Below the pieces are notes generated by a model that saw nothing but the letters and a program-made list of their open reading frames with translations, was not told the origin of the DNA and did not search any database. A stretch of DNA of 63,306 nucleotides, filler included, from Klebsormidium nitens (lineage: Eukaryota > Plantae > Klebsormidiophyceae), in NCBI GenBank assembly GCA_000708835.1. It is 8 parts of 8 records of this genome, joined end to end, with 100 filler letters (N's around TTAATTAATTAA, not from the genome) between each part and the next. Parts side by side here need not be neighbours in the genome. Positions count along the whole stretch, not along the records: positions 26,924 to 43,653 come from DF237982.1; 7 more parts are not named here. One strand, 5' to 3'. Shown in pieces: positions 1 to 63,306 of this stretch. Every line of letters starts with the position of its first letter. Position 1 is the stretch's first letter. The translations under genes were made by a program, and so were the position numbers.

Positions 1-343
1 TCTCGGTGAGCAAGGCAACCGAGGTCGGCCTCGAGTGTTGTTCAAGGAGAACGGCAACTGTGATCTTGAGGTTGACGGGGAGGTGGTCCTTGTAGCTCGG
101 AAAGTGAAGGGGATCTACGTGGTCGACCGGGCGGAGAACGCATCATCTCCAAAAGTGGTTCAAAAGGGGCCGCTTTCGGAAATGGAGCGGGAGGGCGCCG
201 CGCCGGAAAAGGACGCGTGCTTCCTCGTGAAAAAGCCGGAAACGGCCGACCTGCCTCGAACGAAGCTACCTGAGCATCGGATCCAAAAGGCGTACGATAC
301 CCACTGCAGGTCCGGTCAAACTGGCCGCCTGACCCAAATATAG
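1..343 (+). mobile_element. Decayed Ty1/copia pol fragment (region between protease and integrase)
   Basis: Translation across a frameshift gives (L)SVSKATEVG / LFKENGNCDLEVDGEVVLVARKVKGIYVVD, matching the copia LLSVSK...F....C.....G.VV..A....GLY segment; no downstream integrase core is readable. Confidence 0.5.
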
Positions 344-509
344 TTCGATTGCAGACGTTCGCCGGCTGCGCAGAAACTGACCGTTTGATGACCTGGATGC
401 CAACTACCGAAGGACCAAATCCTGCGTCATGCAACTGGCGGGAACCGTCAAGCGGAAAGGTTTGACCGATTATGTGATAAGAATGGGAGAAGTCCTCGAG
501 CGCCGTTCC

Positions 510-2281
510 CTACCTGCCGACAGCTTGGCCCGCAGCTACTCCACTCGCTCTCCCAATCGCGCGGGCCTCCCCTCGAGCGCGCACTTCTCCTGCCGCGCAA
601 ACTGCAGCTCCCCCGCCATCGCGCGCAGCCCCTCTCTCTCCGCGACCGCGCGCAACGCCTCCGCCGTGTCCGCCACCTGTTGGGCCCACGCCTCGGCGGT
701 TGACCACGCTAGTATTTCAGGGCCCGGGGGCCTGTGTGAATCTTCCCCCCAGAGAGAGGGTTCGGTGTCGCGAGTTGGGGAAGAAAGGGGTCGGGGTTGG
801 GGGGGGGTCGTGGTGGAAGGCGTGGTGGGGGAGCGCTTGGAGGAGAGCCTTGAGGGACTGGACTTCGCGTTCTTTCAGTGCGCGGTACCTGTAGGCAAGT
901 AAGGTCGTCGGTCAGTGGACAGTCAAGAGAAAGCGGCTTGAGGGTATTCATTCCTTTTACAGTGTGCACAGTTGAAGCTTTCAAGAAAGAACGAGCCGGA
1001 AAAGCCAACGGAACGCGCTACAAGACTAGAAGATGTTGGGAGGAGTTTAAGGACGCGACATCGACCAAGCGGGACGGAGATAATTCAATTCAGAGGCAGA
1101 AAAGCATATTGCTGAACTCATGAAGAGCAACCCGCTCATAAGCAGAGGGTCTTGTTGAGAAGGAAGGGCAGCAGTTCCCGCACTCAGTGCACATCCTCCT
1201 CCAATTTCGCAACTTCGTCCACGGTACCAGTCCTGCTCGCAGCGCTTCCGCTTCCTCACCTTTTGCTAGGATCCCGTCTCGTGGAGGATTGCAATCGCCT
1301 CGAGCTCTGTTATTTTTCTGGCGGCTCTTCCTGGGCGGCCGCCGCCGCCTGGAACAGGGCCTTCTGGTGGGCTGCTTCCAAAGGGTGCAGGGCCTTTGAG
1401 GCTGACCTCACGTGCTGGTGTGCCAGGTGGCACTCGGCGGTCTGTTCTTTGAGACTGCGAGGGGAAGGATTTCAGGTCGGGCAAGCACGAAGTTTGGATT
1501 ATCTGGGGTCCAAAGAGCATCGTAGCTGGTTCCACTGTTACCTTTGAAGGAGATTAGATCACGCTCTTGAAAAGCTGTGGTCGCTATCCAGATTTCGACG
1601 TTCTTGTCGATAAAGTAACCAGATTCCGCACTGTTGACGTCGTACACCCACTTCCAACGGCCTTGTGCTCCTGTTCTCACCGTTTTAAGTGGTTCCTTTC
1701 TCAATCGCATGCTCTAAAGTAGCATATGTCCTTCTCCGACTGGTTGTATGTACATCCTAGTTGCCTCCTCTTATACTGTCAACCATAATCCTGTACATGC
1801 TGAGTTCAAGGGATCCTTACTTCCATTTTCCGCCCCCTTTGAGCACTAGTACTTCGAGTTTTATAAAAGAGCTGTATAAACGAGCTGTACTCTTATGAAC
1901 ACTCATACTCAGTTGACTACGCACGCGAACAAACTAACTGTTCAGTGCCCAGTATCCAGCTTGGTCACTTCTCCGCGCGCCTTTTTAAGCTTATGCCCCA
2001 GGATCCGCTTCACCGCAACGGCGCTCTTCTTACTGCGCCTCCACGAGCAGCCCCGCCGCCAGCCGCTTGCCTGCGGCCCCGCATTCCGAACCATCCGTGT
2101 GCGCGCCCGACAGCTCCCTCTCCAGCCGCATACACTCGTTCCTCAGATTATTGACTTCTTCTAGAGCCGAGAAGTTCGCGCGCATGTCCTCGGCGGCTGC
2201 GGTCTCGAGAGTGGGACAAAGACGGAGTGTGACTGGGCACCTTCGATAAAATCTACATGCGGACCAACGAAACGGCCTCAT
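510..2281 (-). pseudogene. Degraded multi-exon coiled-coil-rich gene remnant, product unknown
   Basis: Three GC-rich coding-like blocks (about 2030-2281, 1100-1547, 510-900) give Ala/Glu/Arg-rich helical peptides interrupted by stops; no family recognised. Confidence 0.3.
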
Positions 2282-4384
2282 GGAACGCCCGTCCCTTAGG
2301 AGGGGTCAAGAGTTATCTCATGAGGTACCGCAGCGCCGAGAAACTTCCATCTCACAGGACAGATTGCCGGTGTCCTCAGCTTTGTGTCAGCCCTGAAGTT
2401 ACCTCAAAGATGCCAACCCAAAAATCTTATTAAGTCAAGCACAGGATTATCACACTTTGACAAAGATACTGTTTGTCTGTGGCTAGGTTACTGCCTTTGT
2501 GAAGCTTCAAGATTTTAACAAGAGAGTCAAACTCTACCCTACTGTGGAGGCCCTAGGTGGTGTATCTCTGGAAGTACCGCATTAACCGCAGCATTGCTTG
2601 ACCCACCACTTGGCAGTAGAACGAAATTCAACAAGCATTGTCCAATATCGCAAGCACCTTCTGCTCATTGCCATCCAAAAGACTTTGATTGTCCCCCTAA
2701 TCTATCAACCACTGTCCATATGAATCACTGGAGATGTACCCATCGATTTTAAAAGCGAGGTCCCTTTGACAAAGAAGCCTTCCTGTGGGGTCATCATCAG
2801 GTACTCTAAACTTGTGAGATATGTATCCAGCTCTTAACATCAAAAGCCCTTCCTTTATCTTTCTTCAGCCTCATGTCTAACATCTTACCTTCTCAGGCGG
2901 GTACTGCGCGACCCCACGCTGTCTTCAGCCACAGAGTATCTGAGGCAGCTCATGGGCAGCAATATAAAGGAGAATGACAAAGGGAATTTTTGTGCTCTTA
3001 TCAAACGCTACAGCTTTGATTGAATGGCCTTGTAAAATCGCAAGAGCGCACATTTGTGTGTGCAGGCTCTTTCAGATACAGTTTTCTATTCAGCGCCAAA
3101 AGCTTCGGATTAGAGAGTTGGCAGCTAAAATGGAGGATGCAATCCTAGCTCCCTAGCTATTGCAAACTGAGTGGCTGTCATTCATGCGATTGGACGAGAG
3201 TTCGTATGACAAGAGTAACTTCTGTTCGGAGGAGACCCTTCTCTGATTGATCTATCCTACAAGTTTTGATGCAGAAGCCACCAGAAGCCTGATTCTCATG
3301 GCAGCCTCAGGCTGTACTACAGCTCTGCACCGACAGCGCTCTAAAGTCTAGCTCTGCCTTCTTCACTCCAGGGTCAGATCTGGGGACGCCATTACGAAGG
3401 CCAGTTTGCGTTAGCAGGGCAGCCAGCCTCAGCTTCTCTCTTGCAGAGGTGGATGGAAGAGATTAGTGCTTGGTTCCCAAGGGGGGGATATGGAAGCTGC
3501 CACGTCTCAAAATGATGGCTCTTTTATAGTATGCTGAATAGGTAGGGGTTTCATGGTGGGACTCGAGCGTCGCTCTTACATCTGATTTGCCAAAGCTCCT
3601 GTAACTTAAAATTACTGTAGTCTGTAGGACCTACAGTCTGTAGAACCTCAAAAGCTTTTCTTTCCAGAGCTTCGAGCTGTGTAGCTGCGCCAAACCTTGT
3701 ACCTTTACCGGAAAAGGCGAATACAAGCACATCCGAGGAGATTTGCTGCCATGTTGCTTCATTCACGTTCTGCTCTTGATTTGTCCAGCAACGGTTGAGC
3801 AACGACAAGAGCCGCTGCAGTGCTCGCAGAATGGGGTCAAGAATTTGGGCTCACCTAACAGCAGCAGCCACGAATGCAGTGGGTGCGGCAGCCAACATCT
3901 TTGTTGTGGTTCCGGGGAATGAAGCACCAAACAAACATGGCGCTCATCACATGGTGGGCACAAAAGAGGGTAAGGACCTCCCGGGGATCCGATGAGTTTT
4001 GCGAGGGCATTTGAAAGACAAAGCCTGCTCTGATTCGTGTAAAATACCACCAACATTGCTGCAAGCAAACACTTGTACAGCGATTCATCATGTATTTGTC
4101 TTCAGGTAAGCTGCCTAATCCTTAGTGGGCGCTAAGTCCAAGTGTATGCTGGTCTCTGATGCTGGTGTCTGAGACTTAAAATGTTTGGCCCTCCTCAAAT
4201 GGATAGATTCTTATTCAGGCAAGTAACAATCCAGCGGCAATGGTCAGCACTATGATGATATGCTAAACTATTCTGGTCAACGTCCAGGGGCAACTTTGCC
4301 TGATCGCCCCGCTCGATTGAAGACGACTCGTGCTGCTAGAGAAGGTGACAAGCAAGAACAGCCACGCAAGACGAAGAAGCTAAA

Positions 4385-5253
4385 GAGATGTGTGCGGAGG
4401 CCGTTGTGACGGCCAACTACACCCGGAACCGGACCCCTGTGAGCGCACACGGGAGGACCCCGTGGGAGGCGTTCTACGGCAATAAGCCCAACGTGGGGCA
4501 CATGCGGGTGTTTGGGGCGCAAGCCTATAGGCACGTTCCGAAGCAGAGACGTCGGAAGTTGGATCCGGTGAGCGAGCGGTGTGTGTTCGTAGGCTATGAG
4601 CCGTATTCCAAGGCGTACAAAGTGCTCCAGGAGAGCGACGGGAAGATCATGATCTCTCGGGACGTTATTTTTGACGAGGGCGAGGGACACAACAGGGTTG
4701 TCGAGCTGAGCTCCGACTCCACGGAGGGTTCCCCGGAGGCGGCCGGCGAGCGCGACACCGCGCACGCGACCGCACCCGCACACGGGCATGCACGATATGC
4801 AAAACCGACCCAAAAAGGCAAGTTCGGAACCGGTACGAGGGAGCAGAGCGGAGCCGGAAGAGATTGCGGAGGACGTAGGGATGCCAACACCGGCTGCTCA
4901 GAGGAATCCCGCGTGTGAGAGACACGCGCCTGGGGAGTGGTACCGCGCCTTATTGGTGGCGGATACAGCAGCGGGGGAGCACCCCAAAGGAACGGGGCAG
5001 CACCCAGAACCGCAAAGTTATCAGGAAGCCGTAGGGGGAGAAGAGAGTGACCTCTATCGGAAGTCCGTGGACGAGGAGATGCGTTCCCTATTGGAGAATG
5101 GGACGTGGAAGATCGTCGAAAAATCGGAAGGGGTCAAGCCGATTCCCATGAAGTGGGTTTATAAGAGCAAGCGGGACGAGAACGAGAACGTGGAGCGGTA
5201 CAAGTCCTGGCTAGTGGCTAAAGGCTACCTGCAGAAGCAGGGGATTGACTTCG
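4385..5253 (+). mobile_element. Ty1/copia retrotransposon: integrase C-terminus and start of reverse transcriptase (frameshifted, runs into gap)
   Basis: EAVVTANYTRNRTP..TPWEAFYGNKPNVGHMRVFG..KLDPVSERCVFVGY..SRDVIFDE, then EPQSYQEA..EEMRSLLENGTW..KWVYKSK..YKSWLVAKGYLQKQGIDF. Confidence 0.93.
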
Positions 5254-6063
5254 NNNNNNNNNNNNNNNNNNNNNNNNNNNNNNNNNNNNNNNNNNNNNNN
5301 NNNNNNNNNNNNNNNNNNNNNNNNNNNNNNNNNNNNNNNNNNNNNNNNNNNNNNNNNNNNNNNNNNNNNNNNNNNNNNNNNNNNNNNNNNNNNNNNNNNN
5401 NNNNNNNNNNNNNNNNNNNNNNNNNNNNNNNNNNNNNNNNNNNNNNNNNNNNNNNNNNNNNNNNNNNNNNNNNNNNNNNNNNNNNNNNNNNNNNNNNNNN
5501 NNNNNNNNNNNNNNNNNNNNNNNNNNNNNNNNNNNNNNNNNNNNNNNNNNNNNNNNNNNNNNNNNNNNNNNNNNNNNNNNNNNNNNNNNNNNNNNNNNNN
5601 NNNNNNNNNNNNNNNNNNNNNNNNNNNNNNNNNNNNNNNNNNNNNNNNNNNNNNNNNNNNNNNNNNNNNNNNNNNNNNNNNNNNNNNNNNNNNNNNNNNN
5701 NNNNNNNNNNNNNNNNNNNNNNNNNNNNNNNNNNNNNNNNNNNNNNNNNNNNNNNNNNNNNNNNNNNNNNNNNNNNNNNNNNNNNNNNNNNNNNNNNNNN
5801 NNNNNNNNNNNNNNNNNNNNNNNNNNNNNNNNNNNNNNNNNNNNNNNNNNNNNNNNNNNNNNNNNNNNNNNNNNNNNNNNNNNNNNNNNNNNNNNNNNNN
5901 NNNNNNNNNNNNNNNNNNNNNNNNNNNNNNNNNNNNNNNNNNNNNNNNNNNNNNNNNNNNNNNNNNNNNNNNNNNNNNNNNNNNNNNNNNNNNNNNNNNN
6001 NNNNNNNNNNNNNNNNNNNNNNNNNNNNNNNNNNNNNNNNNNNNNNNNNNNNNNNNNNNNNNN

Positions 6064-6188
6064 ACGGTCCATTGAGCCTTCTAGGCTAGAGTGTAGACCT
6101 AGAAATAGGCCGTGACTCGGAACACTCCATATACATTGTGTGAACTTAATTGATTGAATATCACTTCCAACAACGCTGTGTTTCAACA
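6064..6188 (+). repeat. 3' part of copia LTR family A (probable 3' LTR of the 4385-5253 element)
   Basis: Ends ...CTGTGTTTCAACA; near-identical to 57371-57450 and reverse-complement homologous to 58607-58708, 60220-60617 and 60769-61156. Confidence 0.75.
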
Positions 6189-6664
6189 ACATCATTAAAT
6201 GCGAGCGAGGAACGAGACTTCGTTCAACTTGCGGGGATCCTTGAAGTCAAGTCCCAACCAGCAAGCAGAACTGTCTTGAGCTGAAAGACAACATTTTAAC
6301 ACAGCAAGCGCCTTCGTCCGAGAATGCCTGCAACCATGGATTCCGCACATAGCTGCCGTTAGTGTATCGTAGTTATCCTGCCAGCACTTCGCTTAAGCTG
6401 GCCAACCGTCACATAAAAGCTAAAATGCGGCCGGATATTTGCCATAAGTCGATCGAAAAAAATATTGCTGACCAGACACTGCGCTCAATCTCCAATATAG
6501 CCCTTCTCATGAACCCCAGCATTTTTCATCGTCAAATTGGCCCACAGTCGAGAGCCATGCCAGATAAAATGGTAAATAGTAGAAAAAGGGCATTGTGCTA
6601 GTAAAACTCGCCGTGAGTACGGGCATACGCAGCGCGGCGCAAAACTTTCTATTGCGCACATTTT

Positions 6665-7456
6665 TTGCCTAAAGCAAACGAGTTCAGGTTGTTTGTGGAC
6701 TATAGTGGAACCGCCGTAGAGCTCTACCACCAAGGATCGGGCTTATTCATTCCTATATCTAAGAGCAACGGCTCAGTCAACGCTTTTCAAGACGGGATCC
6801 AAGAGCGAATTCCTATCATCCAAAACGAGATGGGGCGTGCGGCGTGGTTGAACTTATAGAAGCTCGTTGACGAGGCGTTTGTCGATGCGCGCGCACGAGG
6901 CCACCTGCAAAACCGGGTATATCTGGCGGCAGATACAGGGCATTTGTATCATTACATAAGAGGCATCAAGATTTCCAAAGTCGGATTCAAAGTTATGGAC
7001 GAAAACATTCTGGTGTATCAGACCCAAGCAACATCAAAAGCATTATGCAATTCGAGGGGAAGGATAACTACGCAGTCTCATCAGGTGTGGGCCTCCTTTC
7101 CCTACGCTAGTCAACCTCACCCAGGATGGGTAACAATTGGAGGAACGCACTACAACATTCGACAAACCCTAGAGGGCGACTACGTCTTTCTGGCGGAGGT
7201 GGCATGCCGCTCTGGCCACTCGCATACGTACAGGTGCTCTCTTTGTGAAATGCACCACGACGATTTTAGCAAGGTTTCGGTCAATGCTGAGGGGAGGAGA
7301 GTCCCCTTAGATAGCAATTTGCGCACTTTGGAGGACCTTCGCAATGCAGCCCATCGCCCCCGGGCCCATGATTACCGATCCAGACGTCAAGTGCCTCTAT
7401 TTGTCTACAGACTTTCCCAGATCAAGCTAGAGTTGACGCCCATCCGGGGCCCTTAG
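6665..7456 (+). pseudogene. Interrupted intronless ORF (~260 aa) with a Cys/His cluster, unknown origin
   Basis: ORFs 6665-6859 and 6944-7456 are in the same frame with a single TAG between them; contains CRSGHSHTYRCSLCEMHH. Confidence 0.35.
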
Positions 7457-8227
7457 AACCGAAATCAACACGAAAGCTACGCTACTTTCACAAAAAAAAA
7501 TGCGATTTGGAAAACCCCCCTTCTTCAGATGTCCCCTCAACCAGATCTACTTTTGCAGCTTGCACCTCCTCTTTCGCCCAGCAAGTACCACCTTTGAGGG
7601 GACCATTGAAGTCAATCTCGACACACAGGAAAAGGTGGACGCCATCAACGGGTTGATCACGAACATGAACATCAGGTGCAAGAAAGTAGGGGTGCATTTG
7701 CGCAAGAAAGATGGTGCCAAGAAAAAGGACACCGAGCCAATCGACTTTATTGAGAGGTTTAGGGTTTTTCAAAGGCAAATCTCTTACTTCTCACTTTTAC
7801 TTCTCGTTGTCGATATAAGTCTCTATCTTCCCTTTTATTGATAGAAGAGATTGGTTGGCAGCACCGAATATTCTACCCGCCTATTAGCAAACTATGAGTA
7901 TTCCCCAACCTTTCACTCTTTGGATTGTTGGCTTTGGTGTCGGCATCTTCAGGTTTTCATCTTCTCTGTAGTCGTCTTCTCCGATCGAACTAGGATAAAA
8001 GTGAATCGAATTAAAATGTTGAAAGCAAGCGCCTTGGAGCGCGTTTCAAGTCAAGCACAACTACTAGGAATGAGTGATCAATACAAGTCAATGGTCCAAG
8101 TCATAAATCCGTGACTACGTCTACTAGGTCGAGTCCAACTCTAGCTCTATGTGAGTCAATTCAAACATCAACGGCCTAGCCTCCAAGATTCCACAAAGAT
8201 GCATATCTAATGGTCCACACTGGCCTA

Positions 8228-8348
8228 GGGGGTAACTACCACTAGTGGGGGTAATTGCCAGTGGGTAACTGCCAGTGGGGGTAAATGCCAGGGGGTAATT
8301 GCCAATGGGGTTATTGCCGGGGGGTAATTGCCAGGGGGTAATTACCAC
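8228..8348. repeat. G-rich tandem repeat, 8 units of ~14-16 bp GGGGGTAATTGCCA(GT)
   Basis: Directly visible units: gggggtaactacca, gggggtaattgcca, gggtaactgcca, gggggtaaatgcca, gggggtaattgcca, ggggttattgcc, gggggtaattgcca, gggggtaattacca. Confidence 0.9.
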
Positions 8349-8503
8349 TCTATCAAACTCAATGAAACGGCTACGAAATCATCTAGGATCTTAGGGCGTA
8401 CTCACACAACAGTAGTACTACCTAAATCCAAGATAAAATGTAAACAATTGAACGGCAGAAGAGCCCCACCTCATAAATATTTTGAACCTTGATGACAACT
8501 CTG

Positions 8504-9506
8504 ATGTCGACGCCCATCAGCGAGCTTGTTCGGCGCGCCATCCCAGCCCTCCTTTCGCACGCGGGACTCCCAGCCAATCCGCTGAAATTTAAAAAGAGCA
8601 GTTACTGCCATAGTTTGATATTCACATTCATTATAATTCGCCTCCAATCTGCAGGCAAGTTGTTTTGGTCCTCCATGAGAAAGTCTACAGCAAGCTCCTC
8701 ACAATCGCCACCGTGGACCCTGCAAAAAGGAAAGGCGCTTACAAGGTGTGGGCGGCGCTGGCCCATCTCAACAACGTGTTGCGAACCCCGCTTGCGGAAC
8801 TCAAGGTGGTTGCAGAAAGAGAGACCAAGGCGATCAAAGCACAGGGTACAGCGGTTGCTTATGTTGACTCGTTCGATCACGGCCGCAGCGCGAGGAGACC
8901 TGTGTACGCTTCACATGCACCGGGGCATGAAGCACTTGCCTGACATGATAAGGAAACGACCTCGACAGTAGTGCCCTGTCCCAGCAGGCATTTGGGCACC
9001 TTCTCAAGCAGGGAAAGTCAGACTTGTGGCTTTTTACCAACAAGCAGCTCAAAAGGGACGCTAATGAACGCAAGGGGAGGCACGAGAAAGAAAGACAGTG
9101 TCAGGTCATGGCAAAGAAGCGGTAGCGAAAGAGAGTGAGAGGGTTCATGCCCACGAACACCAGCAGAAGCAAGCGATATCAGTTGGGTGGAGTAATAGTG
9201 CAGGACGCAGCCGCTCGTAAAGTGGTTGATTGGGCGTTGCCCATGGCGTATTTAGACATACCAAGCAGGAGCGCCCTGCAGCTAGAGAAGCGCGTGCAAG
9301 CCGCTAATCCGGCTATGCTAGGAATTGTGGAGAAGGTGATTGATAATCGGAAGTTTGGCCTCTCAACAATTGAGGAGGAGGTTGAGGACGATGGGGAAGA
9401 GCTCACTGATGAGGAAGGAAGTCCTCTGCAGCAGCAGCAGAACAAATGGGCGCCAGAACTGAAGGTACTTGCTCCTGGTCTAGTTGCTGCTCTCGGGGGT
9501 ATATAA
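8504..9506 (+). pseudogene. Fragmented unknown coding region with acidic C-terminal stretch
   Basis: Coding-like ORFs 8665-8943 and 9135-9506 separated by a stop and frame change; candidate acceptor ctgcag near 8654; no family recognised. Confidence 0.25.
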
Positions 9507-10032
9507 ATGAGACTAATTGCATTGGCTCATTATGCAGTGTTCTCAGTTTTTGGTGGCATTGAAGAGTGGAGACTGGGCCTTAATCTTGTTAGTATGGACT
9601 CGACTCAGTGGTTGCTGCCTGAGACTCAGGGCTGTCCCACGAGCAATGGGCTTGACTGCAGAGTGCAACCTCCCACTTCTTTGGAGCTTTGGATCCTCTT
9701 CATACCCGAAACACCGGCTGTCTCTTTAAGATGAAAGAGGACGTGAATGGTTCAAGATGTACTTCTTCGAGCTGTCTGATGCCTGAATGGCGGCAGCCTT
9801 AAGCACTTGTGAAGCATTGGGCGGTCTTCTTCATGGCCCCTCCAAATCACTCTTTGCTGCTTCTTTGCCAGTAATGAGGGAGAAACACGTATCANNNNNN
9901 NNNNNNNNNNNNNNNNNNNNNNNNNNNNNNNNNNNNNNTTAATTAATTAANNNNNNNNNNNNNNNNNNNNNNNNNNNNNNNNNNNNNNNNNNNNCTTACC
10001 GTAAACCTAGGTATGTCGGCGTATGGCACATT

Positions 10033-10094
10033 GCCTATGCGATATGGACGTGGCCGGGGGGGGGTTGGGTGGGAATGTAAGGTCGCGCCAACTG
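10033..10094. repeat. Short repeat, candidate DNA-transposon terminus, shared with 29925-30009
   Basis: gggttgggtgggaatg(t/c)aaggtcgcgccaactg is present at both sites; similarity stops right after ...AACTG and both copies lie next to assembly gaps. Confidence 0.5.
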
Positions 10095-10269
10095 CGACAG
10101 CGCGTTCCTTGGCGTCAGGGTTTTAGCCCAGGGTTTGGGGTGACTACCCTCTTAACCAGGTGTTAGAGTAAACAGCCATCGTTATGTAACCCAGCCGTTA
10201 GGGTTTCAGTGCAGTGCTCAACGCTCATGCATCAGCAGCAGCAGAGACGGTTGGACAGACCAGCGGGGC

Positions 10270-10278
10270 TATATAAAG
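10270..10278 (+). promoter_or_regulatory. Candidate TATA box of ALDH6
   Basis: TATATAAAG about 80 nt upstream of the ATG at 10360. Confidence 0.4.
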
Positions 10279-10359
10279 CAGGTCGGCTGCAGCCGCTCAA
10301 ATGTTCGTATGAGCCTTTGGCTGCTTCTGCCAGCTCTCTGAGGACGAGGGCCCGCAGAA

Positions 10360-13300
10360 ATGGCGCAGAAGTTTGCGTCCACCCTCTTCAGGGCTGCTCG
10401 CCTTGCACCGGCAGCGGTATGGCGGCCGGAGCCTGCACTCCCTTTGTGCGGGGTGAGCTACGAGGCTCGGTTTTGCGGACTTTCTTTCTGCTCGTCCCAT
10501 GATTAATTGGCTTGTTTTAGAGCCAAGCACCCTTTTTAACGAAATGTAGTTTTGTTCTTTGACTACAGATGACATCCTCATTTGATGTTGAGTTCCGTGT
10601 GACAAGAGCCATTGTTCGAATCGAGATAATCAAGCAGAGTTTTGAAGTGGCAGCTGGACATTTGTGGACATGCAAGACTCCGACTTGTTCTTATGCAATT
10701 ATGAGACAGTTGCAACTCTTGTCTGGCCAGCCTCTACTAATGTTATTTTTTAAGTCTGCGGTGAGACATAGAATTGGACATACCGTGCACTCAGGTCTCA
10801 ACTGGTCCTGTTTTAAACAAAGTTCTGCTGTCGACCTGATAGCTTCGGGGTTTCAGGTAAATGACTTGCGTGCTGATTTCTCCTCAAGAGTTGCCAAATC
10901 CGTGGGTTCAGCAAGTCTCCTTCTCACCCGAAAACTCTGATGTCTGAGGACAGGTGTTCCACATTGAGAGCAGCTTTGTCGCCCTCCGCATGGTACGGAC
11001 CTATGGCACAAGGGCCGACGCAGTGCCTGCGATGAGTGCAGCAACCGCACACCATGAAGCCGTAGGTTGCTACCCCTTCTTGCTCGCTCGTCTCTTCTTT
11101 TGCGAAGTTAATCCTAACTGCAAGTGTAGGGCCTACAGCCAATTCAGCCAGCATAAGATTCTTTTCATGTATATTTGAAGAGAATTACGTGTCTGTGCGT
11201 AGTGGAAGCTGTCACCAACTCTGCATTGGCCTTCTTCCTCACTAGACATGCTACATGATGAGGTCTTCCCAGCATCCATACTCTGGGCGCCTTGCTAGTT
11301 GCAGATTCCTGAAGACCTCAGTCGTGCGGTTGCTGATGGAGTCCTGAATTGTCCTGATTGCAGCCTGGCGTGAAGCTGCTCATTGGCGGCAAGTTCCACG
11401 ACTCTCAAGCCAAGGAGTGGATTGATGTCACAAATCCCGTGAGTTACAGCAACTGCAAAATCTGCAGCTTCTCGTGAGCTGCCCTCAATTGCTCTCATGA
11501 GACCGAGAAGCTGCTCATTGGCGGCAAGTTCCAGATTCTCAAGCATTGGGGCGAATCGATGTCACAAACCCCGTGAGTTACAGCAATTCAAGTATCTGCC
11601 GCGAGCAGCCTTCGATTGCTCTCATGAGACTGAAATGCTACGTAAAAGAGTATTTCTGTGCAAGCTTTGTCATTGTGACAATGCTTCTGTTCGGGCGCTT
11701 GTTGGCTTGGAGAAGACGAGTAGGCTTGCAAGGAGAATGTGTTTCTCCATTCCATCAAGAGGATCCCTAGATCGTGTTGGCAGATGGCTACCACTCCTGT
11801 TAGGCTTGTGTGCATCTTTCTTGATTCTTTGAGATCTTCGTACATGCAGGCTACCCAAGAGGTCATCTCCCGCGTGCCTCACACCACAAAGGGGGAGTTT
11901 GACGCGGCTGTGGCCGCCGCAAAAGCTGCCTTTCCAGCTTGGAGAGACACTCCCGTGACGGTGCGGGCGCGGGTCATGTTCAACTTTCAAAAGCTCATCC
12001 GGGACAACATGGTGAGTATACCTTTGGACGCATTGATCTCTTCATTATGCATTGCTAAAGTTGATTTCATGCGCTAGTTTGGCTCCAGCTTTTCGGCTCG
12101 ACTTTTTTTCCCTCTGTTTTCAAAGCACCTTTGGGACGTTCAATGTTCAGAGGCGAACATGAGTAGTGGTGTGAAATCAATGATCTCGACTTTGCAGTAT
12201 GAAGTATGATGTTTTTTTCATCGGGCGTTTGACAGAGATTGGATAGATAGTGCGAACGGTTTTGTTTCGCATGGACAGTCTGAATGGTCCGTCAATTCTT
12301 TTTGCAGGAAATGTTGGCAGAGAACGTGACGTTGGAGCAGGGGAAGACGATACCGGACGCCAAGGGCGACGTTTTTCGAGGCCTAGGTAAGCTCTACTCT
12401 AGGGGAGGGGGTTTTGATATCGTTTCCTTCGCATCAACGTTGTTCTCGGTTCATCTGGTTGGTGTCCAACACAGCGAACTCTTAGAAGTCTTGGTTAGAG
12501 TGTCCAAAAATAACGAAAGAGAAACAAGACAAAAGAATCCCTTCTCGACATCGGTCGTTGAGTACGCTTGCGCCTCCCGGGCGCTGGGTTACGAGTGTCC
12601 CCAAAGAATGAAAGGAAATCAAACAAAAGACTCCCTTAACTATGGACGTTGTCAAGCGCGTAAGCTTCCCGAGCGCTCGCATATAAATGTCCCCAAAAAA
12701 CGAGCAGAACAAGATAGTCTCCACTCAACAGAGGTGGTCGAATACGCGTGCGGCCTCCCGAGCGCGCTGTCGGGCGAGATCGTGGAGAACGTGAGCGCGG
12801 GCATGGACACGTACAGCATCCGGCAGCCGCTCGGCGTGGTCGCCGGCATCTGCCCCTTCAACTTCCCGGCCATGGTGCCCCTCTGGATGTTCCCGCTCGC
12901 CGTCACCGCCGGCAACACCTTCATCCTCAAGCCGTCCGAAAAGGACCCCGGTAAGTTGGTTGGCCCCTGGGTTCGTGGCCTGGTTAAGTTGCTGGACGGG
13001 GTTGTCGAGCTGTGTATGTTGGTTGAACTGGTGGTTTGCAATGGCTTTGAGAGCTCGCGACTGGTGCCTGAACCAGACTAGAAGAACTGGTCCAATCGTG
13101 TCTCGTTGGTAGCCTACGATGCTTTAGTAAGATCCGTCCTATACGTTGACAGCTTTGAGCCACTTTCCATTTTCTCTTGTGCTTGTGATACTCGCCGAGA
13201 TGCTGATTAACATCAAAGATCCATTGAAGACCCCAAAACCCGCACCGTTTGTTTCTCATACGCACCCAATCACATTCGCGCCACGTACTTGGGTCTTTCA

Positions 13301-16300
13301 GAAAGCTGGGCGATCCGACTGTTTAAACTGGGCGTTCTGTTCTGCGGAACGCCGGACGTCCAAGGTTAGCGGCAGGGGTTCTCACGCAAATTTGAGTGTG
13401 AATCGCGGAACGTCAAGTGCCGGGTTTCGTGCCGGTAACCAGCGCAGCGACGGCCGAAGTCCTGGCTCAGGTTCAACTTCCTCGGATCAGTCGCCGTGAC
13501 ATGACGTCAGTGCTGACACTTGGGAACGCCCACTTTAACATTAAGCTCGCTTTTGTCAGGTGCCGCCATGCTATTGGCCGACCTGGCGCAGCAGGCGGGC
13601 CTCCCCCCCGGCGTGCTCAACATCGTGCACGGCGCCCAGGACGTTGTCAATATGATATGCGACGACAAGGACGTGCGCGCCATCTCATTTGTGGGCTCCG
13701 ATAGGGTATGGTTTCATTCTCGAAAGGCTTCGATTTGGACTCCCATCGAGTGTCTTCTGCAATGCAAGCCCTTGAATGTGAAGCCCTTAAGCCGGTGCAT
13801 ATTAATAGGACCGCTCGGTCGAAGATCTTCTGCAATCCTCCAGAAGAGTGTGAGTCACGCAAGGGGTTGAAACGGAGCTTTCCCTGCTGGCGGTTTGCTT
13901 AAGGCGACTCCAGCCCCAAACCCCAAATCCGTAGACGTACTTACTGGTCGTTCAATGAACGCGAAAGGGTTGTTGGCGAAGCTGCGTTTTCTCCCTCTTC
14001 ACCCGCACTCCCTCTCCGCAGGCCGGCAAGCACATCTACTCGCGCGGGTGCGCCAACGGGAAGCGCGTCCAGAGCAACATGGGCGCCAAGAACCACGCCG
14101 TCGTGCTGCCGGACGCGGACCCGGACCGCGCGATGAACGCGCTGGTCGGCGCCGCTTTTGGGGCCGCGGGGCAGCGGTGCATGGCCATCAGCTCCGCGGT
14201 CTTCGTTGGCGGATCGGAACAATGGTGAGAATGAGGGTGCGCCCTTCTGTCGGTGGTTCACGTTTTAGGCAACTGGGGGCCGTAGGTCAGCCGAAACGTG
14301 GTCTCGCGGGTTTGGTCGAAGGTTTTAACAGTGCAGTCAGCAGATTGATTCGAAAGTTACGCACACTTTGGTTTCTTCCGTTCCCGAGCAATTAGCCGTC
14401 GGCTGAACAAGTTTGGAATCTGTTTATCAGTGGTTGGAGACCAAAGGAACTTTGTTTGCTGTTACATATGCACCTGGAAGCTCAGTCTGTGGACTCTGTG
14501 CACTTCAGGAGTCTGCAGAGCATCATTCTGGCCGGCTTTGCACCATTCAGTTGGTCACGTCTGAGCCGTTATTCCTTTCTTCAGAATTTTCATGATGTTC
14601 GTTCGCCTTTCTTCCTGCCGCACTAGCTCCACTCATATGAGCATTGAAAATCAGAGGGCATCGAGGAAGCTCGCAAGAAGCCTGGTGCGCACGGTCAGCC
14701 TGAAGTGGGAAAGGCCCTGAAGCAGGAGAGCTTCTGAACCCTTCCACACCTCAGCATCGCGATTTGTCCACGTAGTTTTGCAGGGAGTTGGATCTGGTAG
14801 AGCGCATGAAGAAGCTCAGCGCCAACGCTGGCAGAAAACCTGGGGTTGACGTCAGTCCAAAAGTGAGGAAGCGTTCGAGCGTGTCCAATTTTCGATGTCC
14901 CATTCCGTGTCGTTTGTATCAAATGCAGGGAGTCGGGTCTAGCCGAACGTGCAAAGAAGCTCAAAGTGAACGCTGGCAAGGAGCCCGGGGCTGACGTGGG
15001 CCCGCTAATCAGCCCTGAAGCCAAGGAACGTGCCGAGCGGTTAATTTCCGAAGGGGTGAACCAGGGTGCCCGGTTGGTGCTGGACGGGAGGGGGGTGAAG
15101 GTCCCCGGGTACGAGGAGGGCAACTTCCTAGGGCCTACCATCCTGGCTGACGTCACGCCCGACATGGAGTGCTACCGGGAGGAGATCTTCGGGCCCGTGC
15201 TGCTGTGCCTCAAGGTGGGGAGCGGATCCCCGGGCAGAATTTGACTGCTGACGTCATGCCCTGCTTCTTACAACGGCCCGATCAAGATTGTTGATCGCTG
15301 CACAAATTGAAAGAAAGAGGGAACTGATTGCGGAAGTAGGGCGCATGGGCTCGTGGGAAGCCGAGTGTCATTAGTCTGGGTTTGGAATTGACGCTCGCTT
15401 TTCGTCTTCGCAGGCGGAGAGCCTGGATGACGCCATCCAGACGGTCAACAATAACCCGTGAGACTTGCACCCTGTCGGTTCTTAGATCTGGAAGAAAGTC
15501 TGGAAAAAATGCCTCTACACGAGCGAAGTGACGAGCTTTTTTTGCATCTCATCCGGTCGCCCTTGCCGCACTCACTGCTGAAGGAAACGTCTCAGTCCGC
15601 TTTGAATGTTTGGCCTTAAGTCGACGTGTATGCTTAGGAGCATCTCTGCTCAGGGCCGCTTTCTCGCTTTTCGCTTTGCTTCAGGTAGATTGGTTTGTCC
15701 AACTGTATGGTGCGGATGTCGAACAGCACACAGCTTCTAGCAGCTCTTGAATCAAGGACTGTTGCGCTTGGGTATGTGACGTTATCGCTGACGTAACCGT
15801 CTTGGTGTTAGGTACGGCAACGGTACCGCTATTTTCACTCGGTCAGGGGCCGCTGCCAGGAAGTTCCAGCACGAAATTGACGTAGGCCAGGTGAGCGACG
15901 AAGAGATTTGGAGATTATACGTGCTTGAGAGAACCTTTTACCCGTCGTTATCTTCCAAGTAGCCAGCTGTCTGTATCTCCTACAGGGGTATTTTTTAAAT
16001 TTTACACCCATTAGCTCGGCCGCTTCTGTCAGCCCGCATGCCAAGACAAGGACTATGACAACCCTGTAGAGAACGTCTTGCTCAAGTTTCGAGCTGTTTT
16101 TGTTGTGACGGCTAAAGGTGAACGTGTGCCAGACGGCGAAAGCACCATTTCTTAACCGCTTTTGCGTCGTGAGTTGACCATTTCTTTACAAATGTGCCAT
16201 AATTATCTCTAGAAACAGGCGAAGACATGGTCAGAAAGTGCCGACCTGTGCCGTTTCTCTAGGTCGGCATCAACGTGCCCATCCCGGTTCCGCTTCCGTT

Positions 16301-16794
16301 CTTCTCGTTCACGGGATGGAGGGGATCCTTCCAAGGCGATCTCAACTTTTACGGTGAGGTCGCGTCGCAGTCTGCATACCTCCGCCGTTGTCGGAAAGCG
16401 CTTCATTATCTGCTGATGACCGTAAAGCCATTAGGTATCGTTGGATTTGTATGATGCGCTCATGAAGGCCGATATACGATTGGTGGCTGATTGGTTCTTG
16501 CTTGGTTACGGCGAATGAGTACCTGAGGAAAAGCACGCAAGTGCCCCGGTGGTCTTGCAGATCTTTGACGAGCGATTTCGTCCGATTTAGTAGCCTGTAT
16601 CGTGGTTTTCGAAGCAGCTGTTCGCCCTTGTTGAGAAACGTCAGTTGCTCGGTCCCCCTTTTGAGCCCACCTTTTTTGTTGCAGGCAAAGCGGGGGTCCA
16701 GTTCTACACTCAAACGAAGACTATCACATCATCCTGGAAGGACGATGACGTATCCACTGTTCAGACAAGCTTCCCCAACGCGGGCAAGCAATAG
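10360..16794 (+). CDS. ALDH6: Methylmalonate-semialdehyde dehydrogenase (CoA-acylating), mitochondrial; 13 exons, ~564 aa
   Basis: Exons 10360-10452, 10954-11061, 11364-11438, 11850-12011, 12308-12386, 12732-12950, 13560-13705, 14022-14224, 14929-15214, 15414-15457, 15812-15890, 16263-16353, 16685-16794; all GT-AG, total 1695 nt. Motifs [38 protein letters not shown] (catalytic Cys), [24 protein letters not shown]. Exons 1-2 encode a transit-peptide-like sequence and are less certain. Confidence 0.95.
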
Positions 16795-17829
16795 CTTCGC
16801 ATTCTCCAGCTCTGGAAAAAGCAACGTTAGATTTGAATAGCGAGGTAGCCAAGCGAAACGGCAGCTTTCCGAAGCAGCGCCGGTTGAAACGTTGCGCTGT
16901 GAGCTTTTAGCGTTTCAAGTTTCGCACTACGTTGGGAAAGTGTCCTTGTACACTCCAGAATCTTGCATACCTTGTACATAGCAAAGACGCTGGCAGCTTG
17001 TGTTGCTAATTGATAGATGCCTTTAACGAGGCACTTGCTACGCCCGTATTTTACTGAAGCCTGGCAGCCATTGCAGAAACTGCATCCACATTTCCGAGGC
17101 ATTCAGTCTAGCTTGAATGCGGCGCAAGTGCTGGTCGGCTGTGTTCTTCAAGCTTGCACCGTTGATCACAATCAATTCACCAACTTTGGATCAAGAACGA
17201 TACGCCAGGCTCATGAGACCTGAGCTTGATGACATTCATGTCGAGCGCAAGATAACTAGCTAGCGATCACGCCACCCCACGAAGCATGCAAGCAACCTGT
17301 TTGTGATTTCAGGCAATCGACCGCAAACCTACTGCACCTGAGTCATTAAGTTGCCCTGCATGAAGCTTTCAACTCGCGTTTCGCGCCCCAGAGGTCTCCA
17401 GCGTCGCATCATGCACAAACTTGAAACCAAAGCCTGCGCACGTGCAGGCCACACCGACATGATAAATAGACATGCAAGCTTTTCATTGCATCGAAACCAC
17501 TTCACGTAAGAATTATATTAATCGTGCCATGATTCAGTGTAAAGGACCAAGGTGACGGTTATAAATTCCCATCCGCGGTTGCTCCATAATTAGGAATTGA
17601 TAGCTAGCTGCTACTGCACCAAATTAAGACGACATCCTACCAGGAGGTGAGAGCCAAACCGGGAGCCGATCAATTTTAACCAGCCATGTTCGCTACAGTG
17701 TGTTGGTGACGCGCTGTGATCCTGTGATCCTCTGATACTTGACGATCTGTCCGCTACATGTTGAAATGCAGTACAATCAGTTTACCATCTACAGTAGCAT
17801 GGCGACCAAAGACCAGTTACCTAAAGCTT

Positions 17830-19645
17830 AACATACTCAGAACTATTCTGGCTGCTACAGGACTTACGCCTGGTGATATTAAGCAATAGCGACAAACGAC
17901 TTGCTGTTTCAACGAATGTAGTCCTAACGCAGTCGGGATTTCCTAAATGTAACGCCCTCTTTATCAACTCCGATGCTCGTTGTACTCGGTTAGATGACGC
18001 ATGCGAAGGAGTGAATTGTTCGAGATGCTCCAATGACCTCCGAAAGTTCCCGGTACGACGAATTCCATTCGTCAAGCCAAATCATTCTTCGCCTTGCGTT
18101 CCGCCCTCGTCTCGTGGGACTCATATTCTCTCCCACTTGCCTCTCAGAAATCTTCTCTGCGCACGGGTTATCGCTTCTCCCCGTTTTCTCGCTATCCCCC
18201 GCTCTCGAAAGCCCGTGCACTAATATTAGGTCTCCTTATAGAAACGAACACTCCCCCGCCCTTTTTAAAAAGCTTTTCTCGGTGTCACAAGCCCACTTTA
18301 CCCGCCTTTATTCATCCTTTGCCTCTTTGCTGTCCTGCAGCCTCGCCGCATACGCCGCCTCCCACCACGCCCTCCCCGACCGGCGCCGCCTCGGGCCGCT
18401 TTCTTCCCCTCCCCCCTCTCCTGCTTCTCCCTCCACTCTAGTTCCCCCTGTCTCCTCGCCAACCGACGCCGTTCCTCCAGTTGCCCCAGCTCCCCCGGTT
18501 CCGCCAATCGCCCCAGGGTTACCAGTTTCCTCGGTTTCTCTGCTTTCCCCCATCTCCCCGCCTTCAATTCTACGGGGCCTTGTCTGAGACGCCCCTCCCG
18601 CGTTTGTCAGGTGCCTCCCGAGCTCCAGCGCAGTTACGAGGCCCAGCTCCGACTCTTCTTCCGACTCCGGTCTAGTCGCGGCCGCGCGCCGGCGGCTGCG
18701 GCGGCTCGAGCCGCGCGACGACCGCTCGTCTACCCGGGGGTTTATTGCCAGAGCCCGCCCGCCTTCTTCGACTTCCTCTGAAAAAGGGTTTGCGCGTTGA
18801 AACCCGGTTCTCAAAGCTCCGCTAACCCCGCTAACCCGGCTAACCCCCGTCCCCAATCCAGGGTTCCCGTGTGGTCGACCGGTGATAGCGCCAAGCCAGG
18901 GTGATCGACTGGCCCCCGGTTCTGCCAACCCGGCAACCCCAAAACCTCCCGTTTCGTAGTGGTGTGGATTTCCGCCAACGACGTCCCAGGCGCTCCCAAG
19001 CCCCCCAAACCTCGACGAAGTCTCGAGAGTCCGCCTCCTTTGCGCCGACTCAAAGCGCGGCTCGGCAATGATGCGCATCGGCCCGCGCGCGTCGCCGCTG
19101 TCGGAGAGAGGCCGCTTGACGCCCCTAGAAACCTCCAAACCCTCTGTCAAGGTAGGGACAGGAATGAGCCCCACAGACTGGCTCCGTGTGTGCGCGCGCA
19201 TCTGCAAACCCTCAGTCAATGTGGGGACAGGCCCCACGGACTGGCTCCGCGTCTGCGCGGGCGCCGCTGAAACGCCTTGCGCCAAGCCGCCTCCCAATCC
19301 GCGCGGCCGCGACGTGTTCACGCTCGCGGTGCTCGCGCGCGCCGCGCCGCGGCGCCCCTCCCCCTCTTCCACCGAGGAGCTGCTGTTCTCGACGCTCCTG
19401 GAAGGTTCTTCTCCCGCTTCTAGTTCTGGTTCCCACAGTTGCTGGAGTTCGTCCATGCTGGGAATGCGCTGGCCGAAGCGCAGGGTCTGGGGAGGGTCTT
19501 GCATGTCGTAGGGGCGGTCCAGGACCGGGCCGTCATAGCGAGGGTCCATGTAGCGAACCAGGTCCTCGATGCTGTCTGGCCATTGGTCGGGGAAGACGGG
19601 GGTGCCGGAGCGTGCCCGCGCGTTCGGCGGCCCGTCTCCCCTCAT
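17830..19645 (-). pseudogene. Long intronless GC-rich ORF (445 aa open, then continuing through several stops); probably transposon-derived
   Basis: ORF 18308-19645 is low-complexity R/S/G/E-rich with an internal peptide duplication (TRSQSVG..PVPTLTEGL x2). The same frame stays coding-like to about 17830 through TAA/TGA/TAG stops. Confidence 0.4.
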
Positions 19646-21739
19646 CGTTTTGGCTTTCGGGAGATGGTGAAGGTGCTACAATGGAGCCACGTAGAGCGGT
19701 CCTGATCGACCTGGACGAATGAGAAGGATAAAGTCTGAATCGCACATCGAATGAGAAGAAAAGCAGGTGAAATGGTTATTGAATTTAAAAACGGTCGAGA
19801 AAGAGTAGGAAGCTGATGCCAGTCTAGCTGCCCCTTGCTGGTTGGAAAAAGAGGTGACAACGGTTCTCCTGCGAAAAAGAGTGTATATGGACGAGACTGA
19901 CTTCTAACAAAGCCACTTTCATTAGCAGTAAATTCGTCTGAAAGGCCGATAAATGTGGTCAGCTTACATTCTTCGTCAATGAAAGGTTTGTGGAGGCAGC
20001 AGATTTAGACCCCTCGTCCTTAACAATCAAACGGAAGCAGATTCAACGCAGGCTTGCAAGTCATAACTTCGAAATCAAGCAGGGCTGAGTACATTATCGA
20101 ACATCTTGCATTTCGAAGGGACGCACATCTAAGAAGCGCAGATTAGTGATCGTCCTCACCTTTGTTTTGCCTCAGAATAGGAGAGGTTCTCGAACCGCCT
20201 TAGCGACCGTTCCTTCGCAGCATTGAAGTTCTAAAAGATCCTTCTTATCTGCGAAATCCTGAAGAAAGCCAGAGGATAAAGTTTGTTTCCTGCGGATTCT
20301 GCTGGCCGCTGGCAGGATGTCGCCGGTGCAAACGTGATCCTGACATTTGCTGTTCGCTTATACAGCAGCATAAGGATTACCTACATGCAGCTTGCTTCGT
20401 AGATGTAATGTGGAGCTGTTCGTCCAACTTGGTGGTAGCCACAGGATGAGGGCATCTCTCAAAAAGGGCATTCCGGGAAGAACAGCCCTGTCTGTGGACG
20501 CAGGATTCTGTTCTGCTGGTTCGTCTCGGCAGATTTTCCTACCGTTTCCAAGCCAAGGTTGCTCCTTGAGCAATTTGGATTAAGATTGTATAAAGATGCA
20601 AAACTTGATTTGGGTGCTCCCCCAAGAACGATTGAACCTGGGGGGGCATCGAAGTAAGGTACGGCTGAGTTCCCGTAGACACTCTCTTATGAGCCGCTCA
20701 CATTACAAGGATAATCTCAGCAGCTTCAAAAAGGTGTTCTTGAGTTCAAAATTAGCATCGGACGGCTGTGGCGCTTCTTCATGATTGTCTGCAGCAGCGC
20801 GTCTTACTTCACCAACCTCCTCGGAAACCATCGAACTCTCAAACTCTTCTTCAGCTTCTGATCAATCTTTGCGGCCAGCTCATGAGAAAGTCTTTCCGAC
20901 AAGGATGCCAAGGCTGGGATGATGTTGGATCAGCTTGTACCCAAGTCCAGCTACCAACAGAGAGCCGCTTCTGGTGATCAAGAACCTCTTTGAAAGCTAG
21001 ATTTCAGAAGCAAATATACTCCATTTACCCAAGCCCCTAGAACTTTTGTCGAGAACCTGCTGGATCCTGAACGGAGACCATAAGGCCGAATGTAAGGAAA
21101 CAGGTGCTTTCAAAATTCTGAATCAACACTGGAAACGAACTGCTGATATCAACAGAACGCCGATTTGAAACTTAGCTGCTAAGTTATACCTGAAGGAAGG
21201 CACCCTCTGAGCCTCTGGTTCCTTTAAACCCCAGCCGCCGCGCCTCAGCTTGGAAAGGGGCATGCAATCCAGTCTGGAGCACGCCAGCTAAGTTCCTAAG
21301 TACTGAGGCTTACTTAATCGATGCACCACATGCAACTGGCGACATTCGACACCATTTCCACCCAACTTCATGCAAGCAAAGACTTCAGTGAATCATCCAA
21401 CGGAGCACTCTCGAGGCGCCACGTTGGTGCGTCTCGCGTCAGCAACCAGTTCGACAGTACCGACTGCCAGAGATTGTCATGCAGACTGTGACGGCGCAAC
21501 CAGTGGATGACAATCTGTAAGCTGCAGCAAATCATGAAGGAAAGACACGGGTTGCTTCATTATCCACCTTCATCATCCTGCTTCCGCAAGGTCAATTAAG
21601 TTCTTCACTTAGTGATTGTATCCCGTTTATATTACGGGCACTTCAACGCAATTTCTGATGGACCGGTCAAGTGCATTTGTTGGGAATTGAGTCCCAACAC
21701 AAACAGTCTCTTTCACTTCCGTAGCCCCAATCCAAGGAT

Positions 21740-22108
21740 CACTTCAATGGCCACACCAACCTCGTTCCAAGTATGCCGTTATCCTACGACGAAATTTCTA
21801 CCGATGCCTCCTCATCTTTTGGGTACGGCGCATTTTTAATGGGGGGTTATTTCTCCCTTTCCTTCGCCGCGGCTCGTAAAATTTTTCCGGATGCTCCCGA
21901 TTCCTCCGAGCCAATTCATGTTCATGAGCTATTCGCCGTTCTAATATTGTGCCGATTATTTTCGGCTGCCCTAAGGGGCCTTTACGTACGATTGCATATC
22001 GATAACACTGTCGTGGTGGCCGTCATCAATAAAGGTACAGCAAAAGGGGCAACGGTTTGCCAAGTTTGCCAAGAATCGAACCCGAAAGCAGTTGCTCTGA
22101 CCAAGTGA
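21740..22108 (+). mobile_element. DIRS-like (tyrosine recombinase retrotransposon) RNase H remnant
   Basis: FNG...ISTDASSSFGYGAF...IHVHELFAV...LRGLYVRLHIDNTVVVAVINKG matches the DIRS1-type RNase H pattern TDAS..G.G / HI..LEL.AV / DN..VV..INK.G. Confidence 0.8.
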
Positions 22109-22577
22109 TGAGAAGTCTGATAACATCTCAGCGAATCTTTTCTTTCGAGGCAAACTATGGCCAAGGTTAGCTAGGCCCCAATCAGCAGAGTACTGAAGTG
22201 TCGAAATTTGCTCCACATATCTAAGTATGTTAGAGCGTGCGCATTTGGCGCTCTCATATGCAGGCAAGCTTCACGAGCGGATCATTGCCGAATGATACTC
22301 CCAACTTTTGTCCAATAAGCACCTTATAACGAGCGTTCCCCGAGGCAATGCCTCGGCTTGACTTTATGACCAATGGATTCCTTGAAAGACGATATGTCGA
22401 GCTAGATTGCTCAAACCTGTTTGAGGCCAAGCAGCAACTACTTACTCTGTCAAAGATATGGAGGGGCTTTAGCATCCTGTGTCGACAATTCTTATGGCTT
22501 AGCAGCTAGACGCATATAAACGCGCGCGGGCTCCGCCCCACATCCTTTCGACGTGGTTTTCGGCTTTACTGTACTCT

Positions 22578-24102
22578 TCAGAACTCTGAAAACCCGACTC
22601 TGCTAGAAGCTCTTGTACCCGGACTGTTCCCTAGCCGGCTTGGGCTCCTACTGAACTCCTGATCTAGCCTGCTAGGGCTTCGGCTAGAGGCCCCGGGTAA
22701 AGAGCCGTCTAGACTGCTCTGGTCAGCCTGCGCCATGACCAAGTCTACTAGTATGCCGAGCTTCTTGCTAAGGCTGCGGTTCAACTCGTTCAACTGCATG
22801 AACAAAGACTGAAAGTCAGCTCCAACCGATGGAGTAAGCGCTTCAAGGTTTCGTTGAATCCTATCTTCAAAGTTGGCTTCGGATACACAAGGTCTTGGTT
22901 TGATTCAACTGTTCCGAGCTCAATCCGACGTGTTGAGACACATGTTACGAGACATTATACGGCGGCTTTTGTCAAAGTAAGCTGCTTCCCCGTTCATAAA
23001 AGCAAAAGCAAATGGAAGAGAGACACAACGCACTGACAAGTGTGTGGGATTTAGCCACTGCAAATACCACTTCGTTCTTACGCTGCCATGCAAGTTTAGC
23101 TGCGCGCGCGCACGGAAGCAACGAGGAGAAGTAAAAAGCGTACATCCGTAGATTTTCAGACCCCCTTTCTGGGACACTTGATGCAGGTAAGAGCAAACCC
23201 CAGCGCTTCGAACCTCTTTTACCTGTCCTTCGACTCTCTCCAGCCGTTGCTCTAAACCACTGATCGCCCGCAACTGCGCGTCTCCCAGCCCATCCGCCCC
23301 CGGCTTTTCTAAACCCTCAACCCCCGCCTTCGCAACCTCCGCCAGCGCCGCGGCCTGGCGCGCCCCGCGGCTTTTTCGCGCGTCGAGTTTCTCGAGCGGG
23401 GCCGCCGCTTGCACCTTCTCTATGTCGTCGTGGATCTCGGCCTCTCTCAGCGCTAGTTCCTTTAGAATCGAAGTCACCTCCGACTTGTCGAGCAGTCCGT
23501 TCCGATCGACGTCGTACTTGGCCAGAATCTCCTTCGGCCCGGTCGCCTGCACGTGAGATTGAGCATCTGCTCAGACGCGCATGGCGGACAAGTCGCCTCT
23601 ACAGGAGTCCAGCTTCGAGCTTCGACTATCTCTTTCGGGGGTCCCCACTCACTCTACGGAAGACGTACACCAACCCAAACTGGATGCTGCAATTTTCAAA
23701 CCCTTCAGATGTTGCTGTCAGTGCGCATTTGAATTCTAGGGCTAATAAGGTCAATATAAAAGAAGGCGTCTGCCACAAAATTCATGCCGCACCCGCTCGT
23801 GGACTACCGGATCACAGTAATTAACCCACTACACCAAACGCCGTTCTACGCTGACCAATGGCTGACGCCTCTATTGCGTCTGACGTCAGCCGGCCCACCT
23901 TAAGCAGCTCGTATGCGCGCGCGTTGTCCTTGAGCGCGGCCGCGAGCTCCGCCTCGTCGATCAGGCTGTCCAGGTTCGCGTCCGCGTCGCCGATGTCCGC
24001 GCGCGCGCGCGCGGCCGCCTGCCGCAGCCCGAAGAGTCCGAGCAGCCGGCCGGAGACCGACCTAACAGTGTGACGCAGGTCGGAAAAGAAGTGGTTGTCG
24101 TC
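22578..24102 (-). CDS. 3' part of an EF-hand plus coiled-coil protein (5' exons not found)
   Basis: Phase-0 exons 24102-23899, 23546-23223 and 22808-22578 with GT-AG ends; EF-hand loops DANLDSLIDEAEL and DVDRNGLLDKSEV; coiled coil AISGLEQRLERVEGQSLFMQLNELNRSL. Confidence 0.65.
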
Positions 24103-24706
24103 CTGGGGCGCAAGAGAAACAAAGAGGATGCTGGGGATGATAGCAGGGACGAGCGTCGTCTATTCGTTCCTCGTCCAACAACCGTAAAGAACGCAAGGGC
24201 ATGTCACTGGGCGATCAACTTCAAGCAATCATGAAGGAAAGACGGAAGTTGGCTAGTGAGATGCCTTTTGGCATCACTTAAGTCCAAGTCAAAACACTAA
24301 ATTCAACTGAGCCAAACCATGCCTTCAGAACCCTTCAAAACATGATTGGCCGTCTGTGCGACGGCAAGGGCTTGCCTCTTCCTCAATTCCAACCGCTATC
24401 AACGGTTGTGAACAGCAATTGGCATCGAATGGCGAATTGTTTTTTAACGGTGCGGATGTCTTAGTCGTGAAACCAGCCAACCGAGCAAGTGCGAAATTTC
24501 GACGTCGTACCGCGTACATGCACGAAGGCCAACTTTGAGACTTGCACCATGTACCGTCTGGACCAAATTGTTCGATTCGTAAGGTGTAACTGCGCCGCAC
24601 GCGGGANNNNNNNNNNNNNNNNNNNNNNNNNNNNNNNNNNNNNNNNNNNNTTAATTAATTAANNNNNNNNNNNNNNNNNNNNNNNNNNNNNNNNNNNNNN
24701 NNNNNN

Positions 24707-25392
24707 CCATATGCCAAGTCGGAAATGGGCAATATGCCGTATGCCATGTCCCTTTTGACCAATATGCAATATGCCAACGGCATATTACCAAAACATGCCC
24801 GTTTTACAGCCCGGTTAAGCTCATTTTCTGGTGAGTCGGAAGTGACCTTGAAACCCGAACGGAGAGTCGATACCGGGCTGCCTGAGTCCTGCTTCAATTC
24901 GTTGAGAAAATACCGCTTTTACGCCCGCAAAAAATGACAAGTTGAATCGGACATATTATAACAAATCTTGGCGGGCATAGTAAAGTAGGATGAGGTCGTA
25001 AAGCTTTCATTCGTGACCGGCCCAGATCCAATGTAATACGTGGGCCGTCGTACTATTACATACGTGCTTAGCAAAGTGGGAAAGCAGGGCAAGATAATGA
25101 ACCGTTTATTTGGTTCTTCGGAAAAGTTCGTTTGACTACCCCAAGGTATATGCCGCTGAAAAGTTTTATAAGCTCTGATAGTGTAGAAACATAAGCAGAT
25201 TATTGTTCCAGCAAAAGTGAAAACGTGCAGGCTGTTTCGGGGCAAATCTGGACATATTGCAGCATTATCCTGGAATATTGGCATATTACGAAGCGGATAT
25301 GCCGTATGCCAAATCGATTTTTGCCCAATATTCCGTATGCCAAAGCCTCAAAATTCGCGTAGACCGTATGCCAATATGCCTGTTCCGGGGCC
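24707..25392 (+). mobile_element. MITE copy (left end in gap)
   Basis: Ends with AATATGCCTGTTCCGGGGCC, identical to the right TIR of the 50117-50805 copy; clusters of TATGCC/GGCATA subterminal repeats. Confidence 0.85.
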
Positions 25393-26251
25393 TAGAGTCA
25401 AGACGGCTTTTCTAGATGGTAACTAAAGGAGGAATTTATCAGCCACAGGGATACGAGCAGGTGGGCCCAAGATCCTTAAGCGCATCTTGTACGGATTGCG
25501 TCAGGTGCTGCATGCATGGTACATGCACCAAAAGGATGAGCTTGGAACCTTTTCAACTTTGGGCGTCCATGGCGGACGAGGCGCTCTTCACAAGAATGAC
25601 AGCCGAACTACCTTGTGTTGTGATAATGACATCCATAATGCAGCCTAGGAAGCCGAGCGGATTGCAAAAATGAAGGCGCCCTTAAAGCCGAGCCTTTAAA
25701 ACTCAAGAAAACGTCTGGACGGTTGCAGAGCCTACATGGTGACTTTCGAGCTTGCCAGATCAAGATGAGAGAATGTTGATGGCACAAAGAACAAAAAGCT
25801 ACGGTGGTTCATGGATCTAGCAGAAGATTCGAATAACCTGGATAGAATCCATAAGAAACGAGAAAGTACGATACAATGATAGGCGAACCGTCCCTGTCTA
25901 CTAAAGCTGGTGCTTCACTGGACAAATGGGACTCCGAAAGTATATTAATTGACGCTCAGTAGAATGGTTGTTCTGACTCCAGCTTCAAACAAGATTCAAT
26001 CAAGGTTGAAAGCTATCTACAAAAAGGCTAGTTGACTCGTACTTCGAGCAACGCAAGAAACGAAATGATTGAACTTTTGAAACATCGAAGGGTCTGCTAA
26101 TCTTCCCACCTCAATCTTTAGCGTAACCTGACTTTTTGCAGGAGTTCATTTCAAAAGCTACTACATGGTATGTTGATATTGCATTTGCAATTCAAAGTTT
26201 GCTCACTTCACAAAAGGCAAGGCTGCTTAAACGTATGTTTCAACAGTTTTC

Positions 26252-26660
26252 GGCCCCGGAACAGGCATACTCCGACTTAAATATGCCATATGCCAAGCCG
26301 AGAAATGGGCAGTATGCCGTATGCCATGTCCGTTTTCGACCAATATGCAATATGCCAACGGCATATTCCCAGAAAATGCCCGTTTCACAGCCCGGTTAAG
26401 CCCTATTTCTGGTCGGAATTGCCTTTGAATACGAAACGGAGAATCGGAACCGGGCTACCCGGTTTAAATTGCTTCAATTCGTTGAGCTTTTACGCCCGGG
26501 AAAAATGAAGAATCGAGTCGGACATATTCTAACAAATCCTGGCGGGCATAGTAAAGTAGAATCAGGTCTTGAAGCTTTCATTCGTGACCGGCCTGGCAAA
26601 TCCAACGTAATACGTGGGCCGGCATATACTTACATACGTGCTTGGGAATGTAGAAAGCAG
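26252..26660 (+). mobile_element. MITE copy, right-truncated
   Basis: Starts GGCCCCGGAACAGGCATA and is colinear with 24707-25090. Confidence 0.8.
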
Positions 26661-27325
26661 GGCGACATGAAGAAAACTTTAACTGGTTGTGACGTCTACC
26701 CTAAAGCCTCAGCTATAAAGCGGCAATACGACCAGAGAACGAAGCGGAAACTCTGTCGCCTATGCAGCAGCCATGGAAACCCTGGAAGCGCCCTCTTGCA
26801 GAAACCAGAGTTCTGTGTTATATNNNNNNNNNNNNNNNNNNNNNNNNNNNNNNNNNNNNNNNNNNNNTTAATTAATTAANNNNNNNNNNNNNNNNNNNNN
26901 NNNNNNNNNNNNNNNNNNNNNNNGGTTGAATTTGCATAAAATGTCTTGCAGTGAGGCTCCTCGTATCGTCAACATGAAATCTGGCAGAAGGAGAGGCTAA
27001 GCATTGCAACAGGCTGACATGAATGATGCAACCAGGCAAGTTGAATAACCGACACTCAGCTCAAGAATCATGTAATCTCACTCCAGCCTGACAGGTGAAA
27101 CAACCCGGGAAGCAGAGGGACACTCTCCAACCAGAAACGAAGATACTGAAGGATCGGTTTGGATCACCGCATCTACCGTAAACCAGAGAGCTCCAGCACT
27201 CTGCCAGTTTGCAGGCATGCACGAATGCTGTTGCACAGGCCTCGTTGTCGCTTTGAGGAAAACCGCTACTCCTGATCTCCAAGCAGACTGCTTGGCCTAC
27301 TCGTCTGATAGAGGGGGCTGCTTAC

Positions 27326-28436
27326 CTGCAGCTTTGTCGAAGATAGCATTCCAGCCCAACAACCAGTTCCCTGGCCCTGGGTACCCCCGTTCAAGTCGGT
27401 CTAGAAGCTTCGAGCGGCCGTCATCGCTCATCCCTCTCCAGCGGTCCACGGTCAGCTGCTGATTTGCCAGGTGTTCCAGCAAGTCCGAGTCAATATCGGA
27501 ATCGACAGCCTGCCACCCCTTCTTCAAGGCCACTTCTTTTTCCTGTAGTGGGCCAAAAAAAGAAATTAGCATCAACATGTAGCCTGCTCTTTAGCAGCAT
27601 AATGAATCCAGAGAGAAGACAGAGTTGCTCCCTGATGCTGAATACAACTAGCGCTGAACGGTCCCACCCTGCAATGCGAAGATCCCCTTGTCCAGGCTTA
27701 CCTCCTGCGAAGTGGGCCCAGGGTTGCTTTCCACCCCACCCCTCAGCAGAAGTGTCGCTGCACATGAGGAGACCACGTTCAGGTGCCGCAAGTCTGACGC
27801 AGCTGAACTCATCCTGAACTGGCGAGAAACCTCCGAGCAAGTCAGTGGATCTACCACGGCAGGTCAAGGGTCAAGCGCTCCACAACCATTTGCATAATCA
27901 GCCCAACGGCACTTCAAGTGCTTGCAGACCCAGCGCCGCAACCCAAGTGCCTCACCAATCAGCGACCGGCTCTTGGGCATCGACACCCAGTCCGTCGTAC
28001 TACCCGACTCTTGCCCGGCTGCAAAGGCTGGCGCGCTCGGTGCATCTGCAATCAGGAACACATCACAGATCAGCGCAGGTGGCGAAAGACCCACCGCGCA
28101 TCGAAGGCATGAAGAGGTGCTCACTGCCCCCCAGGTTTGCACAAGAGCGAACGCATCAGACCTGCCCAGCCAGATGCGCACGCTCACCTTCCGCGGCCCC
28201 TCCCAGATCCCGCAGCTCTTGCTCAAGTCTCCTCAGCTTTGCTTTCAGGCGGCGCAGCTCCTGGTCTGCTGCCCACGCTGCAGGAGCATACGAAGCATGT
28301 ACACCTTTCGAACCGGTCACTTCCATAAGCTCATTGCTGAACAAGAGGAGAGCAGCTATGAGCCTTGCATGAGATCTAGACCCTATCAACAGCAGGCTTC
28401 CTAAACTGCTCTCACCTGCGCGGTCTCGGTCAATCC
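27326..28436 (-). CDS. Repeat unit A: coiled coil - linker - 2A-like peptide - 72-aa variable domain (partial, spliced)
   Basis: Exons 28436-28416 (partial), 28277-28188, 28045-27956, 27757-27702, 27542-27326; all GT-AG with matching phases 1/1/1/0/1. Translation: AWAADQELRRLKAKLRRLEQELRDLGGAAE DAPSAPAFAAGQESGSTTDWVSMPKSRSLI ATLLLRGGVESNPGPTSQE EKEVALKKGWQAVD...WNAIFDKAA. Confidence 0.8.
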
Positions 28437-28628
28437 NNNNNNNNNNNNNNNNNNNNTTTGTATGGATCACTGCATCTACCATGAACCAGAAAGCTCCAGC
28501 ACTCTGCCAATATGCAGGCATGCACGACTGCTGTCGCACAGGCCTCGTTGTCGCTTTGAGGAAAACCGCTACTCCTGATCTCCAAGCAGACTGCTTGGCC
28601 TACTTGTCTTATAGAGGGGGCTGCTTAC

Positions 28629-29735
28629 CTGCAGCACTATTGAGGATCGCAGTCCAGCCGTTCAGCCACTTCCCTGGCCCTGGGTATTCTTTCTGCAAGC
28701 CACTCAGAAGCGCAGGGCGGTCGTCTTTGGGCGTCCCTCTCCAGCGTGCCAAGGAGAGCTGCTCCTTTGCCAGGTAGTCTAGCAGGTCGGGGTCAATGTC
28801 AGGATCGAAATCCTGCCAGCTCTTCTTCCAAGCCAGCTCTTTCTCCTGCAGTGGGAAGACAACAAATATCAGCACCACGATGTGTAGCCCGCTCTATAGC
28901 AGCATATCAATCAGGAAGAATACAGAGTTGCTCCCTGATGCCTGATACAACTAGCGCTGAACGGTCCCACCCTGCAATGCAAAGATCCCCTTGTCCACGC
29001 TTACCTCCTGCGAAGTGGGCCCAGGGTTGCTTTCCACCCCACCCCTCAGTAAAAGTGTCGCTGCACATGAGGAGACCTCGTTCAGGTGCCGCATGTCTGA
29101 CAAAGCTGAACTCATCTTGTGCCAACGAGAGACCTCCGAGCAAGTCAGTCAAACTGCCACGGCAAGTTGAGGGTCAAGCGTCCACAAAATCTGCAGAATC
29201 GGCCCGACCGCGCTTGAAGTACTTGCAGACTCAGCACTGCAACCCAAGTGCCTTACCTATCAGCGACCGGCTCTTAGGCATGGACACCCAGTCGGTCGTG
29301 CTGCCCGACTCTTGCCCAGCCGCAAAGGCTGGCGCGCTGGGTGCATCTGCGATCAGGAACGCATCACAGATCAGCCCAGGTGGCGGAAGACCCACCGCGC
29401 ATCGAAGGCATGAAGAGGTGCTCACAGCCCCCCAGGTTTGCACAAGAGCGAACGCATCCGACCTGCCCAGCCGATGCGGCCGCTCACCTTCCGTGGCCCC
29501 TCCCAGATCCCGCAGCTCTTGCTCAAGTCTCCTCAGCTTTGCTTTCAGGCGGCGCAGCTCCTGGTCTGCTGCCCACGCTGCAGGAGCATACGGAGCATGT
29601 ACACCTTTCGAACCAGTCACTTCCATAAGTTCATTGCTGAACAAGAGGAGAGCAGCTATGACCTTGCATAAGATCTAAACCCTATCAACAGCAGGCTTCC
29701 TAAACTGCTCTCACCTGCGCGGTCTCGGTCAATCT
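28629..29735 (-). CDS. Repeat unit B: paralogous module with the same exon structure
   Basis: Exons 29735-29715 (partial), 29577-29488, 29346-29257, 29060-29005, 28845-28629; same lengths (90/90/56/217 nt) and phases as unit A. Confidence 0.8.
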
Positions 29736-31378
29736 NNNNNNNNNNNNNNNNNNNNNNNNNNNNNNNNNNNNNNNNNNNNNNNNNAGGCAACTGAGCTTCC
29801 ATACTACATAGGCTGGGGATCTGCTCTTCGATTAACTTTCTGAATGGAAATGGTCTATGAGGTGCTTGGTAACGGAATGGCGTGAGCCCGGCCCGTATAG
29901 CTGCGCCGGGCGCCTTTTGTTCATAGCCTATGCCAGACGGTGTTGGGCTCGGGGTGCCCGGTAGACGTACCGGGCCGGGTTGGGTGGGAATGCAAGGTCG
30001 CGCCAACTGGTGAGTGGTGACCGTCACGGCGTGACTGCCGCGCAGCGCGGCCCGGCAGATCGCGAGACACTAGCGAACAGGAGCAACCGTGACGTTGCCA
30101 GGCCGGCGTGGCCGCCCAATGCCCGCCCAATGGCTGCTAATTTAGGTACCTACATGTGTACCTATCTCACATGGAGCCGTATATCTTCAACAAGTCACTT
30201 CAGCCCTCTTTAAAAAGCTTTGCTACGTCCTCGGGGGCCGCGCTGCCCCCGCGCTGCCGCCTGCAGCATTCAACATCTTATTTTGGCTTATTTTCGGGTG
30301 TATCACTAGCTGGGCTTTGACTACCTTGAGCCCTACAATACCTACACCTTGGCCGAAAAAAAGTCGGCGTCTTGGAGGTTGCACACGCTAGGGACAATAT
30401 GCCAGCTGTGTCGAATGATCGAATGGACGTATTTGTGTTTGCCTAACAGATCGATCTCAGGCTGAAAAAGATCTGGCATCGCATCCTGACCCGGGCGCAA
30501 GTGAAGCACCTTGTGGTTCCAGCCTCGGCATACCCGGTGTAAACCAATGGAACTTGCGTAATCACGTTATTGAGTCCACTGCCATCCGCGTCACACTCTC
30601 GTGTTGGCCCTGTAATGGATAGCAATCTGCTGAACTGTCGATTAAAATGAGCGATATCCAGCGCGTGGTCGGCGGCGGCCAGCCCCATCACACCATCATC
30701 ATCACTTCCCTGTTCAGCATAGCAAAATAGTCCGCCCGTAGACTCCTCATGGCTTCATCGTACGAGATGATTCAGGCTTCAACACCAATTTTCTCCTCGA
30801 TTGTGACCTTCAGCTTGGAACGATTCTTTGCACGCAACCCTTGCAATAATGCGTCCCAAGAAGTGCACCACGAACGGGCCATTCGGACATCCGACAAAAA
30901 GGACACTCAAAGTTTGTGCAGTGCATGATGCAGGATTCTGGACGTCCTGATGGTTTCACAAAGTAGACAGCTAACAATCTTTTGGCTCTCCATTTATAGA
31001 GCAGCAGGCAGCCGGTCTCAACCTAAACGCATCAGGATTCATTGGAGCAATAGATCATGCTAAGTCGAAAGCGATCCATAGCCAGATGTTTCTCAGATGT
31101 TTGCTTCCCATGCCATACGCTACGTTCAGCCACTGCTCGGAGGCATCTAGAGTATGCGCAATACGAATTTTATTGAGCTTGCAATCGACCTGATTCTGCG
31201 ACTACATTTGTTCAGACTTGGAGTACTACTTCAAGTCTAGTAGGTGACTTGAGATGCACGCATGGGAGCGAAACTCATCAAATAATAAGGATTTTAGCCT
31301 CTTTCCTTAGTCATGGACCCATGGATTGAACCCGAATCTTCGCTCGATCTGACAAAGGGTGCTGTTACAGGGTCGTCC

Positions 31379-34300
31379 TCAAAAGTCCCTGGAGGTTCTG
31401 ATATCATCAACGTACTTCTCCTGAACTGCAGCTGCTGTGGAAATGGGGGTCAAGGAAAAGCAGTGTACAGAAGCACTTAAAAGCCAAGCCGTTTGCAAGT
31501 TGTCGAAGATCTCCGCCTGCGCCTTTCGGATATGAAACGGTGCATGGATAATGGCTTAGTCCAGCATACGAGAAGGCCCAAAAAACGAAGGGGCAATCAG
31601 TCAGCAAGTCACGAAAACAAGCAGCACACTTGCTACGATCAGGGCACAAGCTCCCGATATCGAAATGCACAGCAGCAGTTGCCAGTTCGTTCTCAAAATG
31701 TAAAAGAGCACAGCGTCTTTACCCCTTGGCGCACGTAGAGACAAGAGTGGGCTGGCCAATGCAGAAGTTACGGGATGCCTGAGAACTCTGCCAGAACCAC
31801 CACGGACTCCGGAAGTCGCTGATACACGATTGAACGGTCCAGCCCAGAAGGACTGCTTTCGAGATGCGCGAATCCTGCCGGTCGAAAAAGTATTCGTGAA
31901 AACGGGCAAAGCAGCAGGCGGAGGATATTTGTAATAGTCCCAGTTGGTGTCCCCGGCCGCCACCTTGGAGAGCTCCGTCACGTCGCCCTCGATCCCCGCA
32001 AACACGTAGCCGTTGCTCTTGTCGACCAGCTTCACCACTTCGTACACGCTCTCCTTGTCCTGCGACAGAGGGCGACGATCGAAGGGTGTTCGCACACTGT
32101 TCTGCTTCTCATCGAGCCCGAGCCGTGCGGTTGACTTGAATTGATGACGCGACATCCATCCGTACATATTGGCTAGAAAACGGCAGAGTCAGGCTCAGAC
32201 TGTCGGTTGCTTCAATCTAGATAATCTTGCCTTTCGATTGTCTATCAGGGAATCCCAGGTCACGGCCTCAGTTGCATCTTGTTACCAACCAACAATGGAC
32301 CCAGCAGAACCATCTTCTTTGGGGTGAGCTGCTGGACGCCATACCAAGCTTAAAAGCCGCATCCGATCAAGCTGCATCATAGATGCATAATGGGGGTCAA
32401 AGTTCCTGGTTGACAAGAACGTTTGTATCGGATCGTAGACTCACATTGACGTTAAGTGTGGCAAAGCTGACCATTCCATAGTCTTGGATCACCTCGCATA
32501 GCCCCTCTGTCAGCTTCCTGCAGAAGAACGGAACAGATCGGCGTTCGATTTATCTCAAACCGGGAAAGTTGAGATTGATCCGGGGAAGTACATTGGTGAT
32601 GGTTTGGAGCAGGTTGAAGCAGATTTCAAAGTCTTTTCCAATGTAGAGCCTCGACAGGCAGCGCCGGCTCGAGCTCCGTCGGAGATTCTCGCAGGACAAC
32701 CCCAAGCCAACCGATGCTCGAAAGTGAGACTCCCGTGCAATCAGTGCTACCGAATCGACATTGCTCAATCAAAATGAAGTAGGCTGATATCTGCGCATAT
32801 CGAGCAGAACAAGTCAACCAGGAGCTTTTGGCCCAACCATCAAACTCTTGATAGGCACCGAGATCAGAACACCATGGGTGATTCCATTGCAGAAGCACCG
32901 CATGCCCAAAACTCATCTCATGCTGGCAAATTCCCTTCTTGCTCTTGTCCGTTTCATGACTTGTCTCAAGCAGTTGTGCGGACCCTCTTGATGGTGGACG
33001 TCCTCTTGATCGTTCTATGCCCGTTTGCACAACGCTCGTGCTTACCTATACTTTTGGAAGCGGGGGTCCTGGTTGAGGTGGTGCGCTAAGTAGCCAAGGT
33101 CCTGAACTTCCGTGTAGAAATCTAGATTGAAAGCTGGAAGGCAGCAAAAGCATGAATGAGGTCGAGTTTCAGCAGAGTGTTGGACTTTCGACGACCGCAA
33201 AAGACCGCAGCAGTGTCATCATACCCAAATTTCCACGATTTGAAATGCTGATGTCCATTCCTGGCAATCATCCAGAGCTTTGCAGGCAAATGGCCTTGAT
33301 TCCAACCAGCGAGTTCATAGACTTATGAACGGAAAAACAAGACATCTCCGCACCTAATGGTCCGTACTGTTGAATCATGTCAATTTTTGAGAGCACGTTG
33401 ATGTGCGGAAGTCCCAGGTGGAGCATGGTAGATAGGGACAGCAGTAGCGCGCTGACGTAGTTGCCAGGGTCGGTGCACAGGTGGGAGTCGATCAGGTGGA
33501 CCGCTGTCAACTGCAGGCGAAAGGAAGAACAGCTCTCCAGCAACGAAGTGGATTGGAACAGTCTGTCTGGACAGGCATGCCGAAGCAAGAATAATATTGG
33601 TACTGAACAAGGTATTGAACTCTAGCATGAGTGTGCTACGGGTGCACGGCATAAACAGCGCGCAATGATCTTGCTCACCCTGAAGTTCCACTTGTTTGTC
33701 ATGGTGTCAATGACGTTTTTGACATGTGGGTGGAGGGTGAAGAGCTCGACTTGGCCCGGCAAGTCAAAGAGCAGGTAGTGATCTGCAATGATCAGGACTA
33801 GTTAGTTGCAGAAGCAGAGTTAAAGCTGACCAGATCATCAACTCCACATGCATATGTTGGTTAGGTCATCCCCTCTTTCCGCCACATCTTGGCAACTTTT
33901 TTTGCCACAGCTTGAGATACATAAAAACGCTCAGTCATACTCAGGTTAGTAGTCAGGACCAGGAGAGGGACTCGAGGTAATGCAAGGGCATGCATCCCAC
34001 CTTTTGCAAGGGGCTCGAGCTTCTTTTCCAGCCAGTCGATGTTCTTCTCCAGGTAATCCATGCAGTAGACCAGGCCACCATTGGGGCCCAGCCCATACTG
34101 GGTCATCACATCATCCAGCTTGATCAGCTCTTCAATGTCCACGCTACAATCGCAAGGCAGGGCATCATTCGCTGGGTCCAAGTTGATCACTGCAGTCTTT
34201 CTGCAATGATATGAATGCTGGGGGTTGAGATGGGCCAACCAAGACGTAATCCATGAAACGAGATTTACGGGTGACCTTTACTATCCCCCCTAGAACAACT

Positions 34301-34889
34301 TTTGTGATGACGCAGGGCACACTTTCCCCCTCCACCATGAATGTAAGTGCCCTTGTAGAATGCCAAAGGATTCCTTGCTGCTTGAGGAGCATGGCACCCA
34401 CTGGTTTGGGGTCTGCAATCATGTAATGGCTACCGGGCTCAACGAAGATTTGTTGATTACAAACCAACTAAAGGGCCCAACCGACGTAGCGAACTTACTT
34501 CCAGACGTTCCGATACACATGCAAGCAGAGGTTTCTTTGCCGCTTCTCTTTTCAAAGATCTCAGAAAAGAATGTGTATCAAGTAGAAAGCATGTGTAATG
34601 AGTGAAGTTTCCAAAAAGTCTGTTTGCTGGTCATACCGGCAAGCAAAGCCCACATCAAGACTTTTTACCACCACTCCATCAACAACGTCCAAATGAATGC
34701 TGAAAGCACCGTGCAGATTGCTCTCAAGAAGGACAGCAAGAAATGCCACACTTCCATGCCCGTGGTGGTGCACTTGCAAAGGCGCTGGAGTGCAAACCTT
34801 CCAAGAGCCGACAAGAACTGCTGCATCCCATTGCAGTATGTTGTCTTGCCCGAACCGGGAGGTCCAACGACAACCTGCCCAAACGGCAT
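31379..34889 (-). CDS. GPN2: GPN-loop GTPase 2 (QQT1-like); 8 exons, ~300 aa
   Basis: Exons 34889-34798, 34200-34001, 33782-33679, 33510-33354, 33133-33046, 32517-32445, 32059-31929, 31436-31379; total 903 nt. Motifs [55 protein letters not shown]. Confidence 0.93.
31437..31928 (-). other. U12-type (minor spliceosome) AT-AC intron of GPN2
   Basis: 5' site ATATCCTC, branch point TTCCTTGAC (31457-31449), and 3' AC 13 nt after the branch A; splicing restores [11 protein letters not shown]. Confidence 0.9.
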
Positions 34890-35433
34890 CTTGTCATTCT
34901 GGACTTTTCCACTTTAAAAAGCTCGACAGACAAAGTACGGCACACCGCCGCCCAAAGTTCTAGCGCTGCATTACAAGCTGGCTGCTGTACATTTGCGCAT
35001 GAGTGCACCAGAATGCTTCTTGCTAACCACCCTTCCCTGATTGGACCCGGCCTGCAGCTGCCCAGGGCCCTGGACCTGGAATACTAGGTAGGCCTGCAGA
35101 CTTGGTTCCTTGAAAGTTGAAACCATTTGAAACCTGCTCAGAGTCAGAGAGAGAGTCAAGGTTCAATCTCATGCATGCGTTTGCGCCCGCTTGCGCCCGC
35201 TTCTTCAACTTCTCCGCCTCATGCAGAGTCTTCCAGTTCGGGCCAGGGCAGTCGGTAGAACATCCCGGTTCACTTCGTACCTGAAACTGGCTGCGAAACC
35301 CAGTTCCGGGGAACGCCCAGTTTGAACCGGTAGCAACTTCACCACAGCGCAGCAAGGATATCTGCGTGATCCGCATCCTGCTTCGTCCTCTTTCCAATCG
35401 GCACAGGCCAGGGCAGCTGCCGCGCCTGCCGCC

Positions 35434-38383
35434 ATGAGTCACAGGAAGTTTGAGCACCCCCGTCATGGGTCCTTGGGGTTCCTGCCCAAGAAGAGGGCCA
35501 GAAGAATCAGGGGGAAGGGTAAGTAGCCGCCAGCAAGGGTGGGCGCTCGCACGAAGTGGCATCAATGCAAAGGGCTGTTGTTGGTTTGGCGGTTCACTGA
35601 GGGATAAGCAAGGTCAAGGCCCTATAATGAAGCATGGATTAGCAGGTGTGGGGGGGATATGTGTTGCCAACCGAGATGCTGGTTGAGCGTCTGGCCTGGT
35701 AATGGTACCATCTTCAAACGATAAGCGAAGGATGTGCACCTCCTTTGCTTTACTGCAATGCGTGTGTGGCAGTTCCACTCTGAAGGGGCCTTCAAGTTTG
35801 CCGTCTGCCCTGCAAAGGCTCCAATGGACTGGTGACTAAGATGAGCGTCGCTTTTGTTGCCTGCAGTGAAGTCCTGGGCTAAGGATGACCCCAGCAAGGC
35901 CCCGCAGCTCCAGGCCTTCCTGGGCTACAAGGCTGGCATGACGCACATCATGCGTGACGTGGACAAGCCGGGCTCAAGTGAGTATCGGGCGCCGACATCT
36001 TGGGCCTCTTTATCTATATTGAAAGTATATGCTGAAGTTTGGTGCGGGCGCTCATCTATGGCAGGAGGCCGGGTGCCATGTTTTGCTGCATCCACTTCGA
36101 TTTCTATGTCTATCCTATCAAACTGCAGACAGGAGTTATCTGAGCCGTAAGGCGCGTTTTCATCGCTGTATGCTTATGTGACCATTACCAGCAGGTTTCT
36201 TCCGGCCAGAACTATTTTAGGAGTTGGGATTGACATACTGCTGCCCCTTGCAGAGCTTCACAAGAAGGAGACCTGCGAGGCGGTGACCATTGTGGAGACT
36301 CCTCCCATGGTCATTGTCGGTGTCGTGGGCTACATCAAGACTCCTCGTGGCCTGCGCAGCCTGGCCACCGTGTGGGCGCAGCACCTGGACGAGAGCGTCA
36401 AGAGGCGCTTCTACAAGAGGTTCGGCCAGTCCAAGAAGAAGGCTTTCACCAAGTATGCCAAGAGCAAGTACGGCGAGGGGGAGGGCAAGAAGGGAGTTGA
36501 CTCTGACCTGGAGAGGATCAAGAAGTACTGCTCCGTGAGTACCATCCTTGTTGCTTGTGCTCGTAGTCTTTCATCTCAAAATAGTATCAACGAGATCATG
36601 GGTTTCAGTGACCATTACCACCGTAGGTTGCTAGCATCACTGTTGGCTTTCAAGAGTCTACCGGGTCCCGGAATCGTGAGCTGCTGACATAGGGTGTGCA
36701 GACGGGTTGCACTAATTTAGGAATGTTATTCTGGCCACCTTCAGCAAAGCCAGCCATCTGCGCTTCACTCCCAAGTCCTTGCGCGTCTGAGAGCTAGTAT
36801 TATGGTCCCCCCAGCAACCAGCAAATTGTCAAGTAGTTTAGGCTGATCAACAATCTTGGGTTGCAGGTCGTGCGTGTCCTGGCTCACACCCAGGTAAAGC
36901 TCATCAAGGGGATTGGGCAGAAGAAGGCGCACTTGATGGAGGTCCAGATCAACGGTGGCAGCGTGGCTGACAAGGTCGACTTCGCGGTCAAGTACTTTGA
37001 GAAGAAGGTCGGGGTTGACGCTGTGTTCAGCAAGGACGAGCAGATTGACATCATCGGCGTGACCAGGGGGCACGGGTACGAGGGTGTTGTGCACAGGTAA
37101 GCTGTCTGGCTGCTTCAGAATTGGATTGGGAGAAGTGCACTTTCTCACAGGATTGGATTGCTTGCTCTTAATTCTCTTCGGATGGGAATATTCTCTCTCT
37201 GACGAGAGCCCCATTTAATCAAGTTGCCCAGCTCTGGGTGTGAAGCAAACAGCAATAGCGCCCACAGCAATTGCGCATTGGAAATTTGCACCTCTTGGAG
37301 TTCATTCGTACCCTTCTGATCAATTGACTAATGACCGTGTCCTGCAAAAAATTCTTATGCTTTTTGTTGACCAACGTCTGGGCTGTGCTTGCAGGTGGGG
37401 TGTGACGCGGCTGCCTCGCAAGACCCATCGTGGTCTGCGGAAGGTTGCTTGCATCGGCGCCTGGCATCCTGCCCGTGTGGCCTTCTCAGTGGCGCGTGCT
37501 GGGCAGAACGGGTATCATCACAGGACAGAGGTCAACAAGAAGATCTACAGGATTGGCAAGGTAAGGCTTTCGGCATCCATGATTCGGTGTGGTTTGGCTG
37601 CCACAGAAAAGCCCTCACAAGTGAACCTGTCCCTATCCACAACGCTTGTCAGTGCTAGTGATTCTTGTAACTTTTTCCTGTGGTCGTCTTTCAAAAGTTG
37701 AGCCGACAAAGCAGTTTTACACAGCTCCTCCGTGCTGTGTCCTTTGCAGAAGGGTGAGGAGACCCACCTGGCCATGACCGACTTCGACCGGACCGAGAAG
37801 GACATCACCCCCATGGGCGGCTTTGCGCACTACGGGTCAGTCAACGAGGACTACCTGCTCCTCAAGGGCTGCGTGATGGGGCCCAAGAAGCGGGTCATCA
37901 CTCTCCGCAAGTCGCTGCTCCGACAGGTGAGGTTTTGGCTGAAGTGGACCGCAGAAGTGGACCGCACCCACAATTAAATTTGGGGACTGCTTCTTCTGTC
38001 TCTCCGTTTGGGCTGTGATGCGGCCAATGAGACACTCACCACATGCCACTAACTCTCAGGAGTGCACCAAGGGGGGCTTTTGCATTCATCCTGTGTCCAC
38101 TATGCTTCATTTCGTTCGATCACCCTCCAGGCAGGTTGGCTTTGTGAGTCCGACCAAAAATTGAAGCTGTTGAATTGTGGTCATTTGTGCAAGCAAACAC
38201 AACTCATTATTATCCACAGAAGCAGGCACTCATCGGCAGAGCCTTTGTCCTGTGCAGGAGTCCCGGCGTGCTCTGGAGGAGATCAAGCTCAAGTTCATCG
38301 ACACATCGTCCAAGTTCGGGCACGGCCGCTTCCAGACCAGCGCCGAGAAGGCCAAGACCTTCGGCCGGGTCAAGTCGTCTTAG
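35434..38383 (+). CDS. RPL3: 60S ribosomal protein L3 (uL3); 7 exons, ~391 aa
   Basis: [18 protein letters not shown] start; exons 35434-35518, 35867-35977, 36254-36534, 36867-37096, 37395-37560, 37750-37926, 38258-38383; total 1176 nt. Motifs [20 protein letters not shown] and [15 protein letters not shown]. Confidence 0.98.
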
Positions 38384-39487
38384 ACGTTTGGGCACGGTTT
38401 GGGCGGAAGGCAGGCACGTTCCAGGGTCTGTGGTTGGCAAGGCTAGAGGGTCAGGCAGGAGAGGAGCAGGGACTGTCAGGGCAAGCAAAGCCAGCCACAG
38501 GGCCTCAGCTGGCTTGGGCCGCTGCGAGGCGAAGCTGCTTCGGCACTTCCTTTGCATGCCCTCTGCTGCTCTGCAGACAATTCATGATGGGGGGCCGTAC
38601 TTTTATGAATGGGGGTTGTCTTCTGGTGCATGCTTCTTGTTGGCACTTGCATCCAATCTGTTCTGAAATGCTTCATGGCGGCCACAATGCCCGCGTCTAT
38701 AGCTGGAAAACGAAGGCGAATCTTCATGCATGCAGTAAATGACGTCATGACAAGGCTCGTTGATACCTAACCATCTTGAACTCTGACGTGCAATGATTTC
38801 TGTTGTGCCTCCTGCTTCAGGAAGCATATAATTTGAACATATGATCGTATCCCGGACTACTTATATAAGAATTTACAGCCTTTAAATACAGAAGGATCAC
38901 AGAGTCGACCATTAGGTAGGTATATAATTGCTTATACGACCATGTGTATGCCATTGAAGCCTTACACAGCATTTTGATACAGAAAATCATTATTAAATAG
39001 TGCTCTGTCCTCAGTTAAACTGGCAAAGCTCCAAAAATTCATGCAACTTGGCGCTTATAGGTTTTTGGAAGTAACAGGTGCATGCAGGCTAGCCACCAGT
39101 CGCTCCCGTCTCCCAAGCCCGCCACGCGATTGTGAACCATGAGCACAAGATTTGAATGAAGCGCATGACTCGATTCAACATGATACTATTATACCTCCAT
39201 GTACTTGCTGGCCATGCATGGGCCCGTGACAATCGCCAAATGTTTGTACCTCCTGAAAAGTCCTCGACTACAAGTGTTAGCAAAGGGGAACGTTACGAAA
39301 GAAAATCTCATCCAACTTACATTGTTCATGAAAGACACTACTATACACGTCACCACAGAGCACCTATCAGCACAAGAATCAGCCCAAGTGCTACTTTACC
39401 AGTAATGGAAGCTGAAATATATCGAATACAAAAATCTTGCTAGGGATCGTATACCCTTTCAATCTGCAATCTTTGACATCCGCGGGA

Positions 39488-43466
<3,979 letters not shown>

Positions 43467-44076
43467 TGAACCCGTCCCTCGTCCGCAGATACTGCCAGCC
43501 ACAGCTCGTCCTACCGTGAAATGGGCAGAGGCTTCAATCACGAGTCACGACTGCTCATACAGCGATCACACATGATCGCAAACATTTCCGTCCATCGACA
43601 GGTTCGGACGGCTGTTTGGCCGGAAAGGGTCCGGTTGATCACACATCAAATCTNNNNNNNNNNNNNNNNNNNNNNNNNNNNNNNNNNNNNNNNNNNNTTA
43701 ATTAATTAANNNNNNNNNNNNNNNNNNNNNNNNNNNNNNNNNNNNNNNNNNNNGCCGAGAGCAAGGACACGCAGCACACAAGCAGCTGATGTAGCCTACG
43801 CACAAGGCAATCGATCGCAAACACGCAGTCACCCAGGTCCAAGCACAAGAACCTCGCTTACCTGCAGAAGTGTGTAGGGCGAGAGGGACGTCTCTTGTCC
43901 AGGCTGCTCCCCTGTATACTTGGCGGCAGGAAAGGGTCGTTGTGGGACAGGTCGTGTGTCGGCGGTCGTTGTATGTGTCGTCAGGAGCGTCGTTCAGCGA
44001 AGGCAGGTGTGGGGCGCATACGTCGTGCAGCGTGTAGGTGTGCGCCAGCAGGGTGCTGCAAAAACAACGTCAGCAG

Positions 44077-45805
44077 AAACGGGTGGCCAACCCAGGGTTA
44101 AGCCGCTTTACTGTGCTTAAAGTTTTTAAATGTTTGCTGTGTCAGCTTTGCTACAAGCTACTCGCGCTTGAAGCAGAATTGACGTAGCGTTCTTTGCAAA
44201 ATTGACGACGACACAAATCAGCTGACAGCAACGAAAACCAGCTGTGCAACCCGCTGCGCGGCTCTGAAAGAAGCAGTACCAATGCAAAATCAGCTGCGCC
44301 CTCTGTGGCACACCTCTGATTCAGCTGTCAGCAAGGCAAACCAGCTGCACCCTCTGTGACGAGCTCACAACCAGCTTGTCAGCAGCACAAACCAGCTGCA
44401 CTCTCAAGCGCAGCTCTAAATAACCTGTCAGCGGTGCAAAATCAGCTGCGCTGCGCTCTAAACTGCCTGTCGAACAACACGAATCAGTTGCGCTGAGCGC
44501 TAAACAACCTGATCAATGTGCAAACCGGCCTGCAATTTGCTGAACGTTTCTGCACGTAACCTGTCGATGCACAACCAGCCTGCAGTCTGCTGTCCACGAG
44601 CAACTCACGCTGTCTAAACTGCCAACCCGACAAGAAAACTTGCTGCCTTCACGACCAACAACTTGCCGAGCATGCAAACCAGTCTGAAATGCTGACAGCC
44701 TGTCAATCCGACGCTACGTTTATTTTAAAAACAACTTGCAACAATACAATTCAGCCTGGCTGCAGACCTGGCGCATACTCAAGCAATTCTGACGTTCAAT
44801 GCCAATCAGCAATACAATGCTAAAATGATCNNNNNNNNNNNNNNNNNNNNAGCGGGAGGGGCTGGGTCCTCCTCAGGAGCGTCTTCAAGCTCCTCGTCTT
44901 CCGGCGCCGGGGCTTCGGGCACTGGGGGCTCCAAGGGTGGAGCTTCGTCCTCCGACGCGCTGTAGCTAAGCTCGTCGTCCGGGTGGGCCATCTAAAACAC
45001 AAGCGGGTGGCGAACCCATGGTTTAGCCGATTTGTTTTGGTTCTAAAGTTAATTGTCCGCTGTGCCAACTTTGCTGTAAGCTACTCGAGCCTGCAGCGAA
45101 TTGACGTAGCGTTTTCGTAAAACTGACGACGACACGAATCAGCTGACAGCAACGAAAACTAGCTGTGCAACCCGCTGCGCGGCTCTGAAAGAAGCAGTAC
45201 CAATGCAAATCAGCTGCGCCCTCTGTGATGCAACTCAGAAACGAGCTAACAATTGCTGCAAAATCAGCTGCGCCCTCTGTGGCACACCTCTGATTCAGCT
45301 GTCAGCAAGGCAAACCAGCTGCACCCTCTGTGACAAGCTCACAACCAGCTTGTCAGCAGCACAAACCAGCTGCACTCTCAAGCGCAGCTCTAAATAACCT
45401 GTCAGCGGTGCAAAATCAGCTGCGCTGCGCTCTAAACTGCCTGTCGAACAAAACGAATCAGTCGCGCTGAGCGCTAAACAACCTGATCAATGTGCAAACC
45501 GGCCTGCAATTTGCTGAACGTTTCTGCACGTAACCTGTCGATGCACAACCAGCCTGCAGTCTGCTGTCCACGAGCAACTCACGCTGTCGACACTGCCAAC
45601 CCGACAAGAAAACTTGCTGCCTTCACGACCAACAACTTGCCGAGCATGCAAACCAGTCTGAAATGCTGACAGCCTGTCAATCCGACGCTACGTTTATTTT
45701 AAAAACAACTTGCAACAATACAATTCAGCCTGGCTGCAGACTTGGCGCATACTCAAGCAATTCTGACGTTCAATGCCAATCAGCAATACAATGCTGAAAT
45801 GATCC
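44077..45805. repeat. Two ~750-800 bp direct repeats (44077-44830, 45000-45805) with internal AA(T/C)CAGCTGC subrepeats
   Basis: The copies are nearly identical from about 44270/45255 onward and more diverged at their left ends; they are separated by a 20-N gap and a short acidic Pro-rich coding-like segment (44991-44851, - strand). Confidence 0.85.
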
Positions 45806-47329
45806 TGACGCCACTGCTAATCAGCCTAGCAATGGTGCCACTCTGCGCTATCCTGCCAACAGCGCATGCAATCCTAAAACGATGTCACAATGTAGCGCTT
45901 ATGCTACCCACGGCAATGCCAAGCAATGACAATGCGATACAATGCCACCAAAGCAATAGAAGCTCAAACAATGCTATACAATGCCATACAAACAATGCAA
46001 GCAATGCCGCTCTTAGAGGGCAGCCCTCTCGGGACTGCCCCGCAATTCTGCTCCTATGCTACAGTATCCTCTGCAGCCCTGCTCTCGGNNNNNNNNNNNN
46101 NNNNNNNNNNNNNNNNNNNNNNNNNNNNNNNNNNNNNNNNNNNNNNNNNNNNNNNNNNNNNNNNNNNNNNNNNNNNNNNNNNNNNNNNNNNNNNNNNNNN
46201 NNNNNNNNNNNNNNNNNNNNNNNNNNNNNNNNNNNNNNNNNNNNNNNNNNNNNNNNNNNNNNNNNNNNNNNNNNNNNNNNNNNNNNNNNNNNNNNNNNNN
46301 NNNNNNNNNNNNNNNNNNNNNNNNNNNNNNNNNNNNNNNNNNNNNNNNNNNNNNNNNNNNNNNNNNNNNNNNNNNNNNNNNNNNNNNNNNNNNNNNNNNN
46401 NNNNNNNNNNNNNNNNNNNNNNNNNNNNNNNNNNNNNNNNNNNNNNNNNNNNNNNNNNNNNNNNNNNNNNNNNNNNNNNNNNNNNNNNNNNNNNNNNNNN
46501 NNNNNNNNNNNNNNNNNNNNNNNNNNNNNNNNNNNNNNNNNNNNNNNNNNNNNNNNNNNNNNNNNNNNNNNNNNNNNNNNNNNNNNNNNNNNNNNNNNNN
46601 NNNNNNNNNNNNNNNNNNNNNNNNNNNNNNNNNNNNNNNNNNNNNNNNNNNNNNNNNNNNNNNNNNNNNNNNNNNNNNNNNNNNNNNNNNNNNNNNNNNN
46701 NNNNNNNNNNNNNNNNNNNNNNNNNNNNNNNNNNNNNNNNNNNNNNNNNNNNNNNNNNNNNNNNNNNNNNNNNNNNNNNNNNNNNNNNNNNNNNNNNNNN
46801 NNNNNNNNNNNNNNNNNNNNNNNNNNNNNNNNNNNNNNNNNNNNNNNNNNNNNNNNNNNNNNNNNNNNNNNNNNNNNNNTCTGTGACGCTAGAAATGAGC
46901 GCAACTACCCTATAGGTCGTCGATCTTGGTCCTCTGAGATACTTGGACGATCTTGGACGTCGAAGGAGCATGCGAAGTCGAAAGGTATCCCCCTTGAGGG
47001 GGTCAAAGGTTGCGCCATGCATTTAATGCGAATAATGCAAAGGGGCCAAAATGCATGGACCCCAATAAACGAAGGGTCCAACATGAATAGGCTATGGCCG
47101 TGCATAGGCTATGAGCCTGTGGCGGCGGCGCGATGCGCGCACGCGCGCGCTCAGGACACGCTATTACCTCAATTAATATGTTCTTCTCCTCTCCCTCTCT
47201 CGTGGATTGGATTAGGACTTCCTAGGCCAGGAAGTCCTCCTCCAAAATGAACGCTCTGGGAAATGCCGTCCGGTAGTCATGCATGACCCCGATAAATCTG
47301 CATTCCCTGTACCATTGACCTGGCCCGAG

Positions 47330-50300
47330 AAGTTGGAACCGGGAGAGAGGGAGAGGATATCATCAACAATGTTGGCACACCCGCGCCTGGTATTGACCGA
47401 GTTCAATTTGAAGTTATACGAGTAATGCTATATCACAAACGTCTTAAGGAAACACAATTTCGAGGAAACTCTTCTTGAACTGGTCAATGGTATTATCGTC
47501 TCTAAATCCTCCCCTTCTGCGATGAAAAACGCGCTTTTTGTATTTATTCCAAAGGACGGCGATCCACTTTTACACACTAATTATCGTGGTATAGCTCTGC
47601 TATTATCCATCTACAAAATCGTGACAGGCGTGCTAAATGCAAGGCTCACAAAAACATTGCATGACCATGGGGGCATAGAAGTTAATCAAGGGGGAAACAA
47701 CAAGGGAGTAAATGCAGCACACAAAGCGGCGATTCTATTTGAACGTACGTGATATCTGACGCCCGTCATGAGCACAATCCGCTTCACATTATTTACACAG
47801 ATATCTAGAAAGCATTTTCCAGTACCCCCTATCAAGCATTCTATGACGCTCTTCAAGTGCTAGAAATAAACGAGGAGTTTATAGACCTGACTCAAGGATT
47901 CTCAAACGGACTTTTTCACCATGGCTAAAGGCCCAACCAGTTTATCTTGAAGTCCACAAAAAAAAGCTAGTTGGTGTGCATGAGGGTGATTGTCTAAGCC
48001 CAATCTTATTTTGCCTAGTGTATAGCAAGTGGGCAAACCATCAGAATATAGGTTACACAATGAATGCTCCAGCCAATACGTCTTTACAATCAATGAAGAT
48101 AGCAACCAATGCATACATGGACGACATGGCTATGTTTGGTGAATCGTTTGTACATGTTCAGAGCTTTGTTGACATTTTTTGAACGATTCCTATCATACTA
48201 CGGTATGTCATTAAACAGCTTCAAGTGCGCATACCAATTTCGAGAATCCGACGATAATGTTCTATCTTGTCAACCACATACTAAGTGGAAGCTAAGTGGG
48301 GGAACAGTCCGATATATGGTCCGAAGCAAAGCTATAAATATATTGGTTATTTCGTAAACATCAGTCTCGATTTTGCAACTCAACATAAAGGGATGACTAA
48401 CAGATTGAACAAAGCTTGCCCCAATTTGTTCAGTGAGCATGGTTTGAACATTCATGAGAAGCTGTCACTTATGTGAACTCGGATCTTGCATCTGTGCTAC
48501 GCTATCGCATGCCATACCTTATTGCATTCCCTGATTCGTACTTGAAAACGTTTGATCACCGGCTTGCATCCGCTTTTAAACGCCTCGCACATCTTTCAAA
48601 GTCGACACCTACAGATATGCTCATAGAACAAGGTATGTTAATGTCTTCCAAATGCAAGGAATAATTCGAACCGAATTTTTGATGGGTGCCCTTGAATCAA
48701 TTGATGATTCTCAGTGCCGCCTGAGTTCACAGATCATGCATTCTCGTTTGACATTTGCAACAAATACGTTTGACGGTGTTTCGCCTTTCACAAAAATTGG
48801 TCTTGCGATGCACTCGGATCCGGACGAGGAAATACCCAAAGTTGAAAAGTCTCTTCCTCCCTTGTTTCGCGGGATCCGAGTACACTTGATCAAGACAAAT
48901 ACTTCAATCTTTACTTCTTTGTACAATATGATAGTCGTAGAATTGGAGATACGCTGATACCGCTTGCGTACAATGCTGTAATAAATCATGGAAAAACTTC
49001 CTTTAAAAGCTGCAGTCTTGATCGTATGAAAGTGCTCTTTGAAAGCCTTGATTATTTAATGTCTATGTCACTTGACGAAATATCCCCACTTTTTAGGACA
49101 AGATTCGACGGCTTGGAAACATGGGAATCTATGAAAGGTCTAAGCTACAAAGATCCGGATAACATGTTGGAAACATCTGGGGCCCCCAAGACGGCATAAG
49201 CTTCCGCGCGTTCAATGGTTCAATGATCACCAGGAATTCTACCTTTGTAGAAGTAAGCGTCATCCTCATTACTATGATTTGTCTTTGAAATTGGAAAGAC
49301 CGGCGCAGATCCGACCACAACAGGAGATCTAGTTTTGTCTGAGCAGCTTCCATCCACAAAGGCCACCGAAGCTGGTGCCCACGGAATGTTTTTCTAAGAT
49401 GCCCCATGCTCGTTTGGTTTCGATTTGATATTCGGGGTCACGCTGATGTGGTTGAAGCAACAGGAATACAAAGTGGGCAATAAGATCCGCAAGAAGGGTA
49501 GTGTACAGTTTAGAAAGAGGTGATTTGTTGTGTGGCTTGGTTAGAAAAGGAATGGGTTCAAATATTGCCTTGTATTGTTAATTGCAGACACCTTTAATTG
49601 TCCCATTGACAATCTACACAGACTGTCCAAAGCTAGTAAACGACATTCATCGTTTTCAAAAGCAACAACCAAGATCTCATGAGGTGACAAGAATGTCAAA
49701 CCGCTCAATCAATGTTACGGATTTTTCATGAGATTCAACTTTGAAATAGCACTACTCAAATACTGTATCTGCAAAATCATAAAAAGATGGGCAGTGCGCG
49801 AGTTAATCTGGCAAAACCATCTGAGGCTAAAATTTTTATCACCCTAGCAGACCAAGAAGCAAAATTGAGCCTTTCTATTAGAGGAGTTTCTATACCTGAG
49901 GAGACTATGTTTCATTGTAAGTCCCAACTACTCATTAATGCAATGCTTCCTCAACTCAGACACATTTGGCAGCCTCTGAAGAAAACAACCTATGGAAAAT
50001 GTACAGTAAGTTGTTTCGTGAATCATGTCAACATTACAACATCAGAGGAAAGTGGCATTTGTATATGCTATCACAAAACATTTGGCGGGAAGCATCATTT
50101 TCGATCCTCCATCATCGGCCCCGGAACAGGCATATTATGACTTGAATATGCCATATGCCAAGCCAAAAATGGGGCAATATGCCATATGCCATCTCGTTTT
50201 TTGACCGATATGCAATATGCCAACGGCATATTCTCAGAAAGCGCCCATTGAAAGCTTGTCGAAAGCCCGGTAGACCCCTATTTGTGGTCGGAAGTACCTT

Positions 50301-51030
50301 TGAGAACTGCACGGCGAGTCGTAACCGGGTGGTCTATTCCTATCTCATATCGAGAATTTCAGGCTGTTGATAAAAAGGGGAGAAAATTGGACATGGTTGA
50401 AGAGCATAACGGTATCATTGTGGATAATAAGGTCCTTTTTTGCGACTTTAGGCGAGATCAGGGTTATATTCGGCTTCTATATATAAGCGCTCCCGAATTG
50501 GAGAACCGGTCTCGGCCTGCTATCAGCATCTCAAAAGAGTTGATGTAATTAGCTTATAGAATATATGCGGCTGAGTTCTTTTACGAGTCTATCTAGGTGA
50601 ATATATAAGCAGTTTGCTTGTCAGCAAAAGTGGATATCTGCGGGCTATTCTGAGGCAATTCTGAACATATTCTGGGAGTATTCTGGCATATTGGCATATC
50701 TCAAACTGGATATGCCGTATGCCAAATCCGATTCCGCCCAATATGCCGTATGCCAAAGCCTTAAAATCCTCATAGACCACATGCCAATATGCCTGTTCCG
50801 GGGCCGATCCATCAGAAACGTGGGAAAGAATCGTTAAAAAAATTTATAATCCAATGCCTTGGTAGGACGCTCCCTACAAACCATCGATTTTAAATTTAAC
50901 TCATCCTACGTTATACCCTATCTGTAAATGCCAATTTTGTCAAGCAGACGACGATAATATTGAGCACGTGTTCTTTCAATGTCCACATTTATCATTGCTT
51001 CGACAAACAATCAAAGTGTAACGATTACGA
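47330..51030 (+). mobile_element. Decayed 5'-truncated LINE (RT, possible RNase H, C-terminal CCHC), interrupted by a MITE
   Basis: FIPKDGDP..NYRGIALL..YK; IYTDI.KAF; HEGDCLSPILF; AYMDDMAMF; YKYIG; a weak IYTD segment near 49610; after the MITE, GRTLPT and CQFCQADDDNIEHVFFQCP. Many stops and frameshifts. Confidence 0.85.
50117..50805 (+). mobile_element. Full-length MITE (~690 bp) with perfect 20-bp TIRs
   Basis: Left GGCCCCGGAACAGGCATATT (50117-50136); right AATATGCCTGTTCCGGGGCC (50786-50805); TATGCC-rich subterminal repeats; no convincing coding capacity. Confidence 0.92.
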
Positions 51031-51399
51031 CTGGTTAAGCCTAACCTCGTTCTCGACAGGATTTCGTTGACCGCGAGTTAGCGAAACGGCGGTGGTTACG
51101 TCTTAACGACGCACTGCGTAGCTGTCTGCAAGACGGCGTAATATCCCGGATGGATCGGCTTCAGTGAACCGATGTCACCGTTCAGGATAAGTTGTGTTCG
51201 GCCTCGCCGTTCNNNNNNNNNNNNNNNNNNNNNNNNNNNNNNNNNNNNNNNNNNNNTTAATTAATTAANNNNNNNNNNNNNNNNNNNNNNNNNNNNNNNN
51301 NNNNNNNNNNNNTAGGTCAGGCTCTTATTCTGTTGGCTAGGATGATGCTGACGTCAGCGCGAGGGACGGCTCAGCGGGGCTCGGTGGTTCGGCCTCCGG

Positions 51400-53240
51400 T
51401 GATGACGTCACGGCCAGAGCTGTACGGTCCTCCAGCGCCAAGCGCTTTGTCGGGGGCTCCGGTTGATCGCCTTCGGTCTCCGTTAGGTCGCGCTTTTCCC
51501 CGATGTTGATAGTCTCCGAGGGCTGCGCCGGAAGAGGCTGAGGCTGAAGCTGAGGCTAAGGCTGAGGTTGTTCGACCGCTGCGAGTGCAGCTAGCGCTAA
51601 GCACGCCTCCGTTTCTTCGTCTGGGTCAGGTTGTTCCGCCGTTGCCTCGGTAGGCTCCATCACGGGCTCCCGTGATGCGGCTGTTGTTGGTAGAGGTTGT
51701 TCCGCTCCCTCCGCTGCTGCCTTCTGTGAGGCCGCGTCTGGAGTCGCGTCGGGCGCCTTCGCGTGCTTCTGAAGCGCGAAGTCCGGGTGCTGGGCGGCCC
51801 ATAGTCGATAAGGGATCGCTACTGCTCCGTTCAGTGTCGTTGTTGGCTCCGGTGAGGGCTCCTTCTTGGCGTACGGAACGGAAGGGTGCTGGCGGGCCCA
51901 GTCCTCATAGCGTATGGTGGGTACACCTCTGTCCCCTTGCAGTTCCGAGACGTCCCGGGCTCGGTCAATTGTACAAACGAGCGGTGGAGTGCCGGGCTGA
52001 TCAGCGGGTGGGGGGGAGGGGATTCGTCCTTTCCACCAGTCGGCACTGGGCTCGCAGTAGTTGACCGTCGGAGCAGCTTCCACCAGTTCGCCGCCAAAGT
52101 TGGGTTGGTAGGTGGAGAAGACGTCGAGCGGGATGACGTCAGGTTCCCATTCCGGCAGAGGTGGCGCGGCGCAAGCCGTCTCGAAGGATGGCATCCAGTC
52201 GGGGGCCAAGTCGTCCGCGAGGATCATGTTGACTTCTGGCAAAGCCGCCGTGGTGAGCTGTCGCGCGCGCGTAGGGCACACCGGAGAGAAGTGGCCGGGT
52301 CGCGCGCAGTTGAAACACTCGCGCCTTTCGAAGGGCGGGGGTGCTGTTGCGCGCTGGCGCGAGCGCGTGATGTTGAGAACCGTAGGGGCCTCGCCGGTGG
52401 GTAAGTCGGCGGAAGGGAAGCTGGCATAAGCGGGGAGGTCGTCCCAGTCCTCTTCGGGTGGGTCGTGGGTGGGGTGCCGGCTTAGCGGGTCCACGTTGCT
52501 GTGAATGCGCCCAGCGCGGTGTACAACGGTGAAATTGTACTCCATCAGCTTCATGTGCCAGCGTGCCAGCCGTCCGGTGAGGTTCCGCTGCTGATGAAGA
52601 TAGATCAGCGGGTTCTGGTCCACTCGGCAGGTGAAAGTGGGCCCGCCGTAAAGGTATGGTCGGAATTTGACGGTGATGGCCCACACCATCGCCAGGAGCT
52701 CCCCGTCGGTTGTCGAGTAGTTGACTTCGGTGCCATGAAGCGACCGGGAGGCGAAAGCGATGGGGTGCTCTTTTCCGTCGTCGTCCAGGTGGCTGAGAGC
52801 TGCGCCGATTCCATCGGTGCTGTAGTCAGTGTCGACGATGAACGGCTTCACCGGGTTGGGACGAACCAAGATGGGAGCTGTGCAGAGCGCCTTTTTAAGC
52901 GCCGCAAACGCGCGCGCTTGTTCGGGGCTCCACTCGAACGCCGTTCCGAGTTTGGTAAGATGATGCAGCGGCTTCGCCATGCGGGAGAAGTTCGCGACGA
53001 AGTGTCGGTAGTAGCCCACCATCCCCAAAAATGCGCGCACTTCGGAGACGTTGATCGGCGTCATCCAGCTGGCCACGGCCTTCACCTTCTCAGGGTCTGG
53101 CAAAAACTGGTTTTCGCGGACAATGTGCCCGGACGCTCAGCCTCGCTCGCGCCGAACAAGCACTTTGTTGGGCAGAGTTTGAGGTTGATGGCGGCCAGCT
53201 TGGTGAAGCTCGCGTCCAAGGCTTCCGAGTGTTTGTGTAA
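51400..53240 (-). mobile_element. Ty3/gypsy pol fragment: end of RT, RNase H, CCHC knuckle and long Pro/Ala-rich spacer
   Basis: LAAINLKLCPTKCLFG / GHIV..PDPEKV..FLGMVGYYRHF..APIL..PFIVDTDYS..GIGAAL..PIAFASRSL..NYSTTDGELLA..RLARW..HRAGRIHSNVDPLSR. Confidence 0.92.
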
Positions 53241-53980
53241 CGGCGCTAGCTTTCCGAGCCCCTCGCGGGGATCCCCCGGTAGCTATACGCGCGCGGGTCG
53301 CGCGGACTAATGTCATTAACGCGCAGTGCGGCCGCGAGTTAAACCCCGAGCCAGATCCGCCGTCGGATGGCCGAATCCGGTTGAANNNNNNNNNNNNNNN
53401 NNNNNNNNNNNNNNNNNNNNNNNNNNNNNTTAATTAATTAANNNNNNNNNNNNNNNNNNNNNNNNNNNNNNNNNNNNNNNNNNNNTTATTAACTGTATCC
53501 GTGCCGTCGGAAAAAGTTGCTATACAAACTTCCCAGCAAACCCATGTACCGGTAGGTATTACCGTGTCTATCCTACTCGCGTCCATGAATGGAACGCCTG
53601 GAAGACTCTGATATCTGCGCAATATTACATATCAGGAGACGCCATCAACAGGACCGAGCTTCTCGAAAAAGCAGGATTTGCGCTGCTGTGTGGATCAAAA
53701 GCCTTTAATAATAATATATTCAAGTGGTGACTTCGGGTTATCTTTCTGCGCCCGCTAGCGAAGATTTTCTCCGCAGCCAGGCATACTCGAAGGACCTTTA
53801 GCCAGATCCACAGAAATTTTCCGGAAGGAGGCAGGCCAACCCCTCCATCCAGAGAAAGTTGCAAACTATGGGATTTGACCCGCGGACCTTCGGGCCGACC
53901 ACAAGTGGAAGGCACATGGCAGTTGTATCGACCTGCACTCTAGCCAGCTGAGCTAGCCGAGCGCAGAAAGATAAGGGCCA

Positions 53981-55938
53981 ATGATTCGGTCCAAGTCGAC
54001 AATGAACAGCAGTAGCATCCCCAGGAAGCTCTTAGCAGTGCTCGCCCTTGTGATAGGATTCGTTTTGAGTGCTGTGATTGGGTGGAGCAACGGGCAACTC
54101 TCGCATCAGATGAGGTGTTACCCACACAGGTCAGCAGCATTTGTCTGCCTCAAACAAGGCTGGCCGGTTTCTTATTGGTGCTTGCTTGCGTTGTGTTCAC
54201 CGGAGTGCTGTATCTGCTAGATTAATAATACTTGAATAGATTGCAGAGGCTGCTGTAAAATTGCTTGACCTCTCCAGCTGAAAGAGCAACACAAGGGTGA
54301 CAGGATCATGTACAAAGTTATTGAAAATCAGAGGACACTTGGTGACTGTAGTATGCTGGAAGGAGACATGACACGGAGCTAACAAAATTCCCAGTCTGCT
54401 TGGTTCTTCCCTTCCGAAAGGTGTAGTCTTTGTTCTTGTTGGTTGCAAACAAACAGGTCAGGCCCCTTATCTGGGGTCAATAAAGAACTCTTTCTTAGAA
54501 AAGAACCAGAAAGCTACCTTCTTTCTTCCTGGAGGCAAGATATATGATTACTCTTTTTCTTTCACCTGTTCCTCTCATAACCAAGACGATGGCTTTCTTC
54601 TCACAGTTTTGGCACTTCTTTGGAAGAAGGAGCCCCTCCCAGGCTCTTGCTGCAGGGTGTCAATGACCGGGACGGTATGATACCTCTTGAGATCGTACAT
54701 CGAGCATTTAAAGAGAATCGAGCAACTCTCGTTGTCTTGCGCATCATGAAGACCGGCAGCACTGGATTACAAGCAATCTTCTCCACACGAAGCCCGGAAG
54801 AATGCAGCCCGCACCTGCAAAAGGAACTACAATTCCCCAGCGAACCATCACAACGCTGCAATAGGCTCTACAAATTGCTGCACGAGGCCGTCTTTGACAC
54901 CACATGCTTGGACATGCGGGGATGGGACGAGTGAGTACATTAGTTACATCTACCTTTTTGCTTCTTCAGGGTCTCACAGCTGCCAAGTTAGCACTTCGGT
55001 TACCACTGCAAGGCAACTCCTGGCACGTCGCTATGCAATGTGGCCCAGGTTTCCTTCTCTAGAAATCAACGTGAGAGGCAATAAGGAGGCAACATTGTTT
55101 GATGCTGTGTGTAAGCATTAGAGCACTTATCCAGAAAGCAAGATCGTTGCAACATTCACCAATTCTTCGATGTTCCCTGTGCAGCCCAAGATGGATGCAG
55201 CCGGACTGTCTTCCCTTCATAGGGTCCCCTGATTATGAGAGCCGTGTCTACAAGTTAGACCATGGCGAGCAGGATCGAGTGCGCACAACCTTCCGTGGTG
55301 CCCGAATTATCAGTGGGCATGTTGCCTATGGCATTCACCGGATTGGGCACAAGGGCTTCTTTGCTTATTTAACCCAGTTGAGGGAACCCGTTACTCGCAC
55401 TGTGAGTCATGTCAACCACTTCTTGAGAAATGCCCCTCATGCTTTGAACGGGACAACGTGGGAGAAACTCATGTTAGAGCCTAGCTTCTTGTGGTTCATA
55501 AAGAGCAACCATCAGACTCGCCTTCTTTGTAATGAGGGAACACGGGGACGCTATAACGTGGGACCGAAGGGCCAATTTACAACAAGCGACGAGGAGGTCA
55601 CAGAGGTGCACTATCGGTGTGCACTATCTCATTTGCGCAACACCTTCGCTTTGGTGTTTGTAACCGAGCAGTTACACCAAGTCTATCCCCTAGCTTCGTT
55701 GGTCGCTCGAATATTCAATTTAAAGATCAAAGAGCCACAGATTGCGACCACTGTGTTCAATCCAACGATCTATAGCAACGTAACGGTTGCTATTCGAGCA
55801 ACATCCGACATCCCGGACAAAGTACACGAGTACTTAACCGGTTTGAACAAGTGGGACATTCTTCTGTATAAAGAGGCAGAAGTCTTGCACAAAATTTCAG
55901 TCGATAGGCTACGGAACTTCGAAGAGAACTTAGGTTAA
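53981..55938 (+). CDS. Type II membrane (Golgi-type) sulfotransferase-family protein; 3 exons, ~408 aa
   Basis: Exons 53981-54129, 54607-54930, 55185-55938 (phases 2/2, total 1227 nt); N-terminal TM LLAVLALVIGFVLSAVIGW; 5'-PSB-like LRIMKTGST, SGH, 3'-PB-like LREPVTRTVSH, F.LVFVTE and N.WDILLY. Confidence 0.72.
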
Positions 55939-56183
55939 GCATAAACTGTAAGTACACCACCACTGATTCTTCAACAGCCCCACTCGATGTTTCTATACCA
56001 TGATCATTCAGAATGTCCTAGTCGGGTATCACGATAGGAACGTCACGTTGTTTTGGAAGCTAGGGCCAGTGAGGCCGCGCCACACTTGATTCCGATGTCT
56101 GCCAACGAGAAAACAACATGGCAGTCTCTCGGACTCGATAGGGTAGCTAGGCATTGAGTCCGATCGAGACACAATGAAAAACG

Positions 56184-56498
56184 TTGATCTGTAGTCTGTA
56201 TGCCATGAAAGGCTTTAGGGCCCATATGGCAATAGAAACAGGAAGTTGGCAAACGAAAGAGCATAGCGAGCGGATCTACCAAGCTTGCGATAAGGGCGGA
56301 GTAGAGTCGGAAGGACACTTAGTCTTTGATTGCCCCGCTTATAGTCAACTTCGGTTGCTTTTCCATTACCTATTCGAAAACAGGGGAGATAGGAATATGA
56401 AAGCTTTCCTTAAGTTGCAGGAAAATTATGCAGTAGGTAAGTTCTTGCATCTAGCTTTCGAGAAGCGAGCTAGTGTCATAGAACACTTGTCGACTTAG
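56184..56498 (+). mobile_element. 3'-terminal zinc-finger remnant of a second LINE (RTE-X-like)
   Basis: AHMAIETGSW..ERIYQAC..VESEGHLVFDCPAY resembles the H.L.IETGRW..R.C..C..E.E.H.VFDCP.Y tail of non-LTR ORF2 proteins. Confidence 0.6.
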
Positions 56499-57370
56499 CC
56501 GGTCACGGCTCCGAACCGACGTTCATGATCAAATTACAACATGGCTACGGCTTGAGAAGAGAACATCCTTCTGAGTCTAATGGCTTTTTAATTGTGTATG
56601 TTCACTCGGGATGGAACGGATCATTCACCCATCTGACGTTTCTGACCATGTACACCCCCTCAACCGCTTTGATTTGTTGGCATGGTGCCAGCACTTCGAA
56701 CAACATTGAAACTGCATCATGTCAAGCGATGCTAACAACGGGTACGTATCTGTCGGACAGTGTGATACGTCATGTACTGTGTATTTTACACCGTCATGAA
56801 TACGCGAATGTTCTTGAGATCGAATCAGGGTGAAAGTTGGGCGCAGGTAGGCTGAGCCCGAACGAATCAGGATCGATTGCATTACATACGAAGGCCCCTT
56901 TTTCACTCATAGCCAGAACCGTCTTCCGGATCCGGACAGAACAGTGTCACGCACAGTCGCATGACAGCTTTCATGGCCAAATCGTTCGACTCTTTTGTTT
57001 CAACACAAACCGTGCAGGCTTTGTGCTCAATCGCCGTGCGGCCTCGTCTCCTCTGCCGGCTGGGATCGGGAACGGCCACGTGGCCTAATCACTCCCATAT
57101 ATCCCTGCCGACGGTGACTAAGTACGGCCTACTCGATCTCGCACTACTCGCGACATGATGAAAATGAACAAATGTCCCTATTTGACTGAGCCTACTCATT
57201 GACGGCGTGTCGATTCCCTTGCACAAGCTACCTGCGGTGGGTTACGGCCGGGTCAATTTTCGACTCGGACNNNNNNNNNNNNNNNNNNNNNNNNNNNNNN
57301 NNNNNNNNNNNNNNTTAATTAATTAANNNNNNNNNNNNNNNNNNNNNNNNNNNNNNNNNNNNNNNNNNNN

Positions 57371-57450
57371 GCCGTGACTCGGAACACTCCATATACATTG
57401 TGTGAACTTGATTGATTGAATATCACTTCCAACAACGCTGTGTTTCAACA
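57371..57450 (+). repeat. 3' end of LTR family A, inserted antisense into a copia protease region
   Basis: Near-identical to 6109-6188; ends CAACA where the neighbouring minus-strand protease frame breaks. Confidence 0.8.
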
Positions 57451-58708
57451 CCACTCCCCTCGAACATTTCGAGGGTCTCAAATAGATTCTTGTCCCCGGT
57501 TAGGTGTTCAAAGCTACCCGAATCGACGAGCCACTCGTCGATAGACACCCCCTCAATGACACTAAAGGCCACACTATCCGGAGGTATCCCCCCTTCTTCT
57601 GCTCCGGCTTATGCTCCCGCCTATCCGGCTTACTGCACTTCGAGGCAATGTGACCGGACTCCCCGCAATTATAGCATTTGGGCCCTTTGCCCCGGCTCTC
57701 ATCCTTGCCGTGGCCCTTCTCCTTGCTCCCTTTCTCGGCCACATAGGCCACAACGGAGTCCGACCCACCGCCCCTCTTTTCTTTGGGCGACACCTCAAAC
57801 TCCTGCTTATGCACCAAGAGCTTCGGCGAAATCGCATCGACCGAGCTAATGGCGCTCTCTGAAGCCTCCGAAATTGTCCTAAGGAAACTGAACGTCTTGG
57901 GCAATCCCGCAAGCACGCTCCATGCCAACTCATCCGGCTTCATATCAAAACCGGTGGCGACCAAGTCCCTATACAAATCCTTTCCCCGACCCACATACAT
58001 GGTCATGGGCTCACCCAACTTCATCTTGAGAGAATGTAACTCTTGCCTGAGCTGCTCTTCCGTGCATTGCTTTTGCTCTTGTAGGTCATCTCAAGGAGAT
58101 CTCACGAATCCTTTGCGGTTTTCCACTCTTCAGTCGACCCCAAATTGTGGTCCTCAAAATTTAGCCCGACTCTGATGGACAACGCTTTCTTTCATGGAGC
58201 TGGCCCGTGTGCTACAGGACTCCATAGATCTATGGAAGTCAGATTAAATTTCATCTTTGAACTCGACGTTTTATAGTCCTCCACATCCAACTTGTCAATG
58301 TGGACCTTGTATCAGTCAACCACTATAGGGATTGCGTTCCCTTTTTCTCTTTTTCAGGAGCAAAGGTGGATAATTTCCTTCAAGGCTTTCCTTGCCACTT
58401 GAGCCCCCTTACGGGCTTTCAGCTGTCGTTTAGCTCAACGAGCATCAACAATAAAACAGACCGCCTCCACCGATGCCTTCATTAACAAGAGAAAACCATT
58501 GGCCGACCTTGGCGCAGATATTCAATTTTCACCCTATTCAAGGCCTACTATTAAATGCTTGCGTTCTCACTCTTCAGGCGCCGTCGTGCGCCGTGGGCCC
58601 ATAAACTATCGAAACACGGCGATGTTGGGAATGAATGATCGAATGATCAAGTTCACACAATACATATGGAGGGTTCGGAGTCTAGCGGCGCGAAAGCTAT
58701 GTAGTCCG
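57451..58708 (-). mobile_element. 5' part of a copia element: partial 5' LTR (58708-58607), PBS (58606-58594), decayed gag, zinc knuckle and protease
   Basis: PBS GTTTATGGGCCCA directly follows the LTR end; IDKLDVEDY..LW, TYKSKSNARK, LAGLPKTF, CYNCGESGHIASKC, then EWLVDSGSFEHLTGDKNLF after a frameshift. Confidence 0.85.
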
Positions 58709-60219
58709 CTCCACCATCGCCGCAAGGACACATGGCCACTGACCCGAGAGCCATCATCGCCAAACTGCAGCACCTGCTGGCCCTAGGCTACTCCTTGGAT
58801 GCGCCGTCGACCCTCACTGCCCCCACGCCGGAGTCTAGATCAGCACCATTTCCGGTGTTGAATCGGTTCTCTTTGCTTTCATCTCTCTTGCACTGCATCT
58901 TTCTTTCTGCAATTCATTCCCGGTGTGCAATCGTGTTGCAGTGATGTTTGTACTCCTGAGCTTTCAGTAAGACATTGCCTAGACATGCAATTTCCGGGAG
59001 GGATGCTTGTGACTGAGGAGTGACTTGCTTGCTTGCGCCTGAGTCTTTGTCTGTTGGCAAACGGCCCATTGCAAATTTGCAGGCCATGAACCATGCGCCG
59101 TTCCCGGTGCTAAGGGTGCTTGGTCCCCTGTAGGCCTTTCCGGGGCATGCTTCTTGACTTTCTATATAGCGTTATAAGCTGCTCGTTTGCAGGGGGTCTG
59201 GATGACTGTCCTTACCGTGAGAGGCCTCACCAAATGTGGAGCCTCTTCAGGAAATTCGTATAAAACCATCTTGTTTGTGAGAACGGGTCGTTGAGTCTTT
59301 TCAGCGAGGGCCGCGCTCTAGATAGTATTACTCACTCGTACAATGGTAGTGATTGAAGTGTGCCAGACACATGTAGTTTTGATGATAGATAGGAAAGTCA
59401 GGCCCTTCAGAAGTGGCGTTGTGCTACAATTTGTGACAGCCATGCCCGTCGAAGGGGCTGTGCTACTTTCTTCCTAACACTGCAAGGCTGCCTTATGAGG
59501 GCCTTGTACTCGCAACGTTCCGAGAACTGTGTGAACGGATTGGTCAAGCTAGGCTAGTGCTCTCATAGCGACTGATCTTGCAAGTCATTTGACTATTGTA
59601 TTTTTGCAGAGTGCCTCCAAGGAGAATTTTGTAAGACTCTCAACCGAGCCAACGACTTGACACGTGTCCTAAGCATCAGGGTTGACGCGCCTCATCCCTT
59701 GCGCTCGTTTTCACAACGGAACCGTGGGGGCCGTGGCTTTGGACGTGTGGGGGGGGGAGGATGGTCGCACCCGTGACTTCAACCCCAGTAAGCCAAGGAT
59801 ATAGACGAGTATAAGGATACCATAGAAGAGGCAGTTCTTAGCAAGAGAGAGGAGTTGTAATGGCTTAGATGTGGCAAAGTAGACTCCGCTTTTTACCCCG
59901 CTTTTTACATAGAGAGATTGTGAATGAAGCTGGAGATGAAGACGTTGATTGTAATCAAGCAATTGAAGAGAGTCGAAGTCTTGCTGGATAACCAAGATTT
60001 GGCCTCATTTGTCATCACAATCAATTGTACATGCACAACTAGAGCTGCGAATCGAGTCTCCGATTTGAACACCTCCGGCCATTGTGCCTTTGGAGTTAGA
60101 CGATTCCGACAGCATGTCCATCCTAACCATGCAGCATGGAACGGGATTCTTTAAGTGTAACCCGAACGGGCCAAGCATATTGCACTGCGCCAGAATCGCA
60201 ACACACTTAAGTCGGAATT

Positions 60220-60617
60220 TGTTGAAAAAACACGGCGTTATTGGGAATGAATGATCGAATGATCAAGTTCACACAATACATCTCGTGTGTTTGGAGTCAA
60301 GCGGCGCTAAAGCTTTGCCGTCTGTGTGCTATGCTAAAGTCACTCAAGTAGAGTCACATTCCTAGTCTAGGCCCTACACTAATAGCCTGGGTGGGCTCCG
60401 TTGACTGCGGATAAGCAGGTTCGGAAGATTCGCGCCAATCAGAATATCTACGGCTATTATCGAACCTACTCTTTGTGGCAATTACTCGAAAAGTCATTTG
60501 GGTATAATGCTATAAGCCATGCGCAATTAAAAGCCGAGCGCTAAACAATTGGTTATCGTCGAACTCCCGATGACGTCATCCAAGATATCGCGGACACTAA
60601 CTGCCCGAATCTCAACA
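60220..60617 (-). repeat. Complete LTR family A; 3' LTR of the 62330-60618 copia element
   Basis: TGTTG...CAACA termini; preceded on the minus strand by the end of RNase H and a purine-rich GTGTGGGGTAG. Confidence 0.85.
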
Positions 60618-60768
60618 CTACCCCACACATCAATGACTTATACATCTTTTGCTTTTCTTGAACATTCCCAGTGCTTACGCCTTGATCATGATGTCCGCCT
60701 CATGTCCTCCGTTCTATAGTATGCGAATGCGACCTCTTTGCGTGCCACACGCTCCCGTGCAAAGTGAT

Positions 60769-61156
60769 TGTTGAAACACGGCGTTGTTGGGAGTGAATGA
60801 TCGAATAATCAGGTTCACACAATACATATCGAGTATTCGAAGTCTAGCGGCGCTGTTGTAGCTATGTAGTCCGTGTGCGATGCTAGACTCCCAGTATAGA
60901 TCTACACCAACAGCCTATTAGGCTCAATTGACCGCGGATAAGCAAGTTGAATATCTACGGCTATTATCGAACCTACTCATTACAATGATCATCTCAATAA
61001 GTCACTCATTACGGCGATTATCTCAATAAGTGATTCGGGTGTAACGTTGTGATTCCGCGGGCATTTAATAACCGCCAACGGCTGACTATCGGTTATCATC
61101 GACCTCTCGTCGACGTCACCCAAGAAATCGCGCACGCAACTGCCCGAATCTCAAAA
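60769..61156 (-). repeat. Solo LTR family A inside RNase H
   Basis: Homologous along its length to 60220-60617; flanked by GTGAT/GTGGT (5-bp TSD, one mismatch). Confidence 0.85.
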
Positions 61157-61232
61157 GTGGTGAATCACCTCAATGAGCTTCGACCGCTATAAAGTGATCG
61201 GGTGCTTTAGAAGCCGAGTTGACCCTTGGTTA

Positions 61233-61790
61233 TGTTGAGATCATTCCTTCATGCTTGTCACAAGCTAGGGGCTAACCAACCTTACACATAAGCGCGTTCA
61301 CAAAGGAGCGCCTTTCTTCTTTCAAGCATCTGTCAGAATGAATATCATCACATGACATGAGTCCAAAGTCACTTCAGTCCCGTAGCTAGATGTATTCATG
61401 CCTGGTTCGGGTCTACTTCTACCACCCACTAGTCGATTTAAGTATGTGGACTCTTCTTTCCATCAATGGGTCACTCGACTACTCACAATACGGTTTACAT
61501 TCCACTCGGACTTGGGAACCGGGCACTATACTACTAGTGGTCGGTAGTACCGTACTACTAGTAACCGGGGTACTAGACCACTCGAGTCGACTTACATCTA
61601 ACGATCCACAGTCCGAGTCTACACAATCCGACGGTCGACTCAACGACGCAAACCTATAATTCTACGGTCGATATTACGACACAACCACAAAATACGGTCG
61701 ATGTTACCTGACAATACTCACGATCCTACGGCTCAAATCTATCGAGCCTGACTCAACAATTTGGCCGGCAATCAACTCTGTTTCACAACA
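61233..61790. repeat. Solo LTR of a second family (B) inside RNase H
   Basis: TGTTG...CAACA termini; interrupts the (C)DNQG motif; flanks GGTTA/AGTTG fit a decayed GGTTG TSD. Confidence 0.7.
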
Positions 61791-63306
61791 AGTTGTTGAA
61801 GTAGATTTGAACCGCCCCCAGCTTCAACCTGAGATCCCACCTGAGCTTGCGGAACCACAGCGCCTCCTTCATCGCTTGCGCTGCGCTGATGCACTCCGCC
61901 TCCACTGTCGAGGACGCCACCGTTGTCGGCTCACCGGCTCACCGCACCCCCGTACATCTTGAAGGCCACAGTGTGGACCGCTTTGTGTCCACGTCACCCG
62001 CGTAAACCACGTCGCAATAAGCGATGTTAGTCTTTCTGCTCCTTCCAAGGTTACGCTGTCCTCCGCCGTACACGCTAGATAGCGCACAACGCTAAGCGCC
62101 GCCCGTCTGTGCTCCTTTGTCGGCCCCGCCATAAAGCGCGCAAGTGCGCCCACAGCCCCTGCAATGTCGGGCCTAGGGCACACACCTAAGTAAACAAGCT
62201 CTCCACGCACTCAGTGTAGGAAAACCGCTTTTTGTCTAAAGGCTCACCCTCTTTCGTCAATTTGTCCCCCGGACAAGCGTCCTCATTGTAGCCAGTCCGA
62301 TGCCTGCTACCGTCAGTTCGCAACTTTGCAATCCGTCGATCAATCGTAGCCGTCCACTTCACGAACGTCGGAAATGACTCGTGAAAAGGAGGCTCGAGGT
62401 TCCGGACACCTTGAAGTAGTCGAAACGAGGAGCGCTTTGGCCATCACAAAAGCGCCATTTAATTTTGAAAATCAAGCGGGAAGGACCATTTGCAAGTTAA
62501 ATCGTGCCTCCAAGCTGGCATGCACGACCATTGTCCTTCGATGAGGGCGCCTGCAATCTCGGCCGCTGAAAAGCATGGTGCATTGTGAATTTTCGTGATA
62601 AAGAAACGAGTCCAGCCTGTATCAGTCCGAGCTTCCCGCCTTTGCCGCCATGGAGATTTGTGTTGGGGACTTGCAGGACAAAGCTTGTTGGCTTTTGAAA
62701 ATTGAGGCGCGCCAAGACAGCCGTATGGGGGAGGTAGCTAACACAGGGATATGCAGAAGTCCAGCAATGCTCCTTTGGGCACCTTGCATCTGCAACTAAA
62801 AGCTGCCAATAAGGGGGCACGAGGGGGGCGCAGAATGAACGTGCATCTCAAGGGGGTTGGATCCTGCTTGGAACAAGGATTCCAGCGCTTCCATGTCAAG
62901 AAGGAGCATGGGGTATTGGACCACAATGACCCATGGAGTGCATGGCCATGAAGATGGAAGATGAGCGAGGTCTTTCAATGCATCTCCACCGTTGATGGTA
63001 CATTGCAAGGTCGTCTCATGTTTGGAACGTTTCTGCATTGAGGCCTTCATGCGTAACTGATAATGAGGGATGTGGACATTTTAGAGGGTCCTCATGTATG
63101 ATGCAATTGAGGCCTTGAAGTATGGTGCTAGACATAAGCTCATAGTCATAAGCTTATTGTAGAACCCATCGAAGCTCCTCGAGTAGCATCACGCTTTTCA
63201 CTGTTGCATTAATATTCTCCGTTTGTCAAGTGTAGCTCTGCTTAATTTGCAGATAAGGGAATATATCTGATGGATGCTGCACACAACATCGAGGCCATGG
63301 AGTCGG

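Follow-up and report, generated by a model that had tools for sequence, protein, structure and literature searches.

How one spliced mRNA of a green alga might give rise to two proteins is the question raised by a locus of Klebsormidium nitens, where a small exon encodes the signature of a StopGo (2A) element. StopGo/2A is ubiquitous as a tool, while cellular genes rarely employ it naturally. The core known from viruses has been expanded to (D/G/C/N)(V/I)ExNPGP, with the virus datasets showing G at position p12 as often as D, and G instead of D at this position requires a compensating upstream context (PMC12846837). According to the same source, natural StopGo use was not found in plant viruses, and cellular use is called rare (PMC12846837). 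The window, i.e. the whole stretch of DNA analysed, comprises 63,306 nt in eight joined parts of the K. nitens assembly GCA_000708835.1; all positions count along this stretch, of which 26,924-43,653 correspond to DF237982.1. This part represents the entire scaffold of 16.7 kb (16730 nt) and carries the annotated gene model GAQ92503.1 (P0001). Its neighbours on the scaffold are housekeeping genes, namely RPL3, a GPN GTPase and an aspartic protease.

The minus strand of DF237982.1 harbors two units of about 1.3 kb, A and B, which form direct repeats roughly 1300 nt apart with 74-97% identity, and each of which contains GT-AG exons of 90, 90, 56 and 217 nt (Table 1). In both units the 56-nt exon is preceded by cag and followed by gtaagc, and splicing of e3, e4 and e5 leaves the frame open (...DWVSMPKSRSLI-ATLLLRGGVESNPGP-TSQE-EKE...), yielding ...SRSLIATLLLRGGVESNPG/PTSQE..., where the slash denotes the predicted skip site. 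The initial annotation had deduced this minus-strand exon and its in-phase splicing for both units, and RNA contigs of three runs display exactly these junctions. The RNA-like runs with joints (X1, X2 and X10, from two organisms, read as contigs) contain 27542/27702, 27757/27956 and 28045/28188, which read CT..AC on the plus strand, i.e. GT..AG on the gene strand, and with the e3-e4 and e4-e5 joints the mature mRNA keeps the motif within a single open frame. In the DNA-like run X16 the introns are covered continuously with zero joints. Since RNA variant letters agree with unit A, both units are transcribed. One low-depth X10 contig keeps the intron upstream of the mini-exon. Moreover, an intron-retention tail after e5, GKQ(P/L)PLSDE-stop, is conserved, and further short isoforms exist.

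Table 1. Features of the two gene copies on DF237982.1, in window positions.
Feature	Position	Strand	Remarks
Unit A, upstream partial gene copy	28457..29735	-	assembly gaps at both ends; direct repeats and sequence
e0 unit A, last 21 nt of zinc-finger exon (..RIDRDRA)	29715..29735	-	cut by gap 29736-29784; homologous to RNA-supported unit B e0
e2 unit A, 90-nt coiled-coil exon (AWAADQELRRLKAKLRRLEQELRDLGG..)	29488..29577	-	sequence
e3 unit A, 90-nt exon, end ..DWVSMPKSRSLI	29257..29346	-	own variant letters present in RNA contigs
e4 unit A, 56-nt 2A mini-exon, (A)TLLLRGGVESNPGPTSQE	29005..29060	-	NPGP codons 29028..29017
e5 unit A, 217 nt, 72-aa SAM-like five-helix domain	28629..28845	-	end in phase 1
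Unit B, downstream partial gene copy	27154..28436	-	scaffold end (26924) 230 nt further on
e0 unit B, last 21 nt of zinc-finger exon	28416..28436	-	cut by gap 28437-28456; RNA-supported
e2 unit B, 90-nt coiled-coil exon	28188..28277	-	joint 28045/28188 in RNA contigs
e3 unit B, 90-nt exon	27956..28045	-	joint 27757/27956 in RNA contigs
e4 unit B, 56-nt 2A mini-exon	27702..27757	-	NPGP codons 27725..27714; both flanking joints in RNA contigs
Predicted skip site, unit B e4	between GGG 27719..27717 and CCC 27716..27714	-	NPGP codons
e5 unit B, 217 nt	27326..27542	-	joint 27542/27702; loose end 27326 = splicing to exon outside window
Start region of annotated model (MEVTGSK..)	28305..28336	-	within e0-e2 intron; unused by RNA
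Assembly gap	28437..28456	.	hides at least the rest of the unit B zinc-finger exon, possibly unit A downstream exons
Assembly gap	29736..29784	.	unit A, repeat phase = that of 28437-28456 gap

Of the two paralogous units initially proposed, both are present and transcribed, but each is a piece of a larger gene interrupted by assembly gaps and not a complete small gene. In the RNA, e2 of unit B (loose end at 28281) joins 28436..28416, followed by 13 letters absent from the window (...AGTGGTTGCTTCC); the corresponding e0 of unit A resembles the GCFRIDxDRA of paralogues. The downstream exon (CCTTTCAACC...) and the upstream letters (...GGTTGCTTCC) are absent from the window and from all fetched loci, and neither the downstream exon nor the 2A exon yielded a match when each was scanned for in metagenomes. 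When the leaders of five paralogues and exon 1 of L006/L007 were searched against the window by tblastn, no leader exons were returned upstream of unit A or beyond gap 29736-29784. The gene model GAQ92503.1 was rejected on two counts. Its start at MEVTGSK is bypassed by RNA contigs in which e2 is spliced directly to e0, the depth of the RNA-like runs at 28301-28436 being zero, and its join from unit A e5 to unit B e2 across the gap conflicts with RNA in which e5 continues into an exon that the window lacks. The named exons all lie within contiguous sequence and none straddles gap 28437-28456, the flanks of which are not continuous in mRNA. Since each unit borders on a gap at an identical repeat phase, their tandem order may be a scaffolding artefact.

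Within the spliced frame, both units encode the core octapeptide GVESNPGP, which falls within the StopGo definition (D/G/C/N)(V/I)ExNPGP (PMC12846837). A StopGo element calls for a hydrophobic, L-rich stretch at about -19 to -10, and the upstream context SRSLIATLLLRG features L at -10, -11, -12 and -16 and I at -15; its TLLLRG stretch resembles the L-rich motif with (A/G/S)G ending at p12 (PMC12846837), and Leu at -10 to -12 agrees with the Leu enrichment in active eukaryotic peptides described in a 2026 preprint (10.64898/2026.06.17.732966). The bare DNA pattern AAYCCNGGNCC is weakly unusual (two matches versus 0.31 expected, with 5 of 100 shuffles reaching two), so that the case rests on paralogue conservation. 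As the initial annotation had noted, the two differences between units A and B in the 56-nt exon both fall into one Leu codon (TTA vs CTG), and all nine differences in e3 are silent third-position changes. Upstream of the motif, 11 of 12 changes are silent and dN amounts to 0.006 at a dS of 0.20, i.e. this region is under purifying selection. The e5 exons share 57% amino-acid identity and have diverged beyond the flanking introns. Positive selection as the cause was considered and is unsupported, given a dN/dS of 0.42 and a dS of 0.69 that far exceeds the intron divergence of 0.10; this excess instead points to a different history of e5, e.g. exchange with other paralogues.

The initial suggestion of a gene family that shares a conserved signal of the 2A type is borne out, and RNA junctions and eight further loci strengthen it. 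At other fetched loci the mini-exon occupies the identical acceptor and phase, and NPGP is intact in 7/8 of the other loci or ORFs that possess it, plus the published paralogue GAQ93188.1. The respective motifs read GGIESNPGP (L002), GCVESNPGP (L003), AGIEQNPGP (L004), GGVERNPGP (L006, present in K. nitens RNA too), GDIKGNPGP (L007) and GCVECNPGP (P0007). The exceptions are one NPGL (GCVECNPGL in L001) and one related locus with a decayed NPVP (TSECNPVP in L005), so that the signal is dispensable in some copies; at one further locus no exon was found. Across the family, the residue before V/I is only G, C or D. The mini-exon flanks are 30-50% identical among paralogue loci and the conserved leader 52-65% identical among paralogues, and the motif is always located at the border between the leader and variable downstream parts. 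With 65-80% nucleotide identity in exons and introns that are barely similar, the paralogues are old. A homologous-protein search with P0001 matched P0001 itself only. The 2179-aa Tudor/ankyrin protein P0009, retrieved by a profile search, was discarded as spurious, its GxGKWYPG repeat being the sole match.

Concerning the protein modules involved, the motif lies between a leader and a SAM-like five-helix domain. The leader exon displays the Cys/His (zinc-finger-like) pattern CHxCGAT..FGLRG.K.G...KYFC..H..GCFRID, followed by a coiled coil and a short exon ending in ..SMPxSRSLI; its structure model, with a pLDDT of 46, is unusable. The e5 domain has no Pfam match; its AlphaFold model reaches a pLDDT of 86, and SAM domains are the best structural matches. 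Compared to the SAM domain of LEAFY (4ude), the TM score is 0.75 and the rmsd 2.2 over 71 columns at a Foldseek E of 0.39, while VIA-align gives Z 7.4 for 4ude and Z 4-5.7 for many SAM domains, where a Z < 8 can reflect a generic helical arrangement. An Atlas fold search with the e5 domain returned nothing informative. Seven columns of the domain are nearly invariant across the family. In complete paralogue models and contigs, the cargo further downstream consists of differing, unrelated P-loop NTPases or a UL9-like helicase: P0005 matches AAA_22 (E 7e-07), matches to AAA_16, nSTAND3 and NPHP3_N are faint, and the P0017 cargo matches UL9 marginally among solved structures (E 0.07). Sequence searches of the P0005 and P0015 cargos against solved structures gave nothing credible, an Atlas feature search gave nothing, and in the products searched AAA_22-type matches were detected but no NACHT domain.

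Taken together, the spliced, transcribed and conserved mini-exon is probably a StopGo/2A element which separates the leader from the downstream domain, and units A and B are partial copies that derive from either a single member or two closely related ones within a multigene family specific to Klebsormidium. Being in-frame, transcribed and conserved family-wide, the mini-exon would most likely exert this separation during translation. The predicted mRNA would comprise, in this order, the zinc-finger-like leader with its coiled coil, the ..SMPxSRSLI exon, the mini-exon encoding an L-rich stretch and GVESNPG/P, the SAM-like domain, and exons off this scaffold. Once ...ESNPG has been synthesized and Pro-tRNA occupies the A site, peptide bond formation would be prevented by the nascent chain within the exit tunnel and the leader would be released, whereupon translation would restart at Pro. 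Skipping and restart would hence yield two proteins from one spliced mRNA: a leader with NPG at its C terminus, and a second product that begins with PTSQE and carries the SAM-like domain and the cargo. The uncleaved product would span the junction as ...ESNPGPTSQEEK.

That skipping takes place is predicted from the fit to the experimentally defined motif and from the behavior of a paralogue peptide in human cells. The initial annotation knew of no such report for streptophyte algae, a claim overtaken by the preprint of Snell & Matreyek (10.64898/2026.06.17.732966), which lists the K. nitens protein GAQ93188.1 (KFL_013500020, peptide SQLLIATLLNIGGVEPNPGP). This direct paralogue (..LLNIGGVEPNPGP) shares the zinc-finger exon pattern, the coiled coil, the ..SMP.S..LIATLL.. 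context, the 2A core and the SAM-like domain, and reads LLNIGGVEP in place of the LLLRGGVES of units A and B. Its peptide was classed as 'skipping' in a Sort-seq reporter; the classes of the preprint were assigned in human cells by an SVM whose accuracy on the samples used to train it is 86%. In the accessible parts of the preprint GAQ93188.1 figures in a supplementary table only, and these parts give no account of the family, the mini-exon, its splicing or the variable cargo.

The wider nature of the family is less certain than the motif. The label 'host gene' used in the initial annotation is uncertain, since helicase and Prim-Pol/D5_N genes in or near members and short or clustered scaffolds also fit a selfish or conflict-related element. 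The family could accordingly be part of a selfish or virus-derived element with the leader-2A cassette as a mobile 5' module, which would render it akin to the 2A of transposable elements; we consider this rather unlikely. It would be consistent with the match of the P0017 helicase to a herpesvirus origin-binding protein, the member in L008 directly upstream of a Prim-Pol/D5_N gene, the location of members on short (16-27 kb), gapped scaffolds, their clustering (two units here, and the leader of a next member 3.7 kb downstream in L005), a DDE transposase 6 kb from L002, and the assignment of GAQ93188.1 as 'LINE ORF1p-like' by fold match in the preprint. However, this label probably reflects the coiled coil alone, the called genes of all fetched loci include no reverse transcriptase or endonuclease, and several spliceosomal introns reside at conserved positions; the divergence of the paralogues and the housekeeping neighbours of the present locus argue in the same direction.

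It is improbable that the element constitutes a 'stop without go' attenuator, from which the leader is released at NPG with rare resumption, such that the leader is the chief product while the SAM-like domain and the NTPase cargo are throttled. In the preprint, the 'falloff only' class, i.e. release without resumption, includes the related library peptide KRSLIAMLLTIGGVESNPGP as well as its D variant, and protein abundance is reported to drop with many of the L-rich 2A-like peptides from eukaryotes; the conserved intron-retention tail and the short isoforms likewise suggest regulated output downstream of the motif. On the contrary, the 'skipping' class of GAQ93188.1 speaks for resumption, and the conserved SAM-like domain together with the long intact cargo reading frames persisting in paralogues indicates that the downstream product is made and under selection. 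Even less probable is the conservation of NPGP as a structural turn or linker between leader and SAM-like domain with no recoding. NPG turns are common as linkers and two family copies tolerate NPGL or NPVP, yet conservation extends beyond the turn to the entire octapeptide and the upstream L-rich stretch, p12 varies within G, C and D, among residues active in viral StopGo (PMC12846837), and a paralogue 20-mer scored as skipping in the preprint. A chance motif or assembly artefact, for which the shuffling result and the gaps adjoining both units at one repeat phase might be quoted, is already refuted for the motif by its recurrence in independent loci and other assemblies and by exon sequences read in RNA-like as well as DNA-like contigs of independent runs.

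Compared with known systems, the StopGo/2A reading places the Klebsormidium element close to viral StopGo (FMDV F2A and relatives) with regard to the core, the L-rich stretch ending in G-G and the site between two functional modules, but the element differs in that it resides in a nuclear, intron-containing streptophyte gene and occupies its own 56-nt exon. The NOD-like receptors of sea urchins (Roulston et al. 2016, PMC4981915) likewise are a cellular multi-copy family with a 2A-like signal N-terminal to an NTPase; there, the 2A-like sequence forms the very N terminus and also acts as a signal sequence, while in Klebsormidium more than 100 leader residues precede it. With no NACHT/NB-ARC match in the products searched and 2A placed behind a long leader, the family does not fit an NLR/STAND protein with a 2A-like N terminus; the cargo of the window gene itself lies off the scaffold. 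The N-terminal 2A of APE-type non-LTR retrotransposon ORFs (Odon et al. 2013, as cited in later work) shares the sequence of variable leader, 2A and enzymatic cargo in multi-copy repetitive loci, and 2A-like cases in Haematococcus ORF2p are reported in the preprint (10.64898/2026.06.17.732966). The Klebsormidium family differs from these by conserved spliceosomal introns, an NTPase/helicase cargo and the lack of reverse transcriptase and APE endonuclease; no RVT or endonuclease Pfam matches occurred in the products or called genes of the eight loci, which sets the family apart from LINEs.

The value of the present copy is limited insofar as a paralogue already featured in a screen, the copy is a gapped fragment, and skipping in the alga is predicted. 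It is conceivable, albeit tentatively, that this streptophyte alga, from the lineage that led to land plants, natively uses StopGo in a nuclear multigene family in which a portable 2A mini-exon cassette, together with the zinc-finger/coiled-coil leader, precedes a SAM-like domain and four or more NTPase/helicase cargos unrelated to one another, an undescribed conflict-related or selfish architecture. One leader would thereby be co-expressed with, yet physically uncoupled from, several NTPase cargos, an arrangement which recalls immune or selfish-element modules. If true, ribosomes of the green lineage would meet a StopGo signal naturally, and the family would be a source of native 2A sequences for the engineering of algae and plants.

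The Klebsormidium nitens piece at 26924-43653 constitutes a complete scaffold of 16,730 nt, whose own gene model at the locus, P0001 (GAQ92503.1, KFL_010330010), was recovered by profile search. Units A and B, direct repeats of about 1.3 kb each, lie on the minus strand at its low-coordinate end, each starting directly after a run of N and sharing 74-97% identity from segment to segment, and the remaining genes are ordinary nuclear ones (table). Each unit comprises GT-AG-bounded exons of 90 (e2), 90 (e3), 56 (e4) and 217 nt (e5), which upon splicing yield a single open frame in both units, proceeding from a coiled-coil-like stretch through ..DWVSMPKSRSLI and ATLLLRGGVESNPGP-TSQE to a 72-residue domain. 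The initial annotation held that the 56-nt exon splices in frame through a 2A motif, which is borne out by this frame and by joints in RNA contigs, and that the differences between the units in this exon and in e3 are silent: the two in the 56-nt exon indeed fall within one Leu codon, and 9 of 9 in e3 are silent third-position changes. Selection is apparent upstream of the motif (dN 0.006, dS 0.20 between the units). Exon e5 is 75% identical (27326-27542 versus 28629-28845; dS 0.69), while its flanking introns are less diverged (90-92% identity, pooled distance 0.10). Since this divergence far exceeds that of the introns, and the family member P0002 (locus L006) resembles a mosaic of both units' e5 versions, e5 has apparently been exchanged with other paralogues instead of simply diverging.

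Contigs from four public sequencing runs were compared with unit B. Three of them are RNA-like, with deep exons and introns devoid of depth, and contain the joints 27542|27702, 27757|27956 and 28045|28188 around e3, e4 and e5, all GT..AG on the gene strand, in agreement with the proposed splice junctions; the fourth is DNA-like, with an even depth of about 3 across introns and no joints. Because RNA contigs also match the letters of unit A exactly at five variant positions, both units are transcribed. Minor unspliced forms exist as well: one RNA contig of low depth still carries the intron preceding the mini-exon, and another runs past the e5 donor without splicing. Read-through past this donor leads into an in-frame tail, GKQPPLSDE-stop in unit B (27297-27325, minus) and GKQPPL-stop in unit A (28607-28628, minus); similar tails terminate the ORFs of the distant relatives P0004, P0011, P0012 and P0013 and may represent a conserved short isoform with the SAM-like domain alone. 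In addition, the intron following the mini-exon is conserved among diverged paralogues over its first ~20 nt, gt[ag]agc CTGGACAAGGGGA, introns otherwise being different, and this start may act in splicing control or encode a tail when the intron is retained (..VSLDKG..). A short contig of run X1 at 27332-27396 (loose end 27396) is very deep, with a bin depth of ~3,900 versus ~450-550 in the e5 bins beside it. It fuses the 3' part of e5 with 27 letters that are identical to the 2A exon of L006 (..GGVERNPGP), out of frame (NPGPT-stop) and not at GT-AG; either a paralogue rearrangement or a contig artefact could account for it.

Units A and B are fragments of larger genes. None of the exons named in the initial annotation straddles the gap 28437-28456, but the sequence on its two sides is not continuous in the mRNA. 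In the RNA, e2 is spliced straight to e0 (..RIDRDRA), the 21 nt next to the gap, and e5 is spliced in phase 1 to an exon outside the window; the annotated model, which begins at MEVTGSK.. and connects unit A e5 with unit B e2, is therefore unsupported on both counts. Beyond e0, the RNA goes on for 13 letters that the window lacks (..SGCF); together with e0 they form the end of the zinc-finger-like exon common to all paralogues (GCFR[IV]D.DRA). Leader exons upstream of unit A were not detectable within the window, and the tandem arrangement of the units in the present assembly is tentative. The gaps 28437-28456 and 29736-29784 begin at identical repeat phase inside the zinc-finger exon, as is typical where an assembler breaks at multi-copy sequence; their true lengths are thus probably greater than the 20 and 49 N given.

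In every locus with the exon, the 2A motif begins at the same acceptor and phase, the exon measuring 56 nt in four loci and being longer in two (59 and 71 nt), and the motif flanks being only 30-50% identical. The expected conservation in further paralogues was found in L002, L003, L004, L006, L007 and P0007, all with NPGP, the exceptions being L001 (NPGL), L005 (NPVP) and L008, where no motif was found. The active set of viral StopGo sequences is (D/G/C/N)(V/I)ExNPGP, which covers all family residues preceding V/I (G, C, D), and the L-rich ...(A/G)G upstream context of the family resembles one upstream motif class of viral StopGo (PMC12846837). The L007 variant, in which K replaces E, lies outside the viral motif.

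Features of the 2A-bearing family and of neighbouring genes, with positions, strand and sequence
Feature	Location	Strand	Sequence or remark
2A motif	window, both units		GGVESNPGP
2A motif	L002		GGIESNPGP
2A motif	L003		GCVESNPGP
2A motif	L004		AGIEQNPGP
2A motif	L006 and one K. nitens RNA contig		GGVERNPGP
2A motif	L007		GDIKGNPGP
2A motif	P0007		GCVECNPGP
2A motif	L001		GCVECNPGL
2A motif	L005		TSECNPVP, decayed
Conserved intron start after 2A exon	27679-27701, 28982-29004	-	also L001, L002, L004, L005, L006
GPN-loop GTPase (ATP_bind_1) neighbour gene	33861-34238	-	
Ribosomal protein L3 neighbour gene	35854-36687	+	
Aspartic protease neighbour gene	40779-41541	-	saposin B insert
Basic first exon	L006 3453-3791, L007 6171-6524		MARGRPH..RSKSD..; replaces helical N-terminal region of K. 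nitens paralogues

An AlphaFold model of the e5 domain, built with 15 family sequences, predicts a five-helix bundle (pLDDT 86), whose best Foldseek match is the LEAFY SAM oligomerisation domain (TM 0.75, rmsd 2.2 Å, E 0.39). LEAFY SAM also ranks first in VIA-align (Z 7.4), followed mostly by SAM domains (ASK3, tankyrase, SARM1, CASKIN2, DGK-delta). The resemblance of the modelled domain to the SAM fold is of moderate degree, short of proof of homology.

Searched against 1.84 billion representatives, the e5-domain profile retrieved 12 proteins, one being a spurious repeat protein and the others all Klebsormidium or metagenomic/Logan ORFs; four more K. nitens paralogues were reached from KFL_000380150 (P0005). 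The K. nitens paralogues have a common leader of ~230 residues (52-65% identity) comprising a helical region, a Cys/His zinc-finger-like exon and a coiled coil. The 2A motif marks a boundary, following the leader, and the paralogues differ downstream of it. In P0005 and P0014 the SAM-like domain is followed by a P-loop NTPase, which matches AAA_22 in P0005 (E 7e-07) and gives only a sub-threshold hit in P0014; the downstream part of P0015 is a different ATPase, and that of P0017 a helicase with a match to the origin-binding protein family of herpesviruses. The P0016 model (L008) has the leader, its 2A exon was not found, and a Prim-Pol/D5_N gene lies directly downstream on the same strand (L008 20480-24772). 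L006 and L007, contigs from other assemblies, have a different first exon, 74% identical between them, and keep the zinc-finger, coiled-coil, 2A and SAM-like exons; what follows these exons resembles one more kind of P-loop cargo (..AIIGNPG). The leader part common to all members is the zinc finger and coiled coil only. On the metagenomic contig L005, a second member's leader (15963-16301) lies ~3.7 kb past the end of a P0015-like member, which shows head-to-tail clustering within the family; upstream of the first member, with its decayed 2A exon, no leader was detected.

In the proposed mechanism, one spliced mRNA would be translated, and at ...ESNPG|P the L-rich nascent segment in the exit tunnel would prevent bond formation with Pro-tRNA. 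The leader would be released at NPG, and translation would resume to yield a second protein that begins with Pro and comprises the SAM-like domain plus cargo. Chief among the rivals is an attenuator role of the motif, in which the leader would be released but translation would resume inefficiently. According to the supplement of a preprint (bioRxiv 10.64898/2026.06.17.732966), the peptide SQLLIATLLNIGGVEPNPGP of K. nitens GAQ93188.1 is classed "skipping" and the related library peptide KRSLIAMLLTIGGVESNPGP "falloff only", the classes deriving from human-cell Sort-seq and an SVM whose reclassification of its own training samples was 86% correct. GAQ93188.1 is a paralogue, since its sequence as printed there shares the zinc-finger exon, the coiled coil and the SAM-like domain with the family. 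The observation of the initial annotation is confirmed, and its reading as 2A recoding, a prediction from sequence, is probably right for the most part.

Independently of skipping, the family may be either a host family or a selfish or virus-derived system: the helicase and Prim-Pol/D5_N associations, the clustering of members and the short repeat-rich scaffolds speak for the latter, whereas the age of the divergence (nucleotide identity 65-80%), the conservation of introns and the housekeeping genes nearby speak for the former. The same preprint labels GAQ93188.1 "LINE ORF1p-like" by fold match, probably owing to the coiled coil; unlike LINEs, the family genes are spliced, and neither reverse transcriptase nor endonuclease was found in any locus examined.

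Cellular 2A-like sequences are already known as a kind, and one paralogue figures in a published screen. What is added here is the picture at family level: a mini-exon dedicated to the motif, one shared leader, a SAM-like domain, and NTPase cargo that varies.
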